Assembly (NCBI GenBank): GCA_965248695.1
Contig: CBDFKD010000002.1
Span: forward strand, 1,280,001 to 1,344,000
DNA length: 64,000 nt
Direction: 5' to 3'
Origin: Acidobacteriota bacterium
Lineage (GTDB): Bacteria; Acidobacteriota; UBA890; WLXD01
The position numbers and the translations under genes are program-made. Position 1 is the stretch's first letter. Each line of letters starts with the position of its first letter. The notes under the pieces were generated by a model that was not told the DNA's origin, did no database searches, and saw only the letters and a list, made by a program, of their open reading frames with translations. This document shows, in pieces, positions 1 through 64,000 of the stretch.

Positions 1-1
1 G

Positions 2-1135
2 CTGCAGGCACCGACCGGTTTCGCGTTTCTGGGCAACGACGACGTGCTCGTGATCGAGAAGAACACCGGCCGCGTTCGGCGCATACGCGATGGCCGGGTT
101 GGCAACGCCGTCCTCGATCTGCGCGTCAGCACCGCCAGTGAGCGCGGCGGCCTGGGCATCGAGCTCAGCCCCGACTTCGCCGACGACGGCTTGGTGTACA
201 TCTACTACTCGGCCGCCGTCGCCGGCGACAACAGCGGATGGACGGAGAACCTGGTTGTGCGCTACCGCTGGAACGGCCGTCGCCTAGTGTCGCCAACCGT
301 GCTGCTGCGATTCTCGAACCGCACTGAACAGGCGAACGGCCCCAACCATGATGGTGGCACGCTGCGCTTCGGCCCCGACGGTTACCTGTACGGCCAGGTG
401 GGCGACCTGAATCGCGGACGCTTCGACGATCCGCGCATCGAACAGAACACCGGCGACAGCTCCTCGGCCGAGGTGGGCGGAATCTTCCGTGTCGACGGCG
501 ACGGCAACGTCCCGACCGACAACCCGTTCGCCACCCATGCGGTGGCATCGGTGCGCAAATGGTTCGTCTACGGCGTCCGCAACGGCTTCGGCCTGGCTTT
601 CGACAGCCTCACGAATCGCCTCTGGTTCACCGAGAACGGCCCCGAAGTGTACGACGAGATCAACATCGCCGAATCCGGCATGAATAGCGGCTGGCTGCCG
701 CTGATGGGGCCGGATTCCCGAGACGCGCGCTTCGGCGCCAACGGCAACAACGCCTTCGATGCCGCCGATCTGGTGATGCTTCCCGGTTCCGTTTATCGCG
801 ACCCGATGTTCTCCTGGCTGGATCCTGTGGGCGTGACAGCAATGGTGTTCCTGCGTACCGACACCTTCCCGCGTGCGCTCCGCGACCGTCTGGTGGTGGG
901 CGACACCAACACCGGCGATCTGTACCTGTTCCGACCGCGCGGCAGAAAACGCAGCGCCCTCAAGCTGGCCGGTGCAGTGCGGGACCGGGTCGCGGACACT
1001 GAGCTGGAACGTCAGATCAACCGCTGGGGAAGCGACTTCGGCATCGTTACCGATATGCGCATCGGGCCTGACGAAAACCTCTACGTGCTCGACCTCACCA
1101 CCGGCACCCTGTGGCGCATTCGCCCCGCCGATTGA
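2..1135 (+). CDS. PQQ-dependent glucose/sorbosone dehydrogenase-family beta-propeller protein (5' partial)
   Basis: Frame is open from position 2 (LQAPTGFAFLGNDDVLVIEK). Motifs ERGGLGIELSPDF, NHDGGTLRFGPDGYLY, YGVRNGFGLAFD and ENGPEVYDEIN are typical of the GSDH family. Confidence 0.85.
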   Translation: MQAPTGFAFLGNDDVLVIEKNTGRVRRIRDGRVGNAVLDLRVSTASERGGLGIELSPDFADDGLVYIYYSAAVAGDNSGWTENLVVRYRWNGRRLVSPTVLLRFSNRTEQANGPNHDGGTLRFGPDGYLYGQVGDLNRGRFDDPRIEQNTGDSSSAEVGGIFRVDGDGNVPTDNPFATHAVASVRKWFVYGVRNGFGLAFDSLTNRLWFTENGPEVYDEINIAESGMNSGWLPLMGPDSRDARFGANGNNAFDAADLVMLPGSVYRDPMFSWLDPVGVTAMVFLRTDTFPRALRDRLVVGDTNTGDLYLFRPRGRKRSALKLAGAVRDRVADTELERQINRWGSDFGIVTDMRIGPDENLYVLDLTTGTLWRIRPAD

Positions 1136-1325
1136 GCCCACCGGGCCGGCTGAGCGACGGCCATGCCGATAATCCGAGCCAAATGCGGCCGGAATACGGT
1201 GAAAGCGATGATCTCCAGGTGGTCCGCGGACGGTACGTGTCGTAGATTCTCCGCAGGAAAAAGTGCCGCTCGCCACAAGTGCGTGATGATTCCGGCCTGT
1301 GCACCGGGCGGGACGAGCAATATCC

Positions 1326-3215
1326 ATGAGCGACTCATCCACCTTCGGGCGCTACACGACAAGCAGGATCCTGGGCCGCGGGGCCATGGGCGTAGTGTAT
1401 GCGGCGGTGGATCCGGTGATCGGTCGCAACGTCGCGCTGAAGATGATCCGCGACGACTACGGCACCACCGAGAGCGCCGAGATCACGTCGCGATTCGAGC
1501 GCGAGTTCCAGACTGCCGGCAAGTTGTCGCACCCCAACATCGTCCCGATCTACGACGTCGGGCGCGAGGGCGATGCCTGGTACATCGCCATGGAGCTGGT
1601 GGAAGGGGTGAGCCTCGAGGACATCCTCGCCGAGGGGCCGACTCCGATCGCCAAGAGCCTCAACATCATTGCCGGCATCGCCGCCGCTCTGGATCACTCG
1701 CACGATCTCGGAGTGGTGCATCGCGACATCAAGCCGGCCAACATCCTGGTAACCACGAGCGGCGTCCCCAAGGTGACCGACTTCGGCGTGGCGAAGCTGT
1801 CTGGCAATACGATGACGGCCGCCGGGAGCATCCTCGGCACCCCGGCATATATGTCGCCGGAGCAGGCACGCGGCGAGATCCTCGCCGGCGCGTCCGACCA
1901 GTTCTCGCTGGCGGTCATGTCCTACCAGCTGCTCACCGGCACGAAGCCCTTCGACGGCGATGCTCCCACCACCGTGATGTTCAAGATCGTCAGCGATGAG
2001 CCGGCAACGCCGAGTTCCCTGAACACGGAGCTGCCAGCGTCGATCGATGCCGTGCTCTTACGCGCCATGCACAAGGAGGCCGAGCACCGATACAGCGGCT
2101 GCGTGCAGTTCGCCGATGCGCTGAGGTCGGCCTGGGGAATGGACACCGACGCCACGGTGGCCTCGGTGGCGCCGGTCGCGGCGCCGAAGACAAAGAAAGC
2201 GTCCGCGATGCCGATGATCGCGGTCGGCGCGGGCCTGGTGGCGGTGTTGGTTTTCGTCGGATGGTTCGCGATGGGCGGCCGCGATTCCGGACCCATCGAC
2301 GCCACCGATACCGGGACCGACACGACGGCAGCGTCGGGAGCGCCGGCCAGCGGACAACCGGCCGCGCCGCAACCGGTCACCGGTGACCCGAGCGCCGATC
2401 CCACAGCCAGCGCGCCCGTCGAGCCCGTGGCGGGAGCGGATGGCGAAGCCGATCTGAGCACCCCGGTGCCAGGCGCCGACGACGACGCCGGCGACGGCGT
2501 GCCCGCCGATGCCGAGCCACAAGCAGCCGAGGTGGCTACGCCCGCGCCGATGGCCGGCGAGCCGTTCACCGTCACCAGCCAACCACCCGGCGCCACCGTG
2601 AGCCTGGACGGAACCGAAGTCGGGTCGACGCCCCACGAGTTTGAGATGCTGCCCGACACTCGCTACACGCTGCAGCTGTCGCTGGATGGCTACACGCCTG
2701 CGGGCTGGGCATTCGCGGCCGACGATCTGAGCGCCGCGCAACGCGCCTCGGCCACACTGCACTTCCCGATGCAGCCCGATGTCGAGCCGGGTACCGTGAC
2801 GGTCGATGCCGACTACCCGGTTTCCGCCACGGCGCGCCCGACCGGCGGAGGACAGACACGGCGGTTCAACGCGTCCACCGTGTTGGAATTGACGCTGCCT
2901 CCCGGATCGTGGGTAGTCACCCTGTCGGCACCTGAGGTGTTCCTGTCCCAGCAGTCGACGGTGAGCGTGGCCAGCGGCGAGACCCGTCGACTCAGTGCCC
3001 CGGCCACGGCCGACGTGCAGGTAGCGGCGGCTCCGGGCAATTGCCGCGTCAGCATCGACGGCCGCTTCGTCGACGCGACGCCGTTTCAGGTACGGCTGAC
3101 CGCCGGAGACCACGAGTTTCTGTTCGAGTGGCCAGCCAGTGGCGATGCGCTCACCGTCAACGAGCGCATCGTCCGCGACGGGCAGCGCGTATTCGCCACC
3201 GCGCCGCAACAGTGA
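1326..3215 (+). CDS. Hanks-type Ser/Thr protein kinase with TM helix and C-terminal PEGA-like domains
   Basis: GRGAMG, VALK, HRDIKPAN, DFG and GTPAYMSPE motifs; TM MIAVGAGLVAVLVFVGWFAM; Pro/Ala/Asp linker; PEGA-like VTSQPPGATVSLDGTEVGSTP. Start set at ATG 1326. Confidence 0.92.
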   Translation: MSDSSTFGRYTTSRILGRGAMGVVYAAVDPVIGRNVALKMIRDDYGTTESAEITSRFEREFQTAGKLSHPNIVPIYDVGREGDAWYIAMELVEGVSLEDILAEGPTPIAKSLNIIAGIAAALDHSHDLGVVHRDIKPANILVTTSGVPKVTDFGVAKLSGNTMTAAGSILGTPAYMSPEQARGEILAGASDQFSLAVMSYQLLTGTKPFDGDAPTTVMFKIVSDEPATPSSLNTELPASIDAVLLRAMHKEAEHRYSGCVQFADALRSAWGMDTDATVASVAPVAAPKTKKASAMPMIAVGAGLVAVLVFVGWFAMGGRDSGPIDATDTGTDTTAASGAPASGQPAAPQPVTGDPSADPTASAPVEPVAGADGEADLSTPVPGADDDAGDGVPADAEPQAAEVATPAPMAGEPFTVTSQPPGATVSLDGTEVGSTPHEFEMLPDTRYTLQLSLDGYTPAGWAFAADDLSAAQRASATLHFPMQPDVEPGTVTVDADYPVSATARPTGGGQTRRFNASTVLELTLPPGSWVVTLSAPEVFLSQQSTVSVASGETRRLSAPATADVQVAAAPGNCRVSIDGRFVDATPFQVRLTAGDHEFLFEWPASGDALTVNERIVRDGQRVFATAPQQ

Positions 3216-4717
3216 GCGCCGCCGTTCGAACCTTGGTGGCGCTCGCGCTCATGGCATCGACGGCACCTGCCACGACAGCTCTCGAAGGGAGCCACGCAGC
3301 CGGGCAGGCCGACGTGGCGGTCCAACGGCTGCTGGACCGAGCACAACAGCTGGCAGACGGCGATCCCGAAAGCGCGATCCGCGAGGCCACCGTTCTTGTA
3401 GAGCAGTTCCCGGCCTCCGACCTCGTCGACGAGGCCTTGTTGCTGATCGCCGACAGCCACGCTGCGCTCGACAACCACGCCGCCGCCCGCGAATCCGCCG
3501 AACGCATCATCAACTCGCACCCGCGTACCGCCAGCGCCGCCGCCGCGACAGTGATCGTGGCGCGCTACGACATCGACGCCTCCAGGTCGATGGACCAGTT
3601 GCGGACCGTGCGCGAGGCACTATCGCGCCTGCCGGTGCTGTTCGACGCAGTGACGTTCCCGCGACTAGAGGCACGTGCCGCGGCAATGGTGCTGAGCGGC
3701 GACATCAGCCTGCGTCTGCTGGAAATCGATGTTGCCGAGGGCGAGTTCGCTGCCGCCATGGAGCCCGGGGTCAGCGGCGTGTGGCTGGCGCGCGCCCACG
3801 CCGGGCTCGGGCGGGCCTTGCTTCGGAGCGGCGAGTGGGAGGCGGCAGCGACGCTGCTGCAGCGCAGCGCGGCCGAAATACCGTCGGCGCGCTCACTGCT
3901 GTCGCTGATCCACCGACATCGCCTCGGTCCCACCGCAGCCGCATGGCGACGCTCGCGCACGCTGGTGAGCGCCGGTGGACGGCTCGACGAGCCGATCGGA
4001 ATCGCGGCGTCCGAACAGGGTGACCTGCTGGTCATAGATGAGGGCGGGCCCTTCGGGGCGCGCCTGCGCGCCGATGGCAGCGTCGCAAGTCGACAGAACC
4101 CACTCGCCGGAGCAATGAGGCCGTGGTTCGGTCCTGCCGGCATCGCTTACGTCGTGCTTCGTCGCTCGATTCTGGCGCCGTTCATCCGCGATCGTCAGAC
4201 GTTCACGACGCGTGAGAACGGTCGCTCGCAAGAGATCGACAACATCGTCGCGGCAGCGCATGGCCCCCTCGGCGGGCTCCTGGTGGCGCACGACGACGGC
4301 GACAAGCTGTCCCGCTTTGATCCCAGCGGCGCCTACGTATCGATGCCTCTCGGCAGTCGACGCTTCAAGATCGTCGACATCGATGTCGACTCTCAGGGGC
4401 GCTTCCTGCTTCTCGACCGCCGCAACAAATCCGTTCTCGCCCTGGACCCCGCGGACAATGTCTCGACGCTGGTGAGCGCCTCGGAGTGGGGACGGCCGGA
4501 GGCGCTGGCGCTTGATGCACTGGGCAACGTCTACACGCTCGACCGAGACAGCAAGCGCATCGACGTGTATTCGAGTGCCGGAACGCGCCTGGCGCGCTTC
4601 GGGCCCGGGCTTCCCGGCGGTACAGAGCTGGACGACCCACGAGACCTGGCGGTCGACGGCAGCGGCAACGTCTACGTCGCCGATCGCGGCAACTCCGTGG
4701 TGGTGGTGCTGCAATGA
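3212..4717 (+). CDS. Secreted TPR (BamD/CpoB-like) + NHL-repeat beta-propeller protein
   Basis: GTG start overlaps the kinase stop (GTGA). Signal peptide, helical LVEQFPASDLVDEALLLIA repeat, and NHL blades (LDDPRDLAVDGSGNVYVADRGN). Confidence 0.75.
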   Translation: MSAAVRTLVALALMASTAPATTALEGSHAAGQADVAVQRLLDRAQQLADGDPESAIREATVLVEQFPASDLVDEALLLIADSHAALDNHAAARESAERIINSHPRTASAAAATVIVARYDIDASRSMDQLRTVREALSRLPVLFDAVTFPRLEARAAAMVLSGDISLRLLEIDVAEGEFAAAMEPGVSGVWLARAHAGLGRALLRSGEWEAAATLLQRSAAEIPSARSLLSLIHRHRLGPTAAAWRRSRTLVSAGGRLDEPIGIAASEQGDLLVIDEGGPFGARLRADGSVASRQNPLAGAMRPWFGPAGIAYVVLRRSILAPFIRDRQTFTTRENGRSQEIDNIVAAAHGPLGGLLVAHDDGDKLSRFDPSGAYVSMPLGSRRFKIVDIDVDSQGRFLLLDRRNKSVLALDPADNVSTLVSASEWGRPEALALDALGNVYTLDRDSKRIDVYSSAGTRLARFGPGLPGGTELDDPRDLAVDGSGNVYVADRGNSVVVVLQ

Positions 4718-6966
4718 GCTGTTTCAGTAGGCGGCATCGGTGGATCGGCGCGATCCTCGGAGGTATCGAAGGTGGCCGTCCCGCTGCCTGGATACTGTCG
4801 CTGGTGTTCGTGCTCGCTACCGTTGCGTCAGTGCTCCCCGGCGCTCAGGCCAACGCTCGCGAGATCGAGCCTCAAGACCCCGAGACGTCGTCGGCACAGA
4901 CGACCGGTGCGGACCCACTGGCCGAGATCGAGGCAATGCTCGATCGCGGCGTGGCGCTGTTCAACTCTGCCGACCAGCCCGACTCGATCGGTGTGTTCGG
5001 CGAGCTCATCGCGCGAGTCGATGCCCTCGCACCGGGCGTCGACGCGCTGCCCGCTCTGGCGCGCGGGCTGTCGTACCGGGCGCAGGCGCGCTTCAACCTC
5101 GGCGAGGAGGCCGACGCGGACGCCGATATGCGGCGGCTCCTGCAAGTGGCGCCGCGCACACGCCTCGATCCGACCCTCGTTTCGCCCAAGCTCATCGAGC
5201 TGTTTGACGCCCTGCGCGCCGAGATCGTGGGCGAGGTGGCGCTGGTGCTGTATCCAGAGGCAGCGCGCGTCGTTGTCGATGGCCGCGAGATCGAGACTAC
5301 GCTCGAGGCGATCGCCCTTGCCGAGGGCACGCACACACTGAGCGTGCAGATGCTCGGTCATACCGGACATCAGCGGCAGATCGAGATCGCGGCGGGCGAA
5401 ACCCTGACGGTGGATGTAACGCTGGAGCGCTCCAGCGCGATCGTCACGGTACGAACGGACGCGCCCGGTGCCAGTGTCACCGTCGATGGGCGCGCCGTTG
5501 GCGAAACAGTGAGTGCGGATCCAGACGACCCGGCAGCCGCCGGTGGGGCCACGCTCAGCTTTGATGGACTGGACGCTGGTACACACAACATCGAGATCAC
5601 CCGAGAAGGGTACCGGCCTCACAGTGGCCAAATTACTGTCGAGGATCTGGTCGAGTACCGCCTGGATCCGGTTGCCCTACGACGCACGGTGGGCATCGTC
5701 GTGATTCAGCGAATCCCATCAGATGCAGACCTGCGGATCGACGACCGCTCCGTCGATACGTCCGCTGCCGCCGGTGTGCTCGAGGTGGAGCTGGTCCCTG
5801 GCGTTCACACGATATCCATCGACGGCGGTAGCCTGGGATCGTTCAGCACCGATGTCGAGGTCATCGATCGCGACCGTCATGAGGTCGACGTCGAGCTGCG
5901 ACCGTCGGTGTACTTCCTCGGCGTCGTGGGCGACGACGGGGTCGGGCGCGCCACGGTCGTCGAGGCGCTCGAGCCAGTGCTCGCCTCGGGACGGTGGAAC
6001 CAGCTGGCGCTGCCGCCGCTCGACAGCGCCGCGCTCAGCGGGACCGGACTGCAAATCGATGCGCTGCGCACACAGGCAAGGGGGGACGGACCCCGCGGAG
6101 CCCATTGGCGATTCCAGGCGACCCAGCAACAACTCGACGGCCGCACGCCGGCATCGCTGTACGTGTTCGCGGTGCTGTCCGACGACCTGGTCGCTACCCA
6201 CGCCGAGATCTGGACCTTCCCGGGTGGACCGGGGCCGGCGTTCGGCGATCAGATCCGGGTGGCGCTGAACGATAGCGCCAGCATCGCCGCACGCGTCGAC
6301 GCGGAGCTACTCGGCGGGGGCACGACATTCACGCGCCCGTGGCTGGGCGCCGACTTCATCGACAGCTTGACCACGACCGGGGCAGTGGCACTGAGCGTCA
6401 GTCCGACAGGGCCGGCGGCAGCCGCGGGGCTCAGCCCGGGTGACGTGGTGATGGCCGTGGATGGGACGGCGATTTCCAATACCGCCGAGCTGCAACAAGC
6501 GCTCGATAGTCTGGCAATCGGGGCGCGTGTAGAACTTGCCCTGGCCAACGGCAGCGTCTCCGTCTCGCTGGCACGCTCGGCGCAAATCATCGACCCCGAT
6601 TCGGCGCGCTCGCCGTTCGCCAGCGTCCTGATCGCGGTGCGCCAGATGCGTGCCGTCGGCGACGATACAGTGCCTGAGTGGGTGCTGGCGCTGAACGAAG
6701 CGGCTATCCTGCTGCGCGCTGGGGAGTGGGAGCAGGTGGTGCGCCTTCTGCGACCGTTGCAGGTGCCCGAGCGGGCCGGCGTTGGAGCGAGCATGGCGAG
6801 CTACTGGCTCGGCCTGGCGTTGTCGGAGCTCGGATCCGACTATGCCAGCCTCGCCAGCGATTCCTTCGAGCGCGCCGCGGCAGATCGCGACGGGCGCTTG
6901 TTGCACGACGACGGCCCACTGGTGTGGCCGTTGGCCCGAGCCCGGGCGCGCCGGTTGCAGCGCTAG
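4714..6966 (+). CDS. Exported TPR + PEGA repeats + PDZ domain protein
   Basis: ATGA overlap with the upstream gene; N-terminal hydrophobic segment; PEGA-like VRTDAPGASVTVDGRAVGET; PDZ-like GPAAAAGLSPGDVVMAVDG; terminal TPR-like helices. Confidence 0.75.
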   Translation: MSCFSRRHRWIGAILGGIEGGRPAAWILSLVFVLATVASVLPGAQANAREIEPQDPETSSAQTTGADPLAEIEAMLDRGVALFNSADQPDSIGVFGELIARVDALAPGVDALPALARGLSYRAQARFNLGEEADADADMRRLLQVAPRTRLDPTLVSPKLIELFDALRAEIVGEVALVLYPEAARVVVDGREIETTLEAIALAEGTHTLSVQMLGHTGHQRQIEIAAGETLTVDVTLERSSAIVTVRTDAPGASVTVDGRAVGETVSADPDDPAAAGGATLSFDGLDAGTHNIEITREGYRPHSGQITVEDLVEYRLDPVALRRTVGIVVIQRIPSDADLRIDDRSVDTSAAAGVLEVELVPGVHTISIDGGSLGSFSTDVEVIDRDRHEVDVELRPSVYFLGVVGDDGVGRATVVEALEPVLASGRWNQLALPPLDSAALSGTGLQIDALRTQARGDGPRGAHWRFQATQQQLDGRTPASLYVFAVLSDDLVATHAEIWTFPGGPGPAFGDQIRVALNDSASIAARVDAELLGGGTTFTRPWLGADFIDSLTTTGAVALSVSPTGPAAAAGLSPGDVVMAVDGTAISNTAELQQALDSLAIGARVELALANGSVSVSLARSAQIIDPDSARSPFASVLIAVRQMRAVGDDTVPEWVLALNEAAILLRAGEWEQVVRLLRPLQVPERAGVGASMASYWLGLALSELGSDYASLASDSFERAAADRDGRLLHDDGPLVWPLARARARRLQR

Positions 6967-7040
6967 CTCTCGGAGACGATCCGGATCGATTCTCGTATCG
7001 GTCTAGGGGACTGCCCTTCTTCAGCCACGGATAACTTCGC

Positions 7041-7097
7041 TTGACGTGCGAGGTGGGACCCCACTAGTCTGGTTTCCAGAATATCCGGAAACCGGAA
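7041..7097 (+). promoter_or_regulatory. Putative sigma70 promoter and PadR operator
   Basis: TTGACG (7041) -18 nt- TAGTCT (7065), followed by the imperfect palindrome TTCCAGAATATCCGGAA upstream of padR. Confidence 0.45.
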
Positions 7098-7137
7098 GAG
7101 TGAGATTCTTCGCCGCCCGGCAAGAGGAGTCCGACTG

Positions 7138-7476
7138 ATGGGTAATGAAACCCTGCCGCTCACTCCGCGTGTACTGCTGATCCTGTGGGCGCTGGAGTCG
7201 GGACCGCTGCACGGGTACCGATTGCTACAGGAGATCGAGGAGCGCGGCCGCGGGCGAGTATCCATCGGACCGGCGTCGCTCTACGAGTCCATCCAGACAC
7301 TGCGGCAGCGTGGCTGGATCGAGCCGGCCGAGGCGCCCGACGACGCCGACAGCCGGCGACGCTACTTCCAGCTCGCTGCAGCTGGCCGATCGGTTCTAGT
7401 GGCCGAGGCCCGACGTCTGTCCGATCTGGTTGACGATCTGCGGCTCGCCGGCGTGATCGACTCGGGCAAGATCTGA
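7138..7476 (+). CDS. PadR-family transcriptional regulator
   Basis: GPLHGYRLLQEI, GPASLYESIQTL and RRRYFQL motifs; coupled (TGATG) to an ADOP permease. Confidence 0.9.
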   Translation: MGNETLPLTPRVLLILWALESGPLHGYRLLQEIEERGRGRVSIGPASLYESIQTLRQRGWIEPAEAPDDADSRRRYFQLAAAGRSVLVAEARRLSDLVDDLRLAGVIDSGKI

Positions 7477-10166
7477 TGCGCGCTCGCGCCTTCCTGTGCA
7501 ATTTGTCGCTGCGGGCGCTGCCGGCGCCCCTGCGCCGGGAACACGGCGCCGACATAACGGATCTCTATCTCGAGCGACAACGTCAGGCGCGTCGCCGAGG
7601 CCGGGCCGCGGCGGCGCGGTATTCGTTGTTGGCGTTCGTCGACTTGCTGGGCTCCGCCGCTCGAACCCGGTTCCGCCGCCGGGAGGCGCCGGCCCACCTC
7701 GCCCGATTGAACGACTCTCCCCTGAGCTCATGGACCCCTGAGATGCTTCTACGCGACCTGAACTTCGGTATTCGCACGCTCCTGCATCGCCCCGGATTCA
7801 CCGCCGTGGTGCTGATCACGCTGGGCCTGGGGATCGGCGCCAACGCCATCATCTACTCCGCGATCGACAACATCGTGCTCAACCCGTTCGACTTCCCGGA
7901 GCCTGATCGGACCGTCGCCATCGGGGTCGAATACCCGCGCTTGGGGCAACCACTGGGATTCTTCGAGGTGATCTCGCCGCCCGAGTACAACGACATCCTC
8001 GAACAGACGACGGCGTTCGAGCGCACGGCCGCATTCGACATCGGCAATCGACAGATCACCGGCGGCGACATTCCGCAGAATCTGCGTACCGGATTCTGGT
8101 GGGGCGATCCGCTGCGGGTGCTGGGCATGAGCCCGGTGCACGGGCGCTTCTTCTCGGCCGATGAGATTCGCCAACAGGCACCGCTGGCGCTGGTGAGCAA
8201 CCGGGTGTTCGAGTCACGTTTCGCCGGCGACCCCGCGATCGTCGGGCAGACGATCCAGATCAACGGCGTCGACCACACGCTGCTCGGCGTCTTCCCGACG
8301 CCGGCGGTGGTCTACGGGATCGATCTGTGGACGCCAATGTGGGCGCAGCCGGAAGACTTCACTCGCACCCGTCGGCAGATGAACGTCGTCGCCCGGCTCG
8401 GCGACGACGTCACGCTGACGCAGGCGAACGCCGAGCTCGAGGCAGTCGCACGCCGCACCGAGCTCGAGTACGGCGACCAGCACGACGAGTATGTCGGCTG
8501 GCGTCTGGAGACCATGACCTGGACCGACGCCAACGTCCGCACCCTCAAGCCCACCGCCTTCGTGCTCATGGGAACGGTGTCGTTCGTGCTGCTGTTGGTG
8601 TGCGCCAACGTCGCCAGCCTGCTGCTGTCACGCTCCTCGAGTCGTCGCCGAGAGATCGCGGTGCGCGCGGCACTGGGTGCCGGCCGTGCCCGGATCGTGC
8701 GGCAGCTGCTGTCCGAGAGCCTGCTGATGGCCGTGCTCGGCGGTGCCGTCGGGCTGGCGCTCGCCTGGGTCGGGCTGCAGTGGCTGGTAGCCAACACACC
8801 GGCACCGTTGTTGCCCACCACGCGGCCAATCGGCCTGAACCTGCGAGCGCTCTACTACACCGGCTTCGTATCGGTGCTTGCCGGCGTGCTCTTCGGTATC
8901 GTGCCGGCCCTGCAGTCGGCGCGCTTCGACCTGCACGGGACGCTCACCGAGAGTGGGCGCTCCACCGGCGGTCGCTCGCGCCGGCGGCTACACGGCGTGT
9001 TCGTCGCCGTCGAGGTGGCGCTGGCGCTGATGCTGTTGACCGGTGCCGGAATGTTCATCCACAGCTTCGCGCGCCTACAGCGAGTCGACCCCGGTATGGA
9101 CGTCGACAACGTCCTGACCATGCGACTCACGCTTCCCTGGGAGAAGTTCGAGGGTGAAGCGATTGCCAACTTCTTCGTCGACCTCGCCGACCGCGTGGAA
9201 AATATTCCCGGAGTCCGCAGCGCCGCGTCGGGATCGCAGTTCGCGCCGATCGGGTTCATCCGACAACGGTTCGCCATCGATGGACAGGCGGTCGCCGACG
9301 AGTCGGAGCTGCCCAACGCGCTGCTGACCATCGCCACCGCCGACTACTTCGAGACCCTCGGCATCCCGTTACGAACCGGCCGCTTCTTCGACAGCGGCGA
9401 CCTGCCTGGCACCCAAACGGTGACGGTGATCAACCAGACCCTGGCGACGCGCACCTTCGGCGACGAGCCCGCGGTCGGCAAGCGCATCAAGCTCGGCGCC
9501 CCGGACGACGAGGAGCGCCCGTGGCTCACGGTCGTCGGTGTGGTTGGCGACACCAAGAACAACGGCCTGGCGGCGCCGGTGCAACCCGAGCTGTTCGTCG
9601 GCCTGCGACAGGTGAACGGCGTGTTCAACCAGCTGTACCTGCTGGTGCGAACCGAGGCCGAGCCGCGCGCGCTGTTGCCGCAGATCAGACAGGCGGTAGC
9701 AGATCTGGATCCAGAGCAACCGATCTACGGCATTCGAACAGTAGACGAGGCCTTCGCCCAGGGCTTCGCCATGGAGGGGTTCGCGCTGAGAATGCTGACG
9801 GCGTTCTCGGTCCTCGCGCTGGTACTCGCCGCGGTAGGCATTTCCGGCGTGGTGGCATTCGCAGTGAGTGAGCGGTCGCGCGAGATCGGTGTACGTATGG
9901 CGCTGGGCGCGGTCGGCTCGGAGGTGCGTCGCCTGGTAGTGCGGCAAGCGCTGCTCCCGGTGGCCATCGGCGCGGTGATCGGTCTGGGGTTGTCGATGGC
10001 GCTCGGGCAGGCTCTATCAAGCATCCTCTTCGAGGTCGGGATGGGCGATCCGACGACGATGCTCGGCGTGGCCATTGTGCTCGGCCTGGTGGCGGCGGCA
10101 GCCGGCTACCTGCCCGCCCGACGAGCCAGCCGCATCGACCCGGTAGCGGCATTGCGAGCGGAGTAG
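7476..10166 (+). CDS. Duplicated MacB/FtsX ABC permease (ADOP type)
   Basis: Two FtsX-like units (RRREIAVRAALGAGR and RSREIGVRMALGA); N-terminal PGFTAVVLITLGLGIGAN; C-terminal PARRASRIDPVAALRAE. Confidence 0.92.
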   Translation: MRARAFLCNLSLRALPAPLRREHGADITDLYLERQRQARRRGRAAAARYSLLAFVDLLGSAARTRFRRREAPAHLARLNDSPLSSWTPEMLLRDLNFGIRTLLHRPGFTAVVLITLGLGIGANAIIYSAIDNIVLNPFDFPEPDRTVAIGVEYPRLGQPLGFFEVISPPEYNDILEQTTAFERTAAFDIGNRQITGGDIPQNLRTGFWWGDPLRVLGMSPVHGRFFSADEIRQQAPLALVSNRVFESRFAGDPAIVGQTIQINGVDHTLLGVFPTPAVVYGIDLWTPMWAQPEDFTRTRRQMNVVARLGDDVTLTQANAELEAVARRTELEYGDQHDEYVGWRLETMTWTDANVRTLKPTAFVLMGTVSFVLLLVCANVASLLLSRSSSRRREIAVRAALGAGRARIVRQLLSESLLMAVLGGAVGLALAWVGLQWLVANTPAPLLPTTRPIGLNLRALYYTGFVSVLAGVLFGIVPALQSARFDLHGTLTESGRSTGGRSRRRLHGVFVAVEVALALMLLTGAGMFIHSFARLQRVDPGMDVDNVLTMRLTLPWEKFEGEAIANFFVDLADRVENIPGVRSAASGSQFAPIGFIRQRFAIDGQAVADESELPNALLTIATADYFETLGIPLRTGRFFDSGDLPGTQTVTVINQTLATRTFGDEPAVGKRIKLGAPDDEERPWLTVVGVVGDTKNNGLAAPVQPELFVGLRQVNGVFNQLYLLVRTEAEPRALLPQIRQAVADLDPEQPIYGIRTVDEAFAQGFAMEGFALRMLTAFSVLALVLAAVGISGVVAFAVSERSREIGVRMALGAVGSEVRRLVVRQALLPVAIGAVIGLGLSMALGQALSSILFEVGMGDPTTMLGVAIVLGLVAAAAGYLPARRASRIDPVAALRAE

Positions 10167-10186
10167 CCAGCATCCCCCGCGGCTCG

Positions 10187-11062
10187 CTAGTCTCCGACAG
10201 GACGCGCCCTCAGGCTCAGCAGCCACAGGTCCGCATCCCGCGGTTCGAGCGTCAGCGCGTCGACACGTTGGCGGATGCGGTCGGCCGCCACCGTCAGACG
10301 ACACCGATACGGTCCCGCCTCGTCAACGCCGGCGATCGCCTCCTGCGAGTCCGAATCGCACTCGAAGGCTCCCTCCGGCAGCGCGACGCGATTCCACTCC
10401 ACTCCCGTGTTGCCAGGATCGCCGGCGGCGACCAGGAAGACGAGCTCGACCTCGTACGCCGGGCCCGGGCGCAGCGACAGGAACACCCCCGTATGGATCC
10501 CCAGTTGCCTGCCTCTGCGGCGGTCGGGAGGCGACCAGCCGCGGCCAAGCGAACGGGCTGATGCTGCGCGGCTGAAATCGATGCTCACGTTGCGCCGGCT
10601 CTCCGTGGGTCGTTGGCCACGGTACAAATGCGTTGCAGACGCATCGTCCGCCTGGCCTCCGAGTTGCCGGATCCAGTCGAAGCGTTGCGGCGGCATACCT
10701 GCTGCGTCGGGCGCCGGCCCCAGGATCCAGTCGTAGAAGTCGAGCCGCAGCGTCGGATCCGACAGGGTGGCACCCAGGTCGCCGACTCGATCGACGCCGC
10801 CGAGCCAGGCGTTGTCGCCCAGCAGTGTCGCATCGGCGAGCGTCCAATCTTCAGCGCGCACGCTGCTCCGCAGCCAGGGGTCGTCACCAGTCTCGGTGGC
10901 GGGCGGTTCCTCAGGCGGTGTTTCGACCGTTGCAGGCGTACAACTCGGGCTCATCAGCATGAGCGAGACCGCGACCGGCACGGCAACGGATGCCGGCACC
11001 CGCCGTTGTCGCCATCTGCGCTGGATATCGAGCGTCGTCAACTTGCCTGCCCCGGAGGCCAC
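10187..11062 (-). CDS. Hypothetical exported or lipo-protein
   Basis: Fills the gap between ADOP and rpiB; hydrophobic stretch ending in SPSC. Start uncertain and no family recognised. Confidence 0.55.
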   Translation of the reverse strand: MASGAGKLTTLDIQRRWRQRRVPASVAVPVAVSLMLMSPSCTPATVETPPEEPPATETGDDPWLRSSVRAEDWTLADATLLGDNAWLGGVDRVGDLGATLSDPTLRLDFYDWILGPAPDAAGMPPQRFDWIRQLGGQADDASATHLYRGQRPTESRRNVSIDFSRAASARSLGRGWSPPDRRRGRQLGIHTGVFLSLRPGPAYEVELVFLVAAGDPGNTGVEWNRVALPEGAFECDSDSQEAIAGVDEAGPYRCRLTVAADRIRQRVDALTLEPRDADLWLLSLRARPVGD

Positions 11063-11187
11063 TCAGGCCACCGCTTCCGCCGAACGCGCCGCGCACCGGC
11101 GTCGACCGCCGATCGGCGCGGCGCTACTCTAGTCACCCGAGTCAGGACACTATCAGTCTCTCTTGAAGCGCGGACCCCGAGACGAGC

Positions 11188-11616
11188 ATGCGCATCGCCA
11201 TCGCCGCCGACCACGGCGGCTACGAGCTCAAGGAGCACGTCAAGCTCCGCCTGCAGGCGCAGGGCCACGTCGTCGAGGACTACGGCGTGCACGACACCAA
11301 CCCCGCCGACTACGCCGACGTCGGCCGCCCGGCGGCGCGCGCAGTGGCGCACGGCAAGGCCGATCGCGCCGTGCTCATCGACACCGTCGGCATCGCCATG
11401 TGCATGGTCGCCAACCGCATCGGCTTCGTGCGCGCGGCAATGTGCAACAACCCCCACACCGCGACGATGGCGCGCGAGCACAACGACGCCAACGTGCTGT
11501 GCCTGGGCGGCGGCATGATCGGCCGGACGATGGCCGACAGCGTGCTGAGGGCCTTCCTGGAGACCGAGTTCGGTGGAGGCCGCCATCAGCGACGGGTCGA
11601 CAAGATCGAGCCCTAG
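11188..11616 (+). CDS. rpiB: Ribose-5-phosphate isomerase B (RpiB/LacA/LacB family)
   Basis: MRIAIAADHGG, AREHNDANVLCLG and FGGGRHQRRVDKI. The usual CGTGIG catalytic motif reads DTVGIA here. Confidence 0.85.
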   Translation: MRIAIAADHGGYELKEHVKLRLQAQGHVVEDYGVHDTNPADYADVGRPAARAVAHGKADRAVLIDTVGIAMCMVANRIGFVRAAMCNNPHTATMAREHNDANVLCLGGGMIGRTMADSVLRAFLETEFGGGRHQRRVDKIEP

Positions 11617-11727
11617 CCCGCTCGCCTACTCCACGTCCTTGCTCAGCACAGCGATCTTCTTCAGAAGCGCAACCCCGTTGACGTTCCAGACGTGTACTGG
11701 ACGAAAAGCCCGTATGCCCGATCGGGC

Positions 11728-11757
11728 TTGACTCGATATGCCATATCAGGCATAGTC
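11728..11757 (+). promoter_or_regulatory. Promoter/operator of TA locus 1
   Basis: TTGACT followed by nested inverted repeats GATATGCCATATC and TATGCC..GGCATA. Confidence 0.45.
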
Positions 11758-11783
11758 ACTCTACGCTGCACGACGAGCGAGTA

Positions 11784-11868
11784 GACAAGCCTTTAGTCAT
11801 CCTGAGCGGTGAGATCAGTACAGCTCGACCAAGCCAAGAGACTGCTGCGGGAATACGACACGGACTGA
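11784..11868 (+). pseudogene. Internally deleted RelE/Gp49-like toxin remnant
   Basis: DKPLVILSGEIST (11784-11822) abuts, out of frame, QLDQAKRLLREYDTD* (11821-11868). These resemble the N- and C-termini of the toxins normally upstream of this HTH antitoxin type. Confidence 0.6.
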
Positions 11869-11883
11869 CAACGGAGGTTAACG

Positions 11884-12195
11884 ATGCCGCTTAGTGCCAA
11901 AAAGACGGCTCGAATCGATGCGATGGGTGGGCGAGTTGCCACCGTCGAGGAGTGGCTCGACCTCACGCCAGAGGAAGTCGCGGTGATCGACATGAAGATC
12001 CGCCTGGGAGAGGAGTTCAAAGCTCGACGCAGAAAGAGGAAGCTTTCTCAGGAGCGCGTCGCCAAGATCCTGAAGACCAGCCAGGGCAGAGTATCGAAGC
12101 TGGAGAAGGGCCGGGCTACGCTGGATCAGTTGGCGCGGTCGGTGCTCGCGTTGGGCGGCTCCACGAAAGAGGTGGGTCGGGCGATCTCAGGTTGA
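11884..12195 (+). CDS. XRE/HTH antitoxin-like protein
   Basis: RBS GGAGG; TVEEWLDLTPEE followed by HTH LSQERVAKILKTSQGRVSKLEKG. Confidence 0.85.
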   Translation: MPLSAKKTARIDAMGGRVATVEEWLDLTPEEVAVIDMKIRLGEEFKARRRKRKLSQERVAKILKTSQGRVSKLEKGRATLDQLARSVLALGGSTKEVGRAISG

Positions 12196-12245
12196 TGAAC
12201 GCGTGCCTTTGCTGTTCGCCGGCACGTGTACAGCGCGCTCGCCTT

Positions 12246-12304
12246 CAGGACGACCTTCATCTGATCCACTCCGCCAGGACGACACTCATCAGCGACTGCT
12301 ACGG
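12246..12304. repeat. Displaced copy of the brnA 3' region
   Basis: 12262-12304 matches 14778-14820 with 3 mismatches; 12246-12261 matches 14791-14806. Confidence 0.85.
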
Positions 12305-12622
12305 CTACGCCGCCCCCGATGGTCGCCGGTGACGTCGGATGCGACGTAGCTGACTCTTTTCGCTCTTCTGCGCCCAATACAGGTCCCAGCGCAGTTGCAG
12401 GTTCATCCAGAACCCGGCTGACATGTCGAAGAACCTGGCCAGTCGTAGCGCCGTGCTCGGGGTCACGCCGCGTCGTCCATTGACCAGCTCGTTGATCCGT
12501 TGGTACGGAACGTGGATCGCGTCGGCGAGTTGTCGCTGGGTGATCCCCATCGGAACCAAGAACTCTTCGAGCAGCATCTCTCCCGGGTGAGTGGGCGCGC
12601 GCTGTGTCGGGACTCTGACCAT
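12305..12622 (-). CDS. higA: HigA-family antitoxin
   Basis: PTHPGEMLLEEFL, RINELVNGRRGVTPSTALRLARFF and FWMNLQ..DL. Confidence 0.93.
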   Translation of the reverse strand: MVRVPTQRAPTHPGEMLLEEFLVPMGITQRQLADAIHVPYQRINELVNGRRGVTPSTALRLARFFDMSAGFWMNLQLRWDLYWAQKSEKSQLRRIRRHRRPSGAA

Positions 12623-12633
12623 TGCCTCAGTAC

Positions 12634-12927
12634 CTAGTGATAGTCAACGATCTCGACGTCCGAGGGACCGCCTTCGGTCCAGTTGAAGCAGATCCTGAAC
12701 TGCTGATTGACGCGTATGCTGTGCTGGCCCTTGCGGTTGGCCTTCAGAACCTCGAGCTTGTTCCCGGGCGGCACGGCCAGGTCGGAGATCGCGGACGCCG
12801 AATCGAGCTGGTCCAGTTTCCGTCGTGCCACGATCCAGAGTTGACTCGGGCAGCATTTCCGGGCCGCTTTCGTCGAGCGACCGTTGAAAACATCTTCGAC
12901 CCCCGAACTCTGGAACGACCGAATCAC
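12634..12927 (-). CDS. higB: HigB (RelE-fold) toxin
   Basis: ARRKLDQLD, PPGNKLEVLK.RKGQHSIRVNQQFRICF and VEIVDYH; toxin-first order upstream of higA. Confidence 0.93.
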   Translation of the reverse strand: MIRSFQSSGVEDVFNGRSTKAARKCCPSQLWIVARRKLDQLDSASAISDLAVPPGNKLEVLKANRKGQHSIRVNQQFRICFNWTEGGPSDVEIVDYH

Positions 12928-13002
12928 CGTAACATGATAGCACGGCTCCCACGCTATCGACGAGATGGGTTTGGCGCGCCCGCGCTCAACGCGGCGTTTC
13001 TC

Positions 13003-13722
13003 TCACTGTTCGGTGTCGATCATGAGTCGGAGGGTTGCTTGACCGTCTCCTGCTCTCTCAATCCGGCGCCATGCAGGATGGCTCAGATCCAGGAGCTCTT
13101 TCCGGCGGCGGAGCCAGGTTCGCTCGGTTGAGCGCAGATCTGCTCGGGCTCTGAAGGGGTCGCTCACGAGTGACAGGAGGAACGCGAGATCTCGGCGCTG
13201 TGCGTCAGGCAGATCGTCTACGGCCACCGCTCGCGCCTTGATCAGGATCGCTCCGAGCAGATTGGGCCTGGGAATCTGGCCGGCCACATCACCGCAGCGA
13301 ACATCGACTGTCTCGGAACGCCTGAGAGCCTGTGAGCCACCCGGCACCTCGACGGTTCGGGCGCCTCCGACGGTCCTGAGCGCCGCGAGACCCCGCAACC
13401 CATCAGGCGCTAGTACATCCACGGCAGTGTCGTTGCGCAGGAAGCGGTGCCCTATGTTATTCGCGCCAGCCCCTTCGAAGCGGTAGCCGGCGTCCAGCAG
13501 GGTCTGGGCGAGCGCCTTGGGAGCGCCGCGAAGGAGGCGTGCCCCGGCGAGAACGTCGATGTCGGTACTTGCCCGGAGTGGCTCGACCCCGTTCTCGAAC
13601 CCGTGCAGCTCAACCATCTGGGCGCCGATAAGAGTCCAGGGAGCGCGAAAGACGTCGCTCAGATGAATCGCCGCTTGCCACAGGCGGGCCCGGCGGTCGT
13701 CGTCAGTCGGCAGCTCGATCAT
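13003..13722 (-). CDS. Nucleotidyltransferase-fold (AbiEii/MenT-like) putative toxin
   Basis: WTLIGAQMVELH...STDIDVL (G-x..DxD NTase motif), VDVLAP and AILIKARA; overlaps the upstream HTH gene. Confidence 0.65.
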   Translation of the reverse strand: MIELPTDDDRRARLWQAAIHLSDVFRAPWTLIGAQMVELHGFENGVEPLRASTDIDVLAGARLLRGAPKALAQTLLDAGYRFEGAGANNIGHRFLRNDTAVDVLAPDGLRGLAALRTVGGARTVEVPGGSQALRRSETVDVRCGDVAGQIPRPNLLGAILIKARAVAVDDLPDAQRRDLAFLLSLVSDPFRARADLRSTERTWLRRRKELLDLSHPAWRRIERAGDGQATLRLMIDTEQ

Positions 13723-14401
13723 CGCGCAGCTGATGGATCAGGCTCTTGCCGGCGCGTCGGGCTCGACTGTCGACCGACTCCATGAGGTCGAGGGCAACGA
13801 CCACCGGGCTGAGAAAACCGTCTCTCAGCGGCAGTCGGCCCATGTCGTCGACGGCGTGCAGGACGACATTCCCATCGCCGTCGGGAGACAGGGCATAGCG
13901 CTGCTCGAGCGCGGGCAGCTCATCGCGGCCGACGTAGGCCTCCAACTCGTTTCGACCGAGGACATCGACGTTGTAGTTGTCGGCAGCGCTGATTCCGCTA
14001 CGAGCTAGTGATCGATCCGAAGCTAGGCGGCCCAGCAGCCCACGATGTACGTGGCAACGGTTCACCGATGCCCGGCGCCGCAGTCGAGGAGCCAGCTGCA
14101 CGAGTTGATCCTCTCGTAGCCGCTGACGGAACCGAGAGAGCTGCCACCTGCTCACCCAGTTCACAGCGTGCCCTTCCCAGAGGTTCAGCAACGCCCAAGC
14201 ACTGGTCTCGTCGTATGGCCGACCGGGGGACGGACGCAGGCTTTGCTGTCGCTCCAGACTCCAAGCGTCGATAAACCACCGGCCGGCGATCTTGCTACCT
14301 CGCAAATCACCTTGGCGAAGTAGTTGATGGATCTGCGAGTGATGAACGCGCAGCCGCTGCGCGGCATCCGAGACTGCGATTGGGACCGATAGTGGAGCCA
14401 T
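13703..14401 (-). CDS. Excisionase-like HTH + AbiEi-like putative antitoxin
   Basis: N-terminal VSDAAQRLRVHHSQIHQLLRQGDLRGSKIAGRWFID; C-terminal SGISAA..LEAYV..GNVVLH..VVALDL.ES.D.R. Confidence 0.65.
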   Translation of the reverse strand: MAPLSVPIAVSDAAQRLRVHHSQIHQLLRQGDLRGSKIAGRWFIDAWSLERQQSLRPSPGRPYDETSAWALLNLWEGHAVNWVSRWQLSRFRQRLREDQLVQLAPRLRRRASVNRCHVHRGLLGRLASDRSLARSGISAADNYNVDVLGRNELEAYVGRDELPALEQRYALSPDGDGNVVLHAVDDMGRLPLRDGFLSPVVVALDLMESVDSRARRAGKSLIHQLRDDRAAD

Positions 14402-14439
14402 AGGAAGAACCGTGAAGTTTCGCCTAGATTCAAAGAGAT

Positions 14440-14474
14440 TGCAGGAATTATATAGTTATCTATATATTTCTGCA
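14440..14474. promoter_or_regulatory. AT-rich imperfect palindrome, candidate operator of the AbiE-like pair
   Basis: TGCAGGAATTATATAG-TTAT-CTATATATTTCTGCA, about 40 bp upstream of the start at 14401. Confidence 0.55.
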
Positions 14475-14530
14475 CAACTCGCTCATAGAAATTGATCTAG
14501 TCACACCATGGTGCGGCGTCGGTCGATATC

Positions 14531-14752
14531 TTGTTCTTGACGATTATGTGCGTGCTGCGACTTGCCGAGCGAGAAGAGGTCGTGATCACACGTCACGGCC
14601 GTCCCGCCGGGGTATTGGTCGGGTTTGGAACCGAGGACGACTGGTTCGATTGTCAGCTGGAGAATGATCCGCGCTTCCTGGCGCGAATCGAGAAGGCTCG
14701 ACATAGCCTCGCCCAGGGCAAGAGCACGAAGCTCGAGGACCTGGACTTGTAA
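14531..14752 (+). pseudogene. Phd/YefM-family antitoxin, probably 5'-truncated and orphan
   Basis: AEREEVVITRHGRPAGVLVG...LENDPRFLARIEKAR. The N-terminal Phd strand/helix is not recognisable and there is no adjacent toxin. Confidence 0.65.
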
Positions 14753-14757
14753 CAGCG

Positions 14758-15015
14758 TCAGGCGGCGGACTGTCGTTTGATCCACTCCGCCAGGACGACC
14801 TTCATCAGCGACTGGTACGGAACATCGCGCCGATTGGCCTCCCGCTTGAGCTCGTCCAGCAGCCAACTCGGCATGCGCATCGTGACCCGCGACGTAGACG
14901 GTTTCAGAGCGGGGAACACCGCCGGGCGCGGCTTGCCGAAGTCCACGAACTGCTCGAGGCGATCCGCTTGGCTCTCGAGGTACGCCGCCTCGTCATGCTT
15001 TGTCATCGTACCCAT
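14758..15015 (-). CDS. brnA: BrnA/CopG-like RHH antitoxin
   Basis: FPALKPSTSRVTMRMPSWLLDELKREANRRDVPYQSLMKVVL. Confidence 0.85.
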   Translation of the reverse strand: MGTMTKHDEAAYLESQADRLEQFVDFGKPRPAVFPALKPSTSRVTMRMPSWLLDELKREANRRDVPYQSLMKVVLAEWIKRQSAA

Positions 15016-15287
15016 CTCCTGTACTTGCGCTTCGTCGTCCAGGCGGTAGTCGGTCGGATCCGATCCTCCCGAACCGTGAACGGCACGGTGATGTGTCGAC
15101 CATCGTCGGTAAGGCCAATCAGCCAGAAGCGCGGTTCGGCCTCCGAGTGTTGTCGGTCGGGAAAGTAGGTACCGCGACCGTTCAGGAACGCGCTTTCGAC
15201 ATCGGCAATGGTGAATCCCCGAGACTCGATCTCGCTGTGATTGGCCGTGTCCCAGTCGAAGCCGGACATCGAGTCCATGTTCAGCAT
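15003..15287 (-). CDS. brnT: BrnT-family toxin
   Basis: GFDWD, HSEAEPRFWLIGLT and VPFTVREDRIRP; overlaps brnA. Confidence 0.85.
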   Translation of the reverse strand: MLNMDSMSGFDWDTANHSEIESRGFTIADVESAFLNGRGTYFPDRQHSEAEPRFWLIGLTDDGRHITVPFTVREDRIRPTTAWTTKRKYRRWVR

Positions 15288-15369
15288 GTACTTAAGATAG
15301 CATGTTGGTCATGTACCGCCCAACGAGTTCGACAGCCATCAGGGGCGGTGCACGATCTTCTTCAGGACC

Positions 15370-15405
15370 GTTGACAACTCCCAACAAGTGTTGCAACTTG
15401 TCAAC
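15370..15405 (+). promoter_or_regulatory. Promoter/operator inverted repeat
   Basis: GTTGACAA...TTGTCAAC containing a perfect TTGACA and an inner ACAAGT..ACTTGT, immediately before ATG 15407. Confidence 0.65.
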
Positions 15406-15406
15406 A

Positions 15407-15649
15407 ATGCCGAGGAATCGTCATCCGAAGAAGGAGATCGAGGCTGCGCTATCTGATGCAGAGGCCGCAGGATGGCGCGTGGAAGCAACCGCGTCGGGCC
15501 ATCGGTGGCGCGTGATGCGATGCCCTGAGGGCACTCGCGCGGGTTGTCAGGTGTCGATCTGGTCGACGCCGCGGAATGCCGGCAATCATGCCGCGCAGCT
15601 TAGAAGAGCTATCGATCGTTGCAGTCACTTTCGACGGGAGAATCGATGA
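15407..15649 (+). CDS. Small HicA-like putative toxin
   Basis: HPKKEIEAALSDAEAAGWRV...SGHRW...C...CQVSIWSTPRN; ATGA-coupled to the next gene. Confidence 0.6.
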   Translation: MPRNRHPKKEIEAALSDAEAAGWRVEATASGHRWRVMRCPEGTRAGCQVSIWSTPRNAGNHAAQLRRAIDRCSHFRRENR

Positions 15650-16188
15650 CGGTTCATCGCTTCACGCTGATCGTCCAGGGGCCCGACCTGCAGGCGGAGA
15701 ACTGTGTCGACGCCCTGTTTGACGCAGGGTGCGACGATGCGGCCGTAGGGCGGGTCGCGGGCACCCAGTACCTGGACTTCGATCGGGAAGCGGAGTCGCT
15801 GGCGGACGCCGTCTTCGAAGCGACCCGCGCGATCGAGTCCGCTGTGCCAGGAGCCTGCGTCGTGCAGGTGGAGCCGGATGATCTAGTCACCATGGCCGAT
15901 ATCGCCAGGCGTACGGGCAGAACCCGCGAGAGCGTGAGACTGTTGGTGAGAGGACAGCGTGGCCCAGGGGGCTTCCCCTCGCCTGCAACGCATTTCAGGA
16001 CCCGTAACCGCATGTGGCATTGGCAGGACGCCGCCGCGTGGTTCGCCACAGTGTTCGGGGACTCCGACGAGACCGACTCGGCAGTGACGAGCTTCATCGC
16101 CGCTTTCAACGCAGGGTTACGGCTGCGTCGCGCCGAGAGCGCGCTCGAAGACAGCGAGCGCCAACGGATCCGCGAGTTGGTCGGGTGA
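15646..16188 (+). CDS. HicB-like domain + HTH DNA-binding protein (putative antitoxin)
   Basis: DALFDAGCDDA..LDFDREAESLADAV, then LVTMADIARRTGRTRESVRLL..G.RGPGGFPSP. Confidence 0.65.
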   Translation: MTVHRFTLIVQGPDLQAENCVDALFDAGCDDAAVGRVAGTQYLDFDREAESLADAVFEATRAIESAVPGACVVQVEPDDLVTMADIARRTGRTRESVRLLVRGQRGPGGFPSPATHFRTRNRMWHWQDAAAWFATVFGDSDETDSAVTSFIAAFNAGLRLRRAESALEDSERQRIRELVG

Positions 16189-16253
16189 CGAACGCAACAT
16201 TCGACTTGTGACACGGCTGCGATAGCCCCGCGGAGTACGGTGATGCGACCAGC

Positions 16254-16365
16254 TCAGGCGGCGGACTGTCGTTTGATCCACTCCGCCAGGAGGTTCATCC
16301 AGAACCCGGCTGACATGTCGAAGAACCTGGCCAGTCGCAGCGCCGTGCTCGGGGTCACGCCGCGT
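16254..16365 (-). repeat. Chimeric higA-brnA fragment
   Basis: 16254-16291 is identical to 14758-14795; 16291-16365 matches 12399-12473 with 1 mismatch. Confidence 0.9.
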
Positions 16366-16541
16366 GAAGCCGGCTACGCTACGCTTCGCCGGCTCCAACA
16401 ATCTCTTGCCAGCACCGATTCTATGAGTTACGAAGTGGCCTCAACACTTGGGGGCAGGTCAGTGGGAACACAGCGGGCGATGGGGCACTCGGACATCTTG
16501 GTATCGCCTTCCGAAAAACCCAAGCGTGGCGTGGGCGTTAC

Positions 16542-17678
16542 GTGAACGACCAGTACACTCGCCCGGAGTTCGAACACGGCGAAGTTGCCGCGGTCGGCGT
16601 CTTGATTGCCAACCTGGGTACGCCCGACGCTCCCACGGCCAAGGCGCTGAGGCCCTACCTGCACCAGTTTCTCCGCGACCGGAGGGTGATCGAGCTGCCT
16701 CGCTGGCGCTGGCTGCCAATCCTGTACATGTTCGTGCTGACCCTGCGGCCGCGACGCTCAGCGGCGCTCTACTCCAAGGTGTGGACCGACGAGGGCTCGC
16801 CGTTGCTGGTGATCGGGCGCCGTCAGGCGGCGGCGCTGCAGCAGACGCTCGCCGCCGAGCTCGGTGACGGCGTGCATGTCGCCCTGGGAATGGGCTATGG
16901 GACTCCCTCGGTCGGCGACGCACTCGCCGAGCTGCGTAGCAAGAGCTGCCGTCGCATTGTCGTGTTGCCGCTGTACCCGCAGTACTCCGGTACCACCACG
17001 GGGTCCACCTTCGATGCGCTCTTCGCCGAGCTGCGCAGCTGGCGCTGGGTTCCGGAGGTGCGAACGATCAACGCTTACCACGACGATCCCGGCTACGTCG
17101 CCGCGATCGCCAGCTCTATCCGCGAGCTGTGGGACCGTGACGGCGAGCCCGAGCGGCTGCTGTTCTCGTTCCATGGCATTCCGCTCCGCTACGTGACCAA
17201 TGGCGATCCCTACCACTGCCAGTGCCACAAGACCGGCCGGCTGGTGGCCGCGGCGCTCGGTATCAGCGAGGAGCGCTATGTGGTCGCCTACCAGTCTCGC
17301 TTCGGTCGTGAGGAGTGGATCAAGCCGACCACCGACGTAACCGTGCGAGCGATGGCCGCTTCCGGCGTCAAGAGCCTCGACGTCGTCTGTCCGGGCTTTT
17401 CGGCCGACTGCCTCGAGACGCTCGAGGAGATCGATGGTGAGAACCGCGAGGTGTTCGAGGACAACGGAGGCCAGACATTCCGTTTCATTCCCTGTCTCAA
17501 CGAGCGGCCCGACCACATCCGTGCGCTTGCTGATCTGGTGGCCCGCCAGCTGAGCGGTTGGGTTGCGCCCTTGGGAGCCGATCGAGAGCCCGAGGAAGCC
17601 GAGGCACGCGCCTCGAAGCAACGGGCCGATCGGCTAATCGCCAGCGATGTTCGCGCCGACGCCGGCTATGGCTCATGA
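16542..17678 (+). CDS. hemH: Ferrochelatase
   Basis: GVLIANLGTPD, PLYPQYSGTT, LLFSFHGIP, YQSRFGREEW and PGFSADCLETLEEI. Confidence 0.97.
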   Translation: MNDQYTRPEFEHGEVAAVGVLIANLGTPDAPTAKALRPYLHQFLRDRRVIELPRWRWLPILYMFVLTLRPRRSAALYSKVWTDEGSPLLVIGRRQAAALQQTLAAELGDGVHVALGMGYGTPSVGDALAELRSKSCRRIVVLPLYPQYSGTTTGSTFDALFAELRSWRWVPEVRTINAYHDDPGYVAAIASSIRELWDRDGEPERLLFSFHGIPLRYVTNGDPYHCQCHKTGRLVAAALGISEERYVVAYQSRFGREEWIKPTTDVTVRAMAASGVKSLDVVCPGFSADCLETLEEIDGENREVFEDNGGQTFRFIPCLNERPDHIRALADLVARQLSGWVAPLGADREPEEAEARASKQRADRLIASDVRADAGYGS

Positions 17679-17736
17679 CAGTCCCATGACGCAGTGGGCG
17701 ACTCTGCCTGTTAGAACATGCGGTCGTATATGAAAT

Positions 17737-17763
17737 CACCACACTTCCACCACGGCCTGCTAG
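17737..17763. mobile_element. Solo MITE end
   Basis: CACCACACTTCCACCACGGCCTGCTAG matches the right TIR of 53914-54192; its CTAG contains the stop codon of 17760..18542. Confidence 0.75.
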
Positions 17764-18542
17764 TCGGCTGGGCGAGGCAATATACCCCCGGGACGGCCGA
17801 AGTGTGGCACTGCGTCGGGTGCCTCTCGAGGGTCGACGAAGCCGCCGGCCGAGACGCTGTAGTAGAGGCAGCCGATCTGGTCGGCGGGCCGTGATGCCAC
17901 GAAGGGTTCGACCGTATCGAGCGCCCCCAGCCACTCATGCTTCAACGCCGGCAGATCGACAGGCTCGGCGAGATCGAGACGCGCCAGGTCTTCCTTCCGG
18001 ACGCGACCGCGTCTTCTGAGGAGCTCGAGCAGTGACAGCGGCGTGAACCCTGGGTCCTTGCCGCAAGCTGCCCAGCACAGAGCTCCGAGAAGGAGAACGC
18101 TGCGATGAAAATGCAGGATGTCCAAGACATCACGCGGCTCGTCGCGGCCCGCGAGCGCGAGCGTCTTGTTGACGGCGAGATCGATCGGATGAAGAACGAA
18201 CCCGACCCGCTCGTCGCGCACCGTGGGCATGAACCGCCAGGCGGAGTCGCGTGCCCATTCGACCTTGGTCGCCAGATCATCCCGGCGCACGATGGCGCGG
18301 ATGTAGCCCGGTTGGTTCACGTCGACATCGACTGAATACCCGGCTTCGGCCAGCGAATCGCTATCGGCAGCGAACGCGTCCGCGACACGCGATTCCGAAT
18401 CGTGGAAGTAGTCCAGATCGTTGCTGAATCGCGTCGTGTTCGGCTCGATCAGAATGGCGGCGCCGCCCGCAAGATAGGAGTCGAAGGTGCGATTACGGGA
18501 CAGCAGGCGAGCGAGCTCGGCCTGGTAGTCGGTTAGCGGCAC
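17760..18542 (-). CDS. AbiEii-like nucleotidyltransferase (putative type IV toxin)
   Basis: YLAGGAA...RFSNDLDYF, KVEW and DLAVNKTLALAGRDEPRDVLD. Confidence 0.75.
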   Translation of the reverse strand: MPLTDYQAELARLLSRNRTFDSYLAGGAAILIEPNTTRFSNDLDYFHDSESRVADAFAADSDSLAEAGYSVDVDVNQPGYIRAIVRRDDLATKVEWARDSAWRFMPTVRDERVGFVLHPIDLAVNKTLALAGRDEPRDVLDILHFHRSVLLLGALCWAACGKDPGFTPLSLLELLRRRGRVRKEDLARLDLAEPVDLPALKHEWLGALDTVEPFVASRPADQIGCLYYSVSAGGFVDPREAPDAVPHFGRPGGILPRPAD

Positions 18543-18799
18543 AGCTTCGTCGAGACCTCCCAGGCATCGCGGCCACCGTGCCGGCGGAGTCGATCAGCGA
18601 CCCAGGCCACGTCGGATGCCCCGACGACGTACTGCGGATCGAACGACCAGAAGCACACGGGGTGGAATCGTCGGTACGCTCGGCGCGCCTCACGCACCTG
18701 CACCATCCGCCGCGCTGTTTCCGAGTCCAGCCGGCGACGGCTCCTACGACCGCCGCGACGGCCGATCTCTGCCAGGTAGCGTCGTACGGCTTGATTCAT
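18533..18799 (-). CDS. Small partner of the AbiEii-like protein (putative antitoxin)
   Basis: Overlaps the NTase start; YLAEIGRRGG and CFWSFD...VADRLRRHGG. Confidence 0.6.
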   Translation of the reverse strand: MNQAVRRYLAEIGRRGGRRSRRRLDSETARRMVQVREARRAYRRFHPVCFWSFDPQYVVGASDVAWVADRLRRHGGRDAWEVSTKLCR

Positions 18800-18804
18800 G
18801 TAGC

Positions 18805-18825
18805 TATCATAACCAGGTTATGATA
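18805..18825. promoter_or_regulatory. Perfect palindromic operator
   Basis: TATCATAACC-A-GGTTATGATA, 5 bp upstream of the start at 18799. Confidence 0.7.
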
Positions 18826-18917
18826 ATCCTACAAGACTTCAAGATGGCAGTCGGAATGACTCGAAGCGCGAAGTGGGATGAGCTGGAGCGCCTAGTCGCA
18901 GCGAAGGGACTCGGCCC

Positions 18918-19184
18918 TCAATAGGAATCGCCGCGCGGAAGGATGGCGTAGATGTAGAGCACCCTTGACTCCCGGTCCGGCGTCCCGAGCACTCGGCAGC
19001 CACCAACTCGGATCCGAACGTCTCCCTTGAGCTTGCCGGTCAGGGGTCGGACGCGAAGGTGTTGCAGCGGCTGTTCCGCGCCTTGGAGATCACGCAGGGT
19101 CTGCTTGATTCGTCGTCGGGTTGGCGCGTCGAGCCTCAGGTACTGCTTCTCGGCCGACGGCTTGACCTCAATCCGCCAGCTCAT
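18918..19184 (-). CDS. RelE/ParE-family toxin
   Basis: WRIEVKPSAEKQYLRLD, PLTGKLKGDVRIRVGGCRV and IYAILPRGDSY. Confidence 0.85.
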   Translation of the reverse strand: MSWRIEVKPSAEKQYLRLDAPTRRRIKQTLRDLQGAEQPLQHLRVRPLTGKLKGDVRIRVGGCRVLGTPDRESRVLYIYAILPRGDSY

Positions 19185-19407
19185 CGAGCGGCTTGCCCTG
19201 GGCGCCAGCGTCCACTTCTTCCTTACCGCGGACGATGATCTCGACCCAATCGGGTCTCGAAAGCAGGTCTAGCGTTTCCTGATGCCTCTCGATGTACTCG
19301 TCGATGAGCCCCGAGAGGATCTCCTTCATCTCGATCTTCTCGATCCCGGCGATGATCCTCAGGATGTCCCGTTTCTCTGCCGGGATACGCACGGTTGCTG
19401 TCGACAT
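19168..19407 (-). CDS. RHH antitoxin of the RelE toxin
   Basis: MSTATVRIPAEKRDILRIIA...ETLDLLS; overlaps the toxin start. Start set at ATG 19407. Confidence 0.75.
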   Translation of the reverse strand: MSTATVRIPAEKRDILRIIAGIEKIEMKEILSGLIDEYIERHQETLDLLSRPDWVEIIVRGKEEVDAGAQGKPLDELAD

Positions 19408-19424
19408 AGCTCGCTCCCCCAACA

Positions 19425-19464
19425 AGGCTACTGGTAGCCTGAGCTACTAGGCGCCTAGTGTCAA
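19425..19464 (-). promoter_or_regulatory. Promoter with two palindromic operators
   Basis: Minus-strand TTGACA (19464-19459); palindromes AGGCTAC-TG-GTAGCCT (19425-19440) and ACTAGGCGCCTAGT (19446-19459). Confidence 0.65.
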
Positions 19465-19541
19465 CAGGTATCGATCGCAAATGCTCGTCGCGCGGGAGGC
19501 GCTAAGGGGGATTGCCGCTTGCCACAGGGCGTCGGCGGCGC

Positions 19542-19820
19542 CTAGGAAGCTGCTTCTCCCTGTGCTCCCGGGGGATCGTTGTTCCTCATCCTTCGCGCGA
19601 CGGCCTCGATCACGGCTGGGGATAGGTCCGCGGAGTAGAGTCGGATCAGCAGCTGTTCCCGACTCCCGGCTGCTGGCGCCGAGCCGGCCTGGGCGCCCGC
19701 CCGGCTGAGCTCGCAGGCGGCCGAGAACATGCCACTGGCCATACGAATTCGCGCCTCGGGACCGAGCGATCGGAGCTTGGCCCGCAGGATCTGCTCGACC
19801 TCGCGGGATGTGTCTCTCAT
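19542..19820 (-). CDS. Small helical partner of a nucleotidyltransferase
   Basis: MRDTSREVEQILRAKLRSLGPEARIRMASGMF; ATGA-coupled to 19817..20362. Confidence 0.65.
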   Translation of the reverse strand: MRDTSREVEQILRAKLRSLGPEARIRMASGMFSAACELSRAGAQAGSAPAAGSREQLLIRLYSADLSPAVIEAVARRMRNNDPPGAQGEAAS

Positions 19821-20362
19821 GGCCGGAGTTGCTCCAGCGAGTCCGAAACGCCGAGGTGATGGGCCCATCGCGTCATGTACTCGTGATCCAGCTCCTTAGC
19901 CGCCGACAACAGATCGCGAACGTCCCGTTCTTGTAGCTCGGAGGGTGACACCGCAATCCAGCAGAGCTTCGAAAGAACAAGGTCCTCGGGGGTGACGAAC
20001 GCCACGGCCTCCCCGCAGATCGTGAGTCGCCGCCGGCGGTTGAATTCCTTGCGCCGGTACGTTTCGTCGCCACGCACCACGAAGTCGGCCTTGATCACCC
20101 ACTCCGTGTGAATGATGTTGAAGATCGATCGATCGCGGACAGCGTCGCGCACGGCGTCGGGGTGGATATAGCAGTCTGCTTCGAAGAGCGCGACCACCCT
20201 GCCGACATCGCCCGCGTCGAGCTGCACGACCAGATCGATGTCGCGCGTCATGCGGGGTGTTGCGTACGCCGCCAGGGCCATGGATCCGGTCACCATGTAG
20301 GGAATCCCGGCCGAGTCCAAACGTTGGGCGAGCAGCAACAAGAAGCGGAGTTGATCGTCCAC
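19817..20362 (-). CDS. Nucleotidyltransferase-fold protein
   Basis: GIPYMVTGSMALAAY..PRMTRDIDLVV, KADF and TPEDLVLSKL. Confidence 0.75.
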   Translation of the reverse strand: MDDQLRFLLLLAQRLDSAGIPYMVTGSMALAAYATPRMTRDIDLVVQLDAGDVGRVVALFEADCYIHPDAVRDAVRDRSIFNIIHTEWVIKADFVVRGDETYRRKEFNRRRRLTICGEAVAFVTPEDLVLSKLCWIAVSPSELQERDVRDLLSAAKELDHEYMTRWAHHLGVSDSLEQLRP

Positions 20363-20641
20363 GCCCGCAGGCTAGCATGACCTCCCGTCGGCGCCCGAAC
20401 GATGCGGTGCGCGGCCTTATTGCACCGCAGCCACTTGAGGGGCTGTGTGGCGCGTCAACCCCGTAGCACCTCGCGGTGCTCGCACCGATCGCCCTGCTGG
20501 CGTATTGCACGCCGCTGCTGAGCACATTGAGCTTCTGAGGCGTACCTCGTCGGCAACGTTCCAGACAGATGACCCCTGGATCCATTCTTCGGTGGCAGGT
20601 CAGGGATCGCCGCAGACCAATCGATTGGGGACTGCGTCAGC

Positions 20642-21441
20642 TCATTCCTCCACATTCGCGCAGATCACGTACACGCGGAGCTTCCATTCGGGGCGAAGCC
20701 GCTGTTGTTCTGGGCGTTGGTCAACCAACCGGAGCCATCGAACCTCGGCTGAAAATAGGTGGCCCGGCCATCCAGGATGGCGCTGGTGTCATCCAGCACA
20801 CCCCAGCCGGCACCGAGTGCCTTCTTGCCGCCGGGGCAGTCCACCCGCAGCTGCTTGCTGACGTCGGCATTGACCGCAGTTTCGTCGAACACCACCTCGT
20901 AGCCGGTTACGCCGTCGGCTCCCGGGGCTCCGGGTGGGCCCGGAGCGCCGTCGTCACCATCGGCTCCGGGGGGACCCTCTGGGCCCTCCTCGTTCCAGCT
21001 GATCTGCGTATCGCGGGCATTGCAGGTCGTGGCCGGCTCGGTGCCGATGGCGACCTTCTTGATGGCACCGTTCGGCCTCAAGCAGCCCGTGTACACATCG
21101 GCCCTGGATCCGGCGACCGTGCCCCCGGGGCCGACGCTGACATGGAAGTCGGCCGAGCGATCGTCGGCCGTGCGCACCGTGAGCAGGTAGGTGCCGGTCG
21201 ATATCTCATCCGGCAGCCGCGCCCTCACCACCGAGCGCGTGAAATGGGCCACCTCGAGCGGCTTGCCTTCGAGGGTAACGGCCGGCTCTCCGCTGTGGTC
21301 GAACCGCGCCCCCACAATCAGCAGGCTTCTGCCGTTCGGCGACTGCTTGACGCTCAGAATCAGCGGCTTGTCGTCGGCATAGAGGTTCGGTGCCGACAGG
21401 AGGCAAAGAATGACACCGACGATGAGGCTACGTTTGGTCAT
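20642..21441 (-). CDS. Secreted Ig-like + collagen-like protein with an apparent frameshift near the C-terminus
   Basis: Signal peptide and Gly-X-Y run GPEGPPGADGDDGAPGPPGAPGADG. The ORF stops at 20665, but an alternative frame gives EWKLRVYVICANVEE* ending at 20642. Confidence 0.7.
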
Positions 21442-21576
21442 CGTTGACCTCCAGGTGCGTTCTTGACTGGGTGTCGCCGATCTCGAAGCGACGCGCGTTC
21501 ACTGACCGGTGGCATTAAACACCATGCCGAACCCGCCTACGCGGGCATGCCGCACCCAGATCACGCATCAGCTACG

Positions 21577-22803
21577 CTATTCGGTGACCTCGGCCAACCC
21601 ACATGCATTGCGACACGGATCGAGCTGCAGCGCGCTCGCAAGTCGTTGTAGCGCCTCTTCGGCCGCCTTCCGGTCGCGTGCTACGACCGGCTGGCGCTCG
21701 TAGTGTTCGGCCAGCACGTTGAGCCGCCCGGCCTTTCGGTCGGCCTTTAGATCGATACGGCCGATGAGGCGATCGCCGGCGAGCACCGGCAGGCAGTAGT
21801 AGCCGAACTCGCGTTGCGGCGCCGGCTTGTAGATTTCCAACAGCTGGCGGAAGCCGAAAAGCAGCTCGGTGCGCGTGCGGTCCCACAACAGCGGATCGAA
21901 GGGCGACAGCATCAGACCACGGTCGCGACGCGGACGGGTCGATTGCAGTGTCGCGGCGGCTTCGAGGTCGACCGGCCGGATCCAGCCCGGCTTGCGGACG
22001 TCGGGTCCCTCGAGGCGACACGCCACGATCCTGCGGCGCTCGCACAGGCGCTCCAGCGACGCAGTGATCTCGGGGCGCATGTTCCGCAGGCGCCAGGTCG
22101 CGGCCAGCGTGCCGGTGGTGGCCCATCCGTGGGCAGAAAGCGCCCGCAGCAGCAGGGTGTCGATCGACTCCTCGCGCTCGGCCGGATCGGCACGCACTGC
22201 CTCAGGAATCACCCGCTCGGCCAGATCATACTCGCGCTGGAAGCCCACGCGGCGGCTGACCGCGACGTCGCCGCGCGACCACAGCGCCGAGAGCACCTTC
22301 TTGGCGACGCTGAGCTGCCACCAGCCACCGCGGCTCGATACCTGTTCGAAGTCGCCGCCGCGCTGCGAGCCCTGATCGCGCAGCTGATCGAGGATGGCAC
22401 CGGCGACGCGCGGGTGCTCGCCGAGAAGATCGCCCCACCAGGGGTGGACGTTGTAGTGGCGACGACGAAACTCGAAGTGCCGATACAGCTCCATCGGAAT
22501 CCAGCTGGCCTCGTGGCCCCAGTACTCGAACAGCGGCTCGCCCGGCGCCAGCAACGATTCGCCAAGTTCCGGCGAAGCACCGTCGAGCCGCGACATGAGC
22601 ACCAGCGAGTGGCTGCGGGCGCCGGTGATGCAGACGGTGTCGAGCTGCAGGTAGCCGAAACGCCGTATGACGGCGCCGGCCGCGTCGCGGGCGCGTCGCC
22701 CACGACCCGCTGCCCGGGTAGGCAGCCCGGTGCGCTCGGGCCGCAGCAGCCCAGCGCGCGCCACTGCCAATCGCCGCGCGGCGGGAACAGAGATCGTTTC
22801 CAA
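21577..22803 (-). CDS. YcaQ/AlkZ-like winged-helix (HTH_42) crosslink-repair DNA glycosylase
   Basis: YLQLDT, LFEYWGHEASW, LSPFDPLLWDRTR and EIYKPAPQREFGYYCLPVL. Confidence 0.88.
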   Translation of the reverse strand: METISVPAARRLAVARAGLLRPERTGLPTRAAGRGRRARDAAGAVIRRFGYLQLDTVCITGARSHSLVLMSRLDGASPELGESLLAPGEPLFEYWGHEASWIPMELYRHFEFRRRHYNVHPWWGDLLGEHPRVAGAILDQLRDQGSQRGGDFEQVSSRGGWWQLSVAKKVLSALWSRGDVAVSRRVGFQREYDLAERVIPEAVRADPAEREESIDTLLLRALSAHGWATTGTLAATWRLRNMRPEITASLERLCERRRIVACRLEGPDVRKPGWIRPVDLEAAATLQSTRPRRDRGLMLSPFDPLLWDRTRTELLFGFRQLLEIYKPAPQREFGYYCLPVLAGDRLIGRIDLKADRKAGRLNVLAEHYERQPVVARDRKAAEEALQRLASALQLDPCRNACGLAEVTE

Positions 22804-22950
22804 GCCGGCCCTCGTACGGGAAGCCCGCTTCCCGGTCTGGTTAACTAGTGCTAGTGGCCTGCAACAGAGTCTCGGTGCACGAAGTAGAGTTCCAGGGAGA
22901 GACGCGTCTACGCTATCCGAGATGGACGACGCGAGCTGGAGAGATCACTG

Positions 22951-24144
22951 ATGGACGATCAAATGGCCGGTCCGCGGCAGCTGTTCCTGTATCCGCTGCT
23001 GGTCGGACTGGTGCTCGGCGCCGGGTTCTTCCTCGGCCTCGGCTGGACGGCAGGAACGGCGCAACCCGAGGCCCAGCCGGCCGCCCAGCCCGCTTCCCGG
23101 CCAGGGGACACGCCAGCAACGTTGCCGGTTGGCCAGCCAACTGCTAGCGCCCAGCGAGTGATCCCGCGCGGCGACCTGGCATCGTCGGAACTATCGACTA
23201 TCGAGCTCTTCCAGGGGTCCTCGCCTTCGGTCGTCTACATCACGTCGCTCACCGACCGCCGCAACCTTTGGACGCTCGGTGTAACGCGCATCGATCCCGG
23301 AACCGGGTCGGGGTTCGTGTGGGATCAGAACGGCAACATCGTCACCAACTGGCACGTGGTCCAGGGAGCAGCAGCGGCGCGCGTGACCCTGGCCGATCAG
23401 TCCCAGTGGGACGCCCGGCTGGTCGGGGCCGCTCCCGAGAAGGACCTCGCCGTTCTGCACATCGATGCGCCGGGACAACAGCTACAACCGATTTCGCTCG
23501 GCACCTCCGATGATCTGCTCGTGGGCCAGAGCGTCTACGCCATCGGCAACCCGTTCGGGCTCGATTCGACGCTCACCACCGGCGTAATCAGCGCGCTCGG
23601 CCGCGAGATCAACTCGCAGGTAACCGGCGCCGAGATCCGCAACGTCATTCAGACCGACGCTGCGATCAATCCGGGCAACTCGGGCGGGCCGTTGCTCGAC
23701 AGCGCCGGGAGGCTGATCGGCGTCAACACATCGATCGTCAGCCCCTCGGGCGCCTATGCTGGCGTCGGCTTCGCCATCCCTGCCGACACCGTGCGCTGGG
23801 TAGTACGCGACCTGATCCGCTTCGGTCAGCTGCAGCGCCCCAGCTTGGGCATCGAGCCGCTGGCAATCAGCCCCCGGCGACTGGGCGTCGCCGGCGTGGT
23901 GGTACGCAGCGTCGACGAGGGTGGCGCCGCCGAACAGGCGGGTCTGCAACCCACCTACCGGGCGCGCAACGGGCGCATCATGCTGGGTGACATCATCACC
24001 GACATCGACGGCACCCCGATCGCCAGCTGGGGCGACATACTGCAGACCCTCGAACTGCGACAGGCAGGCGAAGTCGTCGCGGTGCTGTTCATTCGCGACG
24101 GCGAGCAGCAGCAAGCTCAGGTAAGGCTGCAGCCGCCACAATAG
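22951..24144 (+). CDS. HtrA/DegP-like trypsin serine protease with PDZ
   Basis: GTGSGFVWD, VTNWHV, DLAVL and IQTDAAINPGNSGGPL; N-terminal TM and C-terminal PDZ. Confidence 0.93.
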   Translation: MDDQMAGPRQLFLYPLLVGLVLGAGFFLGLGWTAGTAQPEAQPAAQPASRPGDTPATLPVGQPTASAQRVIPRGDLASSELSTIELFQGSSPSVVYITSLTDRRNLWTLGVTRIDPGTGSGFVWDQNGNIVTNWHVVQGAAAARVTLADQSQWDARLVGAAPEKDLAVLHIDAPGQQLQPISLGTSDDLLVGQSVYAIGNPFGLDSTLTTGVISALGREINSQVTGAEIRNVIQTDAAINPGNSGGPLLDSAGRLIGVNTSIVSPSGAYAGVGFAIPADTVRWVVRDLIRFGQLQRPSLGIEPLAISPRRLGVAGVVVRSVDEGGAAEQAGLQPTYRARNGRIMLGDIITDIDGTPIASWGDILQTLELRQAGEVVAVLFIRDGEQQQAQVRLQPPQ

Positions 24145-24217
24145 TGAGTAGTGGTATCTTGCGCACGCAACTGGAAGTAGAGCGTTGATCGGTCTGGTTA
24201 CAACGCGAAGGTAACGG

Positions 24218-25372
24218 ATGAAATCCCGGCAGACCGTCGACGTTCTGGTGATCGGCGGAGGCATCATCGGGCTGGCCAGCGCCTACGAGAACCTCCGTCG
24301 CGGGCACAGCGTGCTGCTAGTGGAGAAGGTCCGTCTCGGGGCCGGCGCCACCCATGTCGCCGCCGGCATGCTTGCGGGCGCCGCCGAAGCGGAACCGACA
24401 CAACAGGCGATGGTGCGGCTGGCGGTCGACAGCCTGAAGCGGTACGCGGAATTCGTCGGTGCGGTGGAGTCCGACTCGGGGCTACAGTGCGGCTACGACA
24501 CCACCGGGACCCTGCTGGTGGCGCTGGATCAGGATCACCTCGAGCATCTGCGACACGGCGCCGCCGAGCACGAGCGACTGGGCCTGCATTGCGAACAGCT
24601 CGACGCCGAGGAGATCAGGCGGCGCGAGCCCAGGCTAAGCCCCAAGGTGGTGGGCGGGTTCGCGGCCGATGAAGATCTACAGGTAGATCCGCGCGCTCTG
24701 GCGCGCGCCCTGGCGGTGGCAGTAGAGGCCCGCGGTGGCATCCTGGTGTGGCCGGCGGAGGTGCTCGAACTGCAGTCGGATGGACGCTGGAGAGCCGTGG
24801 TCGAGGTGCCAGGCAACCGCCTGGAGGTGAGCGCCGAGCGCGTGATCGTCGCCGCCGGCGCCTGGACCCGCGACGCTGCCGCGGCCTGCGAGAAGCTCCC
24901 GCTGCGCCCGGTCAAGGGCCAGGTGTTGCGACTACGCGGCGAGCGCCTGCTGGACCGCGTCATCCGCACACCCGACGTCTACATTCTGCCGCGCGCTTCC
25001 GGCGAGCTGGTGATCGGCGCCAGCAGCGAAGAGCAGGGGTTCGACACCAGGGCGGCCGCGGGTCCGGTGATGGAGCTGCTATACAGCGCCTGGCGCGCGC
25101 TGCCGGGAATCTACGAGCTCGAGCTCGACGAGGTCTGTGTCGGGTTCCGCCCGGCGCTGCGCGACCATCTGCCGGCGATCGGCGCCACCGAACAGGAGGG
25201 GCTGTACGTTGCCACTGGCCACTATCGCAATGGCATCCTGCTGGCGCCAGCAACCGCGGTGCTGCTGGCCGACTTGATGGACGGTGGCGATCCGGAGCTG
25301 CTCAAGGGGCTGGAGCCCGGACGCTTCGCGCCTTCAGGGGCCAAGGAGGATACGATTGCGCGCCAGGGTTAA
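24218..25372 (+). CDS. thiO: Glycine oxidase
   Basis: GGGIIG, AAGML, PVKGQ and ATGHYRNGILLAP; upstream of thiS and thiG. Confidence 0.92.
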   Translation: MKSRQTVDVLVIGGGIIGLASAYENLRRGHSVLLVEKVRLGAGATHVAAGMLAGAAEAEPTQQAMVRLAVDSLKRYAEFVGAVESDSGLQCGYDTTGTLLVALDQDHLEHLRHGAAEHERLGLHCEQLDAEEIRRREPRLSPKVVGGFAADEDLQVDPRALARALAVAVEARGGILVWPAEVLELQSDGRWRAVVEVPGNRLEVSAERVIVAAGAWTRDAAAACEKLPLRPVKGQVLRLRGERLLDRVIRTPDVYILPRASGELVIGASSEEQGFDTRAAAGPVMELLYSAWRALPGIYELELDEVCVGFRPALRDHLPAIGATEQEGLYVATGHYRNGILLAPATAVLLADLMDGGDPELLKGLEPGRFAPSGAKEDTIARQG

Positions 25373-25556
25373 CGGCACCGAGCGCGAGCTGAGCCCGGGG
25401 ACGAGCGTCGGCGCGCTGGTGAGCGAGATGGCGACCGATGCCAAGGCGGTGGCGGTGGCGCTCAACCGTGCCGTGATCCCGCGGCGGGAGTGGGACACCG
25501 TGTGCGTGACGGAGGGCGACGACGTCGAGATCATCGCCCCATTCCACGGAGGCTGA
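25356..25556 (+). CDS. thiS: Sulfur carrier protein ThiS
   Basis: AGGAGG RBS, TTG start, VNG...VAVALN...GDDVEII and C-terminal GG. Confidence 0.92.
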
Positions 25557-25557
25557 A

Positions 25558-26334
25558 GTGAGCCCGGACGGCTTGCGAATCGGCGACCTGGGGCTGCACT
25601 CGCGCGTGTTGCTGGGGTCGGCGATGTACCCGAGCACCCAGGTGATGCTCGACTGTATCGCCGCCTCGGGCACCGAGATCGTTACCGTGGCTTTGCGCCG
25701 CGTCAGCCCGGGTGCAGAAGGCGAATCACTCTACGAGCTGCTCCGTGACGCCGGTGTTCACATCCTGCCCAACACCGCCGGCTGCTACACCGCCGAGGAC
25801 GCCGTACTCACCGCCCAGCTCGGTCGCGAGGCGATCGGCACGGATCTCGTGAAGCTCGAGGTCATCGCCGATGATCAGACTCTGCTGCCCGACGCCGTGG
25901 GGCTGTTGCGGGCGGCTGAGGACCTGGTGCGCGACGGCTTCGCGGTGCTTCCCTACACCAACGACGATCCGGTGCTGGCGCGCAAGCTCGAGGACGTCGG
26001 CTGCGCCGCGATCATGCCGCTGGCGGCGCCCATTGGCTCGGGCCTGGGGGTACGCAACCCGCACAACCTCGGCCTGATCAAGGAACGCGCCACGGTTCCG
26101 GTGATCGTCGACGCCGGTTTGGGCACTGCCTCGGACGTCGCCATCGTCTTCGAGCTCGGCTGCGACGGTGTCCTGCTCAACTCCGCTATCGCCCGCGCCG
26201 GCGACCCGGTGATGATGGCAGGCGCGGTAGCGGCTGCCGCCCGCGCCGGGCGCGAGGCGTTCGGTGCCCGACGCATGCCCCGCAAGCGTCACGCCGAGGC
26301 GTCGACACCGGTCAAGGGAACACCTTGGCAATAG
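25558..26334 (+). CDS. thiG: Thiazole synthase
   Basis: [25 protein letters not shown] and VIVDAGLG. Confidence 0.96.
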
Positions 26335-26960
26335 GAGGCCGCGACACGCCGCGGCTGTATCTGATCGCCGATCACGAGGTGTGCGGCAGTACCGAACAAT
26401 GGCTGGATCGCATCGCGGAAGCCGTTGCGGCGATACCCGATCGGTTCCCGGCGGCACTGCAGCTACGCGCCAAGGAGCTCACCGAGCTCAACCGCGCGGC
26501 GGTCGTCGAGGCTGCCCTGGATCGACTCGGCAACTCGTCGGTGCCGGTGTTCGTCAACGGCAGCGAGATCGACGCCGGCAGCGCCCGCGCGCGCGGAATC
26601 CACTGGCCGGAGAGCTGCATTCCAACCCGGCCACAGCCCGTGCCGGTCGGGTTTCGCCGCGCTGCTTCGATCCACTCGCTTGATGCCGCACGGCACGCGG
26701 CGGTGGCGGGCGCCGAGTTCGGCGTGTTCGCACCGGTATTCGACCCCGGATCCAAGCCCGGACAGGGACGCGGAATCGACGCGCTGCGCGAGCTCACCGA
26801 GTCGGTGGATCTGCCGGTGCTGGCGCTGGGTGGGGTCGGCGCCGAACAGGTCGCCGATTGCCTGCTGGCAGGCGCCGCTGGCGTAGCGGTGGTGAGCGCC
26901 GTGTTCAGCGCCGACGATTCCGGCGCCGCCGTGCGCCAGCTAGCCGACGCCCTTGGCTAG
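26325..26960 (+). CDS. thiE: Thiamine-phosphate synthase / TenI family
   Basis: LYLIAD, LQLRAK, ASIHS, PVF..SKPG and PVLALGGV. Could be TenI rather than ThiE. Confidence 0.75.
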
Positions 26961-27022
26961 CAGGCCGTGGTGAAAGTGCGGTGGGTCTGGCGACAGGGTT
27001 TTGCGAGGCGCAGGCCTGCTAG
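26957..27022. mobile_element. Internally deleted MITE (66 bp)
   Basis: First ~60 bp of 53914-54192 joined to TGCTAG; CTAG at both ends; contains the thiE stop. Confidence 0.8.
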
Positions 27023-27026
27023 CCGC

Positions 27027-29147
27027 ATGCTCCGACGGTTGACGATCGTCCTATGGGCGTCGGTAGCCCTGGGTGCGTGTGAGACGGAACCGGCACACTC
27101 ACCGCTCAACGAGTTGATGGTCGCGGAGGATGGTCGCGGCGCCACCGAAGACGACCTGCGCACGCTGCGCAATGCTGCCGGCGCATCGGAAACCACCTTG
27201 CGGCGCGCCGCCGCGCGCGCCCTCGGCCGCCTCGAGCGCGCTGACCTGTTGCCCGACATCCTGCCGCTGCTGGAGGATCCCGAGGCCGGCGTTCGCGCCG
27301 TCGCCGCCACTGCCGTGGGGCAGGCGCTGAGCCGGGGTGCGGGCGCAGCTGGATTCGAGATATTGCGCCGCCGTATGAGCACCGATCCGGATGCCGTCGC
27401 GGCGGGCGCAGCGGCCACCTCGATCGGCCGATTGGGTTACACCGCTGAGTCCGAGATCAATGCGGCCCAATCGGCGCTCTCGAGCTTCGCAAGCGGAGCG
27501 CTGGCCGCGCTGGCGGCTTCCGACGAGGCCGGATTGGGTGGCGACGATCCGATCACGCGGCTGCACGGTGCCTTGCGTGGCCTGGAGGCTCTGTTCCGGC
27601 TGCGCCCTGATCACGCTGCGGCACCCGAGCTCGAGGCGCTGCTCACCGAGCTATCGTCTCTCGGCCGAGACGATGCTGCGAATACAGCCCGCGGCCAGGT
27701 GCGGTTGCTCGCAGTGGCCGCCCTGGTCAACGCTGGCGCGCCTCTCTCTGACGATCTCCTGTTCGCCCTGCAACGCGATCCCCGCGTAGGTGTCCGCCGC
27801 CTCGCGGCCGGCGTCATCGGCGCGTCGCGCGACTATGGTTCGCTGCTGCTGGCGCGGGCGTTGCAGGACTCCGAAGCGCGTGTGCGGTATGGACTGCTCG
27901 CAGCGCTGAGCCGGCGAGCGCCAGAGCGCGGCGCCTGCTCGCGATTGCTCGCCGGGTTGCGCGACCAGGTGGCCACCATACGACTGCTGACGATCGACGC
28001 GCTTCCCGGCTGCGATGGAGCGACCGCCACGCTACGCCGGATCGTCGCCGACGTCGCCGATTCAGACACCGCAACCTGGCACGAGCCGGCACACGCACTC
28101 GCAACATTGGCATCGACAGACCCTACCGAGGCACGCTCGCCCGCTGAGGGTGCGAGCGTCCATCCCATCTGGCAGGTGCGCATGTACGCGGCCCGCGCCG
28201 CGGCGACCGCGGGCTGGGTCGACCTGCTGCGGGTGCTGGCGGCCGACGAAAATGCCAACGTGGCGGCAGCGGCGGTTGCCGGGTTGAGCGCCCACGCCAG
28301 CCGCGACGGCGATGACCTCTACCTCGAAGCACTCGCAAGCGACGATGGACAGCTGCTGATGGCTGCTGCGGCGGCGCTGGGAAACCGATCGTCGGCAGAC
28401 GAGTCGCCGGCGGGCGATTCTTCGGCAGGCCGGGCGACGGCGACACAACATCTGCTGGAGACACTGGAGCGCGTTACCGGCTTCGAGCGCCAGACGTCGC
28501 GGGATCCGCGCCGAGCGCTGTTGGCGACGATCGGCATCGTGGGCGAGCCTACCAACGCCGGAGCCGTCGTTCCCTACCTGCGGGATTTCGATGCCGTCGT
28601 CGCCTCGACCGCCGCCGACATTCTCCAGCGCTGGACCGGTCAGCGGCCAACGATCGATCCGCAGTCGCTACCGCCCGCTCCGTTCCCCACCGCCGAAGAG
28701 CTCGACGAGATCGACAACTCGCGTGCCGTGGTACGCATGCAAACGGGCGGCGAGATCGTCCTGCGCCTGTTGCCGCTCGAGGCGCCTGGCAACACGGCGC
28801 GCTTCGTGCGGCTGGCGCGACAAGGCTACCTCGACGGCCTCACGTTCCACCGCGTGGTGCCGAACTTCGTGATCCAGGGCGGCAGCCCGGGCGCCAACGA
28901 GTACGCCGGGGATGGCCCCTACACCCGCGACGAGATCACCGCCCGTTCGCATCTGCGCGGCACGGTCGGCATTTCGACACGCGGACGCGATACCGGCGAC
29001 GCTCAGATCTTCATTAACCTGATCGACAACCTGCGGCTCGACTTCAACTACACGATCATCGGCGAGGTAATCGCAGGTATGGATGTGGTGGACGGCATTC
29101 TGGAGGGGGCGATCATCGACTCGGTACGCGTCGAGCGGCGACGCTGA
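27027..29147 (+). CDS. Lipoprotein with HEAT repeats and a C-terminal cyclophilin-type PPIase
   Basis: Lipobox ALGAC; HEAT repeats (LRRAAARALGRL); FHRVVPNFVIQGG and GRDTGDAQIFINL. Confidence 0.88.
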   Translation: MLRRLTIVLWASVALGACETEPAHSPLNELMVAEDGRGATEDDLRTLRNAAGASETTLRRAAARALGRLERADLLPDILPLLEDPEAGVRAVAATAVGQALSRGAGAAGFEILRRRMSTDPDAVAAGAAATSIGRLGYTAESEINAAQSALSSFASGALAALAASDEAGLGGDDPITRLHGALRGLEALFRLRPDHAAAPELEALLTELSSLGRDDAANTARGQVRLLAVAALVNAGAPLSDDLLFALQRDPRVGVRRLAAGVIGASRDYGSLLLARALQDSEARVRYGLLAALSRRAPERGACSRLLAGLRDQVATIRLLTIDALPGCDGATATLRRIVADVADSDTATWHEPAHALATLASTDPTEARSPAEGASVHPIWQVRMYAARAAATAGWVDLLRVLAADENANVAAAAVAGLSAHASRDGDDLYLEALASDDGQLLMAAAAALGNRSSADESPAGDSSAGRATATQHLLETLERVTGFERQTSRDPRRALLATIGIVGEPTNAGAVVPYLRDFDAVVASTAADILQRWTGQRPTIDPQSLPPAPFPTAEELDEIDNSRAVVRMQTGGEIVLRLLPLEAPGNTARFVRLARQGYLDGLTFHRVVPNFVIQGGSPGANEYAGDGPYTRDEITARSHLRGTVGISTRGRDTGDAQIFINLIDNLRLDFNYTIIGEVIAGMDVVDGILEGAIIDSVRVERRR

Positions 29148-29150
29148 CGA

Positions 29151-31100
29151 TCAGTAGCGGTAGCCGAGCAGATTCCAGTACCACAGCTGCCACAGCGTGG
29201 CCACGAACGCGATGGTCAGCAAGGTGTACACGACGCGCGCCAGGAAACCACCGGAACCCCGGCGCCACAGCCTGATGGCGAAGTAGATCGCCGCCAGCAC
29301 CACGGGGATCGCCAGCAGCGGCAAGGTCAAGGCGGCCGGAAGCAGCGGTCCAACGCCGAACACGATCTGATTGGGGTCGCTGAGCAGCGACCCCAACATC
29401 GCGCCGAAGGCCAGAAATAACGCGCTGCCGAGCCAGCCGGTGACCTTGGTCAGCAGCGGTATGCGCCGCTCCGGCGGCAGTGTGTAACCGTGCTTGCGGC
29501 GCAGCAATGCGGCGGCTGGCCATAGCAAGGTGGCGCCGACAAAGAGCACCAGCGAGCACACCAGGATGAGCGCGTGGAACGACGGGTCGCCGGCCAGGCC
29601 GACGCGCTCGAACGCGATCACCGGTACCCAGCCCAAGAACAGGTGGGTGATCTCGCCGTCGGCGCTCTCGCGAAAGGCAATATGCCGCTGGCCGTGTTGC
29701 TCGCGGAAGGTCAAGGGCGCCACCTCAATCCAGCGCGTAGCGCCCGTGGCTTCGCTGGTAAGCGCCTCGCCGTCCTCGCTGACGCTCACCTCCGCGACAC
29801 CGACCGCCGCCAGCTTTGCCAGCGTCCGGTGCGAGTAGCGAACGGCTCGATACTGGCCCGCAAAGCGCTGGCCACGTTCAGCGAAGTCGTCTGGCGCGTC
29901 GATCTCGGCCGGATCATCGGCCGGGAAGTACTCGTTCATGAATGCCGCGTACACCTCGCTGGCCACGCCGCCGCCGTTGACGCTGTTGAACGACACGAAC
30001 ACGCCGGTCCCGTGGTCGGGAAGCAGCCCCATGTCGGAATGGAACCAGAGCGTGTCGCCACCGTGGCCCAGGACACGCTCGCCGTTCATGCTCATCTCGT
30101 AGAAGCCGTGCGCCATCGGGTGCATCTGTTCGGCGTGGCGGAACAGCTCGCCCTGCATCTGTGCCGCCGTCGACTCGTCGAGAATCCGCGTCTCGTCGAT
30201 CACTCCAAGCTGCAGGTGGGCGATCATGAAACGCGCCATATCCGCGGCGGTGGCACCGGCCGCCCCCACCGGTGCGAGCGGCACGAACTCGAAGTCCTCC
30301 TGGTCAAATGCGGTGCCATTCCAGCTGTAACCCAGCGACATCACCGCATCGAGCGCGGCCGGAAACGGCTGTCTGAAGGTCGTGTGGGTCATGCCGAGCG
30401 GCTCGATGATGTGACGCTCGACATATTCGTCCCAGGACAGCCCCGACACCTCCTCGACGATGAGGGCCGCGAGACCGGTGCCATGATTGGAGTAGGACGA
30501 CAGCTCGCCGGGCGGCCGCACACGAGCCGGCAGCTCGCGCTGCAGGATCGTCTCGAGCGGGGCCAGGGCGGTGTCGTCGCGGGCGAACAGCCCGATCACC
30601 TGATCCTCGAAGCCCGGCGTGTGGGTCATCAGATGTCGGACGCGAACAGGCTCGTCGTAGGTGGCCGGTACCTCGACATCGGTCAGGTAGTCGTTGACAT
30701 CGGCGTCGAGACCGATGCGTCCCTGCTGCACGAGCTGCATGATCGCGGTCCACACGAAGAGCTTGGAGATCGAGCCAATGCGAAACAAGGTCTCGTTGGC
30801 GCTCACCCGGCGACGCTCGTCGACGTCGGCGAAGCCGTAGCCCTTGGCCAGCAGCACCGCGCCGTCCCGTACCACGGCAGCGGTGGCACCGGCGATGTTG
30901 TTCGCGTCGAGGTGGGCCGCCATGAGGCCGTCGAAGAACGCCTCCACGTGTGCCGGATCTACCGGACTGCGTACGGCGACAGGCTCTGTGTGCTCGACCT
31001 CTGCCACCTCCGGCAGCGCGCCGTCTTGGGCCACTGCCTCGGACGGACAGGTGACCGAGACGACGACTAGCCAGAGGACTCCAGCGATCACTCGGCGCAT
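29151..31100 (-). CDS. Beta-lactamase-family serine hydrolase with C-terminal TM helices
   Basis: SxxK motif (GSISKLF), YSN, LMTHTPGF and GHGGDT; three C-terminal TMs. Start may be 31157. Confidence 0.88.
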   Translation of the reverse strand: MRRVIAGVLWLVVVSVTCPSEAVAQDGALPEVAEVEHTEPVAVRSPVDPAHVEAFFDGLMAAHLDANNIAGATAAVVRDGAVLLAKGYGFADVDERRRVSANETLFRIGSISKLFVWTAIMQLVQQGRIGLDADVNDYLTDVEVPATYDEPVRVRHLMTHTPGFEDQVIGLFARDDTALAPLETILQRELPARVRPPGELSSYSNHGTGLAALIVEEVSGLSWDEYVERHIIEPLGMTHTTFRQPFPAALDAVMSLGYSWNGTAFDQEDFEFVPLAPVGAAGATAADMARFMIAHLQLGVIDETRILDESTAAQMQGELFRHAEQMHPMAHGFYEMSMNGERVLGHGGDTLWFHSDMGLLPDHGTGVFVSFNSVNGGGVASEVYAAFMNEYFPADDPAEIDAPDDFAERGQRFAGQYRAVRYSHRTLAKLAAVGVAEVSVSEDGEALTSEATGATRWIEVAPLTFREQHGQRHIAFRESADGEITHLFLGWVPVIAFERVGLAGDPSFHALILVCSLVLFVGATLLWPAAALLRRKHGYTLPPERRIPLLTKVTGWLGSALFLAFGAMLGSLLSDPNQIVFGVGPLLPAALTLPLLAIPVVLAAIYFAIRLWRRGSGGFLARVVYTLLTIAFVATLWQLWYWNLLGYRY

Positions 31101-31247
31101 CAAAGGCCACCTCCGCGATTCGGTTCGATCGGTGCCGCGCACAGGATGCGGCGTCACTTCCGCCCATACAAGCTGCGGCGGCCCGGGGATCCACTGGTGC
31201 CGCCGCCGAGATCCCGGTGGTGGCCGGAATCTCCGGTGGCAGCTCGG

Positions 31248-31760
31248 TCAGAGCCCGGCGTCACGACACTGCTGCAATCCGTTGCCCGCGTGTAGCAGCA
31301 GCTTGCGATCGCTCTCCTGTTCGAGCAACGACTCGAAGACCTTCACCGCCCGCGGATCGGGTCCGCCTGAGGCCAACATGATGGTCGCCATGCGACGTAC
31401 GCGGATGCTGTCGTCGTTTTCGATGCGTTGAATCAGCAGCGGGACCACGTCGATGGGGTTTTCGCCCTCCTTGCATCGATCGCACGCGAGCGAGTGCACC
31501 GCCCACATGCGCACCTGACTCTTGGGATCGTGCAGCAGCGGTACCAGCAGCTCGAGCGACGCGGTATCGGCATGATGGTCGAGGTAGATGGCGCACCAGC
31601 GCCTTACTTGCCAGCGTCCGTCGCTGAGGCCCTGGCGGATCGCCGGTAGGGCATCGGCGCCGAGAGCGTCGAGCGCCACGTAGGCCTCCCACCGGGAATC
31701 GCTCTCGGCGAATCGGTCGACGAACTGCGCGGCACGCTCGTGGGTCTGGATGTTCTGCAT
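31248..31760 (-). CDS. Small HEAT-repeat protein with CxxC
   Basis: RBS GAGGAG; WQVRRWCA, SQVRMWAVHSLACDRCK and IRVRRMA repeats. Confidence 0.75.
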   Translation of the reverse strand: MQNIQTHERAAQFVDRFAESDSRWEAYVALDALGADALPAIRQGLSDGRWQVRRWCAIYLDHHADTASLELLVPLLHDPKSQVRMWAVHSLACDRCKEGENPIDVVPLLIQRIENDDSIRVRRMATIMLASGGPDPRAVKVFESLLEQESDRKLLLHAGNGLQQCRDAGL

Positions 31761-32061
31761 CTCTGCTCTCCTCGGCCGGTCAGAACCCGGCGCCATTCGA
31801 GCGGCAGACCCGGCTCGAGAATCGAAAAAGGCCACGCGCTCGCTCCACAGATCAACCGAGGCCGCCAAAACGTTGCTGGCGGGCCGACGGTCGATGGAGT
31901 GAGCGCGGGGCCAACCCCGCGCGCACAGATGTGCGAAAAGATTGTCGGGTCTCCGGCGCCGCGTCAAGCTCCCTCGGTGGGCAGGCGGGAGGGACACGAG
32001 CCCAAGCGGAAGAGCTACTGCTCAGCCGGGGAGACCGGAGTCCAGACCGGGGGACCGGGGC

Positions 32062-32388
32062 TCAGGCGGGGGTATCGGGCAACCCCTGCCACAGCGAGTC
32101 GAACATCTCCCGCGACCGCCGCATGGCCCGCTCACCGCGGGGCTGCAGGGCAAAGAAACGTTTGGCGCGGCCGCCACGCTCGCTGGTGGGCTCGCCGAGC
32201 GACGATCTCAGCATCCCTTTCTGCTCCATGCGGCGTAGCGTCGCGTAGACGGCGCCGATCGAGACGGAGCGGCCGGTACAACGCTCGATCTCGAGGCGAA
32301 TGGTCATGCCGTAGGCGTCGCCGCCGAGGCGCGCCAGCGTCGACAGCACGACGAGCTCGAACTCGCCCAGATAGTCCCCTTTACCCAT
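32062..32388 (-). CDS. PadR-family regulator
   Basis: LGEFELVVL, AYGMTI, IGAVYATLRRMEQKG and ERGGRAKRFF. Confidence 0.92.
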   Translation of the reverse strand: MGKGDYLGEFELVVLSTLARLGGDAYGMTIRLEIERCTGRSVSIGAVYATLRRMEQKGMLRSSLGEPTSERGGRAKRFFALQPRGERAMRRSREMFDSLWQGLPDTPA

Positions 32389-32391
32389 GTG

Positions 32392-35079
32392 TCAATCCAT
32401 CCGCAACGCGATCACCGGATCGATGCGGATGGCGCGTCGAGCCGGGATCCACGTGGCCAACAAGGCAGTGACCGCAAGCACGGCAATCACAGTGCTGAGC
32501 ACCAGTGGATCGGTGGTGCTGACACCGTTGAAGGCGTTCGCCAGGATGCGGCTGAGCCCGAACCCTCCGAGCAGCCCGGCGAGCATCCCGAACACAATCA
32601 GCACGACGGCCTGGCGGCCGATGAGACGAGCCACCTCGATACCACGAGCACCGAGGGCCATGCGGATGCCGATCTCCTGAGTGCGCTGCGAGACGGCATA
32701 AGAGATCACGCCGTAGATGCCGGCGGCCGCCATTACGCCGGCGAACACGGCGAACACCACGAAGATCATCAGCAGGGTCTCGCCGGCGGCAAGCGCATCG
32801 TCGACGATCTGCGACATGGTGCGCATGTCCGAGATCGGCTGGTCGCGATCGATCTCCCATATCGCCTGCCGCACCGAGCCAGCAGCGGCAAGCGGGTCGC
32901 CGTCGGTCTCGATCAGCATCGCCATCCCCCGCCGGACGTTCTGCTGATACGGCAGCAGCATCATCGGGAACCAGGGATTCTCCGGATCACCGCTGTTGAT
33001 GTTGCCGAAGATGCCGACGATCTCCAACCAGCGATCGGCCTCCTCGACGCCACCGTCCACCCCGTCGTCTACCCCGAGCCTTATTCGCTGGCCGAGGGCG
33101 CTGTCGTCGGGCCAGAAACGCTCGGCGGCATCGGCGTTGATCATCGCCACCGAGATCCCGTCGACATTGTCGTCGAGAGTCAACGAGCGCCCCTCCAGCA
33201 ACGGCAACCCGATGGTCTCGAGCCCGCCGTCCGAGGCCACGGAAACCAGTGCCCACGGCATCTCCGTGGCCTCGGGAATCGGGCGGCCCTCGACCTGGAA
33301 GTTCAAGTTCGGCGGGAAGCTCTGGTAGATACGCTCGCTCACCAGCGCCGCCTGGCGCACCTGCGGCACCTGCCGTACGCGTGCCAAGGCGTCGTCGAAG
33401 TACGCGCGCCAGTCAGACTCGTCGGGGTACTGCGCCGCAGGCAGATCCAGGCGCAGGGTCAGCAGGCCGGCGGTGGAGAATCCGGGGTCGAGAATACGGG
33501 TCTCGATCATGCCGCGGATCGCCAACCCGGCGACGATCATCAACGACAGGGCGAGTGCCACCTGTGCACCGACCAGCGTCCGGCGCCCGCGCAGGCCGGC
33601 ACCGGAGTTACCGCGACCGCCCTCCTTGAGCGCCTCGACAACATCGGGCCGTGAGGCGCGCATGGCCGGCAGCAGACCGAAGAGTATCGGCGCCAACCCT
33701 GCCACCAGCACGGTGAACGCCAACACGTTGCCGTCGATGGTAACGATCTTCAGGAAGTTGGAGATGCCGCTGTTGGCACCGGCCATCCAGACGAGCCCCA
33801 TGAGGAACACCTTCGCCAGCCCCAGGCCGACCACTGCCGAGGCCAACGAGAGCAACGCGCTCTCGGTCACCAGCTGGCTCAGAATGCGCGAGCGCCGGGC
33901 ACCCAGCGCAGCGCGCACGGCGATCTCGCGGCCGCGCGCCGATGCGCGAGCCAGCATCATCGTGGCCACGTTGGAGCAGGCAATCAACATCACCAAGCCG
34001 ACGGTCAGCGACAGCAGCAGCAGCAGCAGCGCCCAGGTTTGTGGCGGCGCCAGCGCACCGTTCATGTCGACCACGGTCGGCAGCCAGCCGGCGTTGGTGT
34101 CCGGATACTCCTCGGCCAGGCGGCGTCCGATGGCGGCAACCTCCTGGTCCGCCTGTTCGGCGCTGACGCCCGGCTTCAGTCGGCCGCTGATCCAGAGGTT
34201 GCGTACGTCGCGGCGCACGGCAGCGCGTTCCAGAGTCAGCGGAACCCATACCTCGGCGGTGGCCAGCGAGCCGAACTCGAGCTCCTCCGTGACCACGCCG
34301 ATGATGGCGGTCTCGTAGCCATCGAGCCGAATGGTTCGGCCAAGCACGCTGTCGTCACCTTCGAAACGATTCTGCCAGGTGTGGTACGCAAGCACCGCGA
34401 CGCGAGCGGCACCGGGCTTGTCCTCGCCTTGCGCAAATCCACGCCCGAGTACGATCGGCACACCCCACAGCTCAAAGATGTTGGCCAGCGCCTCGAAGCC
34501 GCTGATCTGTACCGGCTCATCCCCGCCGGTGAGGATGAAGCTTGCTCCCCGGTTCACCGCCGTGGTGCTCGCGAACGACGTGATCTGATCGCGGATATCC
34601 ATGTAGTCGGCGGCCGACACCGGCGCAGTGAGGACTCCTCGATCGGCGTTGGTCGAGTAGAAGAAGCCCATGCTGTCCGGATCGGCGATCGGCAGCGGCC
34701 GCAGCAGGATGGGGTTGAGCATGCTGAAGATCGCCATGTTGACGCCGATGGCCAACGCCAGCGTCAGGATGGTGAGCAGCGCGAACTGCGGCGCCTTGAG
34801 CAGACTGCGAACGCCATAGCGGAGATCCTGTGGCAACGAGCGCATGAGGGCGGTTCCTGAGTCGGGGGACGGGTTCACGACCAGCAACGAGCGGAGTACC
34901 TGGCCCCAGTACCAGCGATAGGCAGCGTGCCTACCGAGCAACGGCAGCCGGACGCGTCGGTACTCTTCGGCCAGGTCGCCGACCACACATTCACGGTCGA
35001 CGGCGGGAACTCGGAGGCGAAGCAGAGCCTCCGCCAGGCGCGGTGTGCGAGGGCTGCGGCGGCGCGGCGACCGACTCAT
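32392..35079 (-). CDS. Duplicated ABC permease (ADOP type)
   Basis: GDLAEEY N-terminal prefix, QDLRYGVRSL, REIAVRAALGA, RTQEIGIRMALGA and PARRAIRIDPVIALR. Confidence 0.92.
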   Translation of the reverse strand: MSRSPRRRSPRTPRLAEALLRLRVPAVDRECVVGDLAEEYRRVRLPLLGRHAAYRWYWGQVLRSLLVVNPSPDSGTALMRSLPQDLRYGVRSLLKAPQFALLTILTLALAIGVNMAIFSMLNPILLRPLPIADPDSMGFFYSTNADRGVLTAPVSAADYMDIRDQITSFASTTAVNRGASFILTGGDEPVQISGFEALANIFELWGVPIVLGRGFAQGEDKPGAARVAVLAYHTWQNRFEGDDSVLGRTIRLDGYETAIIGVVTEELEFGSLATAEVWVPLTLERAAVRRDVRNLWISGRLKPGVSAEQADQEVAAIGRRLAEEYPDTNAGWLPTVVDMNGALAPPQTWALLLLLLSLTVGLVMLIACSNVATMMLARASARGREIAVRAALGARRSRILSQLVTESALLSLASAVVGLGLAKVFLMGLVWMAGANSGISNFLKIVTIDGNVLAFTVLVAGLAPILFGLLPAMRASRPDVVEALKEGGRGNSGAGLRGRRTLVGAQVALALSLMIVAGLAIRGMIETRILDPGFSTAGLLTLRLDLPAAQYPDESDWRAYFDDALARVRQVPQVRQAALVSERIYQSFPPNLNFQVEGRPIPEATEMPWALVSVASDGGLETIGLPLLEGRSLTLDDNVDGISVAMINADAAERFWPDDSALGQRIRLGVDDGVDGGVEEADRWLEIVGIFGNINSGDPENPWFPMMLLPYQQNVRRGMAMLIETDGDPLAAAGSVRQAIWEIDRDQPISDMRTMSQIVDDALAAGETLLMIFVVFAVFAGVMAAAGIYGVISYAVSQRTQEIGIRMALGARGIEVARLIGRQAVVLIVFGMLAGLLGGFGLSRILANAFNGVSTTDPLVLSTVIAVLAVTALLATWIPARRAIRIDPVIALRMD

Positions 35080-35122
35080 GGGTTGCTCAGACTGCCGGTC
35101 TTGCGCCCGCCGGGTAGTGATT

Positions 35123-35154
35123 TTTCGTACATGATAGAGGAAATACGTACGAAA
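35123..35154. promoter_or_regulatory. Inverted repeat upstream of the second ADOP (candidate PadR box)
   Basis: TTTCGTAC-N16-GTACGAAA in an AT-rich intergenic region. Confidence 0.45.
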
Positions 35155-35166
35155 CCGCCTGGAGTT

Positions 35167-35880
35167 TCATCTGCCACCGATCGGGCGGCGGCGAATGTTG
35201 AACCAATAGCCCGGCCAGATCAGCAGGATCCCGACCAGCTCCATAAGGTAGAGCACCTCGGTGTGACCCATGCGGCTCGCAGCCCCTCCGACCCCCGGCA
35301 GGATCGCGCCGATGGCGATCAGGACGTTGCCGACGAGCCGATCGCGCGCGATCCCCGGCTCGCTGGCGCTGGCCGCCCGCCCGAAGCGCCAGGCGGACAG
35401 GACGGCGCCGCCGAAAAGGAAGATCACCGCGTAGGTGTTGATGAACGGGCTGAACCCCCGTACCCATTGCCAGCCGAAGGCAGTTCCACTCGGCAGGTGA
35501 GGATCCACGACCTCATAGTTGATCGGGCTGGCAATCACGCATGCCGACGCCACCACCGCGACCGCAACGAGCGCGAACGTGAGCACCCGTGCCGTCCGTG
35601 CCCGCAGCAACAGCCACACCGTGCCCTGGGCCAGCGGTGCCCCTCCGAGCAGCGCCCCAACGATGTACCAGAACTTGAAGACGAAGGCGTTCCAACCGAA
35701 GAGCGTGATCCACCCCTCGGCGAACGTGCCCAGTCCATAGACCAGGATCCCGCCACTCCACCACAAGAGGTGATTGCCGCCTCCGCGAGCCAGGTACCGC
35801 CGGTATACGGCGGCGGCGAACACCAACGACAACGCCGTGGTCGCAATCGGCAGGTAATGCAATATCGAGACGGGCGCCAT
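35167..35880 (-). CDS. Uncharacterised multi-pass membrane protein
   Basis: About 7 hydrophobic helices; HLLWWSGG and WYIVGALLGGAPLAQGTVWLL. Confidence 0.75.
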   Translation of the reverse strand: MAPVSILHYLPIATTALSLVFAAAVYRRYLARGGGNHLLWWSGGILVYGLGTFAEGWITLFGWNAFVFKFWYIVGALLGGAPLAQGTVWLLLRARTARVLTFALVAVAVVASACVIASPINYEVVDPHLPSGTAFGWQWVRGFSPFINTYAVIFLFGGAVLSAWRFGRAASASEPGIARDRLVGNVLIAIGAILPGVGGAASRMGHTEVLYLMELVGILLIWPGYWFNIRRRPIGGR

Positions 35881-36053
35881 GTCGCTCCAGGCAGGTGGGC
35901 AGGATCCGTCACGGTCGAAGCAATACTCCACCGAGCCGCTGGTCCAAATGTCACATCCGTATCATCGCGCCCGCGCGGGAGGATCGGTGCGAAAGCTAGC
36001 CCCTGGCGACCGTCTCAGTTGTTCAGGGCAAATGAATCCTGGGTTGTGTAATG

Positions 36054-36073
36054 AACATACGTAGATGTATGTT
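36054..36073. promoter_or_regulatory. vapBC operator palindrome
   Basis: AACATAC-GTAGAT-GTATGTT just upstream of the antitoxin. Confidence 0.55.
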
Positions 36074-36082
36074 TCCTACATC

Positions 36083-36361
36083 ATGCGAAAATGAGTTCAA
36101 GTACTCGTGTCCCAGGTCGATATGGACCAATTCCGTCGCGCGGCCGAGCGCGACGGAATCTCCTTGAGCGCCTGGCTGCGCGGCGCCGGGCTGGAGCGGC
36201 TTCGCGGTCAACGAGCAGACAGCCTGAGGACGCCGGACGATCTGCGACGCTTCTTCGAGGAGTGCGCTCGGCGCGAAGCCGACCAGGGCCACGAGCCCGG
36301 GTGGGAGCAACACCGGCGAGCGATCGACGCGTCGCGCTCCAGTGGACAGTCGTCGACGTGA
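36083..36361 (+). pseudogene. VapB-like RHH antitoxin with in-frame TGA at codon 4 (possible restart at GTG 36107)
   Basis: Reads MRK*VQVLVSQVDMDQFRRAAERDGISLSAWLR...EPGWEQH; GTGA overlap with vapC. Confidence 0.65.
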
Positions 36362-36735
36362 TCTTCCTGGATACCAATGTGTTCATGTATGCCGTCGGCC
36401 GACCACATCCCTTACGGCCGCCGGAGGCACAGGAGTTCCTCGAGGCATCGATCGGGGGCCGAAGCCTGTGCACCTCGGCCGAGGTGCTGCAGGAGCTAGT
36501 CCACGCCTACGTAGCGGTCGACCGCCTCTCGACGCTGGATGCCGCGCTGCAGCTGGCGCGCGATGTCACCGCCGAAGTGTGGCCCATCGAGCTCGACGAC
36601 GTGCTGCTGGCGCGCGACCTCGTTCAGGCGAATCCGGGCCTCGGTGCGCGCGACCTGCTGCACCTGGCATGCCGGCGGCGCGAGGTCGTGGAGGTGAAGA
36701 CGTTCGATCGTGGGCTCAGGGCAGCGTTCGCGTAG
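36358..36735 (+). CDS. vapC: VapC PIN-domain toxin
   Basis: IFLDTNVFMYA, TSAEVLQE, ARDLLHLA and TFDRGL. Confidence 0.88.
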   Translation: MIFLDTNVFMYAVGRPHPLRPPEAQEFLEASIGGRSLCTSAEVLQELVHAYVAVDRLSTLDAALQLARDVTAEVWPIELDDVLLARDLVQANPGLGARDLLHLACRRREVVEVKTFDRGLRAAFA

Positions 36736-37009
36736 GGCCGTCCTCGACGGTGTAGTCGACCTCGAGCAGCTCTCCACGGCGCGCCTCGGTGGCTTGCCGC
36801 ACGCGCCGGCCGTTCCACCAGATGCGCAACGCGGCGACCGCTGCGAGCACCAACGCCACAACGAACCCGGCAGTGAGCAGAAAGAACCCGAGCGCCAGCA
36901 CCACGACGGTCGCCAGCGCCCAAACGAGGCGCCCGAGTACCGTGGTTGGCGGGGAGAGCACGACCGTGCGTCGGACCATCAGAGCTCCGCGGGGAGACGG
37001 AGTCATCAT
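36716..37009 (-). CDS. Small membrane protein
   Basis: Long hydrophobic segment followed by GELLEVDYTVE. Start uncertain. Confidence 0.55.
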   Translation of the reverse strand: MMTPSPRGALMVRRTVVLSPPTTVLGRLVWALATVVVLALGFFLLTAGFVVALVLAAVAALRIWWNGRRVRQATEARRGELLEVDYTVEDGPTRTLP

Positions 37010-37115
37010 GGTACCAGTCGCGCTTGTCACGGCGCCGTGCTTGGACCCGACCTGCAGCGGTAATATGGATGCCTGACGGTACCGATGCGACGCGGCTCGA
37101 CTGGGAGGTGAGCCG

Positions 37116-37997
37116 ATGACAGACGAAACGCACGACGAAGTGCACGACCTGAAGGAGCCGAAAACTCCGCGTCTTTGGACCATTGGCCTGCTCGTCGTCT
37201 TGCTGGCAGCGCTGGTGGTGTTCGTCTTCCTGCGCATGCAGGAGGTGGAGAACCGCATGGCCGCTCTAGGAGACGACGTCGGCGAAGCTCGGGATCGCGC
37301 CGCGCAGGCGACACGTCGCGCTCGCGAAGCGGAGGAGGCCGCGGCCGCGGCCGGCGTTCTCGTCGGCGAGGCCAAGGAGCGCGCCGACGACGAGGCGGCA
37401 GCGCGCGCCGCCGCCGAGGAGTCTCGGCTGGCGGCCGAAAGCGAGGCAGATTTCGCCTACCAGCGTGCCGATCTGGCCGAGGATGCTGCCCGCCAGGCCC
37501 AAGCGGAGGCCGATCAAATTCGCGCCCAACGGGATGCCGAAATGTCGCGCCTGCAGGACGCCCTCGGGCAGATTGCCGACACCCAGCGCACGGCAGTCGG
37601 GCTGGTCATGAACCTCGGTGAGGACACCATCAACTTCGAGTTCGACAAGGCGGATCTCAAGCCCGAGGACCGCGAGCTGCTCAGCCGCATCGTCGGCGTG
37701 CTGATGACCGCCGGCGGCTACCGCCTTCATGTATTCGGCCACACTGACGATGTCGGCAGCCGCGGCTACAACCAGACTCTGTCGGAGCGTCGCGCCGCCG
37801 CCGTCTTCGACTATCTCGTGTCGGCGGGGCTCGATTCGGACATCCTAACCATGCAGGGCTTCGGCAAGACGCAGCCGCTTGCCGAGGGCACCAGCGAGGA
37901 AGCCCGCGCCCGCAACCGGCGCGTCGAGCTCGGCATCATCGACACGGTGGTCAACTACAGCACCGAAGCACCACCGATCGACAGGCAGCAGCGATAG
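37116..37997 (+). CDS. TM + coiled-coil + OmpA peptidoglycan-binding domain protein
   Basis: FEFDKADL, GHTDDVG, NQTLSERRA and NRRVE. Confidence 0.92.
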   Translation: MTDETHDEVHDLKEPKTPRLWTIGLLVVLLAALVVFVFLRMQEVENRMAALGDDVGEARDRAAQATRRAREAEEAAAAAGVLVGEAKERADDEAAARAAAEESRLAAESEADFAYQRADLAEDAARQAQAEADQIRAQRDAEMSRLQDALGQIADTQRTAVGLVMNLGEDTINFEFDKADLKPEDRELLSRIVGVLMTAGGYRLHVFGHTDDVGSRGYNQTLSERRAAAVFDYLVSAGLDSDILTMQGFGKTQPLAEGTSEEARARNRRVELGIIDTVVNYSTEAPPIDRQQR

Positions 37998-38001
37998 CTG
38001 C

Positions 38002-38034
38002 CTAGCAGGCCGTGGTGGAAGTGTGGCCTGCTAG
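38002..38034. mobile_element. Minimal MITE derivative (33 bp)
   Basis: CTAGCAGGCCGTGGTGGAAGTGTGGCCTGCTAG between convergent genes; contains the stop of 38031..39176. Confidence 0.75.
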
Positions 38035-39176
38035 CCGCAGTACTCGATCGCCGCTTGGGTCAGCGTGGTGCTCAGCTTCTCGACGGAGTCCAACTCGACC
38101 CACTCGACGGCGGCGTGGGCGCCGTGGCCGGTGTGGCCGAAGACCGCCGTATCGATACCGGCAGCGGCCAGGAAGGCGGCATCCATCCAGTAGGGAAAGC
38201 CGAGACGGTTCGGCGGCTCGCCGAGAACCCGACCTGCAGCCTCCGAGACCACCTCAACGATCCTGGAATCAGCGAGCGCCTCGAAGGCCGGCCGTTCGAG
38301 CACCAGTCGCGCGGTTCCGGTCAGCTCGGAAGAAGGCGTGTCGAGGCGGCCAAGCAGGACTTCGACGTCGTCGAGAGCCAGCTGGCCGCTCTCCCCGGGA
38401 AGCAAACGACGCTCGATTTGCGCCACGGATCGCGCCGCGTAGGTGCTCCAGCCAGTGCCGCCCTCGACTCGCGCCACGTGCATCGATCCGGGCCCGAGTG
38501 CTGGATGCGGCGCACGCTGTCGGATCTCGCGCTCGAGCCCCGCCAGATGCGCCAGCAGCTCGCCCATACGCAGGTTGGCGTCGACGCCGTGCTCGAAGAG
38601 GGCGCCGTGCGCGGCAACCCCGGGCACCTCGATCTCGACCCAGGCGAACCCTTTGTGGGCCACACCCAGCTGCAGCTCGGTGGGCTCGGTAACGATCGCG
38701 GCGTCGGCACCGAACTGCTCGAGCACCGCCTGCATGCCGACGCTGGCCTCCTCCTCGTCGGCCACCGCCACCACCAGGACGTCGCCCGCCAGGTCAGCGT
38801 CCATGTCACTCAGCGCCTTTGCTGCGGTGACGCACGCGGCAAGCCCCGCCTTCATGTCGTAGGCGCCGCGACCGTACAGCCGCCCATCCTCCACGACGGG
38901 ATGGAACGGCTGCACCATTTCCTCCACGCCGGCGGTGTCGAGATGCGCGTAGAGCATGAGTGAGGCGCCGTCGCCGGAACCCGGCATCACGCCGACCACC
39001 GAGACTCGCCCGGGCTGCGGCTCGATCAGGTGGGTAGCCAGACCGAGCTCGTCGAGGTCAGCGGCGACGATGGCGGCGAGCGGAGCTTCAGCCCCCTGTG
39101 GATCGAACGCCGGGTTGACCGACGGCGTCGCTAGGTAGGCGCTGAGCCGATCCAACAAGTAGTCGTGGTCGATCAC
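38031..39176 (-). CDS. M20 family deacylase (ArgE/DapE-like)
   Basis: AHLDT, GRGAYDMK, DEEEAS, IVTEPT and GAHAAVEWV. Confidence 0.9.
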   Translation of the reverse strand: MIDHDYLLDRLSAYLATPSVNPAFDPQGAEAPLAAIVAADLDELGLATHLIEPQPGRVSVVGVMPGSGDGASLMLYAHLDTAGVEEMVQPFHPVVEDGRLYGRGAYDMKAGLAACVTAAKALSDMDADLAGDVLVVAVADEEEASVGMQAVLEQFGADAAIVTEPTELQLGVAHKGFAWVEIEVPGVAAHGALFEHGVDANLRMGELLAHLAGLEREIRQRAPHPALGPGSMHVARVEGGTGWSTYAARSVAQIERRLLPGESGQLALDDVEVLLGRLDTPSSELTGTARLVLERPAFEALADSRIVEVVSEAAGRVLGEPPNRLGFPYWMDAAFLAAAGIDTAVFGHTGHGAHAAVEWVELDSVEKLSTTLTQAAIEYCG

Positions 39177-41014
39177 TAGCTGCGCGCCGTCGGTGTCATC
39201 GTCGTCTGGTGGCGTTCGCCGTCGCGCAGGAACACGATTTCGAGCGGCTCACCTACCTTCACCGCGTCGAGCGCGTAGGTGTAGTCGTAGATGTTGGCGA
39301 TCGTCTGTCCGCCGAACTCGACGATGACGTCGCCGGCCCGCAATCCCGCTGCCTCCGCCGGCCCTCCCTCGATAACGCCGCCCAGAAGCAGGCCCTCGAT
39401 GTCGGAGGCGTAGTCGGGAATCGTGCCGGTGAACGCCCGAACGGTGTCGCGACTCCCCTGCTGCTCGGTGCGTGTCTGCTGCACGGCCACGAACTGCGGG
39501 GCGGGTTCGAGGTTGCTCACGTTCTGGGCGACGAGCGCGCCGAGGTGAGCGACGCGTGCCAGATCCTCGATGTTGAGCAGCTCGGCATCGTCACTCGGGC
39601 GGTGATAGTCGGTGTGCACGTCGGTGAAGAACGCCAGAGTCGGCACGCGTGCCTGGTTGAACGAGCTCGAGTCGGTCGGCAGATAGGGGTTATCGTCCAT
39701 CTTGATGTCGAAGCCGACGACGATGTTGCTGCGCTCGATGAGGCCCGGCCATTCGGCACTGCTGCCGACCGCCTGCACCACCAGCTGGTTGTCCTTGGCG
39801 CGGCCCACCATGTCGAAGTTGAGGTTGGCGGCCACCTGCTCCATCGACAGCACATCGCCGCGGGCGAAATCGCGCGAGCCGATGGTGCCGAGCTCCTCCC
39901 CCGACCAGAACGCCAGCGCCACGTTGCGGCCCCGTCGCAACTCTGCAAGTCGAGCTCCGGCGGCAAGCACAGCCGCCACGCCGGAGGCGTTGTCGTCGGC
40001 GCCGTTGTGGATCTCGCCCGCCTCAGTGTTGCCGGCCAGTGAGTTGCCGCCGAGTCCGTGGCCGAGGTGATCGTAGTGGGCTCCCAGCACCACCCAGGGG
40101 CGCTCCACACCGTCCGTCGCTTCCGATGCCGGCAGGTAACCGACGACGTTGCTGCCCTCGCCGCGCTCGCGGTGCACACGGACGCTGATCTCTGCATCCA
40201 CTCCGAGATCGAAGCCCGTTGCGTGCGGGTTGCCGGTATCGAGGTCGGCCTGCACCTCCTCGAGGTTGCGATCGGCGGCCGCGAAGATCACCTCGGTCAC
40301 GGAACCGCCGACGCTCGCGGCAACGATGCCTGAGCTTGCCGCCGCCGTGTCGAAAGTCATCCGCACCAACTCGCCAGCATTGGCCGAGCGTGGCCCGGTG
40401 ACAACCAGCAACCCGTTGGCGCCGCGCTCACGCGCCTGCATCGCCTTGTAGCGCAGGCCCGAGTAACGCGACAGGATGGCGCGCGTCTCCTGGTCAACGT
40501 CCTCCGGGATATACCGCAGCACGACGACGATCTTGTCGGTGACGTCGAGCCCGAAGTAGCTGTCGTACGGGTAGTTCTGGCTCTCCGGGATCGACAGCCC
40601 GTAGCCAGCGAACACCAGCTCACCGCTGGCTGTGGCGTCTTCGGAGAAGGACAGCGCCCGCAGCACGCCGTCGGCGGCGGAATACTCATGACCCGCGGCG
40701 TTGAGCCGACTGCCCGCATCCGTGATCCCGGCGGTGAACTCGAACGGCAACCGATAACCGTCGGCCCCGGGCAACGGCTTGGCGCCGAGCTGTCGCAACT
40801 GCTCGATCAGATAGTCGGCGGCCTGCGAGGCGCCCTCGGTGCCGGTCAGTCGACCTTCCAGGGCGTCCGAGGCCAGGTAGTCGACGTGTCGGCGAATCGC
40901 ATCCTCGCCATGCATGGCGCCAGCGGTCTGCTGCCCTTGTGCCAGCGTGGCACTACACAGCAGCAAGCCGACGCCGACGAGTGCCCGCGGGCGCGATCCG
41001 GGACTCATGCTCAT
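39176..41014 (-). CDS. Exported M28 peptidase with PA and PDZ domains
   Basis: GAHYDHLG, NGADDNASG, FWSGEELG, NFDMVGR, YHRPSD and C-terminal PDZ (GTIPDY, GPAEAAGLRAGD). Confidence 0.92.
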   Translation of the reverse strand: MSMSPGSRPRALVGVGLLLCSATLAQGQQTAGAMHGEDAIRRHVDYLASDALEGRLTGTEGASQAADYLIEQLRQLGAKPLPGADGYRLPFEFTAGITDAGSRLNAAGHEYSAADGVLRALSFSEDATASGELVFAGYGLSIPESQNYPYDSYFGLDVTDKIVVVLRYIPEDVDQETRAILSRYSGLRYKAMQARERGANGLLVVTGPRSANAGELVRMTFDTAAASSGIVAASVGGSVTEVIFAAADRNLEEVQADLDTGNPHATGFDLGVDAEISVRVHRERGEGSNVVGYLPASEATDGVERPWVVLGAHYDHLGHGLGGNSLAGNTEAGEIHNGADDNASGVAAVLAAGARLAELRRGRNVALAFWSGEELGTIGSRDFARGDVLSMEQVAANLNFDMVGRAKDNQLVVQAVGSSAEWPGLIERSNIVVGFDIKMDDNPYLPTDSSSFNQARVPTLAFFTDVHTDYHRPSDDAELLNIEDLARVAHLGALVAQNVSNLEPAPQFVAVQQTRTEQQGSRDTVRAFTGTIPDYASDIEGLLLGGVIEGGPAEAAGLRAGDVIVEFGGQTIANIYDYTYALDAVKVGEPLEIVFLRDGERHQTTMTPTARS

Positions 41015-42165
41015 TGGCCGCTTTCCTCGGAGTTGTGCACTCTGGCGGGTGCGTCCGCCAGCGCAGCGAGCGCCGCCTCGTGATCCCATCGAGCGACGAA
41101 GATCTGGGAGCCCTTCTCGCCGTGACGCTGCGACGTGAACGCCAGCGTCGCGCCGTCTGGTGACGGGACCGGCAGGCCGTCGAAACCGTCCGAGTAGGTC
41201 ACCCGTACGGGCTCCTTGTCGCCAGCGATATCGACCATGTAGACCTCGAAGTTCTCGAAGCCGAGCTTGTTGGTGGAGAAGAACACGTACTGGCGCGACG
41301 GATGCACGTACGGTGCCCAGCTCATGGCGCCGAAATCGGTGAGCCGCCGCTCATCGCTGCCGTCGGGATTGGCCGAGTAAACGTCGGCCATCAGGCCCGA
41401 CGGATGGAAGCGTCGCCAAATGATGCGCGAGCCGTCATGAAAGAAGAACGGCCCGCCATCGTAGCCCGGTACGTCGGTGAGCTGGCGTTGCTCGGAGCCA
41501 TCCGAGCGCATCATCCACAGGTCGGCGAAGTAGGCCGGATCGCGCTCCAGAAGGTTCCCTTCCTCGGTGGTCAGCTCGCGCCCGTATGCATTGCGGTTCG
41601 ACGAGAACACGATCCACTCGCCGTCGGGCGAGTAGCTACCCTCGGCATCGTAGCCCCGAGCGTCGGTCAGCTGACGGGTCGTCCCGCTGGCCATGTCGGT
41701 GACGAAGATATCCATCGCCGGGTCGTAGTCCCAGGCGTAGCGTCGTTCCTGCCCCGAGGCGCGCATGTCGAACTCCTCCTGCTGATGGCGCCTGGAGTCG
41801 GGGTCGAGGTGGGTCGAGGCATACTCCACCTCGCCGGTCACCGGGTGAACGAACGCGCACGTCGTCTTCCCATACCCCGGCGAGACGCGCTCGGTGTCGC
41901 CGGTGGCGAGATCTAGGAGGTAGATCTGATAGAACGGATTGTCGGCCTCGCGCTCGCTCTGCAGCACCATCTTGGTGCCGTCGTAGGAGTAGTAGCCCTC
42001 GCCCGAGCGCACACCGTCGTAGGTGAGCCTTCGTACGCGGCTCATCAAGCGAGCTTCGGCCGACGTGTCGTTGGCGGAGCCTTGCTGGGTGGCCGCCAGC
42101 TCGCGATCGACGAACGGCACGAGGCCGAGCAAGGCGATGAGAACGGGCAGAATGAGCTTGCGCAT
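41011..42165 (-). CDS. TolB-like PD40 beta-propeller protein
   Basis: Signal peptide MRKLILPVLIALLG; GEGYYSYDG, GYDAEGSYSPDG and GYDGGPFF; ATGA-coupled to the M28 gene. Confidence 0.88.
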   Translation of the reverse strand: MRKLILPVLIALLGLVPFVDRELAATQQGSANDTSAEARLMSRVRRLTYDGVRSGEGYYSYDGTKMVLQSEREADNPFYQIYLLDLATGDTERVSPGYGKTTCAFVHPVTGEVEYASTHLDPDSRRHQQEEFDMRASGQERRYAWDYDPAMDIFVTDMASGTTRQLTDARGYDAEGSYSPDGEWIVFSSNRNAYGRELTTEEGNLLERDPAYFADLWMMRSDGSEQRQLTDVPGYDGGPFFFHDGSRIIWRRFHPSGLMADVYSANPDGSDERRLTDFGAMSWAPYVHPSRQYVFFSTNKLGFENFEVYMVDIAGDKEPVRVTYSDGFDGLPVPSPDGATLAFTSQRHGEKGSQIFVARWDHEAALAALADAPARVHNSEESGQ

Positions 42166-42408
42166 CAAGCACCACTCGACTGGGACTCTTGGGGCGACTC
42201 GCAGCGATCGCCGCGGTCGAGCCCGCATGATACGGCGCAACCGCGCGCCTGTCTTCCTCGGAGCATCGTCTCGCCGGTCTCCGCGGATCTCCTCTGCTCG
42301 TTCCAAACTCGGCCTCACGACTGCCTCAAAACGCCCCGCACGTCCCCTGCTAAGCTCTCCTGAACAAAGCCAATCGACCCTTCGCTTCCTACCTCGGAGC
42401 CATGCACC

Positions 42409-45102
42409 ATGCACCGACGCACCCTGTCGTTGACGTTTCTGACCCTCACGATTGCGGGCATCCTGCTGTTCGCCCCGCCGGTGGGGGCCGCCGCTGCACA
42501 GCAAGCGGAAGTGCATGGTCGCGTGGTCAACGGCTTCACCCAGGAAGCGCTCGAGATTGCCACTATCGAGATCGTCGAGACGGGAGCGTCGGTCGACACC
42601 GTCGCTGACGGTCGCTACCGCCACTCGCTGCCGCCCGGCGTGTACACCCTTCGCGTGAGCCGTGACGGCTTCGTCGCCATCGAGCGCAGCTTCGTGCTCG
42701 AGGCGGGACAGAGCGTCAGCATCGACGTGGTGATGTTCCCCGAGACCCCGTCGATCGGCGAGGAAGTCGTGGTCATCGGATCTCGCGGCGAGCGTACCGT
42801 GCTGGAGACACCGGTACCGGTAGACGTGCTCGACGCCGCCGAGCTGGAACGCACCGGGCAGTCCGAAACCAGCCGCATGATCCAGTTCCTGGCCCCATCG
42901 TTCAACTTCTCCACCTCGACGATCAGCGACGGCACCGACATCGTGCGTCCGTCGACGCTGCGCGGACTGGGGCCGGATCAGACACTGGTGCTGGTGAACG
43001 GCAAGCGCCGCCACATGAGCGCACTGGTGCACGTGAACGGCTCGGTCGGTCGCGGCTCGGCGGGGGTCGACCTCAACGCCATTCCGGCGGCGGCCATCGA
43101 ACGCGTGGAGATTCTGCGCGACGGAGCCGCGGCGCAGTACGGATCGGACGCGATCGCCGGGGTGATAAACATCGTCCTCAAGGAGCGCCCTGGGGGCACG
43201 CAGGTGAAGCTGAACCTCGGGCAGATGTACCGCAGCGACGGTGAGCTGGTGCAGGCCTCGGTGAACCATGGACTGATGCTCGGGAGTCGCGGCTTCCTGA
43301 ACCTGACCGCCGATTACCGCAACCGCGGAAACACCAACCGCGCCGGACTCGACCAGCGGTCGCAGTACCTGCCACTCGCGGGCGGCGGCATCGATCCCCG
43401 CGAGGCGGGTTTTGACCGCCTCAACCATCGGTACGGCGACGCCGACTCGGAGAACTTGACCCTGTGGGCCAACGCTGAAGCAGGTGTCGGCGACACGGGC
43501 ACGCTCTACTTCTTCGGTGGGTACTCAGGGCGCAACGGAGAGTCGGCGGGCTTCTATCGGCGCGCGCTGGATGCACGTACGCGGCCGGAGATCCATCCCG
43601 ACGGGTTCCTGCCGCGGATCAACACCGAGGTTGACGATCTATCGGCGTCGGTGGGCTACCGACAGCTGCTCGGCGGCTGGAGCGTCGATACCAGCCTCAC
43701 CAGCGGCTCCAACTCCTTCGAGTTCATCATCAACAACTCCAACAATGTCTCGATGGGACCGTCCAGCCCCACGTCGGCACGCGCCGGAACGCTCAACTTC
43801 CGCCAGACGACGTTCAACTTCGACGCCTTCACCAACGTCGACTGGGGCCTGGCACACCCGGTGCAGCTCGCCGTCGGCGCCGAGGTACGACGCGACAACT
43901 ACCAGATCGAGGCCGGCGAGACAGCGTCGTGGGTCGACGGAGGCTTCCCGAACCAGTTCGCCAGCCAGGCGGCGCCGGGAATCCAGGTGTTTCCGGGCTT
44001 CCGACCCGGCAACGAGGTCGACGAGTCGCGCACCAACGTCGGTGCCTACGTCGACCTCGAGACCCAGCTGACCGACGACCTACTGCTCGCCACCGCGGTG
44101 CGGTACGAGGACTACAGCGACTTCGGCTCCTTCCTCAGCGGCAAGGTTGCGGCACGCTGGGCCCTGTCGGAGGAATTCGCTCTACGCGCCTCCGTCAACA
44201 GCGGCTTTCGCGCCCCGTCGCTGCATCAGGCCTACTTCAACAACACCAGCACCCAGTTCGTGTTCAGCGACGCCACCGATGAGCTGCTGCCGTTCGAGGT
44301 CGGCACCTTCGCCAACGGCAGCCAGGTGACCAACGCCTTCGGTGTGCCGTCGCTGCGCGAGGAAACGGCGCGCAACGTCAGCCTCGGGTTCGTCGCCCGA
44401 CCGGCGTCGAACTGGTCGCTCACCGGCGACGTGTTCTTCATCGGCATCGAGGATCGCATCGTCGTTTCGGGACAGTTCCAGGCCGAGCGCGATGCCGACG
44501 GAGAGATTCGCGCCATCCTTCAGCCCTTCGGCGTCAACGCGGCGCAGTTCTTCAGCAACGCCATCGACACCGAGACCGTCGGCGGCGACCTGGTGCTCGC
44601 CTGGTTCGACCAGATCGACCGCGACGGCAGCCTCCACGTGACCGCGGCGGCGAACTGGAACCGAACGCGCGTGGTCGGCGACGTACGTACCCCGTCGGCG
44701 CTCACCGGACTCGGTGGCACGCTGTTCAACCGCATCGAGCGCGAGCGCATCGAGAGCGCCCAGCCACGCAATCACTACCAGGTCTCGGCGCGCTACACGC
44801 GTCCGGAGATCACCGCCTTGGTGCGCGCCAACCGCTTCGGCTCGGTGAAAACCGTCGAGAGCGCCGGCAACCCGGCCCTCGACCAGGTGTTCGCCGCCAA
44901 GTGGCTGGTCGACCTGGAGCTCACCCACCCGCTGCGTCCGGGGCTCAACGTGTCCGTCGGCGCCAACAACATCTTCCACGCCTTCCCGGACGAGAACCGC
45001 CAGGAGATCTCGTTCGGCGGCATCTTCGTGTACCCACGCCGCACGGCGCCGTTTGGCTTCAACGGTGGCTTCTACTACACGCGGCTAACGTACGATTTCT
45101 GA
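42409..45102 (+). CDS. TonB-dependent receptor with N-terminal carboxypeptidase-like domain
   Basis: EEVVVIGSR, plug LRGLGPDQTLVLVNGKRRH, ERVEILRDGAAAQYGSDAIAGVINI and C-terminal Phe. Confidence 0.95.
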   Translation: MHRRTLSLTFLTLTIAGILLFAPPVGAAAAQQAEVHGRVVNGFTQEALEIATIEIVETGASVDTVADGRYRHSLPPGVYTLRVSRDGFVAIERSFVLEAGQSVSIDVVMFPETPSIGEEVVVIGSRGERTVLETPVPVDVLDAAELERTGQSETSRMIQFLAPSFNFSTSTISDGTDIVRPSTLRGLGPDQTLVLVNGKRRHMSALVHVNGSVGRGSAGVDLNAIPAAAIERVEILRDGAAAQYGSDAIAGVINIVLKERPGGTQVKLNLGQMYRSDGELVQASVNHGLMLGSRGFLNLTADYRNRGNTNRAGLDQRSQYLPLAGGGIDPREAGFDRLNHRYGDADSENLTLWANAEAGVGDTGTLYFFGGYSGRNGESAGFYRRALDARTRPEIHPDGFLPRINTEVDDLSASVGYRQLLGGWSVDTSLTSGSNSFEFIINNSNNVSMGPSSPTSARAGTLNFRQTTFNFDAFTNVDWGLAHPVQLAVGAEVRRDNYQIEAGETASWVDGGFPNQFASQAAPGIQVFPGFRPGNEVDESRTNVGAYVDLETQLTDDLLLATAVRYEDYSDFGSFLSGKVAARWALSEEFALRASVNSGFRAPSLHQAYFNNTSTQFVFSDATDELLPFEVGTFANGSQVTNAFGVPSLREETARNVSLGFVARPASNWSLTGDVFFIGIEDRIVVSGQFQAERDADGEIRAILQPFGVNAAQFFSNAIDTETVGGDLVLAWFDQIDRDGSLHVTAAANWNRTRVVGDVRTPSALTGLGGTLFNRIERERIESAQPRNHYQVSARYTRPEITALVRANRFGSVKTVESAGNPALDQVFAAKWLVDLELTHPLRPGLNVSVGANNIFHAFPDENRQEISFGGIFVYPRRTAPFGFNGGFYYTRLTYDF

Positions 45103-45135
45103 ATCCATCGGCACGGGTCAAGCACCGGAGTAACG

Positions 45136-46437
45136 ATGATCGAGCCGCGCAGGAGTACTCTGCCTCGCCAGGCGGGCGCGTTCTATTTCTTGGGTATGTC
45201 GTTGGCGGCGGCCGGTTTCTGGTTGGCTGCATCGACCGGAGCGTTGGCACAGACCCAGCTCACCGGTCAGACCACCGGCGGTGCCTACTACAACATCATG
45301 GTGCCCGACGGTTGGACCCCGTCCGCTGGGCTCGTGATCTGGAACCACGGATTCTCGCTGTCCCCGATAGCGCCTGACCCCGATCTGGGCCCGCTGCTGC
45401 AGGAACAACTGGACAACGGTTTCGCGGTCGCGGCGAGCTCACTGCGGCAAACCGGCTGGAGCCTCTTCCTTTCCGCCAAGGACATCAAGGCACTCGTCAA
45501 AGTGTTCCGCGCCAAAGTGGGTAAGCCGAAGAAGATCTTCATCACCGGTGAGTCGCTCGGCGGCATTGTCACAGCACGGGCGATCGAAGCGCGGGGCCTC
45601 GGAAACGTCGTGGGTGCCATGCCGATCTGTGGCGCAGTCGCTGGAAGCCGAGTCTGGGACGGCGGGGTCGATCTGCGCCTGCTATACGACTTCCTCTGCC
45701 AGGATGTGCCCGGCGCGGCGATCCCGGGCGGCGCCAGAGGGCTCCCCGACGAATCGAACTTCAGCGGCCAGGCGCTGGCGCTGGCGGTCAACGCTTGCAC
45801 CGGCAATCTCCTTCCACCGGCCAACCGCACACAACAGCAGCAGGCGCGGCTGGATCAGTTCCTCGAGACGACGCAGATTCCTGAGAGCTTTCTGTTGAAC
45901 GACATGGGCTTCGTCACGTTCGGAATGACGGACCTGTTCTACGACCCCCGCAAGATGGCTGGCAAGCTCGGGTACGAGAACGCCAACGTCGACTACGGCG
46001 ACCCCGCGATCAATGCGGGAATCGAGCGTGTGCAGGGGAGCAAGGGCGCACAGCGCAAGCTAACCAAGAACTACACGCCGACCGGCAAGATCGGCAAGAC
46101 CAAGATCGTCGCATTGCACACCGACAAAGACGGGTTCATGTTCGTCGAGAACGAGAGCGAATACGCCAGCAAGGTCCCGGCCGACCAGTTCACCGTCGCC
46201 GTGGTGCAGGAGCAACTCCCGTCGCATTGCGGATTCAACGATGCCGAGGTGCTGGCGCGCTGGCGTAGCCTGGTGGAGTGGGTCGACGGTGGTGATCAGC
46301 CGACGGCAACCAGCATTCAGGACCGGTGCCAAGCGATCCAATCGGACGGGTCGGCGCAGGGTCCGTGTCGAATCAACCCCGGCTTCGTAATCCCCGACCT
46401 AGACGAGCGCATCCGCCCGCGCGATCCGTCGGACTAG
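45136..46437 (+). CDS. Secreted alpha/beta-hydrolase
   Basis: Signal peptide, WNHGF, nucleophile elbow GESLGG, HTDKD and SHCGF. Confidence 0.8.
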   Translation: MIEPRRSTLPRQAGAFYFLGMSLAAAGFWLAASTGALAQTQLTGQTTGGAYYNIMVPDGWTPSAGLVIWNHGFSLSPIAPDPDLGPLLQEQLDNGFAVAASSLRQTGWSLFLSAKDIKALVKVFRAKVGKPKKIFITGESLGGIVTARAIEARGLGNVVGAMPICGAVAGSRVWDGGVDLRLLYDFLCQDVPGAAIPGGARGLPDESNFSGQALALAVNACTGNLLPPANRTQQQQARLDQFLETTQIPESFLLNDMGFVTFGMTDLFYDPRKMAGKLGYENANVDYGDPAINAGIERVQGSKGAQRKLTKNYTPTGKIGKTKIVALHTDKDGFMFVENESEYASKVPADQFTVAVVQEQLPSHCGFNDAEVLARWRSLVEWVDGGDQPTATSIQDRCQAIQSDGSAQGPCRINPGFVIPDLDERIRPRDPSD

Positions 46438-46502
46438 AGCGACGCCACGTACGCGTCTCCACCACACGAACGGTACGTCCAGGCGCTCCGAACACCCGGC
46501 CC

Positions 46503-47327
46503 CTACGCCAGCAACCCCTCGTGACGCCCCAGGAAGCCGAGCACGAACGTCGCGATGACGCCGATCCACACCGCCACGTAGACCGGTACGAAGTGGTAGC
46601 GACGTTGCAGCCACTCGGGATGCGAGATCGGCATGCCGGCGAACTTGCCGCGCGGCTTGCTGGGGAAGAAAAACGTCTTGTAGGTCTCGGTGGTGGCAAT
46701 GGTGTAGCCCAGGGCGCAGCTGGCGATCAGCAGGTAGTTGTCGGTGAAGTGGGCCAGGAGGAAGGCCCACGCGGCAGCCAGCAGCGGGCTGCGGAAGAAC
46801 TTGAGGGTCTCGAAGCCCTCCTTAGGGGCGTCCTTCCAGGCGCCACCGAAGGCGGAGATCCAGCCGCCCGCGGCGCCGATGCTGGCCACCACCAGCAGCG
46901 GATTCAGATCCGGGCCAGTCTGCTGAAAGCTCCAGATCGAGTAGGCAATGAAGATGCAGGTGGCGGCGTAGACCACCGCAACGCACAGCTGGATGGCACG
47001 GTTCTCCACCACCTTGCCGAGGACGGCGAACTGCATGGGGATGAAGTACTTCGACTGGTCCTCGACGCGCAGGAACGTTTTCCAGAACTCCAACAGCGCG
47101 CGCTCGCCGACGTAGGTGGCGCCGAAGAACACCGCGATGTTGGAGGCCAGCGTCAGGTCGAGCTGCAGCACACGGTTCAGCAGCAGCGCCGCGAGCACGC
47201 CAATCACGGTGCTGCGCAGGTACTTGGGCCAGGTGAAGCCCTCGTGGGGGGCGTCCTTGTACATCCCCCAGGTGGATGTGTGGACCCCGGAGGCAAGCCC
47301 GATCAGCACAGCGTAGAGGTCGTTCAT
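46503..47327 (-). CDS. Uncharacterised membrane protein with internal duplication
   Basis: Two halves, each with G-x-(Y/W)KDAPxEGFxxxK(Y/F)xRS and E-x-(W/Y)KTF. Confidence 0.8.
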   Translation of the reverse strand: MNDLYAVLIGLASGVHTSTWGMYKDAPHEGFTWPKYLRSTVIGVLAALLLNRVLQLDLTLASNIAVFFGATYVGERALLEFWKTFLRVEDQSKYFIPMQFAVLGKVVENRAIQLCVAVVYAATCIFIAYSIWSFQQTGPDLNPLLVVASIGAAGGWISAFGGAWKDAPKEGFETLKFFRSPLLAAAWAFLLAHFTDNYLLIASCALGYTIATTETYKTFFFPSKPRGKFAGMPISHPEWLQRRYHFVPVYVAVWIGVIATFVLGFLGRHEGLLA

Positions 47328-47337
47328 GGTGTGAATC

Positions 47338-47399
47338 CTAGCGGCCCGGTCTGACGGCCCATTCTAGCGGCTCAGTTTGGCGGCCCCGTCCTAGCGGCC
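47338..47399. repeat. Degenerate 26-27 bp tandem repeat
   Basis: CTAGCGGC at 47338, 47364 and 47391. Confidence 0.5.
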
Positions 47400-48389
47400 G
47401 ATGGTCTCGTACGCCTGTTCGATGAGCTCGAGATCGCGCTGCGCAGCGTCGAGATCGAAAGCCGGTGGCTCGCCGGTGCGTATGGCGTTGAGGAAATCCT
47501 CGAACATGGCGCGGTAGCCGGAGATGTCGCGAATCCCCGGAAACAGAACTCGCCGACGTCGCCCCCGAACAACCACGAACAGCCCGTTGGACTCGAAGCT
47601 GATGCTGCCCTCACGGCCCCAGATGCGCGAGATGCGCAGGCCCTTGAACAGCGACGGGACCTCCCAGGAGTACAACAATGCGCCGGCCGGTCCGTCGTAA
47701 TCGAGCGTCAGCATTATGCTCCGTTCGAGGCCTACATGCTCGCCCGGACGGCTGCCACGCACGGCGCGCAGCGGCAGACCCAGATTGGCGGCGAAGTTGA
47801 CCCAGTGGATGCCGCCCTCGAACAGCGCTCCACCTCCGACCAGCGCCGGGTCGTTGCGCCAGCCATCGGTTTGCTGGGTCTTGAGGGCGTTGAGCAGCAC
47901 GAACAGCGGCTCGCCGATATCGCCTTCGGCGAGCACCTCTCGAAGGCACGCCAGCAACGGCTTGTAGAAGTAGTTCTCCGCCACGATTACCTGCCGATCG
48001 GCTAGCCGCGCCGCGTTGCGAACGGCGTAGAAATCGGTGCTGCGCAAGAACGGCGGCTTCTCGACGATGACGTGCTTGCCGGCCTCCAGCGCCGCCAGGG
48101 CGAGCTCGAGGTGAGAGCTGGGGGGCGTGGCCACCAGCACAACGTCGATCGCGTCGTCATCGAGTGCGGCCGCGTAGGTATCGTAGGCGCCTGAACCTCC
48201 CATCGCGCGGCATAACTCGGCACTGCGGCCGGCACTGCGGCTGGCGTAGAAGCACTCCACCCCACCGATGCTCTTGAACGTCGCGGCGTGTTTGCGCGCC
48301 ACGTCACCGGAGCCCAGAAAAGCCAGCTTCAGGGTGTTGGGAGCGGGCACTAGCAGGCCGTGGTGGAAAGTGGGGGCTACGACGAGCAT
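47391..48389 (-). CDS. Gfo/Idh/MocA oxidoreductase
   Basis: LAFLGSGDVA, VATPPSSH, GKHVIVEKP and GGGALFEGGIH. Confidence 0.92.
   Translation of the reverse strand: MLVVAPTFHHGLLVPAPNTLKLAFLGSGDVARKHAATFKSIGGVECFYASRSAGRSAELCRAMGGSGAYDTYAAALDDDAIDVVLVATPPSSHLELALAALEAGKHVIVEKPPFLRSTDFYAVRNAARLADRQVIVAENYFYKPLLACLREVLAEGDIGEPLFVLLNALKTQQTDGWRNDPALVGGGALFEGGIHWVNFAANLGLPLRAVRGSRPGEHVGLERSIMLTLDYDGPAGALLYSWEVPSLFKGLRISRIWGREGSISFESNGLFVVVRGRRRRVLFPGIRDISGYRAMFEDFLNAIRTGEPPAFDLDAAQRDLELIEQAYETIGR
48350..48375. mobile_element. Solo MITE end at the 5' end of the Gfo/Idh/MocA gene
   Basis: CTAGCAGGCCGTGGTGGAAAGTGGGG matches the TIR. Confidence 0.7.
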
Positions 48390-49984
48390 CAGAGGTCGCC
48401 GAGGAGATCCTCGCCTACTCTGAGTGCGTTAGCAGCGATGGTCAAGCTGGGATTGAGGCCGCCACCGGCGGGGATGACGCTGGCATCGACGACCCGCAGA
48501 TTGTCGACGCCGCGGAAGCGACAGTAGGCATCGAGCGCAGAGGTCGCCGGGTCGTTTCCCATGCGCACGGTACCGGCCGCATGGGAGAACGTATGGATGT
48601 AGTGCGAGTACGTCCACACGGCTCCCGCCTCGCGCAGAATGCGGCGCGACTGCCCCAGCAGCGCATCGCGCGCCGCCAGGTCGCGCTCGGTATACGCGTG
48701 TTTGATCACCGCTCTCGGCAGACCGAAGCGATCTTCGCGCGCCGAATCGATACGGACCCGGTTCTCGGCTCGCGGCTCGTCCTCGGCCATTACCAGCAGG
48801 CCGGTGGTGCGCGGAATCAACAGCGCACCGACCACCGCACCCACACCGGCAGGAAGGTGCGCCTTCACCAGGCCGACCGGCGGCGATTGCAACTGCTGGA
48901 TGCCACCGAGCTTGCCACGAGGTCCACCAGCAACCGGATGACCGAAGTAGAAGTCGTGGATGCCCAGCTGCTTATGGAACTGGTTTCTGGGATTCACGGG
49001 GCGGCGAAACAGACCGAACTCGATGGCATTGGAGTGTCGGGTCAGGAACCTGCCGATCACTCCCCTACCTGGGTTGACCGCCTCCAAACCGGAGGCAAGG
49101 AGCAGCAAAGGTGTCGCCAGCGCTCCCGCCGCGAGGACTATCTGTCGGCCGCTGAACTCGAGCGCCTCGCCGGTAGTCCGGTCAACGCACTGCACCCTGC
49201 CGATGCGCGCGCCGTCGCGCACCAGTCTTGTGACCACCACGCCTGGGCGCAGTTCCATTCCGGCATCGAGTAGCGGCGGAAGAACGCGTGTCGCGACGTC
49301 GTTCTTGGCCCCAATGGCACAGGCGAAGGAGTCGCAGGTGGTACAGGCGACACAGGCAGCGCGCTCGTCGGTGGCCGAGTAGTTGATCGCCAGCGGCAGT
49401 CGGAAGGGATGCATGCCGAGACGCTCGGCGGCGGCGCCGATCATCCGTGATGTGTCTGAGAGAGGGCCGAGGGCGGCCGGATAGCCACTCGAGCGCGGCG
49501 GGTCGGTCGGATCCTGGCCGGCGACACCGGCAACACCGAGGAGTCGCTCGGCGGCGGAGTAATACGGCTCGATCTCGTCGTAGCGATACGGCCACTCGGC
49601 GTCCGAGTCGCCGCGGATCTCCGGCGCCGGTACGAAGTCCTCGGCCCGCAACCGCATCGAGACCGCCCCGTAGAACACCGACGGACCACCGACGCAATAG
49701 TAGCCACCGATCTCGGCGGCCTTGGTGCGTCCGGTCACCAGCCGGTCGAGCAATGACGCCGTGGTGTCACTTCCCGGTGCCACCTCGTACGGCGTTTCCT
49801 TCGAGTAGTACGGCGTCAGATCGAGCGACCCGTCCGGCTCCCAGTTGTGCGGGCCGCGAGCTACCCAGTCGCCGCGCTCGAGCATCAGCACGCGTTTGCC
49901 AGCCCGCACCAGCGGGTCAGCGGTGCAGGCGCCGCCAAAGCCGCTGCCGATGATGATGACGTCGTACTCAGGGCGTCCGTTCAT
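48389..49984 (-). CDS. GMC-family FAD oxidoreductase with Cys cluster
   Basis: IIGSGFGG, VGGPSVFYG, CVACTTCDSFAC, HAAGTVRMG and NPSLTIAANALR. Confidence 0.92.
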   Translation of the reverse strand: MNGRPEYDVIIIGSGFGGACTADPLVRAGKRVLMLERGDWVARGPHNWEPDGSLDLTPYYSKETPYEVAPGSDTTASLLDRLVTGRTKAAEIGGYYCVGGPSVFYGAVSMRLRAEDFVPAPEIRGDSDAEWPYRYDEIEPYYSAAERLLGVAGVAGQDPTDPPRSSGYPAALGPLSDTSRMIGAAAERLGMHPFRLPLAINYSATDERAACVACTTCDSFACAIGAKNDVATRVLPPLLDAGMELRPGVVVTRLVRDGARIGRVQCVDRTTGEALEFSGRQIVLAAGALATPLLLLASGLEAVNPGRGVIGRFLTRHSNAIEFGLFRRPVNPRNQFHKQLGIHDFYFGHPVAGGPRGKLGGIQQLQSPPVGLVKAHLPAGVGAVVGALLIPRTTGLLVMAEDEPRAENRVRIDSAREDRFGLPRAVIKHAYTERDLAARDALLGQSRRILREAGAVWTYSHYIHTFSHAAGTVRMGNDPATSALDAYCRFRGVDNLRVVDASVIPAGGGLNPSLTIAANALRVGEDLLGDL

Positions 49985-50055
49985 TAGCTTCGGTGCCGTG
50001 CCCCGGAGATGAGAGGGAGTCAGCAGGGTGCCACGACTTGCGCTGCGTCGTGAAA

Positions 50056-50075
50056 ATGAGACATAGTTGTCTCAT
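50056..50075. promoter_or_regulatory. TetR operator palindrome
   Basis: ATGAGACA-TAGT-TGTCTCAT, overlapping the tetR start in a divergent region. Confidence 0.7.
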
Positions 50076-50640
50076 GCGAGACAAAGAACGTCGGACACGA
50101 TCGCAGCTACTCGACGCTGCCGCCGCCGTGCTGGCGGCGCGCCCCGGGGCATCGATGGCGGAGATCGCCGAACAGGCGCGCGTCGGCCGCGCCACGCTAT
50201 ACCGCTACTTCGCTTCCCGCGATGCGCTCATACGTGCTTTGGCGCTGGAGTCGATGGCCGAGATCGATCGTGTAACCGCTCCAATCGGCGAGCAGTCCAC
50301 CAGCGCACGGCACGCGTTGCAGCTGATATTCGACGCGATCGTACCCATAGGCGAGCGCTACCACTTCCTGATGAGCCAGCCCTACGACGAGGCATCCGAG
50401 GTCGAGCGCGAATACGACCGCCAAGCGGCAGAGCTCGGCGAGCTCATCGAGATGGCCAAGGACGAGGGATCCATCGCGCGAGAGGTGCCCACCGCCTGGG
50501 TCGCGGCCCTGTTCGATGCGCTCATCTATACCGCCTGGTTCACCGTTCACGAGGGCAGCATCGCGTCACGCGACGCTGCTGCCCTTGCCTTCCGAAGCCT
50601 CTTGGATGGTCTGTCCCCCGACAAAGGAACGTCGTCATGA
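50074..50640 (+). CDS. TetR/AcrR regulator
   Basis: ASMAEIAEQARVGRATLYRYFASRDAL. Confidence 0.92.
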   Translation: MRDKERRTRSQLLDAAAAVLAARPGASMAEIAEQARVGRATLYRYFASRDALIRALALESMAEIDRVTAPIGEQSTSARHALQLIFDAIVPIGERYHFLMSQPYDEASEVEREYDRQAAELGELIEMAKDEGSIAREVPTAWVAALFDALIYTAWFTVHEGSIASRDAAALAFRSLLDGLSPDKGTSS

Positions 50641-52856
50641 AGCGCGTTGCCTCGCTCGCTCTACTGCTCCTCGCCATCGGCTCGGCGTGGATGAACCCCG
50701 AGACGGACGGTGTCACTCCGGCCGAGCCCGACGAAACCGCGATCGCCGGCGTCGTCGACGTGCGCGTGCCGGACATCGACGGCAACGTCCATCGTCCCGG
50801 CGGCGATTCCGGCTACCGTCCGTTCGCCCTCGTGTTTCTGGAGACGGGCTGCCCAATCTCGCGTCGCTACCTCCCGGACCTCAACGACATTGCGGCACGC
50901 GCCGTAGAGCGTGGAGTGGAGCTCTACGGTGTGCTGTCGGATCCGTCGACCACCCCGTCTGAGGCGCGAACATTCCGCGACGATCACGGGCTGCAGTTCC
51001 CGGTACTCTGGGACGCAACAGGCGACCTCGCCGATCGTCTCGGTCCCGAGATCGTGCCGGAGGTGTTCGTTATCGACGGTGCCGATCGGATCGTGTATCG
51101 CGGACGTATCGACGATCGCTTTGTGTCCCCTGGCAAGCTGCGCCGCACGGTCACCTCCCATGATCTGCTCGAGGCCATCAACGTGGTGGCTGCTGGTGGC
51201 CGTCCAGAGACCCAGCGAGCGCAGCCGATCGGTTGCTATTTCGAAGCCTGGGCCGACGCGGACACCCAGAACCCGACCTACCATCGCAACGTCGCACCGG
51301 TGCTCGAGGCCAACTGCGCCGAATGCCACACGGCGGGCGGCATCGGGCCATTCGAGCTGCGCACCTACGAGCAGGCACGACGACGACGCGGCATGATCGC
51401 CTACACCGTCGCCGAGCGCATCATGCCGCCGTGGCCAGCGGAGGTCGGGTATGGGCATTTTCGCGATCAGCGCACGCTGAGCGACGGACAAATCCAGATG
51501 CTACAAACCTGGGCCGACAACGGCGCACCGGAGGGCGACGCGGCGCATGCGCTTCCGACTCGCGCATCAGCCGACGCTTCGTGGCGTCTGGGCGATCCCC
51601 ACCAGCTGGTGGAGATGCCGATGCCATTCGACATCCCGGCGCAGGGCGAGGACATCTACCAATACTTCGTCGTTCGCGACGCCCTCGACCAGGACCGCAT
51701 GATCACCGGCATCGACTTTCGGCCCGGTGACCCCAGCGTCGTGCACCACGGGATCTTCTACGTCGACTACAGCGGTGAGGCGCGGGCACTCGACGAATCT
51801 ACCCCCGGTGTTGGCTTCTCGGTGTTCGAGGGGGGTGGGTTCATGCAGAGTGAGAACGCCATGGCCATTGGCGGCTGGGCGCCGGGATCCGATCCCTACT
51901 CGTTGCCTGACGGGCTCGCGATGAGCCTCCGCGGTGGTGCCGATATCGTGCTGGAGATTCACTACCACCTCACCGGCAAGGCCAGCCGCGACCAAAGCAC
52001 TATGGCCCTCTATTTCGCTGATGGCGAGGTGGAGCGCACCGTCGATGCACTCTGGATGTCGGAAATGAACCTCGACATCGAGCCCGGCGACGCGCGCTAC
52101 GAGCGCCACCTGAGCCTCGAGCTGCCGGTGGATGTGCAGCTGATCGACGTGTCGCCGCACATGCACTACATCGGTAAGAGCGCCAAGGTAGTCGCCACAC
52201 TGCCCGACGGCACCGAACGTCCGCTGATTCACATCCCGGCGTGGGATTTCCGTTGGCAAAACGTCTACACGTTTCGACAGGCCGTCGAGTTGCCGGCAGG
52301 CTCGCGCATTGACGCCTGGTATCAGTGGGACAACTCGGCCGACAATCCGGCCAACCCCAGCAATCCGCCGGTGCCGGTTGAATGGGGTCTGCAGTCCACC
52401 GACGAGATGGGTGAGCTGTACATGACATACGTGGCAGACAGCGCCGACGATGAAGCGAAAATGCAAGCCGCGATGCTAGCGGCGGCGGCCCAAATGATGG
52501 CCGGCGACCAGGTTCCAGCCGCAGCGCTCGAGAGCCCCGAAGCGGCGCTCGAGGCACTCACGACTATGAGCCTGTGGGAGCCGGCAGCGGAAGCGATCCT
52601 GATCGGATTGAGCGACAGCGAGTACGAGGAGCTCGTCGGTCTGGCCTACACCGCGGCGAGCGCTTGGGACGATGCCGACGCGATCGCGCTATACGGCGGG
52701 CTATTGGCGATCGCCGCGATCTACTCCGGAGGCAGCGAGCAAGAGGCGCTGGCGACGGAGTCGGAGCGGGCGCTCGATCGTGCGTTAGAGCTCGATCCGG
52801 ACAACACCGAGGCCCGACGCGCCAAGGACGCAATGCAAAGTTGGAGCGCCGGGTAG
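50637..52856 (+). CDS. Exported redoxin + c-type heme + copper type II monooxygenase-like fusion with TPR-like tail
   Basis: GCPIS redoxin with YRGRIDD; CAECH; Cu-ligand-like VVHH, EIHYH, PHMH and DEM; ALDRALELDPDN. Confidence 0.82.
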   Translation: MKRVASLALLLLAIGSAWMNPETDGVTPAEPDETAIAGVVDVRVPDIDGNVHRPGGDSGYRPFALVFLETGCPISRRYLPDLNDIAARAVERGVELYGVLSDPSTTPSEARTFRDDHGLQFPVLWDATGDLADRLGPEIVPEVFVIDGADRIVYRGRIDDRFVSPGKLRRTVTSHDLLEAINVVAAGGRPETQRAQPIGCYFEAWADADTQNPTYHRNVAPVLEANCAECHTAGGIGPFELRTYEQARRRRGMIAYTVAERIMPPWPAEVGYGHFRDQRTLSDGQIQMLQTWADNGAPEGDAAHALPTRASADASWRLGDPHQLVEMPMPFDIPAQGEDIYQYFVVRDALDQDRMITGIDFRPGDPSVVHHGIFYVDYSGEARALDESTPGVGFSVFEGGGFMQSENAMAIGGWAPGSDPYSLPDGLAMSLRGGADIVLEIHYHLTGKASRDQSTMALYFADGEVERTVDALWMSEMNLDIEPGDARYERHLSLELPVDVQLIDVSPHMHYIGKSAKVVATLPDGTERPLIHIPAWDFRWQNVYTFRQAVELPAGSRIDAWYQWDNSADNPANPSNPPVPVEWGLQSTDEMGELYMTYVADSADDEAKMQAAMLAAAAQMMAGDQVPAAALESPEAALEALTTMSLWEPAAEAILIGLSDSEYEELVGLAYTAASAWDDADAIALYGGLLAIAAIYSGGSEQEALATESERALDRALELDPDNTEARRAKDAMQSWSAG

Positions 52857-52895
52857 GTAGCTTGGCGCGGCGGTTTCGCTAGAATCCGATCCGTC

Positions 52896-53876
52896 ATGGG
52901 TATCTATCTGGCTGCCGACATCGGCGGAACCAAGAGCCTGCTGGGGTTGTTCACCGTCGACGGTGGGCCCCGGGCCCCTGTGCGAATCGCGAGCGTGGCG
53001 ACGTCGAGCTACACCAGCGCCGAAGCACTGGTGAGTGAGTTTCTCGACGGGCAGCGCATCGACGGCGGCATGCTGGCGATCGCCGGACCTGTGGTCGATG
53101 ATCGCATCCCGGGCTCGACCCTGCCGTGGGACATCGAGCGTCAGCCGCTCGCCGCCGCCGTCGACGGGCCACTGGAGCTGATGAATGATCTCGAAGCCAC
53201 CGCCACCTTCGTCCCTCACCTGCAGGAAGGTGAGATCGAGCTGCTGCACGACGTGCCGTGTTCCGCCGACGGTGTGATCGGCGTCATCGCCCCGGGCACC
53301 GGAATCGGTGAAGCAATCCTGGTACGCACCGGCGCCGGAGCCATCGCTCTGGCCTCGGAGGCCGGCCACATCGATTTCGCCCCCAACGGCGAGCTGCAAA
53401 CCGAGTACCTGGTGTTTCTGCGCCAGCGGTTCGGACACGTGAGCCTGGAGCGCGCCTGTTCGGGCAGCAGCATGCCATTGCTGTACGAGTTTCTATCGGC
53501 GACGGGGCGAGCCTCGGCGGACCCGGAGGTGGCGGCGAAGATGGCATCCGACGACGATGCGACACCGGTGGTCCTGCAATCCGGCCTGTCGGGAGCCTGC
53601 GAGGCATGCGCCCTGGCGCTGGACACCTTCGTGGCGATGCTGGGAGCGGCGGCCGGCAATCTGGCGTTGCAGGTCGTGGCCACCGGTGGAATTTACCTGG
53701 GCGGAGGTATCCCGCCGCGCATCCTGCCGGCGTTGCGTCGGCCGGAGTTTCTCGATGCCTTCCACAACAAGGGTCGGTTCGAGTCTCTGGTGCGCAAGGT
53801 ACCCGTCGGCGTCATCCTGGAGCCACGCGCCGCGCTCCTGGGAGCGGCCTGCAGAGCGTTGTCTATCGCCGGCTAG
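52896..53876 (+). CDS. glk: Glucokinase
   Basis: DIGGTK, NDLEA, PGTGIGEA, SEAGH and GGIYLGGGIPPRI. Confidence 0.94.
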   Translation: MGIYLAADIGGTKSLLGLFTVDGGPRAPVRIASVATSSYTSAEALVSEFLDGQRIDGGMLAIAGPVVDDRIPGSTLPWDIERQPLAAAVDGPLELMNDLEATATFVPHLQEGEIELLHDVPCSADGVIGVIAPGTGIGEAILVRTGAGAIALASEAGHIDFAPNGELQTEYLVFLRQRFGHVSLERACSGSSMPLLYEFLSATGRASADPEVAAKMASDDDATPVVLQSGLSGACEACALALDTFVAMLGAAAGNLALQVVATGGIYLGGGIPPRILPALRRPEFLDAFHNKGRFESLVRKVPVGVILEPRAALLGAACRALSIAG

Positions 53877-53917
53877 CAGGACCGCCAGACCCGCCAGATG
53901 TCTCGGCGGTCTGCTAG
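53873..53917. repeat. 45-bp palindromic element sharing the MITE termini
   Basis: CTAGCAG-G-ACCGCC...GGCGGT-CTGCTAG; shares its CTAG with the adjacent MITE. Confidence 0.6.
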
Positions 53918-54192
53918 CAGGCCGTGGTGAGAGTGCGGTGGGTCTGGCGACAGGGTCTTGCGAGGCGCAGGCCAGCAGAGAGGAGGAGGCGATGGTTAGC
54001 CCATCGTTGACGACGAACGACGCAGCATACGCGCGCAACCCCCAGTCGCCCGAAGGGTTACGGCGATTTGGGGCCATCTGCGGCGTTGGCCTTCCTCGAC
54101 GATGGCTAGGGCATCGTGTGCGTCACGCCGCCTTGCATCTGGCCCCAACTCGCCGTAACCAGACCCACCACACTTTCACCACGGCCTGCTAG
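53914..54192. mobile_element. Full-length non-autonomous element (MITE), 279 bp
   Basis: 34-bp terminal inverted repeats including CTAG (2 mismatches), internal hairpins, no transposase; lies between convergent genes. Confidence 0.85.
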
Positions 54193-56645
54193 GCCTTCCC
54201 TGGAAGGAATCCGATCTTCTGAGTGCTCGCCCAGGCGCGCTCGGGGAACAGCTCCTCCAGCGCGCCGGAGAAATCAGCGGCGGTGACCGCCGGGTCGGCG
54301 CTCTCGGAGTCGAGCTCTCGCAGCACAGCGTTGCGCCCAGCGGCGGTGCACAGCCCCCGCAGATCGGCGCCGCTGGCGCCTTGGGCAGCGATCGCGATGC
54401 TGGCCAGATCCACCTGTTCACCGAGCTTCATGCGCCGCGTGAACAGGCCGAGCAATGCCAGCCGTCCCTCGATGTCGGGGAGACCGATCTCGATCGCTTC
54501 GCTGAGGCGCCCCGGACGCAGCGCCGCATCATCGACCAGCTCCGGGCGATTGGTGGCCCCGACGACGAAGATCCGTCGGGTCGCGGCGATGCCGTCCATC
54601 TCGGCCAGGAAAGTGTTCACCACGGCGTTGGCGGCTCGGGTGCCACCGGAACCACCCTCGGCGCGCGAGCCGAGGACGGAGTCGATCTCGTCGATGAAGA
54701 TGATCGCCGGTACGTTGTCGCGCGCCTGCTCGAAGATCTCGCGCACCCGCTGCTCAGACTGACCGAACCACTTCGAGAACACGTCGGCGGCGTTGACGGC
54801 GAAAAAGGAAGCGTCGGTTTGCGACGCCAGCACCCGCGCGATGGTCGTCTTGCCGGTGCCCGGCGGCCCGTGCAGCAGCCAGCCGGTGGGCGGGTCGACC
54901 CCGAGCTCGCGCACCAACTGAGGATTCTCGATGAAGCGCTCCACGAACTGCAGCTTGCGCATCGCTTCGGTCGGCAGGATGAGGTCGTTCCACTCCAGGC
55001 GGGGACCGTCGTAGCGGCGCTCGGCGATGCGCTCCTGCAGCGCCGCCTCCAGGTGATCGGGCGAGATGGGCGCGTGCGTCTCCATCGCCGCCATGGCGGC
55101 ACCGTCGACCACACTGCGTACCTGTGCTGCCGAGAAGCCCTCCATGGCGTGTGCCATGGCGGTGGCGTCGACGTTGTCGTCGTGCGGCCGGTCGCGCAGC
55201 AGCACATGCAGGATCTCGCGGCGGGCATCGAAATCGGGCCGGTAGATCTTCACCTTGTAGTCGAAGCGACCCTCGCGGATGGCCGCCGGATCGATCTCCT
55301 TGAGCCGGTTCGTTGCCGCCATGATGACCACGCCAGCCACATCGCGCGTCGCATCGATCTGCTGCAGCAGGGTGTTGACCATTTGCTGCTCGTGGTTGCT
55401 CCCCTGATCGTCACGGCGCCCGGCGATCGAGTCGAACTCGTCGAAGAACAGCAGACACGGTGTGTTGTCGCGTGCCTCGGCAAACACCTTCTCGATGGCC
55501 TCGGGCGCGCCGCCGACGTACTTGGTGACCATGCTGCCCAGGCTGACGCGCAAGAACTTCAGCCCGAACTCACCGGCGATGGCCTCGGCGAAGAACGTCT
55601 TGCCGCACCCCGGCGGACCGTAGAGCAGGATGCCGTTGCGTCCGATGCCGTAGCGCTGCGCCTCGTCGCGGCGCTGGTGCACGACCGCAATGATGCGCCG
55701 CACCTGGTCCTTGAGCGCGTTCATGCCGCCGACCTTCGAGAAATCGACCGTGGCCGGGGATTCGGCCGGCGGCGACCCGAACCGGGGCGCTGGCGGACGG
55801 TCAGACTGCGGGGCTGACTGTGCCAGCTCATCGCGCAGGGCCTTGTAGGGCCGTCGCGGCGACAGCTGGATGGCGCGCCCGACGGCGGTCAGCGCCTCGC
55901 CGAAGCGCCCCAGCGCCTGCAAGTAGGTGCTCAGATTGAACCAGTAGACACCGTCGCCGCCACTGCCGACAGTACGCGGGTCGAGCTCGGTGGCGCGCGT
56001 AGCCACCGTGACAGCACCGGCAGCATCGTCGAGACCATCGTGGAGGATCACCCCGAGACGGTTGTTGTATACGGCGTTTTCCGGCTCGCGGGCGAGCGCC
56101 TCCTCGATCGCAGCGCGCGCCTCCGGCCAGCGCTCCTGGCGCACAAGGACACTGCTGCGGGCATAGGGCACACGACCCGGCCGCATCGGATCCGCCGGCT
56201 CGCCAGCGGCACCGCCCTCGAGCTTCCAGGCGGCGTCAAAGTGTTTCAGAGCGTCCTCGTGACGCTGCAGCCGCAGGCACACGTCGCCGAGCAGCAGGCA
56301 GATGCGGGGATCTGCGGGAGCCTGTTCGGCAGCCTCGAGAGCGACAGCGAGAGCTCGATCGGGATCTTGCGAGAGGTAGCAGCGCGCCAGGTACTCGCCA
56401 ACGGCCGCCGGACGATCAGCGATCGGCGGTTGCGCAGCATCGGCCGCCTGTTCGAGATGCTTGCGCGCCTCCCCGATATTGCCCATGTGGTACTGCGCCG
56501 CTCCGAGCCAGAAGCGGGCCTGGTCGTTATCCGGTTGACGCAGGACAGCCTGCGAGAAGTGCTTGCGCGCGGTGCGAAAGTCACGTTGATCGAAGGCCGC
56601 GATCCCTTCCGCGAGGCTGCCCTCGACGAACGGGTCGGGCTTCAC
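54189..56645 (-). CDS. TPR-repeat + tandem AAA+ (CDC48/VAT-like) ATPase
   Basis: N-terminal TPRs; D1 GPPGCGKT/LLFFDE/ATNR..IDPAAIREGRFD; D2 GPPGTGKT/IIFIDE/ATNRPELVDDAALRPGRL. Confidence 0.92.
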   Translation of the reverse strand: MKPDPFVEGSLAEGIAAFDQRDFRTARKHFSQAVLRQPDNDQARFWLGAAQYHMGNIGEARKHLEQAADAAQPPIADRPAAVGEYLARCYLSQDPDRALAVALEAAEQAPADPRICLLLGDVCLRLQRHEDALKHFDAAWKLEGGAAGEPADPMRPGRVPYARSSVLVRQERWPEARAAIEEALAREPENAVYNNRLGVILHDGLDDAAGAVTVATRATELDPRTVGSGGDGVYWFNLSTYLQALGRFGEALTAVGRAIQLSPRRPYKALRDELAQSAPQSDRPPAPRFGSPPAESPATVDFSKVGGMNALKDQVRRIIAVVHQRRDEAQRYGIGRNGILLYGPPGCGKTFFAEAIAGEFGLKFLRVSLGSMVTKYVGGAPEAIEKVFAEARDNTPCLLFFDEFDSIAGRRDDQGSNHEQQMVNTLLQQIDATRDVAGVVIMAATNRLKEIDPAAIREGRFDYKVKIYRPDFDARREILHVLLRDRPHDDNVDATAMAHAMEGFSAAQVRSVVDGAAMAAMETHAPISPDHLEAALQERIAERRYDGPRLEWNDLILPTEAMRKLQFVERFIENPQLVRELGVDPPTGWLLHGPPGTGKTTIARVLASQTDASFFAVNAADVFSKWFGQSEQRVREIFEQARDNVPAIIFIDEIDSVLGSRAEGGSGGTRAANAVVNTFLAEMDGIAATRRIFVVGATNRPELVDDAALRPGRLSEAIEIGLPDIEGRLALLGLFTRRMKLGEQVDLASIAIAAQGASGADLRGLCTAAGRNAVLRELDSESADPAVTAADFSGALEELFPERAWASTQKIGFLPGKA

Positions 56646-58930
56646 GCGGCGCTCCGATGCTCGTCGAGCGCGAAGCTCGGCACGCGCGGCTTGAGCTTCT
56701 CGTCGATGCGCCGCAAGGCCGACTCCAGCATCTCGCCCTCGACGTGGATGCCGGGATACGCGTCCATCACCATGCGCGGGTCATACTCGTAGTCAGATTC
56801 GCCGTTGACAGCTGCCGCCATGATGCCCATCCCACCGGCTGCCGGCATCGGGTCGATCCAGCCGCCTTCTTCGTAATTGCGGGCGAGCTCGTGAAAGATC
56901 GACCGTTGCCAGTGAGCGAGCATCGGGGTGGCTTTCCAGGTGTCGTCGATCACCCCTGCCTGACGGTACGCCTGCAGATAGAAATCGGCGCGCGCCTGGT
57001 CGCTGAACACGGCACAGCAATCCCGGTCGGGCAGCGTCATCACCGCAGCGGCGCCGTCGGCCAAGCGCTGCACACAAACGAAGTAACGCGGCCAATCGGC
57101 AACGATACGCCCGGTCAGCGTCGGGTTGAGCGACTCGTGCTGACGCGCCGCCTCGCGCAAGATTTCGGTACCGGACGGGCGGCGCTCCGACTGTTGCACC
57201 CAGGCGCTCAGCACCACCAGATCGGTGTGATCCAGGGTCAGCGGCCGCTCGCCGCCGGGATCCAGCACCACACCGTCGAGCTCGGCGCAGTCGCGCAGCC
57301 AGCCGGCGAACGGCGGCTCGTCGGTTCGCGGCGCGGCGGTGAGCGTGCCGCATTCGGCGTTGTCGAACGCGAAGTAGCTGTCGGCGCTGCTGAATACCGG
57401 CAAGTAGAGGCCGCCCGAGTGGGCCACCTTGGGCGGCGTCCTGCCATTGCCTTTGACCATCACCAGCCGGTTCCAGCCGCGCAGCAACGCCCGCGTCACC
57501 TGCGGTTGCGAGCCGCGCGCTCCGACCCCCCGACCGAGCTTCGCAAGGGCGACGGCCTCGACGTCGTCGAGATTGTCGATGTCGTGGAAGTGCGGGTAGA
57601 CGGCGCTCAACACCCAGAACGTCGGTACCGTGACCCAGCCGGTGGTGCCCGGGTACAGGTTGATCGCCACTTCGTCGATTCCTTTCGGGGCGGCCCATGC
57701 CCAGCGCAACACCTCGACACCGGCGAGATGGAAGTACTCGTCGCCGGCGGCGCCGTCGTCGGTGAGCTGCTTGGCGATCTTCTCGGCGTAGAAGCTGTGC
57801 GTGATGACCTTCTTGTCATCTTCCGGGTGCGAGAAGACGCTCGGCCATCGCAAGCCGTCGACACGCTCGTGATGAACTGGAACGTATAGATCGATGCCGT
57901 AGGCAAGATGGTCGGTGTAGTCCCACAACGGGACCGCCTTCGCCTGGAGCTTCTCCTGCATGTCGCGGAACAGCCGGTGGGTTTCCTCGCCCGGGCGACT
58001 CGGCGGGCGGATCGGCGGCAGGGACGGAAAGCGGGTCGCGTACGCGGCGGCGCCCGTAGCCTCGGGCTCCGGACCGGCGGTTGTCATCGTACCGGTGGCA
58101 GCATGCGGGTCGCCCGGTGTCGGAACCGCGGCGCTCGGCTGTGCCGTATCGGCCACCTCGCCGCCGAGCATTTGCACCATACGCAGCATGTCCTGGCGCA
58201 CGTAGGCGCGCTCGAACGGTAGTCCCTGGTCGACGAGCAGCGCCGTCACGCCGGCGTCGAGCAGTGATCCCAAGATCTCGGGCGTGGGTACTGCCGGCGT
58301 CGTTGGCTCCGGCAAAGTGGAGTGCTCCTCGACCCACTCGGCGAAGCGCGCGTCGCTATAGACGGTTGCCAGCTGATTCTGGCCGTCGGCATCGCGGGTG
58401 ATGAGAGCCTCTCCGCGGCTGCAGAGCAGGAACAGCTCCGGCAGCTGCGCGAAGCTCTCCATGTTCAGCAGGGCATAGACGCGCGCGCACGAGTGCGTCG
58501 GCAACTCCAGCTCGTGATCCGTGCCCTGATCCAGGATGACACCAGCGTGCTGCTCGCCCATGACGTCCCATAGCCAACCGTCCATTCCCTTGGACATGAA
58601 GGGGGCATTGCCGTCGGGCTCGATGAGACCCTGGGTTACGGCCAGCTCGCGGGCATGATCGTCGTCGAAGAACAGGCTGAGCAGAAAGCCGCCGTCCGGC
58701 TGGTCACGGCCGTACATGCGCGGCGGCGCGGCGTCGTTCACCAGGACATTGCCGAAGCCCTTCTCGTCGGTCGCGGCGCTCATGTCCTGCATGTACCGCG
58801 CCATCTGGCCGGGAGGCACGAAGGCGCACACGTGGTCGACGTCCGCCAGCGCGTCGGCAAGGTCGTACAGGTCGGCGTCGCCGCGCCCATACGCCGCCAG
58901 GACTGCCTCGATACCGGAATGCTGCGACAT
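56642..58930 (-). CDS. Hypothetical protein with ~5 tandem SseB-like domains
   Basis: Repeating (L/A)xxF(S/T)(S/D)...G(V/I)(V/I)(L/I)(D/N)(P/Q)G pattern; GTGA overlap with the AAA gene. Confidence 0.65.
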   Translation of the reverse strand: MSQHSGIEAVLAAYGRGDADLYDLADALADVDHVCAFVPPGQMARYMQDMSAATDEKGFGNVLVNDAAPPRMYGRDQPDGGFLLSLFFDDDHARELAVTQGLIEPDGNAPFMSKGMDGWLWDVMGEQHAGVILDQGTDHELELPTHSCARVYALLNMESFAQLPELFLLCSRGEALITRDADGQNQLATVYSDARFAEWVEEHSTLPEPTTPAVPTPEILGSLLDAGVTALLVDQGLPFERAYVRQDMLRMVQMLGGEVADTAQPSAAVPTPGDPHAATGTMTTAGPEPEATGAAAYATRFPSLPPIRPPSRPGEETHRLFRDMQEKLQAKAVPLWDYTDHLAYGIDLYVPVHHERVDGLRWPSVFSHPEDDKKVITHSFYAEKIAKQLTDDGAAGDEYFHLAGVEVLRWAWAAPKGIDEVAINLYPGTTGWVTVPTFWVLSAVYPHFHDIDNLDDVEAVALAKLGRGVGARGSQPQVTRALLRGWNRLVMVKGNGRTPPKVAHSGGLYLPVFSSADSYFAFDNAECGTLTAAPRTDEPPFAGWLRDCAELDGVVLDPGGERPLTLDHTDLVVLSAWVQQSERRPSGTEILREAARQHESLNPTLTGRIVADWPRYFVCVQRLADGAAAVMTLPDRDCCAVFSDQARADFYLQAYRQAGVIDDTWKATPMLAHWQRSIFHELARNYEEGGWIDPMPAAGGMGIMAAAVNGESDYEYDPRMVMDAYPGIHVEGEMLESALRRIDEKLKPRVPSFALDEHRSAA

Positions 58931-59135
58931 TGGATCCCCTCCCCGACCTCGGGACCCGGGTGCGACGAAGGCGCCTGCCCGCGCCGAACCGGCTGTTATC
59001 GGCTATGAATGGCCGTTGATGAGCACCAACAGCTATTGATGATAATTAGTGGCCGGCGATGGCCCAAAGCCCAATCGTTTCGGTGGGCAAGATCCCGGCC
59101 GGTCACCTCGCCGCGCGTCCGCCGCGAAAGCAGAG

Positions 59136-59933
59136 CTACGGGGCGCCGCCGAACTGGATGCTGATGGCGCAGCCGCCGGTGTCAGCGTCGACCAGGGTAA
59201 CGGTGACGGAGCGCTCGGGATCGTCCATTGCCGCCTGCATCATCACCATCACGCTGGCGCCCGCCGCCGCCGCTGCCGAGGCAGACGACGCGACGATGCG
59301 AAATCCTGCCGCCGGCAGGGCCTCGGTGTAGAAGGCGTTTACCTGCGAGCAGGCATCGTCGGTGCTCATCTGGAACGCGCCGGCGATGCCGGCGGCCGTA
59401 GCGCCGCGGAAACCGCCGGGGGCGATGGTGCCGGCCGGGTACAGGTCGAGCCACTCGGGGAGATCCTCGCCACCCAGCGCCCCGATGCGCGAGATCGACC
59501 CGTCGACGCCGGTCGCGGTGATCCCGCCGCCGTTGGCGTCGGTATCGAACGACACCGCGCCTTTGTCAGTGGTGATCGAGAAACGGCCCTCGGTGATGGC
59601 CTCGAAATTCAGCGTCAGCTCGTCGCCCGTCTCCGTGTTGCGCACCGTCATCGTGCCGGCGTCGTCGTCGCTTTCGACCAGCTCGATGTCGGGGTTGGTC
59701 CGCACCGCCAGCTCGGCCATCGCCTTGGCAGGATTCGTCTCGAAGTCGCTGGCCAGCTCGCGCGCCGCCTGCGTGACGACCAGTCCACACGCCACGCAAG
59801 CCCCCATGGTGAGCGCGAAGAGAACGCCGACAACGATTAGCACCCAGGCCAGGGTGCTGAGCCCTTTCTTGGCAGCGGGTGTCGCGGCGGGAGTGGGGTC
59901 CGGGGGCGGGCTCGGGGGGGTCGACTCGGACAT
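59136..59933 (-). CDS. Hypothetical single-pass membrane protein
   Basis: Pro-rich N-terminus, KKGLSTLAWVLIVVGV TM and LPEWLDLYPAG. Confidence 0.7.
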   Translation of the reverse strand: MSESTPPSPPPDPTPAATPAAKKGLSTLAWVLIVVGVLFALTMGACVACGLVVTQAARELASDFETNPAKAMAELAVRTNPDIELVESDDDAGTMTVRNTETGDELTLNFEAITEGRFSITTDKGAVSFDTDANGGGITATGVDGSISRIGALGGEDLPEWLDLYPAGTIAPGGFRGATAAGIAGAFQMSTDDACSQVNAFYTEALPAAGFRIVASSASAAAAAGASVMVMMQAAMDDPERSVTVTLVDADTGGCAISIQFGGAP

Positions 59934-60146
59934 TCGCCGTCTCCTGGATCGTTTCGAGGTGGGTCTGGGCGCATCGGGGTTGCGAGCCATTCTATGCGCC
60001 AGGGCGTCGATATGACCACACTGGTTCGGCTGCGCGGCAGGCGATCGGAAGTGCGTTTGACAGCTCTGACGACGGCACGCAAGATGCCCGTAACCACGCC
60101 TTTCCCCCTTTCCACTCCCGCGCCGGGAGTCTGAGAGGCAATCCGC

Positions 60147-61166
60147 ATGAGCCTGGCAGATATCGCGCAACAAATCGTGGCGCCGCAGAAGGGGGTCCTC
60201 GCAGCCGACGAGAGCTCGCCCACCATCAAGAAGCGCTTCGACTCCATCGGCGTCGAATCGACCGAGGAGGCGCGGCGGTCCTACCGTCAGCTGTTGTTCA
60301 CCGCCACCGCCGCCGCCCCCTACATCGGCGGCGTCATTCTGTTCGACGAAACGCTGCGGCAGAGCTCGGGTGACGGCGTACCGTTCTCCAAGGTGCTCAG
60401 CGACCAGAGCATCGTGCCGGGCATCAAGGTCGACAAGGGCGCCAAGGATCTAGTCGGCTGCCCCGGCGAGAAGGTCACCGAGGGGCTCGACGGCCTGCGC
60501 GAGCGTCTCGCCGAGTACTACGAGCTCGGAGCCCGTTTCACCAAGTGGCGTGCCGTTATCACCATAGGCAACAACATACCGAGCCGCACCTGCATCGAGG
60601 CCAATGCGCACGGGCTGGCGCGCTTCGCGGCGCTGACTCAGGAAGCCAACATGGTGCCGATCGTCGAGCCGGAGGTGTTGATGGCCGGCGACCACACCAT
60701 CGAGCGCTGCGCCGAGGCCACCGAGGCCACGCTTGCCGAGGTCTATCACCAGCTACACATCCAGCGCGTCGAGCTGGAGGGAACGCTGCTGAAGCCCAAC
60801 ATGGTGGTATCGGGCGATCAGTGCCCCGTGCAGGCCGACCGCGACGCCGTCGCCGAGGCGACCATTCGCATCCTGCGGCGCACCGTACCGGGAGCAGTTC
60901 CGGGCATCGTGTTCCTCTCCGGCGGGCTGTCGGAGATCGACGCCACCGACTTCCTCAACGCCATGAACCAGCGTGGGACCCACCCGTGGGAGCTCAGCTA
61001 CTCGTTCGGACGGGCTCTGCAGGCGTCGGCGCTCAAGGCGTGGGGCGGAGAGGCCGACAACGAAGAGGCGGCTCAGAACGCCTTCGCACACCGGGCGCGC
61101 TGCAATGGTCTGGCGCGTAGCGGCGATTACTCCGCCACCGTCGAGGGCAGCGAGGCCGCCGCGTAG
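60147..61166 (+). CDS. Class I fructose-bisphosphate aldolase (eukaryote-like)
   Basis: KGVLAADES, GIKVDKG, KWRAVI, VPIVEPEV, LLKPNMV and SYSFGRALQ. Confidence 0.96.
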   Translation: MSLADIAQQIVAPQKGVLAADESSPTIKKRFDSIGVESTEEARRSYRQLLFTATAAAPYIGGVILFDETLRQSSGDGVPFSKVLSDQSIVPGIKVDKGAKDLVGCPGEKVTEGLDGLRERLAEYYELGARFTKWRAVITIGNNIPSRTCIEANAHGLARFAALTQEANMVPIVEPEVLMAGDHTIERCAEATEATLAEVYHQLHIQRVELEGTLLKPNMVVSGDQCPVQADRDAVAEATIRILRRTVPGAVPGIVFLSGGLSEIDATDFLNAMNQRGTHPWELSYSFGRALQASALKAWGGEADNEEAAQNAFAHRARCNGLARSGDYSATVEGSEAAA

Positions 61167-61170
61167 GCGT

Positions 61171-61842
61171 TCAGACGGTGGTGCGCATCTCGTCGAGCGG
61201 CTTGCGTCCGATATCAGGAACGCGGCAATCGTCGGCCGGGTAGCCGACCACGAGGATCAAGAAGGCGCTCTCGTTGTCGGGTCGCCCGAGAATCTCGTTG
61301 AGGAACCCCATGGGGCTCGGTGTGTGCGTCAGCGACGCCAGCCCGGCCTCGTGAACCGCGGCGATCAGCATGCCGGTGGCCAAGCCGACCGATTCGACAG
61401 CGTAGTAGTGCTTCACCTTGCGTCCGTCGGGTAGCCGCCCCCAGCGCTGTACGAACACCACGATCAGCGCCGGCGCCTCTTCGAGGAAGGGCTTGTGCTC
61501 GTCGGTTCCCAGCGGAGCGAGCGCCTCCAGCCACTCCTGGGGAGCACGCTGGGTGTAGAACTCGCGCTCCTCTTCCTCGGCGGCGGCGCGCAGCTGTCCC
61601 TTGACCTCCGGATCCGTCACCACGACGAAGTGCCATGGCTGCATGTTGGCGCCGCTCGGTGCACTGCCGGCGGCCCGGATGCAGTCATCGATCACCTCCG
61701 GGGGCGGCGGACGTGAGTCGAACTCCCGCACCGTTCGGCGGCGCGAGAGGTTTTCGAAGAAGGCGCGCGCCCGGCGACGCATCTCTTCGGCCGGGTACTC
61801 TTCATACGCCGGCAACGGAACGAAGTCGGCCAGCTCAGTCAT
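61171..61842 (-). CDS. Nitroreductase family, iodotyrosine deiodinase-like
   Basis: [36 protein letters not shown] and LTHTPSPM. Confidence 0.85.
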
Positions 61843-62005
61843 TTGTTCCTCGCTCAGTGCACAGTGCGCTGCGCCACTCGTAGGAGCTACCGGGGTGTCA
61901 CTGTGGCGATCTGCGTCGGATCTTCCGGGTTCGTTGTAGCCTACCTTCCTCGCCTAGCTAGACGCGGTTCCTCTTTCCCGTCACTGTCCCGACTGAATCG
62001 AGAGC

Positions 62006-62944
62006 TCAGGGCATGGCGCTGACGCGATGCTCTTGCGGACTGAGGCCTCGCACTCGTTTGAAGGCCGTGCTGAGGGCAAACGGACTGCTGTAGCCCACCT
62101 GGTCGGCCACCGAACCGACCGTTGCGTCCGGTTCGCACAGCAGATCGGCGGCCAAGGCCAAGCGCCATCCGGTAAGGAACGTCATCGGCGGCTCGCCAAC
62201 GACTTCGTGAAACCGTCGAGCCAGCGCCGCGCGCGAAACACCGGTCTCCGCTGCAAGGCCGGCCACCGTCCACGGATGGGCAGGATCGCTGTGCATGGCG
62301 CGAAGCACACGCCCGACGACGGGATCGCTCTGGGACCGATACCACGCGGGGGCGTCGGCCTCAGGTCGAGCGAAGCAAGTCCGCAGAACTTGGATAAGGA
62401 GCAGATCGATCAGCCGGTCGAGAACTGCCGCCTGGCCAGGTTCGTCCTTCACGACTTCGTCGCAGAGCAATGACACCAGTGGCGAGTCCCACTGATCGTG
62501 TGACAGGGACAAGATCGGTGGCAACGCCCGGAGCAGTCGATCGCTGATGTCTCCGACGGACCCGTAGGCACTGACGAGCATCACGGTGGAGCCGGCTGGG
62601 TCGTTGCCCCAGGTCCGCACGCCGAGAGACATCTCCTCCCGCATGGATTCGCCATCCAGCGACCGGCATTGCTGACCGGGGTGGATCACGATGTCGGGCG
62701 ACCGCGTCGGGTCATCGGCGACGTTGTAGTGGTTTGGGCCGCGAGTGACCGCTACGTCGCCGACATCGAGACGCACCGCTTCGTCGTCGTCGGGCACGAC
62801 CCACGCTCCGCCCTGAACTATGGCGAGCACCGTGAGCGGCGCTTCGGCGAGGACTCGTAGCGACCACGGTGGGCTCATCAGGGTGCGCAGCGCGAACGCG
62901 CCACGTGCCCGCGGACCATCGAGCAACCCCACGAAAGGATCCAT
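62006..62944 (-). CDS. AraC-family regulator with cupin domain
   Basis: PWTVAGLAAETGVSRAALARRF and VGYSSPFALSTAFKR. Start set at ATG 62944. Confidence 0.92.
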   Translation of the reverse strand: MDPFVGLLDGPRARGAFALRTLMSPPWSLRVLAEAPLTVLAIVQGGAWVVPDDDEAVRLDVGDVAVTRGPNHYNVADDPTRSPDIVIHPGQQCRSLDGESMREEMSLGVRTWGNDPAGSTVMLVSAYGSVGDISDRLLRALPPILSLSHDQWDSPLVSLLCDEVVKDEPGQAAVLDRLIDLLLIQVLRTCFARPEADAPAWYRSQSDPVVGRVLRAMHSDPAHPWTVAGLAAETGVSRAALARRFHEVVGEPPMTFLTGWRLALAADLLCEPDATVGSVADQVGYSSPFALSTAFKRVRGLSPQEHRVSAMP

Positions 62945-63062
62945 GCCCTTCAGCTTAGACGACCACACATGAAGTTGAGCATCTGAGCCATGGCTCGTTC
63001 GGTTGGCCGCCCGCACACTCTTGGTATGGATGGGATGGCTCGAACCGAATGGAGGTGCACAG

Positions 63063-63905
63063 ATGTACGAGACCACACCAACTACCCTCGTTGTTGGCGC
63101 CAGCGGCAAGACCGGACGACGGGTGACCGACCTGCTGACGGCCGCCGGACATCCGGTGCGGGCCGCATCCCGCTCCGGCGAAACCCGGTTCGACTGGAAT
63201 GACGACGATACCTGGGCTCCAGCCCTGGAAGGGGTGCATGCCGCGTACATCACCTACTATCCCGATCTCGCCTTCCCGGGCGCCGCGGACGTCGTCGGTG
63301 ACTTCGCCGACTTGGCCGTCGCCCATGGAGTTCGCAGGCTTGTGCTGCTTTCCGGACGCGGAGAAGACGGCGCCCGCCAGGCAGAGCTGCGAGTCGAGAA
63401 CTCGGGCGCCGACTGGACGCTCGTACGTTGTGCGTTCTTCAACCAGAACTTTAGCGAGACCTTCGTCGACGCGGTTCGCCACGGCGTACTCACCATGCCT
63501 GGCGGAGATACGGCTGAGCCGTTCTTGGATGCCGACGATATCGCCGACGTCGTCTTCGCCGCCCTGACCGACGACCGCCACATCGGGCAGCTTTACGAGC
63601 TGACGGGTCCCCGCCTCCTTACGCTCGCTGATGCGGTGGACGAAATCGGCGCAGCGAGAGGGCGCGAAGTCAGATACGTACCGGTGACCCCGGGCGAATA
63701 CGCCGCGGAGCTCGTGCGACACGGGTTGCCCCGAGAGGAGGCCAGTCCCCTCTCAGAGCTGATCGCCGAGGTGCTCGATGGTCGGAACGCGCATCTTGCC
63801 GACGGTGTGTACCGGGCTCTCGGGCGTCCTCCTCGTGACTTCGCTGACTATGCCCGCGACACAGCGGCGACCGGCGTCTGGAACCTCCGGGGAGAGGTCT
63901 CATGA
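63063..63905 (+). CDS. NmrA-like NAD(P)H-binding protein
   Basis: VVGASGKTGRRV, FNQNF, DADDIADV and YELTGP; RBS GGAGG. Confidence 0.9.
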   Translation: MYETTPTTLVVGASGKTGRRVTDLLTAAGHPVRAASRSGETRFDWNDDDTWAPALEGVHAAYITYYPDLAFPGAADVVGDFADLAVAHGVRRLVLLSGRGEDGARQAELRVENSGADWTLVRCAFFNQNFSETFVDAVRHGVLTMPGGDTAEPFLDADDIADVVFAALTDDRHIGQLYELTGPRLLTLADAVDEIGAARGREVRYVPVTPGEYAAELVRHGLPREEASPLSELIAEVLDGRNAHLADGVYRALGRPPRDFADYARDTAATGVWNLRGEVS

Positions 63906-64000
63906 GCTCCTTCGCTCAAACGATGACGATCATTTGCACTATCGGTGCGGCAACTGCGGCCGGAGCGTTCTTCACCTTCTCCACGTTCACCATCCAGGGG
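63902..64000 (+). CDS. DUF1772/anthrone oxygenase-like membrane protein (3' partial)
   Basis: ATGA overlap; MSSFAQ...AAGAFFTFSTFTIQG runs off the end of the window. Confidence 0.6.
   Translation, partial: MSSFAQTMTIICTIGAATAAGAFFTFSTFTIQG

Follow-up and report, generated by a model that had tools for sequence, protein, structure and literature searches.

A GTGA-coupled gene pair from an Acidobacteriota bacterium encodes a five-module SseB/Tic22-like protein and a TPR-headed double AAA+ ATPase, a candidate adaptor and unfoldase

A two-gene unit in the genome of an Acidobacteriota bacterium encodes a protein built of five SseB/Tic22-like modules (gene 1, protein P0001) and an ATPase in which a TPR head precedes two classical AAA+ domains (gene 2, protein P0002). 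The pairing recurs in several bacterial lineages. Whether the two proteins form an adaptor/holdase plus unfoldase module is, in our estimate, an even call.

Results

A four-nucleotide overlap joins the two genes

Both genes lie on the minus strand of the window, which is the whole 64,000-nt stretch of DNA that was analysed. The following features were read from the sequence and the open reading frames.

58931..59135, minus strand: upstream intergenic region of 205 nt, containing an AT-richer stretch and the ribosome-binding site GGAGGGG
56642..58930, minus strand: gene 1 (P0001), 762 aa, ATG start, cytosolic, five SseB/Tic22-like modules (ORF and translation)
56642..56645, minus strand: GTGA overlap between the gene 1 stop codon (TGA) and the gene 2 start codon (GTG), read directly from the sequence
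54189..56645, minus strand: gene 2 (P0002), 818 aa, GTG start, TPR head and double classical AAA+ ATPase

The ORF coordinates and the overlap were exactly as claimed in the original prediction, which had described a GTGA-coupled two-gene unit. The GGAGGGG sequence is located 6 nt 5' of the gene 1 ATG, and the region 58931..59135 is likely the promoter region of the unit; because a search of this region found no sigma-70 consensus, we only infer the promoter. A Kyte-Doolittle scan of both proteins found no hydrophobic 19-mer with a mean above 1.4; thus, neither a membrane helix nor a signal-peptide core was seen, in agreement with the earlier claim that gene 1 lacks a signal peptide. The neighbours of the pair in the window are a glucokinase, an aldolase, a nitroreductase and regulators.

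Gene 1 consists of five homologous modules

P0001 was divided into the following parts.

58451..58753, minus strand: module D1, residues ~60-160 (hhalign and VIA)
58145..58453, minus strand: module D2, residues ~160-262 (VIA-align to 2z0r)
57941..58144, minus strand: linker, residues 263-330, disordered over 263-291, then a conserved Pro-rich motif, then a helix
57521..57943, minus strand: module D3, residues ~330-470, with invariant W362, P363, R409, W410 and P446
57131..57469, minus strand: module D4, residues ~488-600, the Pfam SseB match (PF07179)
56816..57133, minus strand: module D5, residues ~600-705 (hhalign to D1 and D4)
56645..56815, minus strand: C-terminal region with an L-K-P-R-V-P-G/S-F tail, P748 invariant

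Self-BLAST of P0001 gave no internal matches, and the repeats became visible only with profile methods. Segments of the 39-member family alignment were compared by hhalign, profile against profile. The strong pairs were D1-D4 (97.2%), D1-D2 (96.6%), D1-D5 (95.1%) and D4-D5 (93.1%), followed by D2-D3 (84.4%) and D1-D3 (78.2%); the weakest were D2-D5 (62.8%), D2-D4 (58.7%), D3-D5 (32.7%) and D3-D4 (28.0%). Control segments (linker, 262-330; 440-505; C-terminal, 705-762) all stayed below 1% against the modules, the sole exception being D3 against 440-505, a trivial overlap. Since the direct D2-D4 and D3-D4 values are weak, D2 and D3 are tied to the SseB-matching D4 through D1 and D2. In the AF2 model of P0001 (pLDDT 88.7), all five modules share the order strand-strand-strand-helix-strand-helix-strand-strand-helix. 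These results bear out the predicted five-fold repeat: modules D1, D2, D3 and D5 are homologous to D4.

The Pro-rich linker connects two blocks of modules, D1-D2 and D3-D5; its residues 263-291 have a pLDDT below 50. The linker motif reads P-P-x-R-P-P-x-R in P0001 and PPPGR in most relatives, and 12 aligned family members show it, among them the ones that lack the ATPase. Judged by invariant alignment columns, D3 is the most conserved module of the family. The C-terminal region is ordered up to residue ~750 in the model.

The modules are related to SseB and, in structure, weakly to Tic22

The repeats had been assigned to SseB by eye, and this assignment now has the backing of PF07179 matches across the family, the hhalign comparisons and a superposition on 2z0r (TTHA0547). 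PF07179 matched residues 505-569 of P0001 with 20.6 bits (E 5.3e-4), 0.4 bits short of the gathering score of 21, and matched the orthologues of G007, L008 and L023 with 34.6, 51.9 and 26.5 bits, respectively. A match to module D4 at E<=0.01 was found in 38 of the 39 family members, the best at 2.4e-13. Pfam detected only D4; D1, D2, D3 and D5 had no match at E<=10. The named Atlas clusters nearest to gene 1 were SseB proteins (scores 0.85-0.87), to be taken as leads only.

Module D2 (model residues 160-255) aligned with 2z0r at Z 11.8 and an rmsd of 2.5 A over 93 of 100 residues in VIA-align, and a structure search independent of Foldseek returned 2z0r again (Z 11.1). Weak VIA matches to Tic22 were seen for D1 (chain 8xqw_Q, Z 4.4, residues 33-140) and D3 (4e6z, Z 4.8, and 8xks_I, Z 4.4, residues 333-425), and a further structure, 4ev1, also matched weakly (Z 4.6); in the ranking these follow directly after 2z0r, and the unrelated entries (Z <=3.5) come next. 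No Pfam Tic22 match was found in P0001 at E<=1. A PDB sequence search with the gene 1 profile returned only ribosomal protein L18 at chance level (E 1), and a BFVD fold search returned nothing at E<=0.001.

The literature searched held no experimental function for the SseB domain and no mention of TTHA0547. Iyer et al. (2022, PMC9503650) connect the SseB domain with the peptide-binding chaperones of the Tic22 type (HHpred 89%) and predict a chaperone role for it. The SseB/Tic22-like module is thus a predicted peptide-binding domain.

Gene 2 encodes a Cdc48-like double ATPase with a TPR head

P0002 comprises three folded parts and a short tail.

55815..56645, minus strand: TPR head, residues 1-277, 15 helices forming seven TPRs and a capping helix (Pfam TPR families; AF2 pLDDT >90)
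55011..55745, minus strand: AAA domain D1, residues ~301-545, with GPPGCGKT, KYVG pore loop, FFDEFD, ATN and IREGRFD
54228..55010, minus strand: AAA domain D2, residues ~546-806, with GPPGTGKT, KWFG pore loop, FIDEID, ATN and LRPGRL
54192..54227, minus strand: disordered C-terminal tail, residues 807-818, with IGF at residues 811-813 (nt 54207-54215)

PF00004 matched P0002 in two stretches with 265.5 bits. The closest solved relatives are Cdc48/p97/VAT (E ~1e-111, both AAA domains covered). Across 39 orthologues, there is no or almost no variation in Walker A, Walker B, the sensor-1 Asn and both arginines; the pore loop is aromatic in 34 of 39 for AAA D1 and carries Trp in 39 of 39 for AAA D2. 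The motifs thus match the description of two intact ATPase modules with aromatic pore loops and arginine fingers. The view that TPRs replace the CDC48 N-domain likewise agrees with the Pfam TPR families and the AF2 helices over residues 1-277, and the CDC48 N-domain family is absent from the Pfam matches listed for P0002.

Membership of several named families was rejected. P0002 scored 367.9 bits against a cut-off of 802.65 for the CDC48 family (TIGR01243), and its head is made of TPRs, not an N-domain. It reached 83.3 bits for EccA (TIGR03922; cut-off 466.65) and 36.1 bits for ClpA (TIGR02639; cut-off 993.15), and classical-clade families scored far higher. For IetA (NF042959), it scored 257.8 bits against a cut-off of 510, and no adjoining S8 protease (IetS) was present in the window.

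The C-terminal IGF motif is conserved

The end of P0002 reads QKIGFLPGKA, and residues 807-818 have a pLDDT below 50 in the AF2 model. The [IVLM]GF motif is kept in 38 of the 39 orthologues, confirming that IGF, and not HbYX, marks this C-terminus; it also occurs in 63 of 84 further relatives, compared with 11 of 1751 background windows (0.6%). The source genome encodes ClpP and HslV. No 20S proteasome was found in it, the sole PF00227 match being HslV. A proteasome activator of the CDC48/PAN type was rejected on these grounds (no HbYX, an [IVLM]GF tail, a genome without a 20S proteasome).

A [LIV]-G-[FL] tripeptide docks Clp ATPases on ClpP, and in the known ClpP partners the IGF motif lies on an internal loop, not on a C-terminal tail. 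PMC8745299 refers to tripeptide-bearing loops. By analogy, the motor may possibly dock on ClpP or HslV through its IGF tail. The conserved motif on a disordered tail, together with the ClpP and HslV genes, lends indirect backing to the original idea of a hand-off to a protease.

The two genes recur as a pair and are not always linked

An exhaustive phmmer search gave 86 representatives of the gene 1 family at E<=1e-3; word-index homologue searches (single protein and profile) found only P0003. Gene 1 occurs in 4 of 401 Acidobacteriota genomes, in 1 of 401 Gemmatimonadota genomes and in only one of the four other genomes of its own genus. A full-length ATPase orthologue was found in three of the 401 Acidobacteriota genomes, all of which hold gene 1. 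A locus search with an 8-row gene 1 alignment returned two genome loci and one metagenome locus, too few for statistics.

The pair is adjacent in three genomes, in two genomic contexts. G003 has the same GTGA overlap as the window; in G007, which represents the other context, 10 nt separate the genes, and the neighbours are glycosidases and a GMP-synthase-like gene. Eight further pairs probably lie on the same contig, as judged by a shared source and a longest contig of the same size. Seven of 30 gene 1 representatives share their source and the length of the longest contig (9791, 16753, 22146, 7546, 182987, 99020 and 11806) with a listed ATPase orthologue, and P0003 and P0094 share the length 17139. 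The other 23 of the 30 could not be matched by contig; the contigs of some are 10-76 kb long. One inferred same-contig pair, P0017/P0112, comes from a Gemmatimonadales MAG; a search of 301 Gemmatimonadales genomes for it gave G401 as the sole match. Identities to the window proteins (gene 1/ATPase, %) were 82/90, 46/70, 40/65, 38/63, 38/62, 36/60, 36/59, 31/57 and 30/51. The two genes therefore diverge in parallel, and their pairing recurs in several bacterial lineages.

At three loci, gene 1 has no adjacent AAA gene, and two of these are in genomes without an ATPase orthologue. The gene 1 copy of G064 (94% complete) shares 75% identity with P0009, which has an ATPase on its contig; G064 itself has no ATPase orthologue in its genome and no ATPase remnant within 19 kb. 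G401 also holds gene 1 and lacks an ATPase orthologue. On the metagenome contig L023, the gene next to gene 1 encodes an Ogt-like methyltransferase. These partnerless copies retain every conserved motif of the paired ones. Conversely, three genomes of another genus carry a TPR double-AAA protein of 40% identity on its own, with housekeeping genes around it. The expectation that the genes would be linked elsewhere is thus supported by adjacency in three genomes and by the eight probable same-contig pairs; the three loci without an adjacent ATPase show that the link is not obligatory. A complex prediction that paired residues 1-290 of P0002 (the TPR head) with residues 280-762 of P0001, run without controls, scored 0.00, which speaks neither for nor against binding.

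Discussion

An adaptor plus an unfoldase appears to be the most economical reading of the homology and linkage described above. P0002 is most likely a hexameric, double-ring Cdc48-like motor, which would thread polypeptides through its aromatic pore loops from the AAA D1 ring to the D2 ring, while the TPR head in place of the Cdc48 N-domain would serve as a platform receiving cofactors or clients. P0001 may act as a chaperone that binds client polypeptides, non-native or specific ones, at multiple sites and either presents them to the motor or takes them from it, a division of work that would resemble ClpS-ClpA or MecA-ClpC. The [IVLM]-G-F motif, on a flexible tail leaving the D2 exit face, could dock a self-compartmentalised peptidase, for which ClpP would be the first candidate and HslV the second.

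Gene 1 may instead be a dedicated client or regulator of the ATPase, which we consider unlikely. The motor would then assemble, disassemble or turn over P0001, or P0001 would cap or inhibit the motor. The tight coupling and co-inheritance of the genes fit such a relationship, and the Pro-rich disordered linker and the conserved gene 1 tail could be entry or recognition sites. However, the linker and tail motifs are also retained in gene 1 copies that have no partner, so they are not specific to the ATPase, and five modules of a peptide-binding type exceed what a simple substrate needs. A slightly less likely role is conflict or defence, in which a five-module sensor or decoy array would capture invader proteins, such as phage proteins or injected toxins, and the ATPase would unfold or destroy them or trigger a response. 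Gene 1 is distributed very patchily (4/401, 1/401 and one of four genomes of its own genus) and its sequence changes far more quickly than that of the ATPase (30-46% identity, compared with 51-70%); the pair is found in distant phyla, which suggests transfer; and SseB domains occur in ADP-ribose-centred conflict systems, according to Iyer et al. (2022, PMC9503650). Against this, gene 1 had no PADLOC match and no plasmid or phage homologues, gene 2 had only generic AAA matches (the PADLOC IetA match, at 261.5 bits, was no better than those to PAN, FtsH and CDC48), the pair carries no effector domain, and the neighbours in the window and in G007 are metabolic genes, not a defence island. Hence the PADLOC, neighbourhood and plasmid/phage searches gave nothing for the original suggestion of incoming toxins or phage proteins as targets.

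The weak Tic22 likeness of modules D1 and D3 (Z 4.4-4.8) brings up a role in targeting or export, in which gene 1 would guide unfolded proteins to a translocon in the membrane and the force for unfolding or pulling would come from the ATPase. Tic22 takes part in chloroplast import, and SseB-type proteins have been linked to secretion. A preprint (bioRxiv 10.1101/2024.09.02.610899) places Tic22 within the Orf2971/Ycf2-FtsHi AAA motor complex. Nevertheless, we regard this role as very improbable: neither protein has membrane segments, no translocon or secretion genes are linked in the six loci examined, and the same preprint has chloroplast Tic22 across the membrane from the ATPase ring. About as improbable, or slightly more so, is that the genes are mere co-inherited neighbours without functional interplay. 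Each gene is found without the other, as such neighbours would be; yet their stop and start codons overlap, the pair is kept in two genomic contexts, eight further pairs with gene 1 identities of 30-82% probably share a contig, and the two genes diverge in parallel.

AAA+ unfoldases, together with their adaptors and docked peptidases, lie at the heart of protein quality control and regulation in bacteria, and to our knowledge the bacterial set (ClpXP, ClpAP/CP, Lon, FtsH, HslUV and Mpa/Cpa-20S) has long been regarded as nearly complete. The literature searched, which covered sources outside subscription journals, describes neither this pair nor an IGF-tailed Cdc48-like ATPase. The adaptor-plus-unfoldase reading can be extended to an undescribed clade of Cdc48-like ATPases, with interchangeable N-terminal heads and a flexible C-terminal [RK]-x-P-[IVM]-G-F tail, that docks ClpP or HslV; in its TPR branch, the five-module SseB/Tic22-like holdase would be the delivery cofactor. 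This extension is tentative, and we lean against it. If it is true, it would represent a new kind of AAA+ protease, combining the tail position of Cdc48 with the docking tripeptide of Clp, and the tripeptide would be usable from a C-terminal tail. It would also give the first assigned role to a multi-SseB protein and a cytosolic bacterial counterpart to the chloroplast Tic22-FtsHi partnership, and such a clade with swappable heads would enlarge the known bacterial set. The SseB domain is widespread, and a five-module protein paired with an unfoldase would offer a concrete setting for its predicted role as a peptide-binding chaperone. Since both proteins are predicted to be soluble and with high confidence, ordinary biochemistry should suit them.

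Several known systems share parts of this arrangement. P0002 resembles Cdc48/p97/VAT in having two classical AAA domains in tandem, with every catalytic motif present and aromatic residues in the pore loops, as well as in a putative platform for cofactors at the N-terminus and a putative docking tail at the C-terminus; it differs in that seven TPRs, not a double-psi barrel, make up the N-domain. In EccA of type VII secretion, too, TPRs at the N-terminus are combined with an AAA module, but this is a single AAA domain of another clade. IetA is likewise a classical AAA protein working with a partner gene. Cpa of actinobacteria, an ATPase of the Cdc48 type, is reported to be a proteasome interactor (PMC6017811).

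The Clp systems offer a closer parallel in organisation. ClpS-ClpA and MecA-ClpC are small operons with the adaptor gene first, and ClpS-ClpA-ClpP and MecA-ClpC-ClpP share with our pair this gene order (gene 1 being the putative adaptor), a two-ring AAA+ motor and a tripeptide of the docking type. In contrast to them, P0002 belongs to the classical clade, not to Clp/Hsp100, its tripeptide lies in the C-terminal tail and not on an internal loop, and the gene 1 protein is unrelated to ClpS or MecA. SseB proteins known so far are short and contain one or two modules (119-309 aa in the Atlas clusters), whereas the 762 aa of P0001 hold five diverged modules, only one of which Pfam detects. Tic22 is a two-module alpha/beta chaperone that supplied the next-best structural matches after 2z0r (three Tic22 structures) and that also partners a classical-clade AAA motor; however, it resides in the periplasm or intermembrane space of the cyanobacterium or chloroplast, whereas P0001 and P0002 are cytosolic.

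A GTGA-coupled two-gene unit

The original prediction of a gene pair joined by a GTGA sequence was confirmed in the window at the following positions:

56642..58930, minus strand, gene 1, encoding P0001 (762 aa)
54189..56645, minus strand, gene 2, encoding P0002 (818 aa)

The TGA stop codon of gene 1 and the GTG start codon of gene 2 overlap as GTGA. A GGAGGGG sequence is located 6 nt 5' of the gene 1 ATG, and the 205-nt gap before gene 1 is AT-richer than its surroundings at 66–68% G+C. The next gene downstream of gene 2 encodes a glucokinase and is convergent; thus, the unit consists of two genes. No stretch hydrophobic enough to form a membrane helix or the core of a signal peptide was seen in P0001 or P0002, in agreement with the predicted lack of a signal peptide in gene 1.

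Two other ORFs of the window were also noted. The ORF upstream of gene 1 (59136–60173, minus strand) codes for a protein with a Pro/Ala-rich N-terminus, a single hydrophobic helix and a domain of ~200 aa that had no Pfam or PADLOC match; this ORF is not kept beside the pair in G007, an Acidobacteriota genome of another genus. The ORF at 50067–52856 (plus strand, 929 aa) contains an AhpC/TSA-redoxin domain at residues 251–348 and a long C-terminal remainder without assignment. Its listed TTG start overlaps a TetR gene (49993–50640), and the gene therefore probably begins downstream of the listed position.

Gene 1 encodes five SseB-like modules

Self-BLAST of P0001 detected no internal repeats, and Pfam gave a single borderline SseB match (residues 505–569, 20.6 bits versus a gathering score of 21). 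An exhaustive phmmer search yielded 86 gene 1 family representatives at E ≤ 1e-3, of which 45 also passed E ≤ 1e-30; 39 full-length members were aligned. SseB was matched at E ≤ 0.01 in 38 of these 39, the best E value being 2.4e-13. We split the alignment into segments and compared the segments corresponding to modules D1–D5 profile to profile with hhalign.

Pairwise hhalign probabilities between the five modules of gene 1.
D1 and D4: 97.2%
D1 and D2: 96.6%
D1 and D5: 95.1%
D4 and D5: 93.1%
D2 and D3: 84.4%
D1 and D3: 78.2%
D2 and D5: 62.8%
D2 and D4: 58.7%
D3 and D5: 32.7%
D3 and D4: 28.0%

Three control segments of the same alignment scored below 1% against all modules, apart from the trivial overlap of D3 with control 440–505. 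In the AF2 model of P0001 (pLDDT 88.7, pTM 0.63), the order of secondary-structure elements was identical across all five modules; residues 263–291 were disordered and divide D1–D2 from D3–D5. The hhalign matches and the common element order indicated that gene 1 is a five-fold repeat, as had been noticed by eye.

TTHA0547 (2z0r), an uncharacterised Thermus thermophilus protein, superposed on module 2 with a Z score of 11.8 (rmsd 2.5 Å, 93 of 100 residues), and a search independent of Foldseek gave a Z score of 11.1 for the same comparison. The next structural matches were three Tic22 structures to modules 1 and 3, weak (Z 4.4–4.8) and above every unrelated entry. The nearest named Atlas clusters were SseB proteins, for whole P0001 and for residues 60–262 alone; as they scored 0.85–0.87, we treated them as leads only. 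Independently, Iyer et al. (2022; PMC9503650) connect the SseB domain with Tic22, a family of chaperones that bind peptides, and predict that the domain acts as a chaperone. The by-eye SseB assignment therefore stands.

The gene 1 linker (window 57941–58144), otherwise disordered, carries a conserved Pro-rich motif (P0001 residues 296–316) with the consensus L-P-P-V-P-P-P-G-R-x-D-E-E-S-R in close relatives. This motif was also found in gene 1 copies lacking the ATPase and could serve as a short linear motif for binding.

Gene 2 encodes a TPR-headed double-AAA ATPase with a conserved tail

Pfam assigned residues 1–270 of P0002 to TPR families, followed by two PF00004 domains with AAA lids. In the AF2 model (pLDDT 87.7), residues 1–277 form 15 TPR helices, a disordered linker (281–297) precedes the two AAA modules, and residues 807–818 form a disordered tail. 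The top solved relatives were Cdc48/p97/VAT (E about 1e-111, two stretches matched). Against the CDC48, PAN, FtsH, IteA, EccA and ClpA families, P0002 scored far under each family cut-off.

We aligned 39 P0002 orthologues (42–90% identity). In each AAA domain, Walker A, Walker B, the sensor-1 Asn and the two arginines were invariant or nearly so; the pore-loop Trp of the second AAA domain was invariant, and an aromatic residue occupied the pore-loop position of the first in 34 orthologues. The tail was otherwise variable, yet 38 of the 39 carried [IVLM]-G-F 0–9 residues from the end, against a background of 11 in 1751 windows of 30 residues. Thus, domain assignment, model and conservation all bore out the predicted TPR head, two intact ATPase modules and IGF end. 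The tail motif, often as R-x-P-IGF, likewise closes 63 of another 84 relatives (about 500–800 aa), most of which have N-termini other than TPRs; it is therefore the mark of a broader clade whose heads vary.

Among P0129–P0193, many double-AAA relatives (about 500–740 aa) carry an R-x-P-[IVM]GF tail at the C-terminus; their N-termini are mostly non-TPR, and identity over the AAA part is 54–67%. A more distant group (P0196–P0212, about 46% identity) is without the motif.

The two genes are linked, but not obligately

A P0001 search of 61 relative genomes gave a match in three. Searching with the gene 1 family profile, we obtained four positives among 401 Acidobacteriota genomes (the window genome, G003, G007 and G064) and one in a set of 401 genomes from the phylum to which G401, a Gemmatimonadaceae MAG, belongs. 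A full-length P0002 orthologue was present in three of the same 401 Acidobacteriota genomes (the window genome, G003 and G007) and in none of the 401 of the other phylum. The G003 pair is syntenic with the window. In G007, the pair lies among glycosidase and GMP-synthase-like genes, indicating that it is kept together in a second context. Metagenome pairs were inferred from cluster records that shared a source and an equally long longest contig. At least 7 of the 30 gene 1 representatives looked up paired in this way with an ATPase among the 120 relatives listed; the other 23 gave no such match, which is not a count of unpaired genes. P0003 and P0094 likewise matched by source and longest contig, and one of the record-inferred pairs belongs to a Gemmatimonadales MAG. 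Measured against the window, identity dropped in parallel for gene 1 and the ATPase, from 82/90% to 30/51%.

The G007 gene 1 copy has a 4-nt tandem GATC duplication (locus L006, G007:C2, about 10075–10095, minus strand) that puts the last 49 residues out of frame; the conserved tail can be read on in the +1 frame as far as a TAG, 10 nt upstream of the start of the ATPase gene. The duplication may have arisen by mutation or be an artefact of the assembly.

The genes are adjacent in three genomes, but in G064, G401 and metagenome contig L023 gene 1 has no ATPase beside it. The G064 copy and the paired P0009 share 75% identity; in the G064 genome (94% complete), no ATPase orthologue was found, nor any remnant within 19 kb of gene 1. 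All three partnerless copies retain all conserved motifs. Conversely, a solitary TPR double-AAA protein, ~40% identical to P0002, occurs in three genomes of another Acidobacteriota genus without gene 1. The link between gene 1 and the ATPase is therefore not obligate.

At the G064 locus (L014, G064:C9, 8189–17082), the gene for an S8 peptidase/FG-GAP protein of 822 aa lies ~600 nt beyond gene 1; also downstream, a convergent gene encodes a protein of 1148 aa with domains of the nSTAND-like and ClpB-type AAA_2 kinds, and a divergent 676-aa ORF without annotation lies upstream. One solitary ATPase (757 aa; L030, G336:C1, 7523–9796) is encoded between PLP-dependent enzyme and glycogen phosphorylase genes.

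Possible function of the pair

The original prediction named incoming toxins and phage proteins among the possible targets. The patchy distribution keeps a defence role as a rival reading, but PADLOC returned nothing beyond generic AAA matches, no defence genes were found among the neighbours, and there were no mobile-element homologues; defence thus had no positive support. From its family and intact motifs, P0002 would be a hexameric threading unfoldase, with the TPR head as a receiving platform. Because the SseB/Tic22 domain is predicted to bind peptides and the genes are coupled, P0001 may be a multivalent holdase or adaptor. The conserved tripeptide, on a flexible tail at the exit face of the second AAA domain, is best explained as a putative site of docking on a ring peptidase. 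Docking on ClpP relies on exactly this kind of tripeptide, and HslV is an alternative putative partner; the window genome encodes one of each, and neither a 20S proteasome nor any other proteasome-family gene was found in it. The literature searched described neither the gene pair nor an IGF-tailed Cdc48-like clade; the combination of an adaptor, a double-ring unfoldase and a possible peptidase is an already known design.
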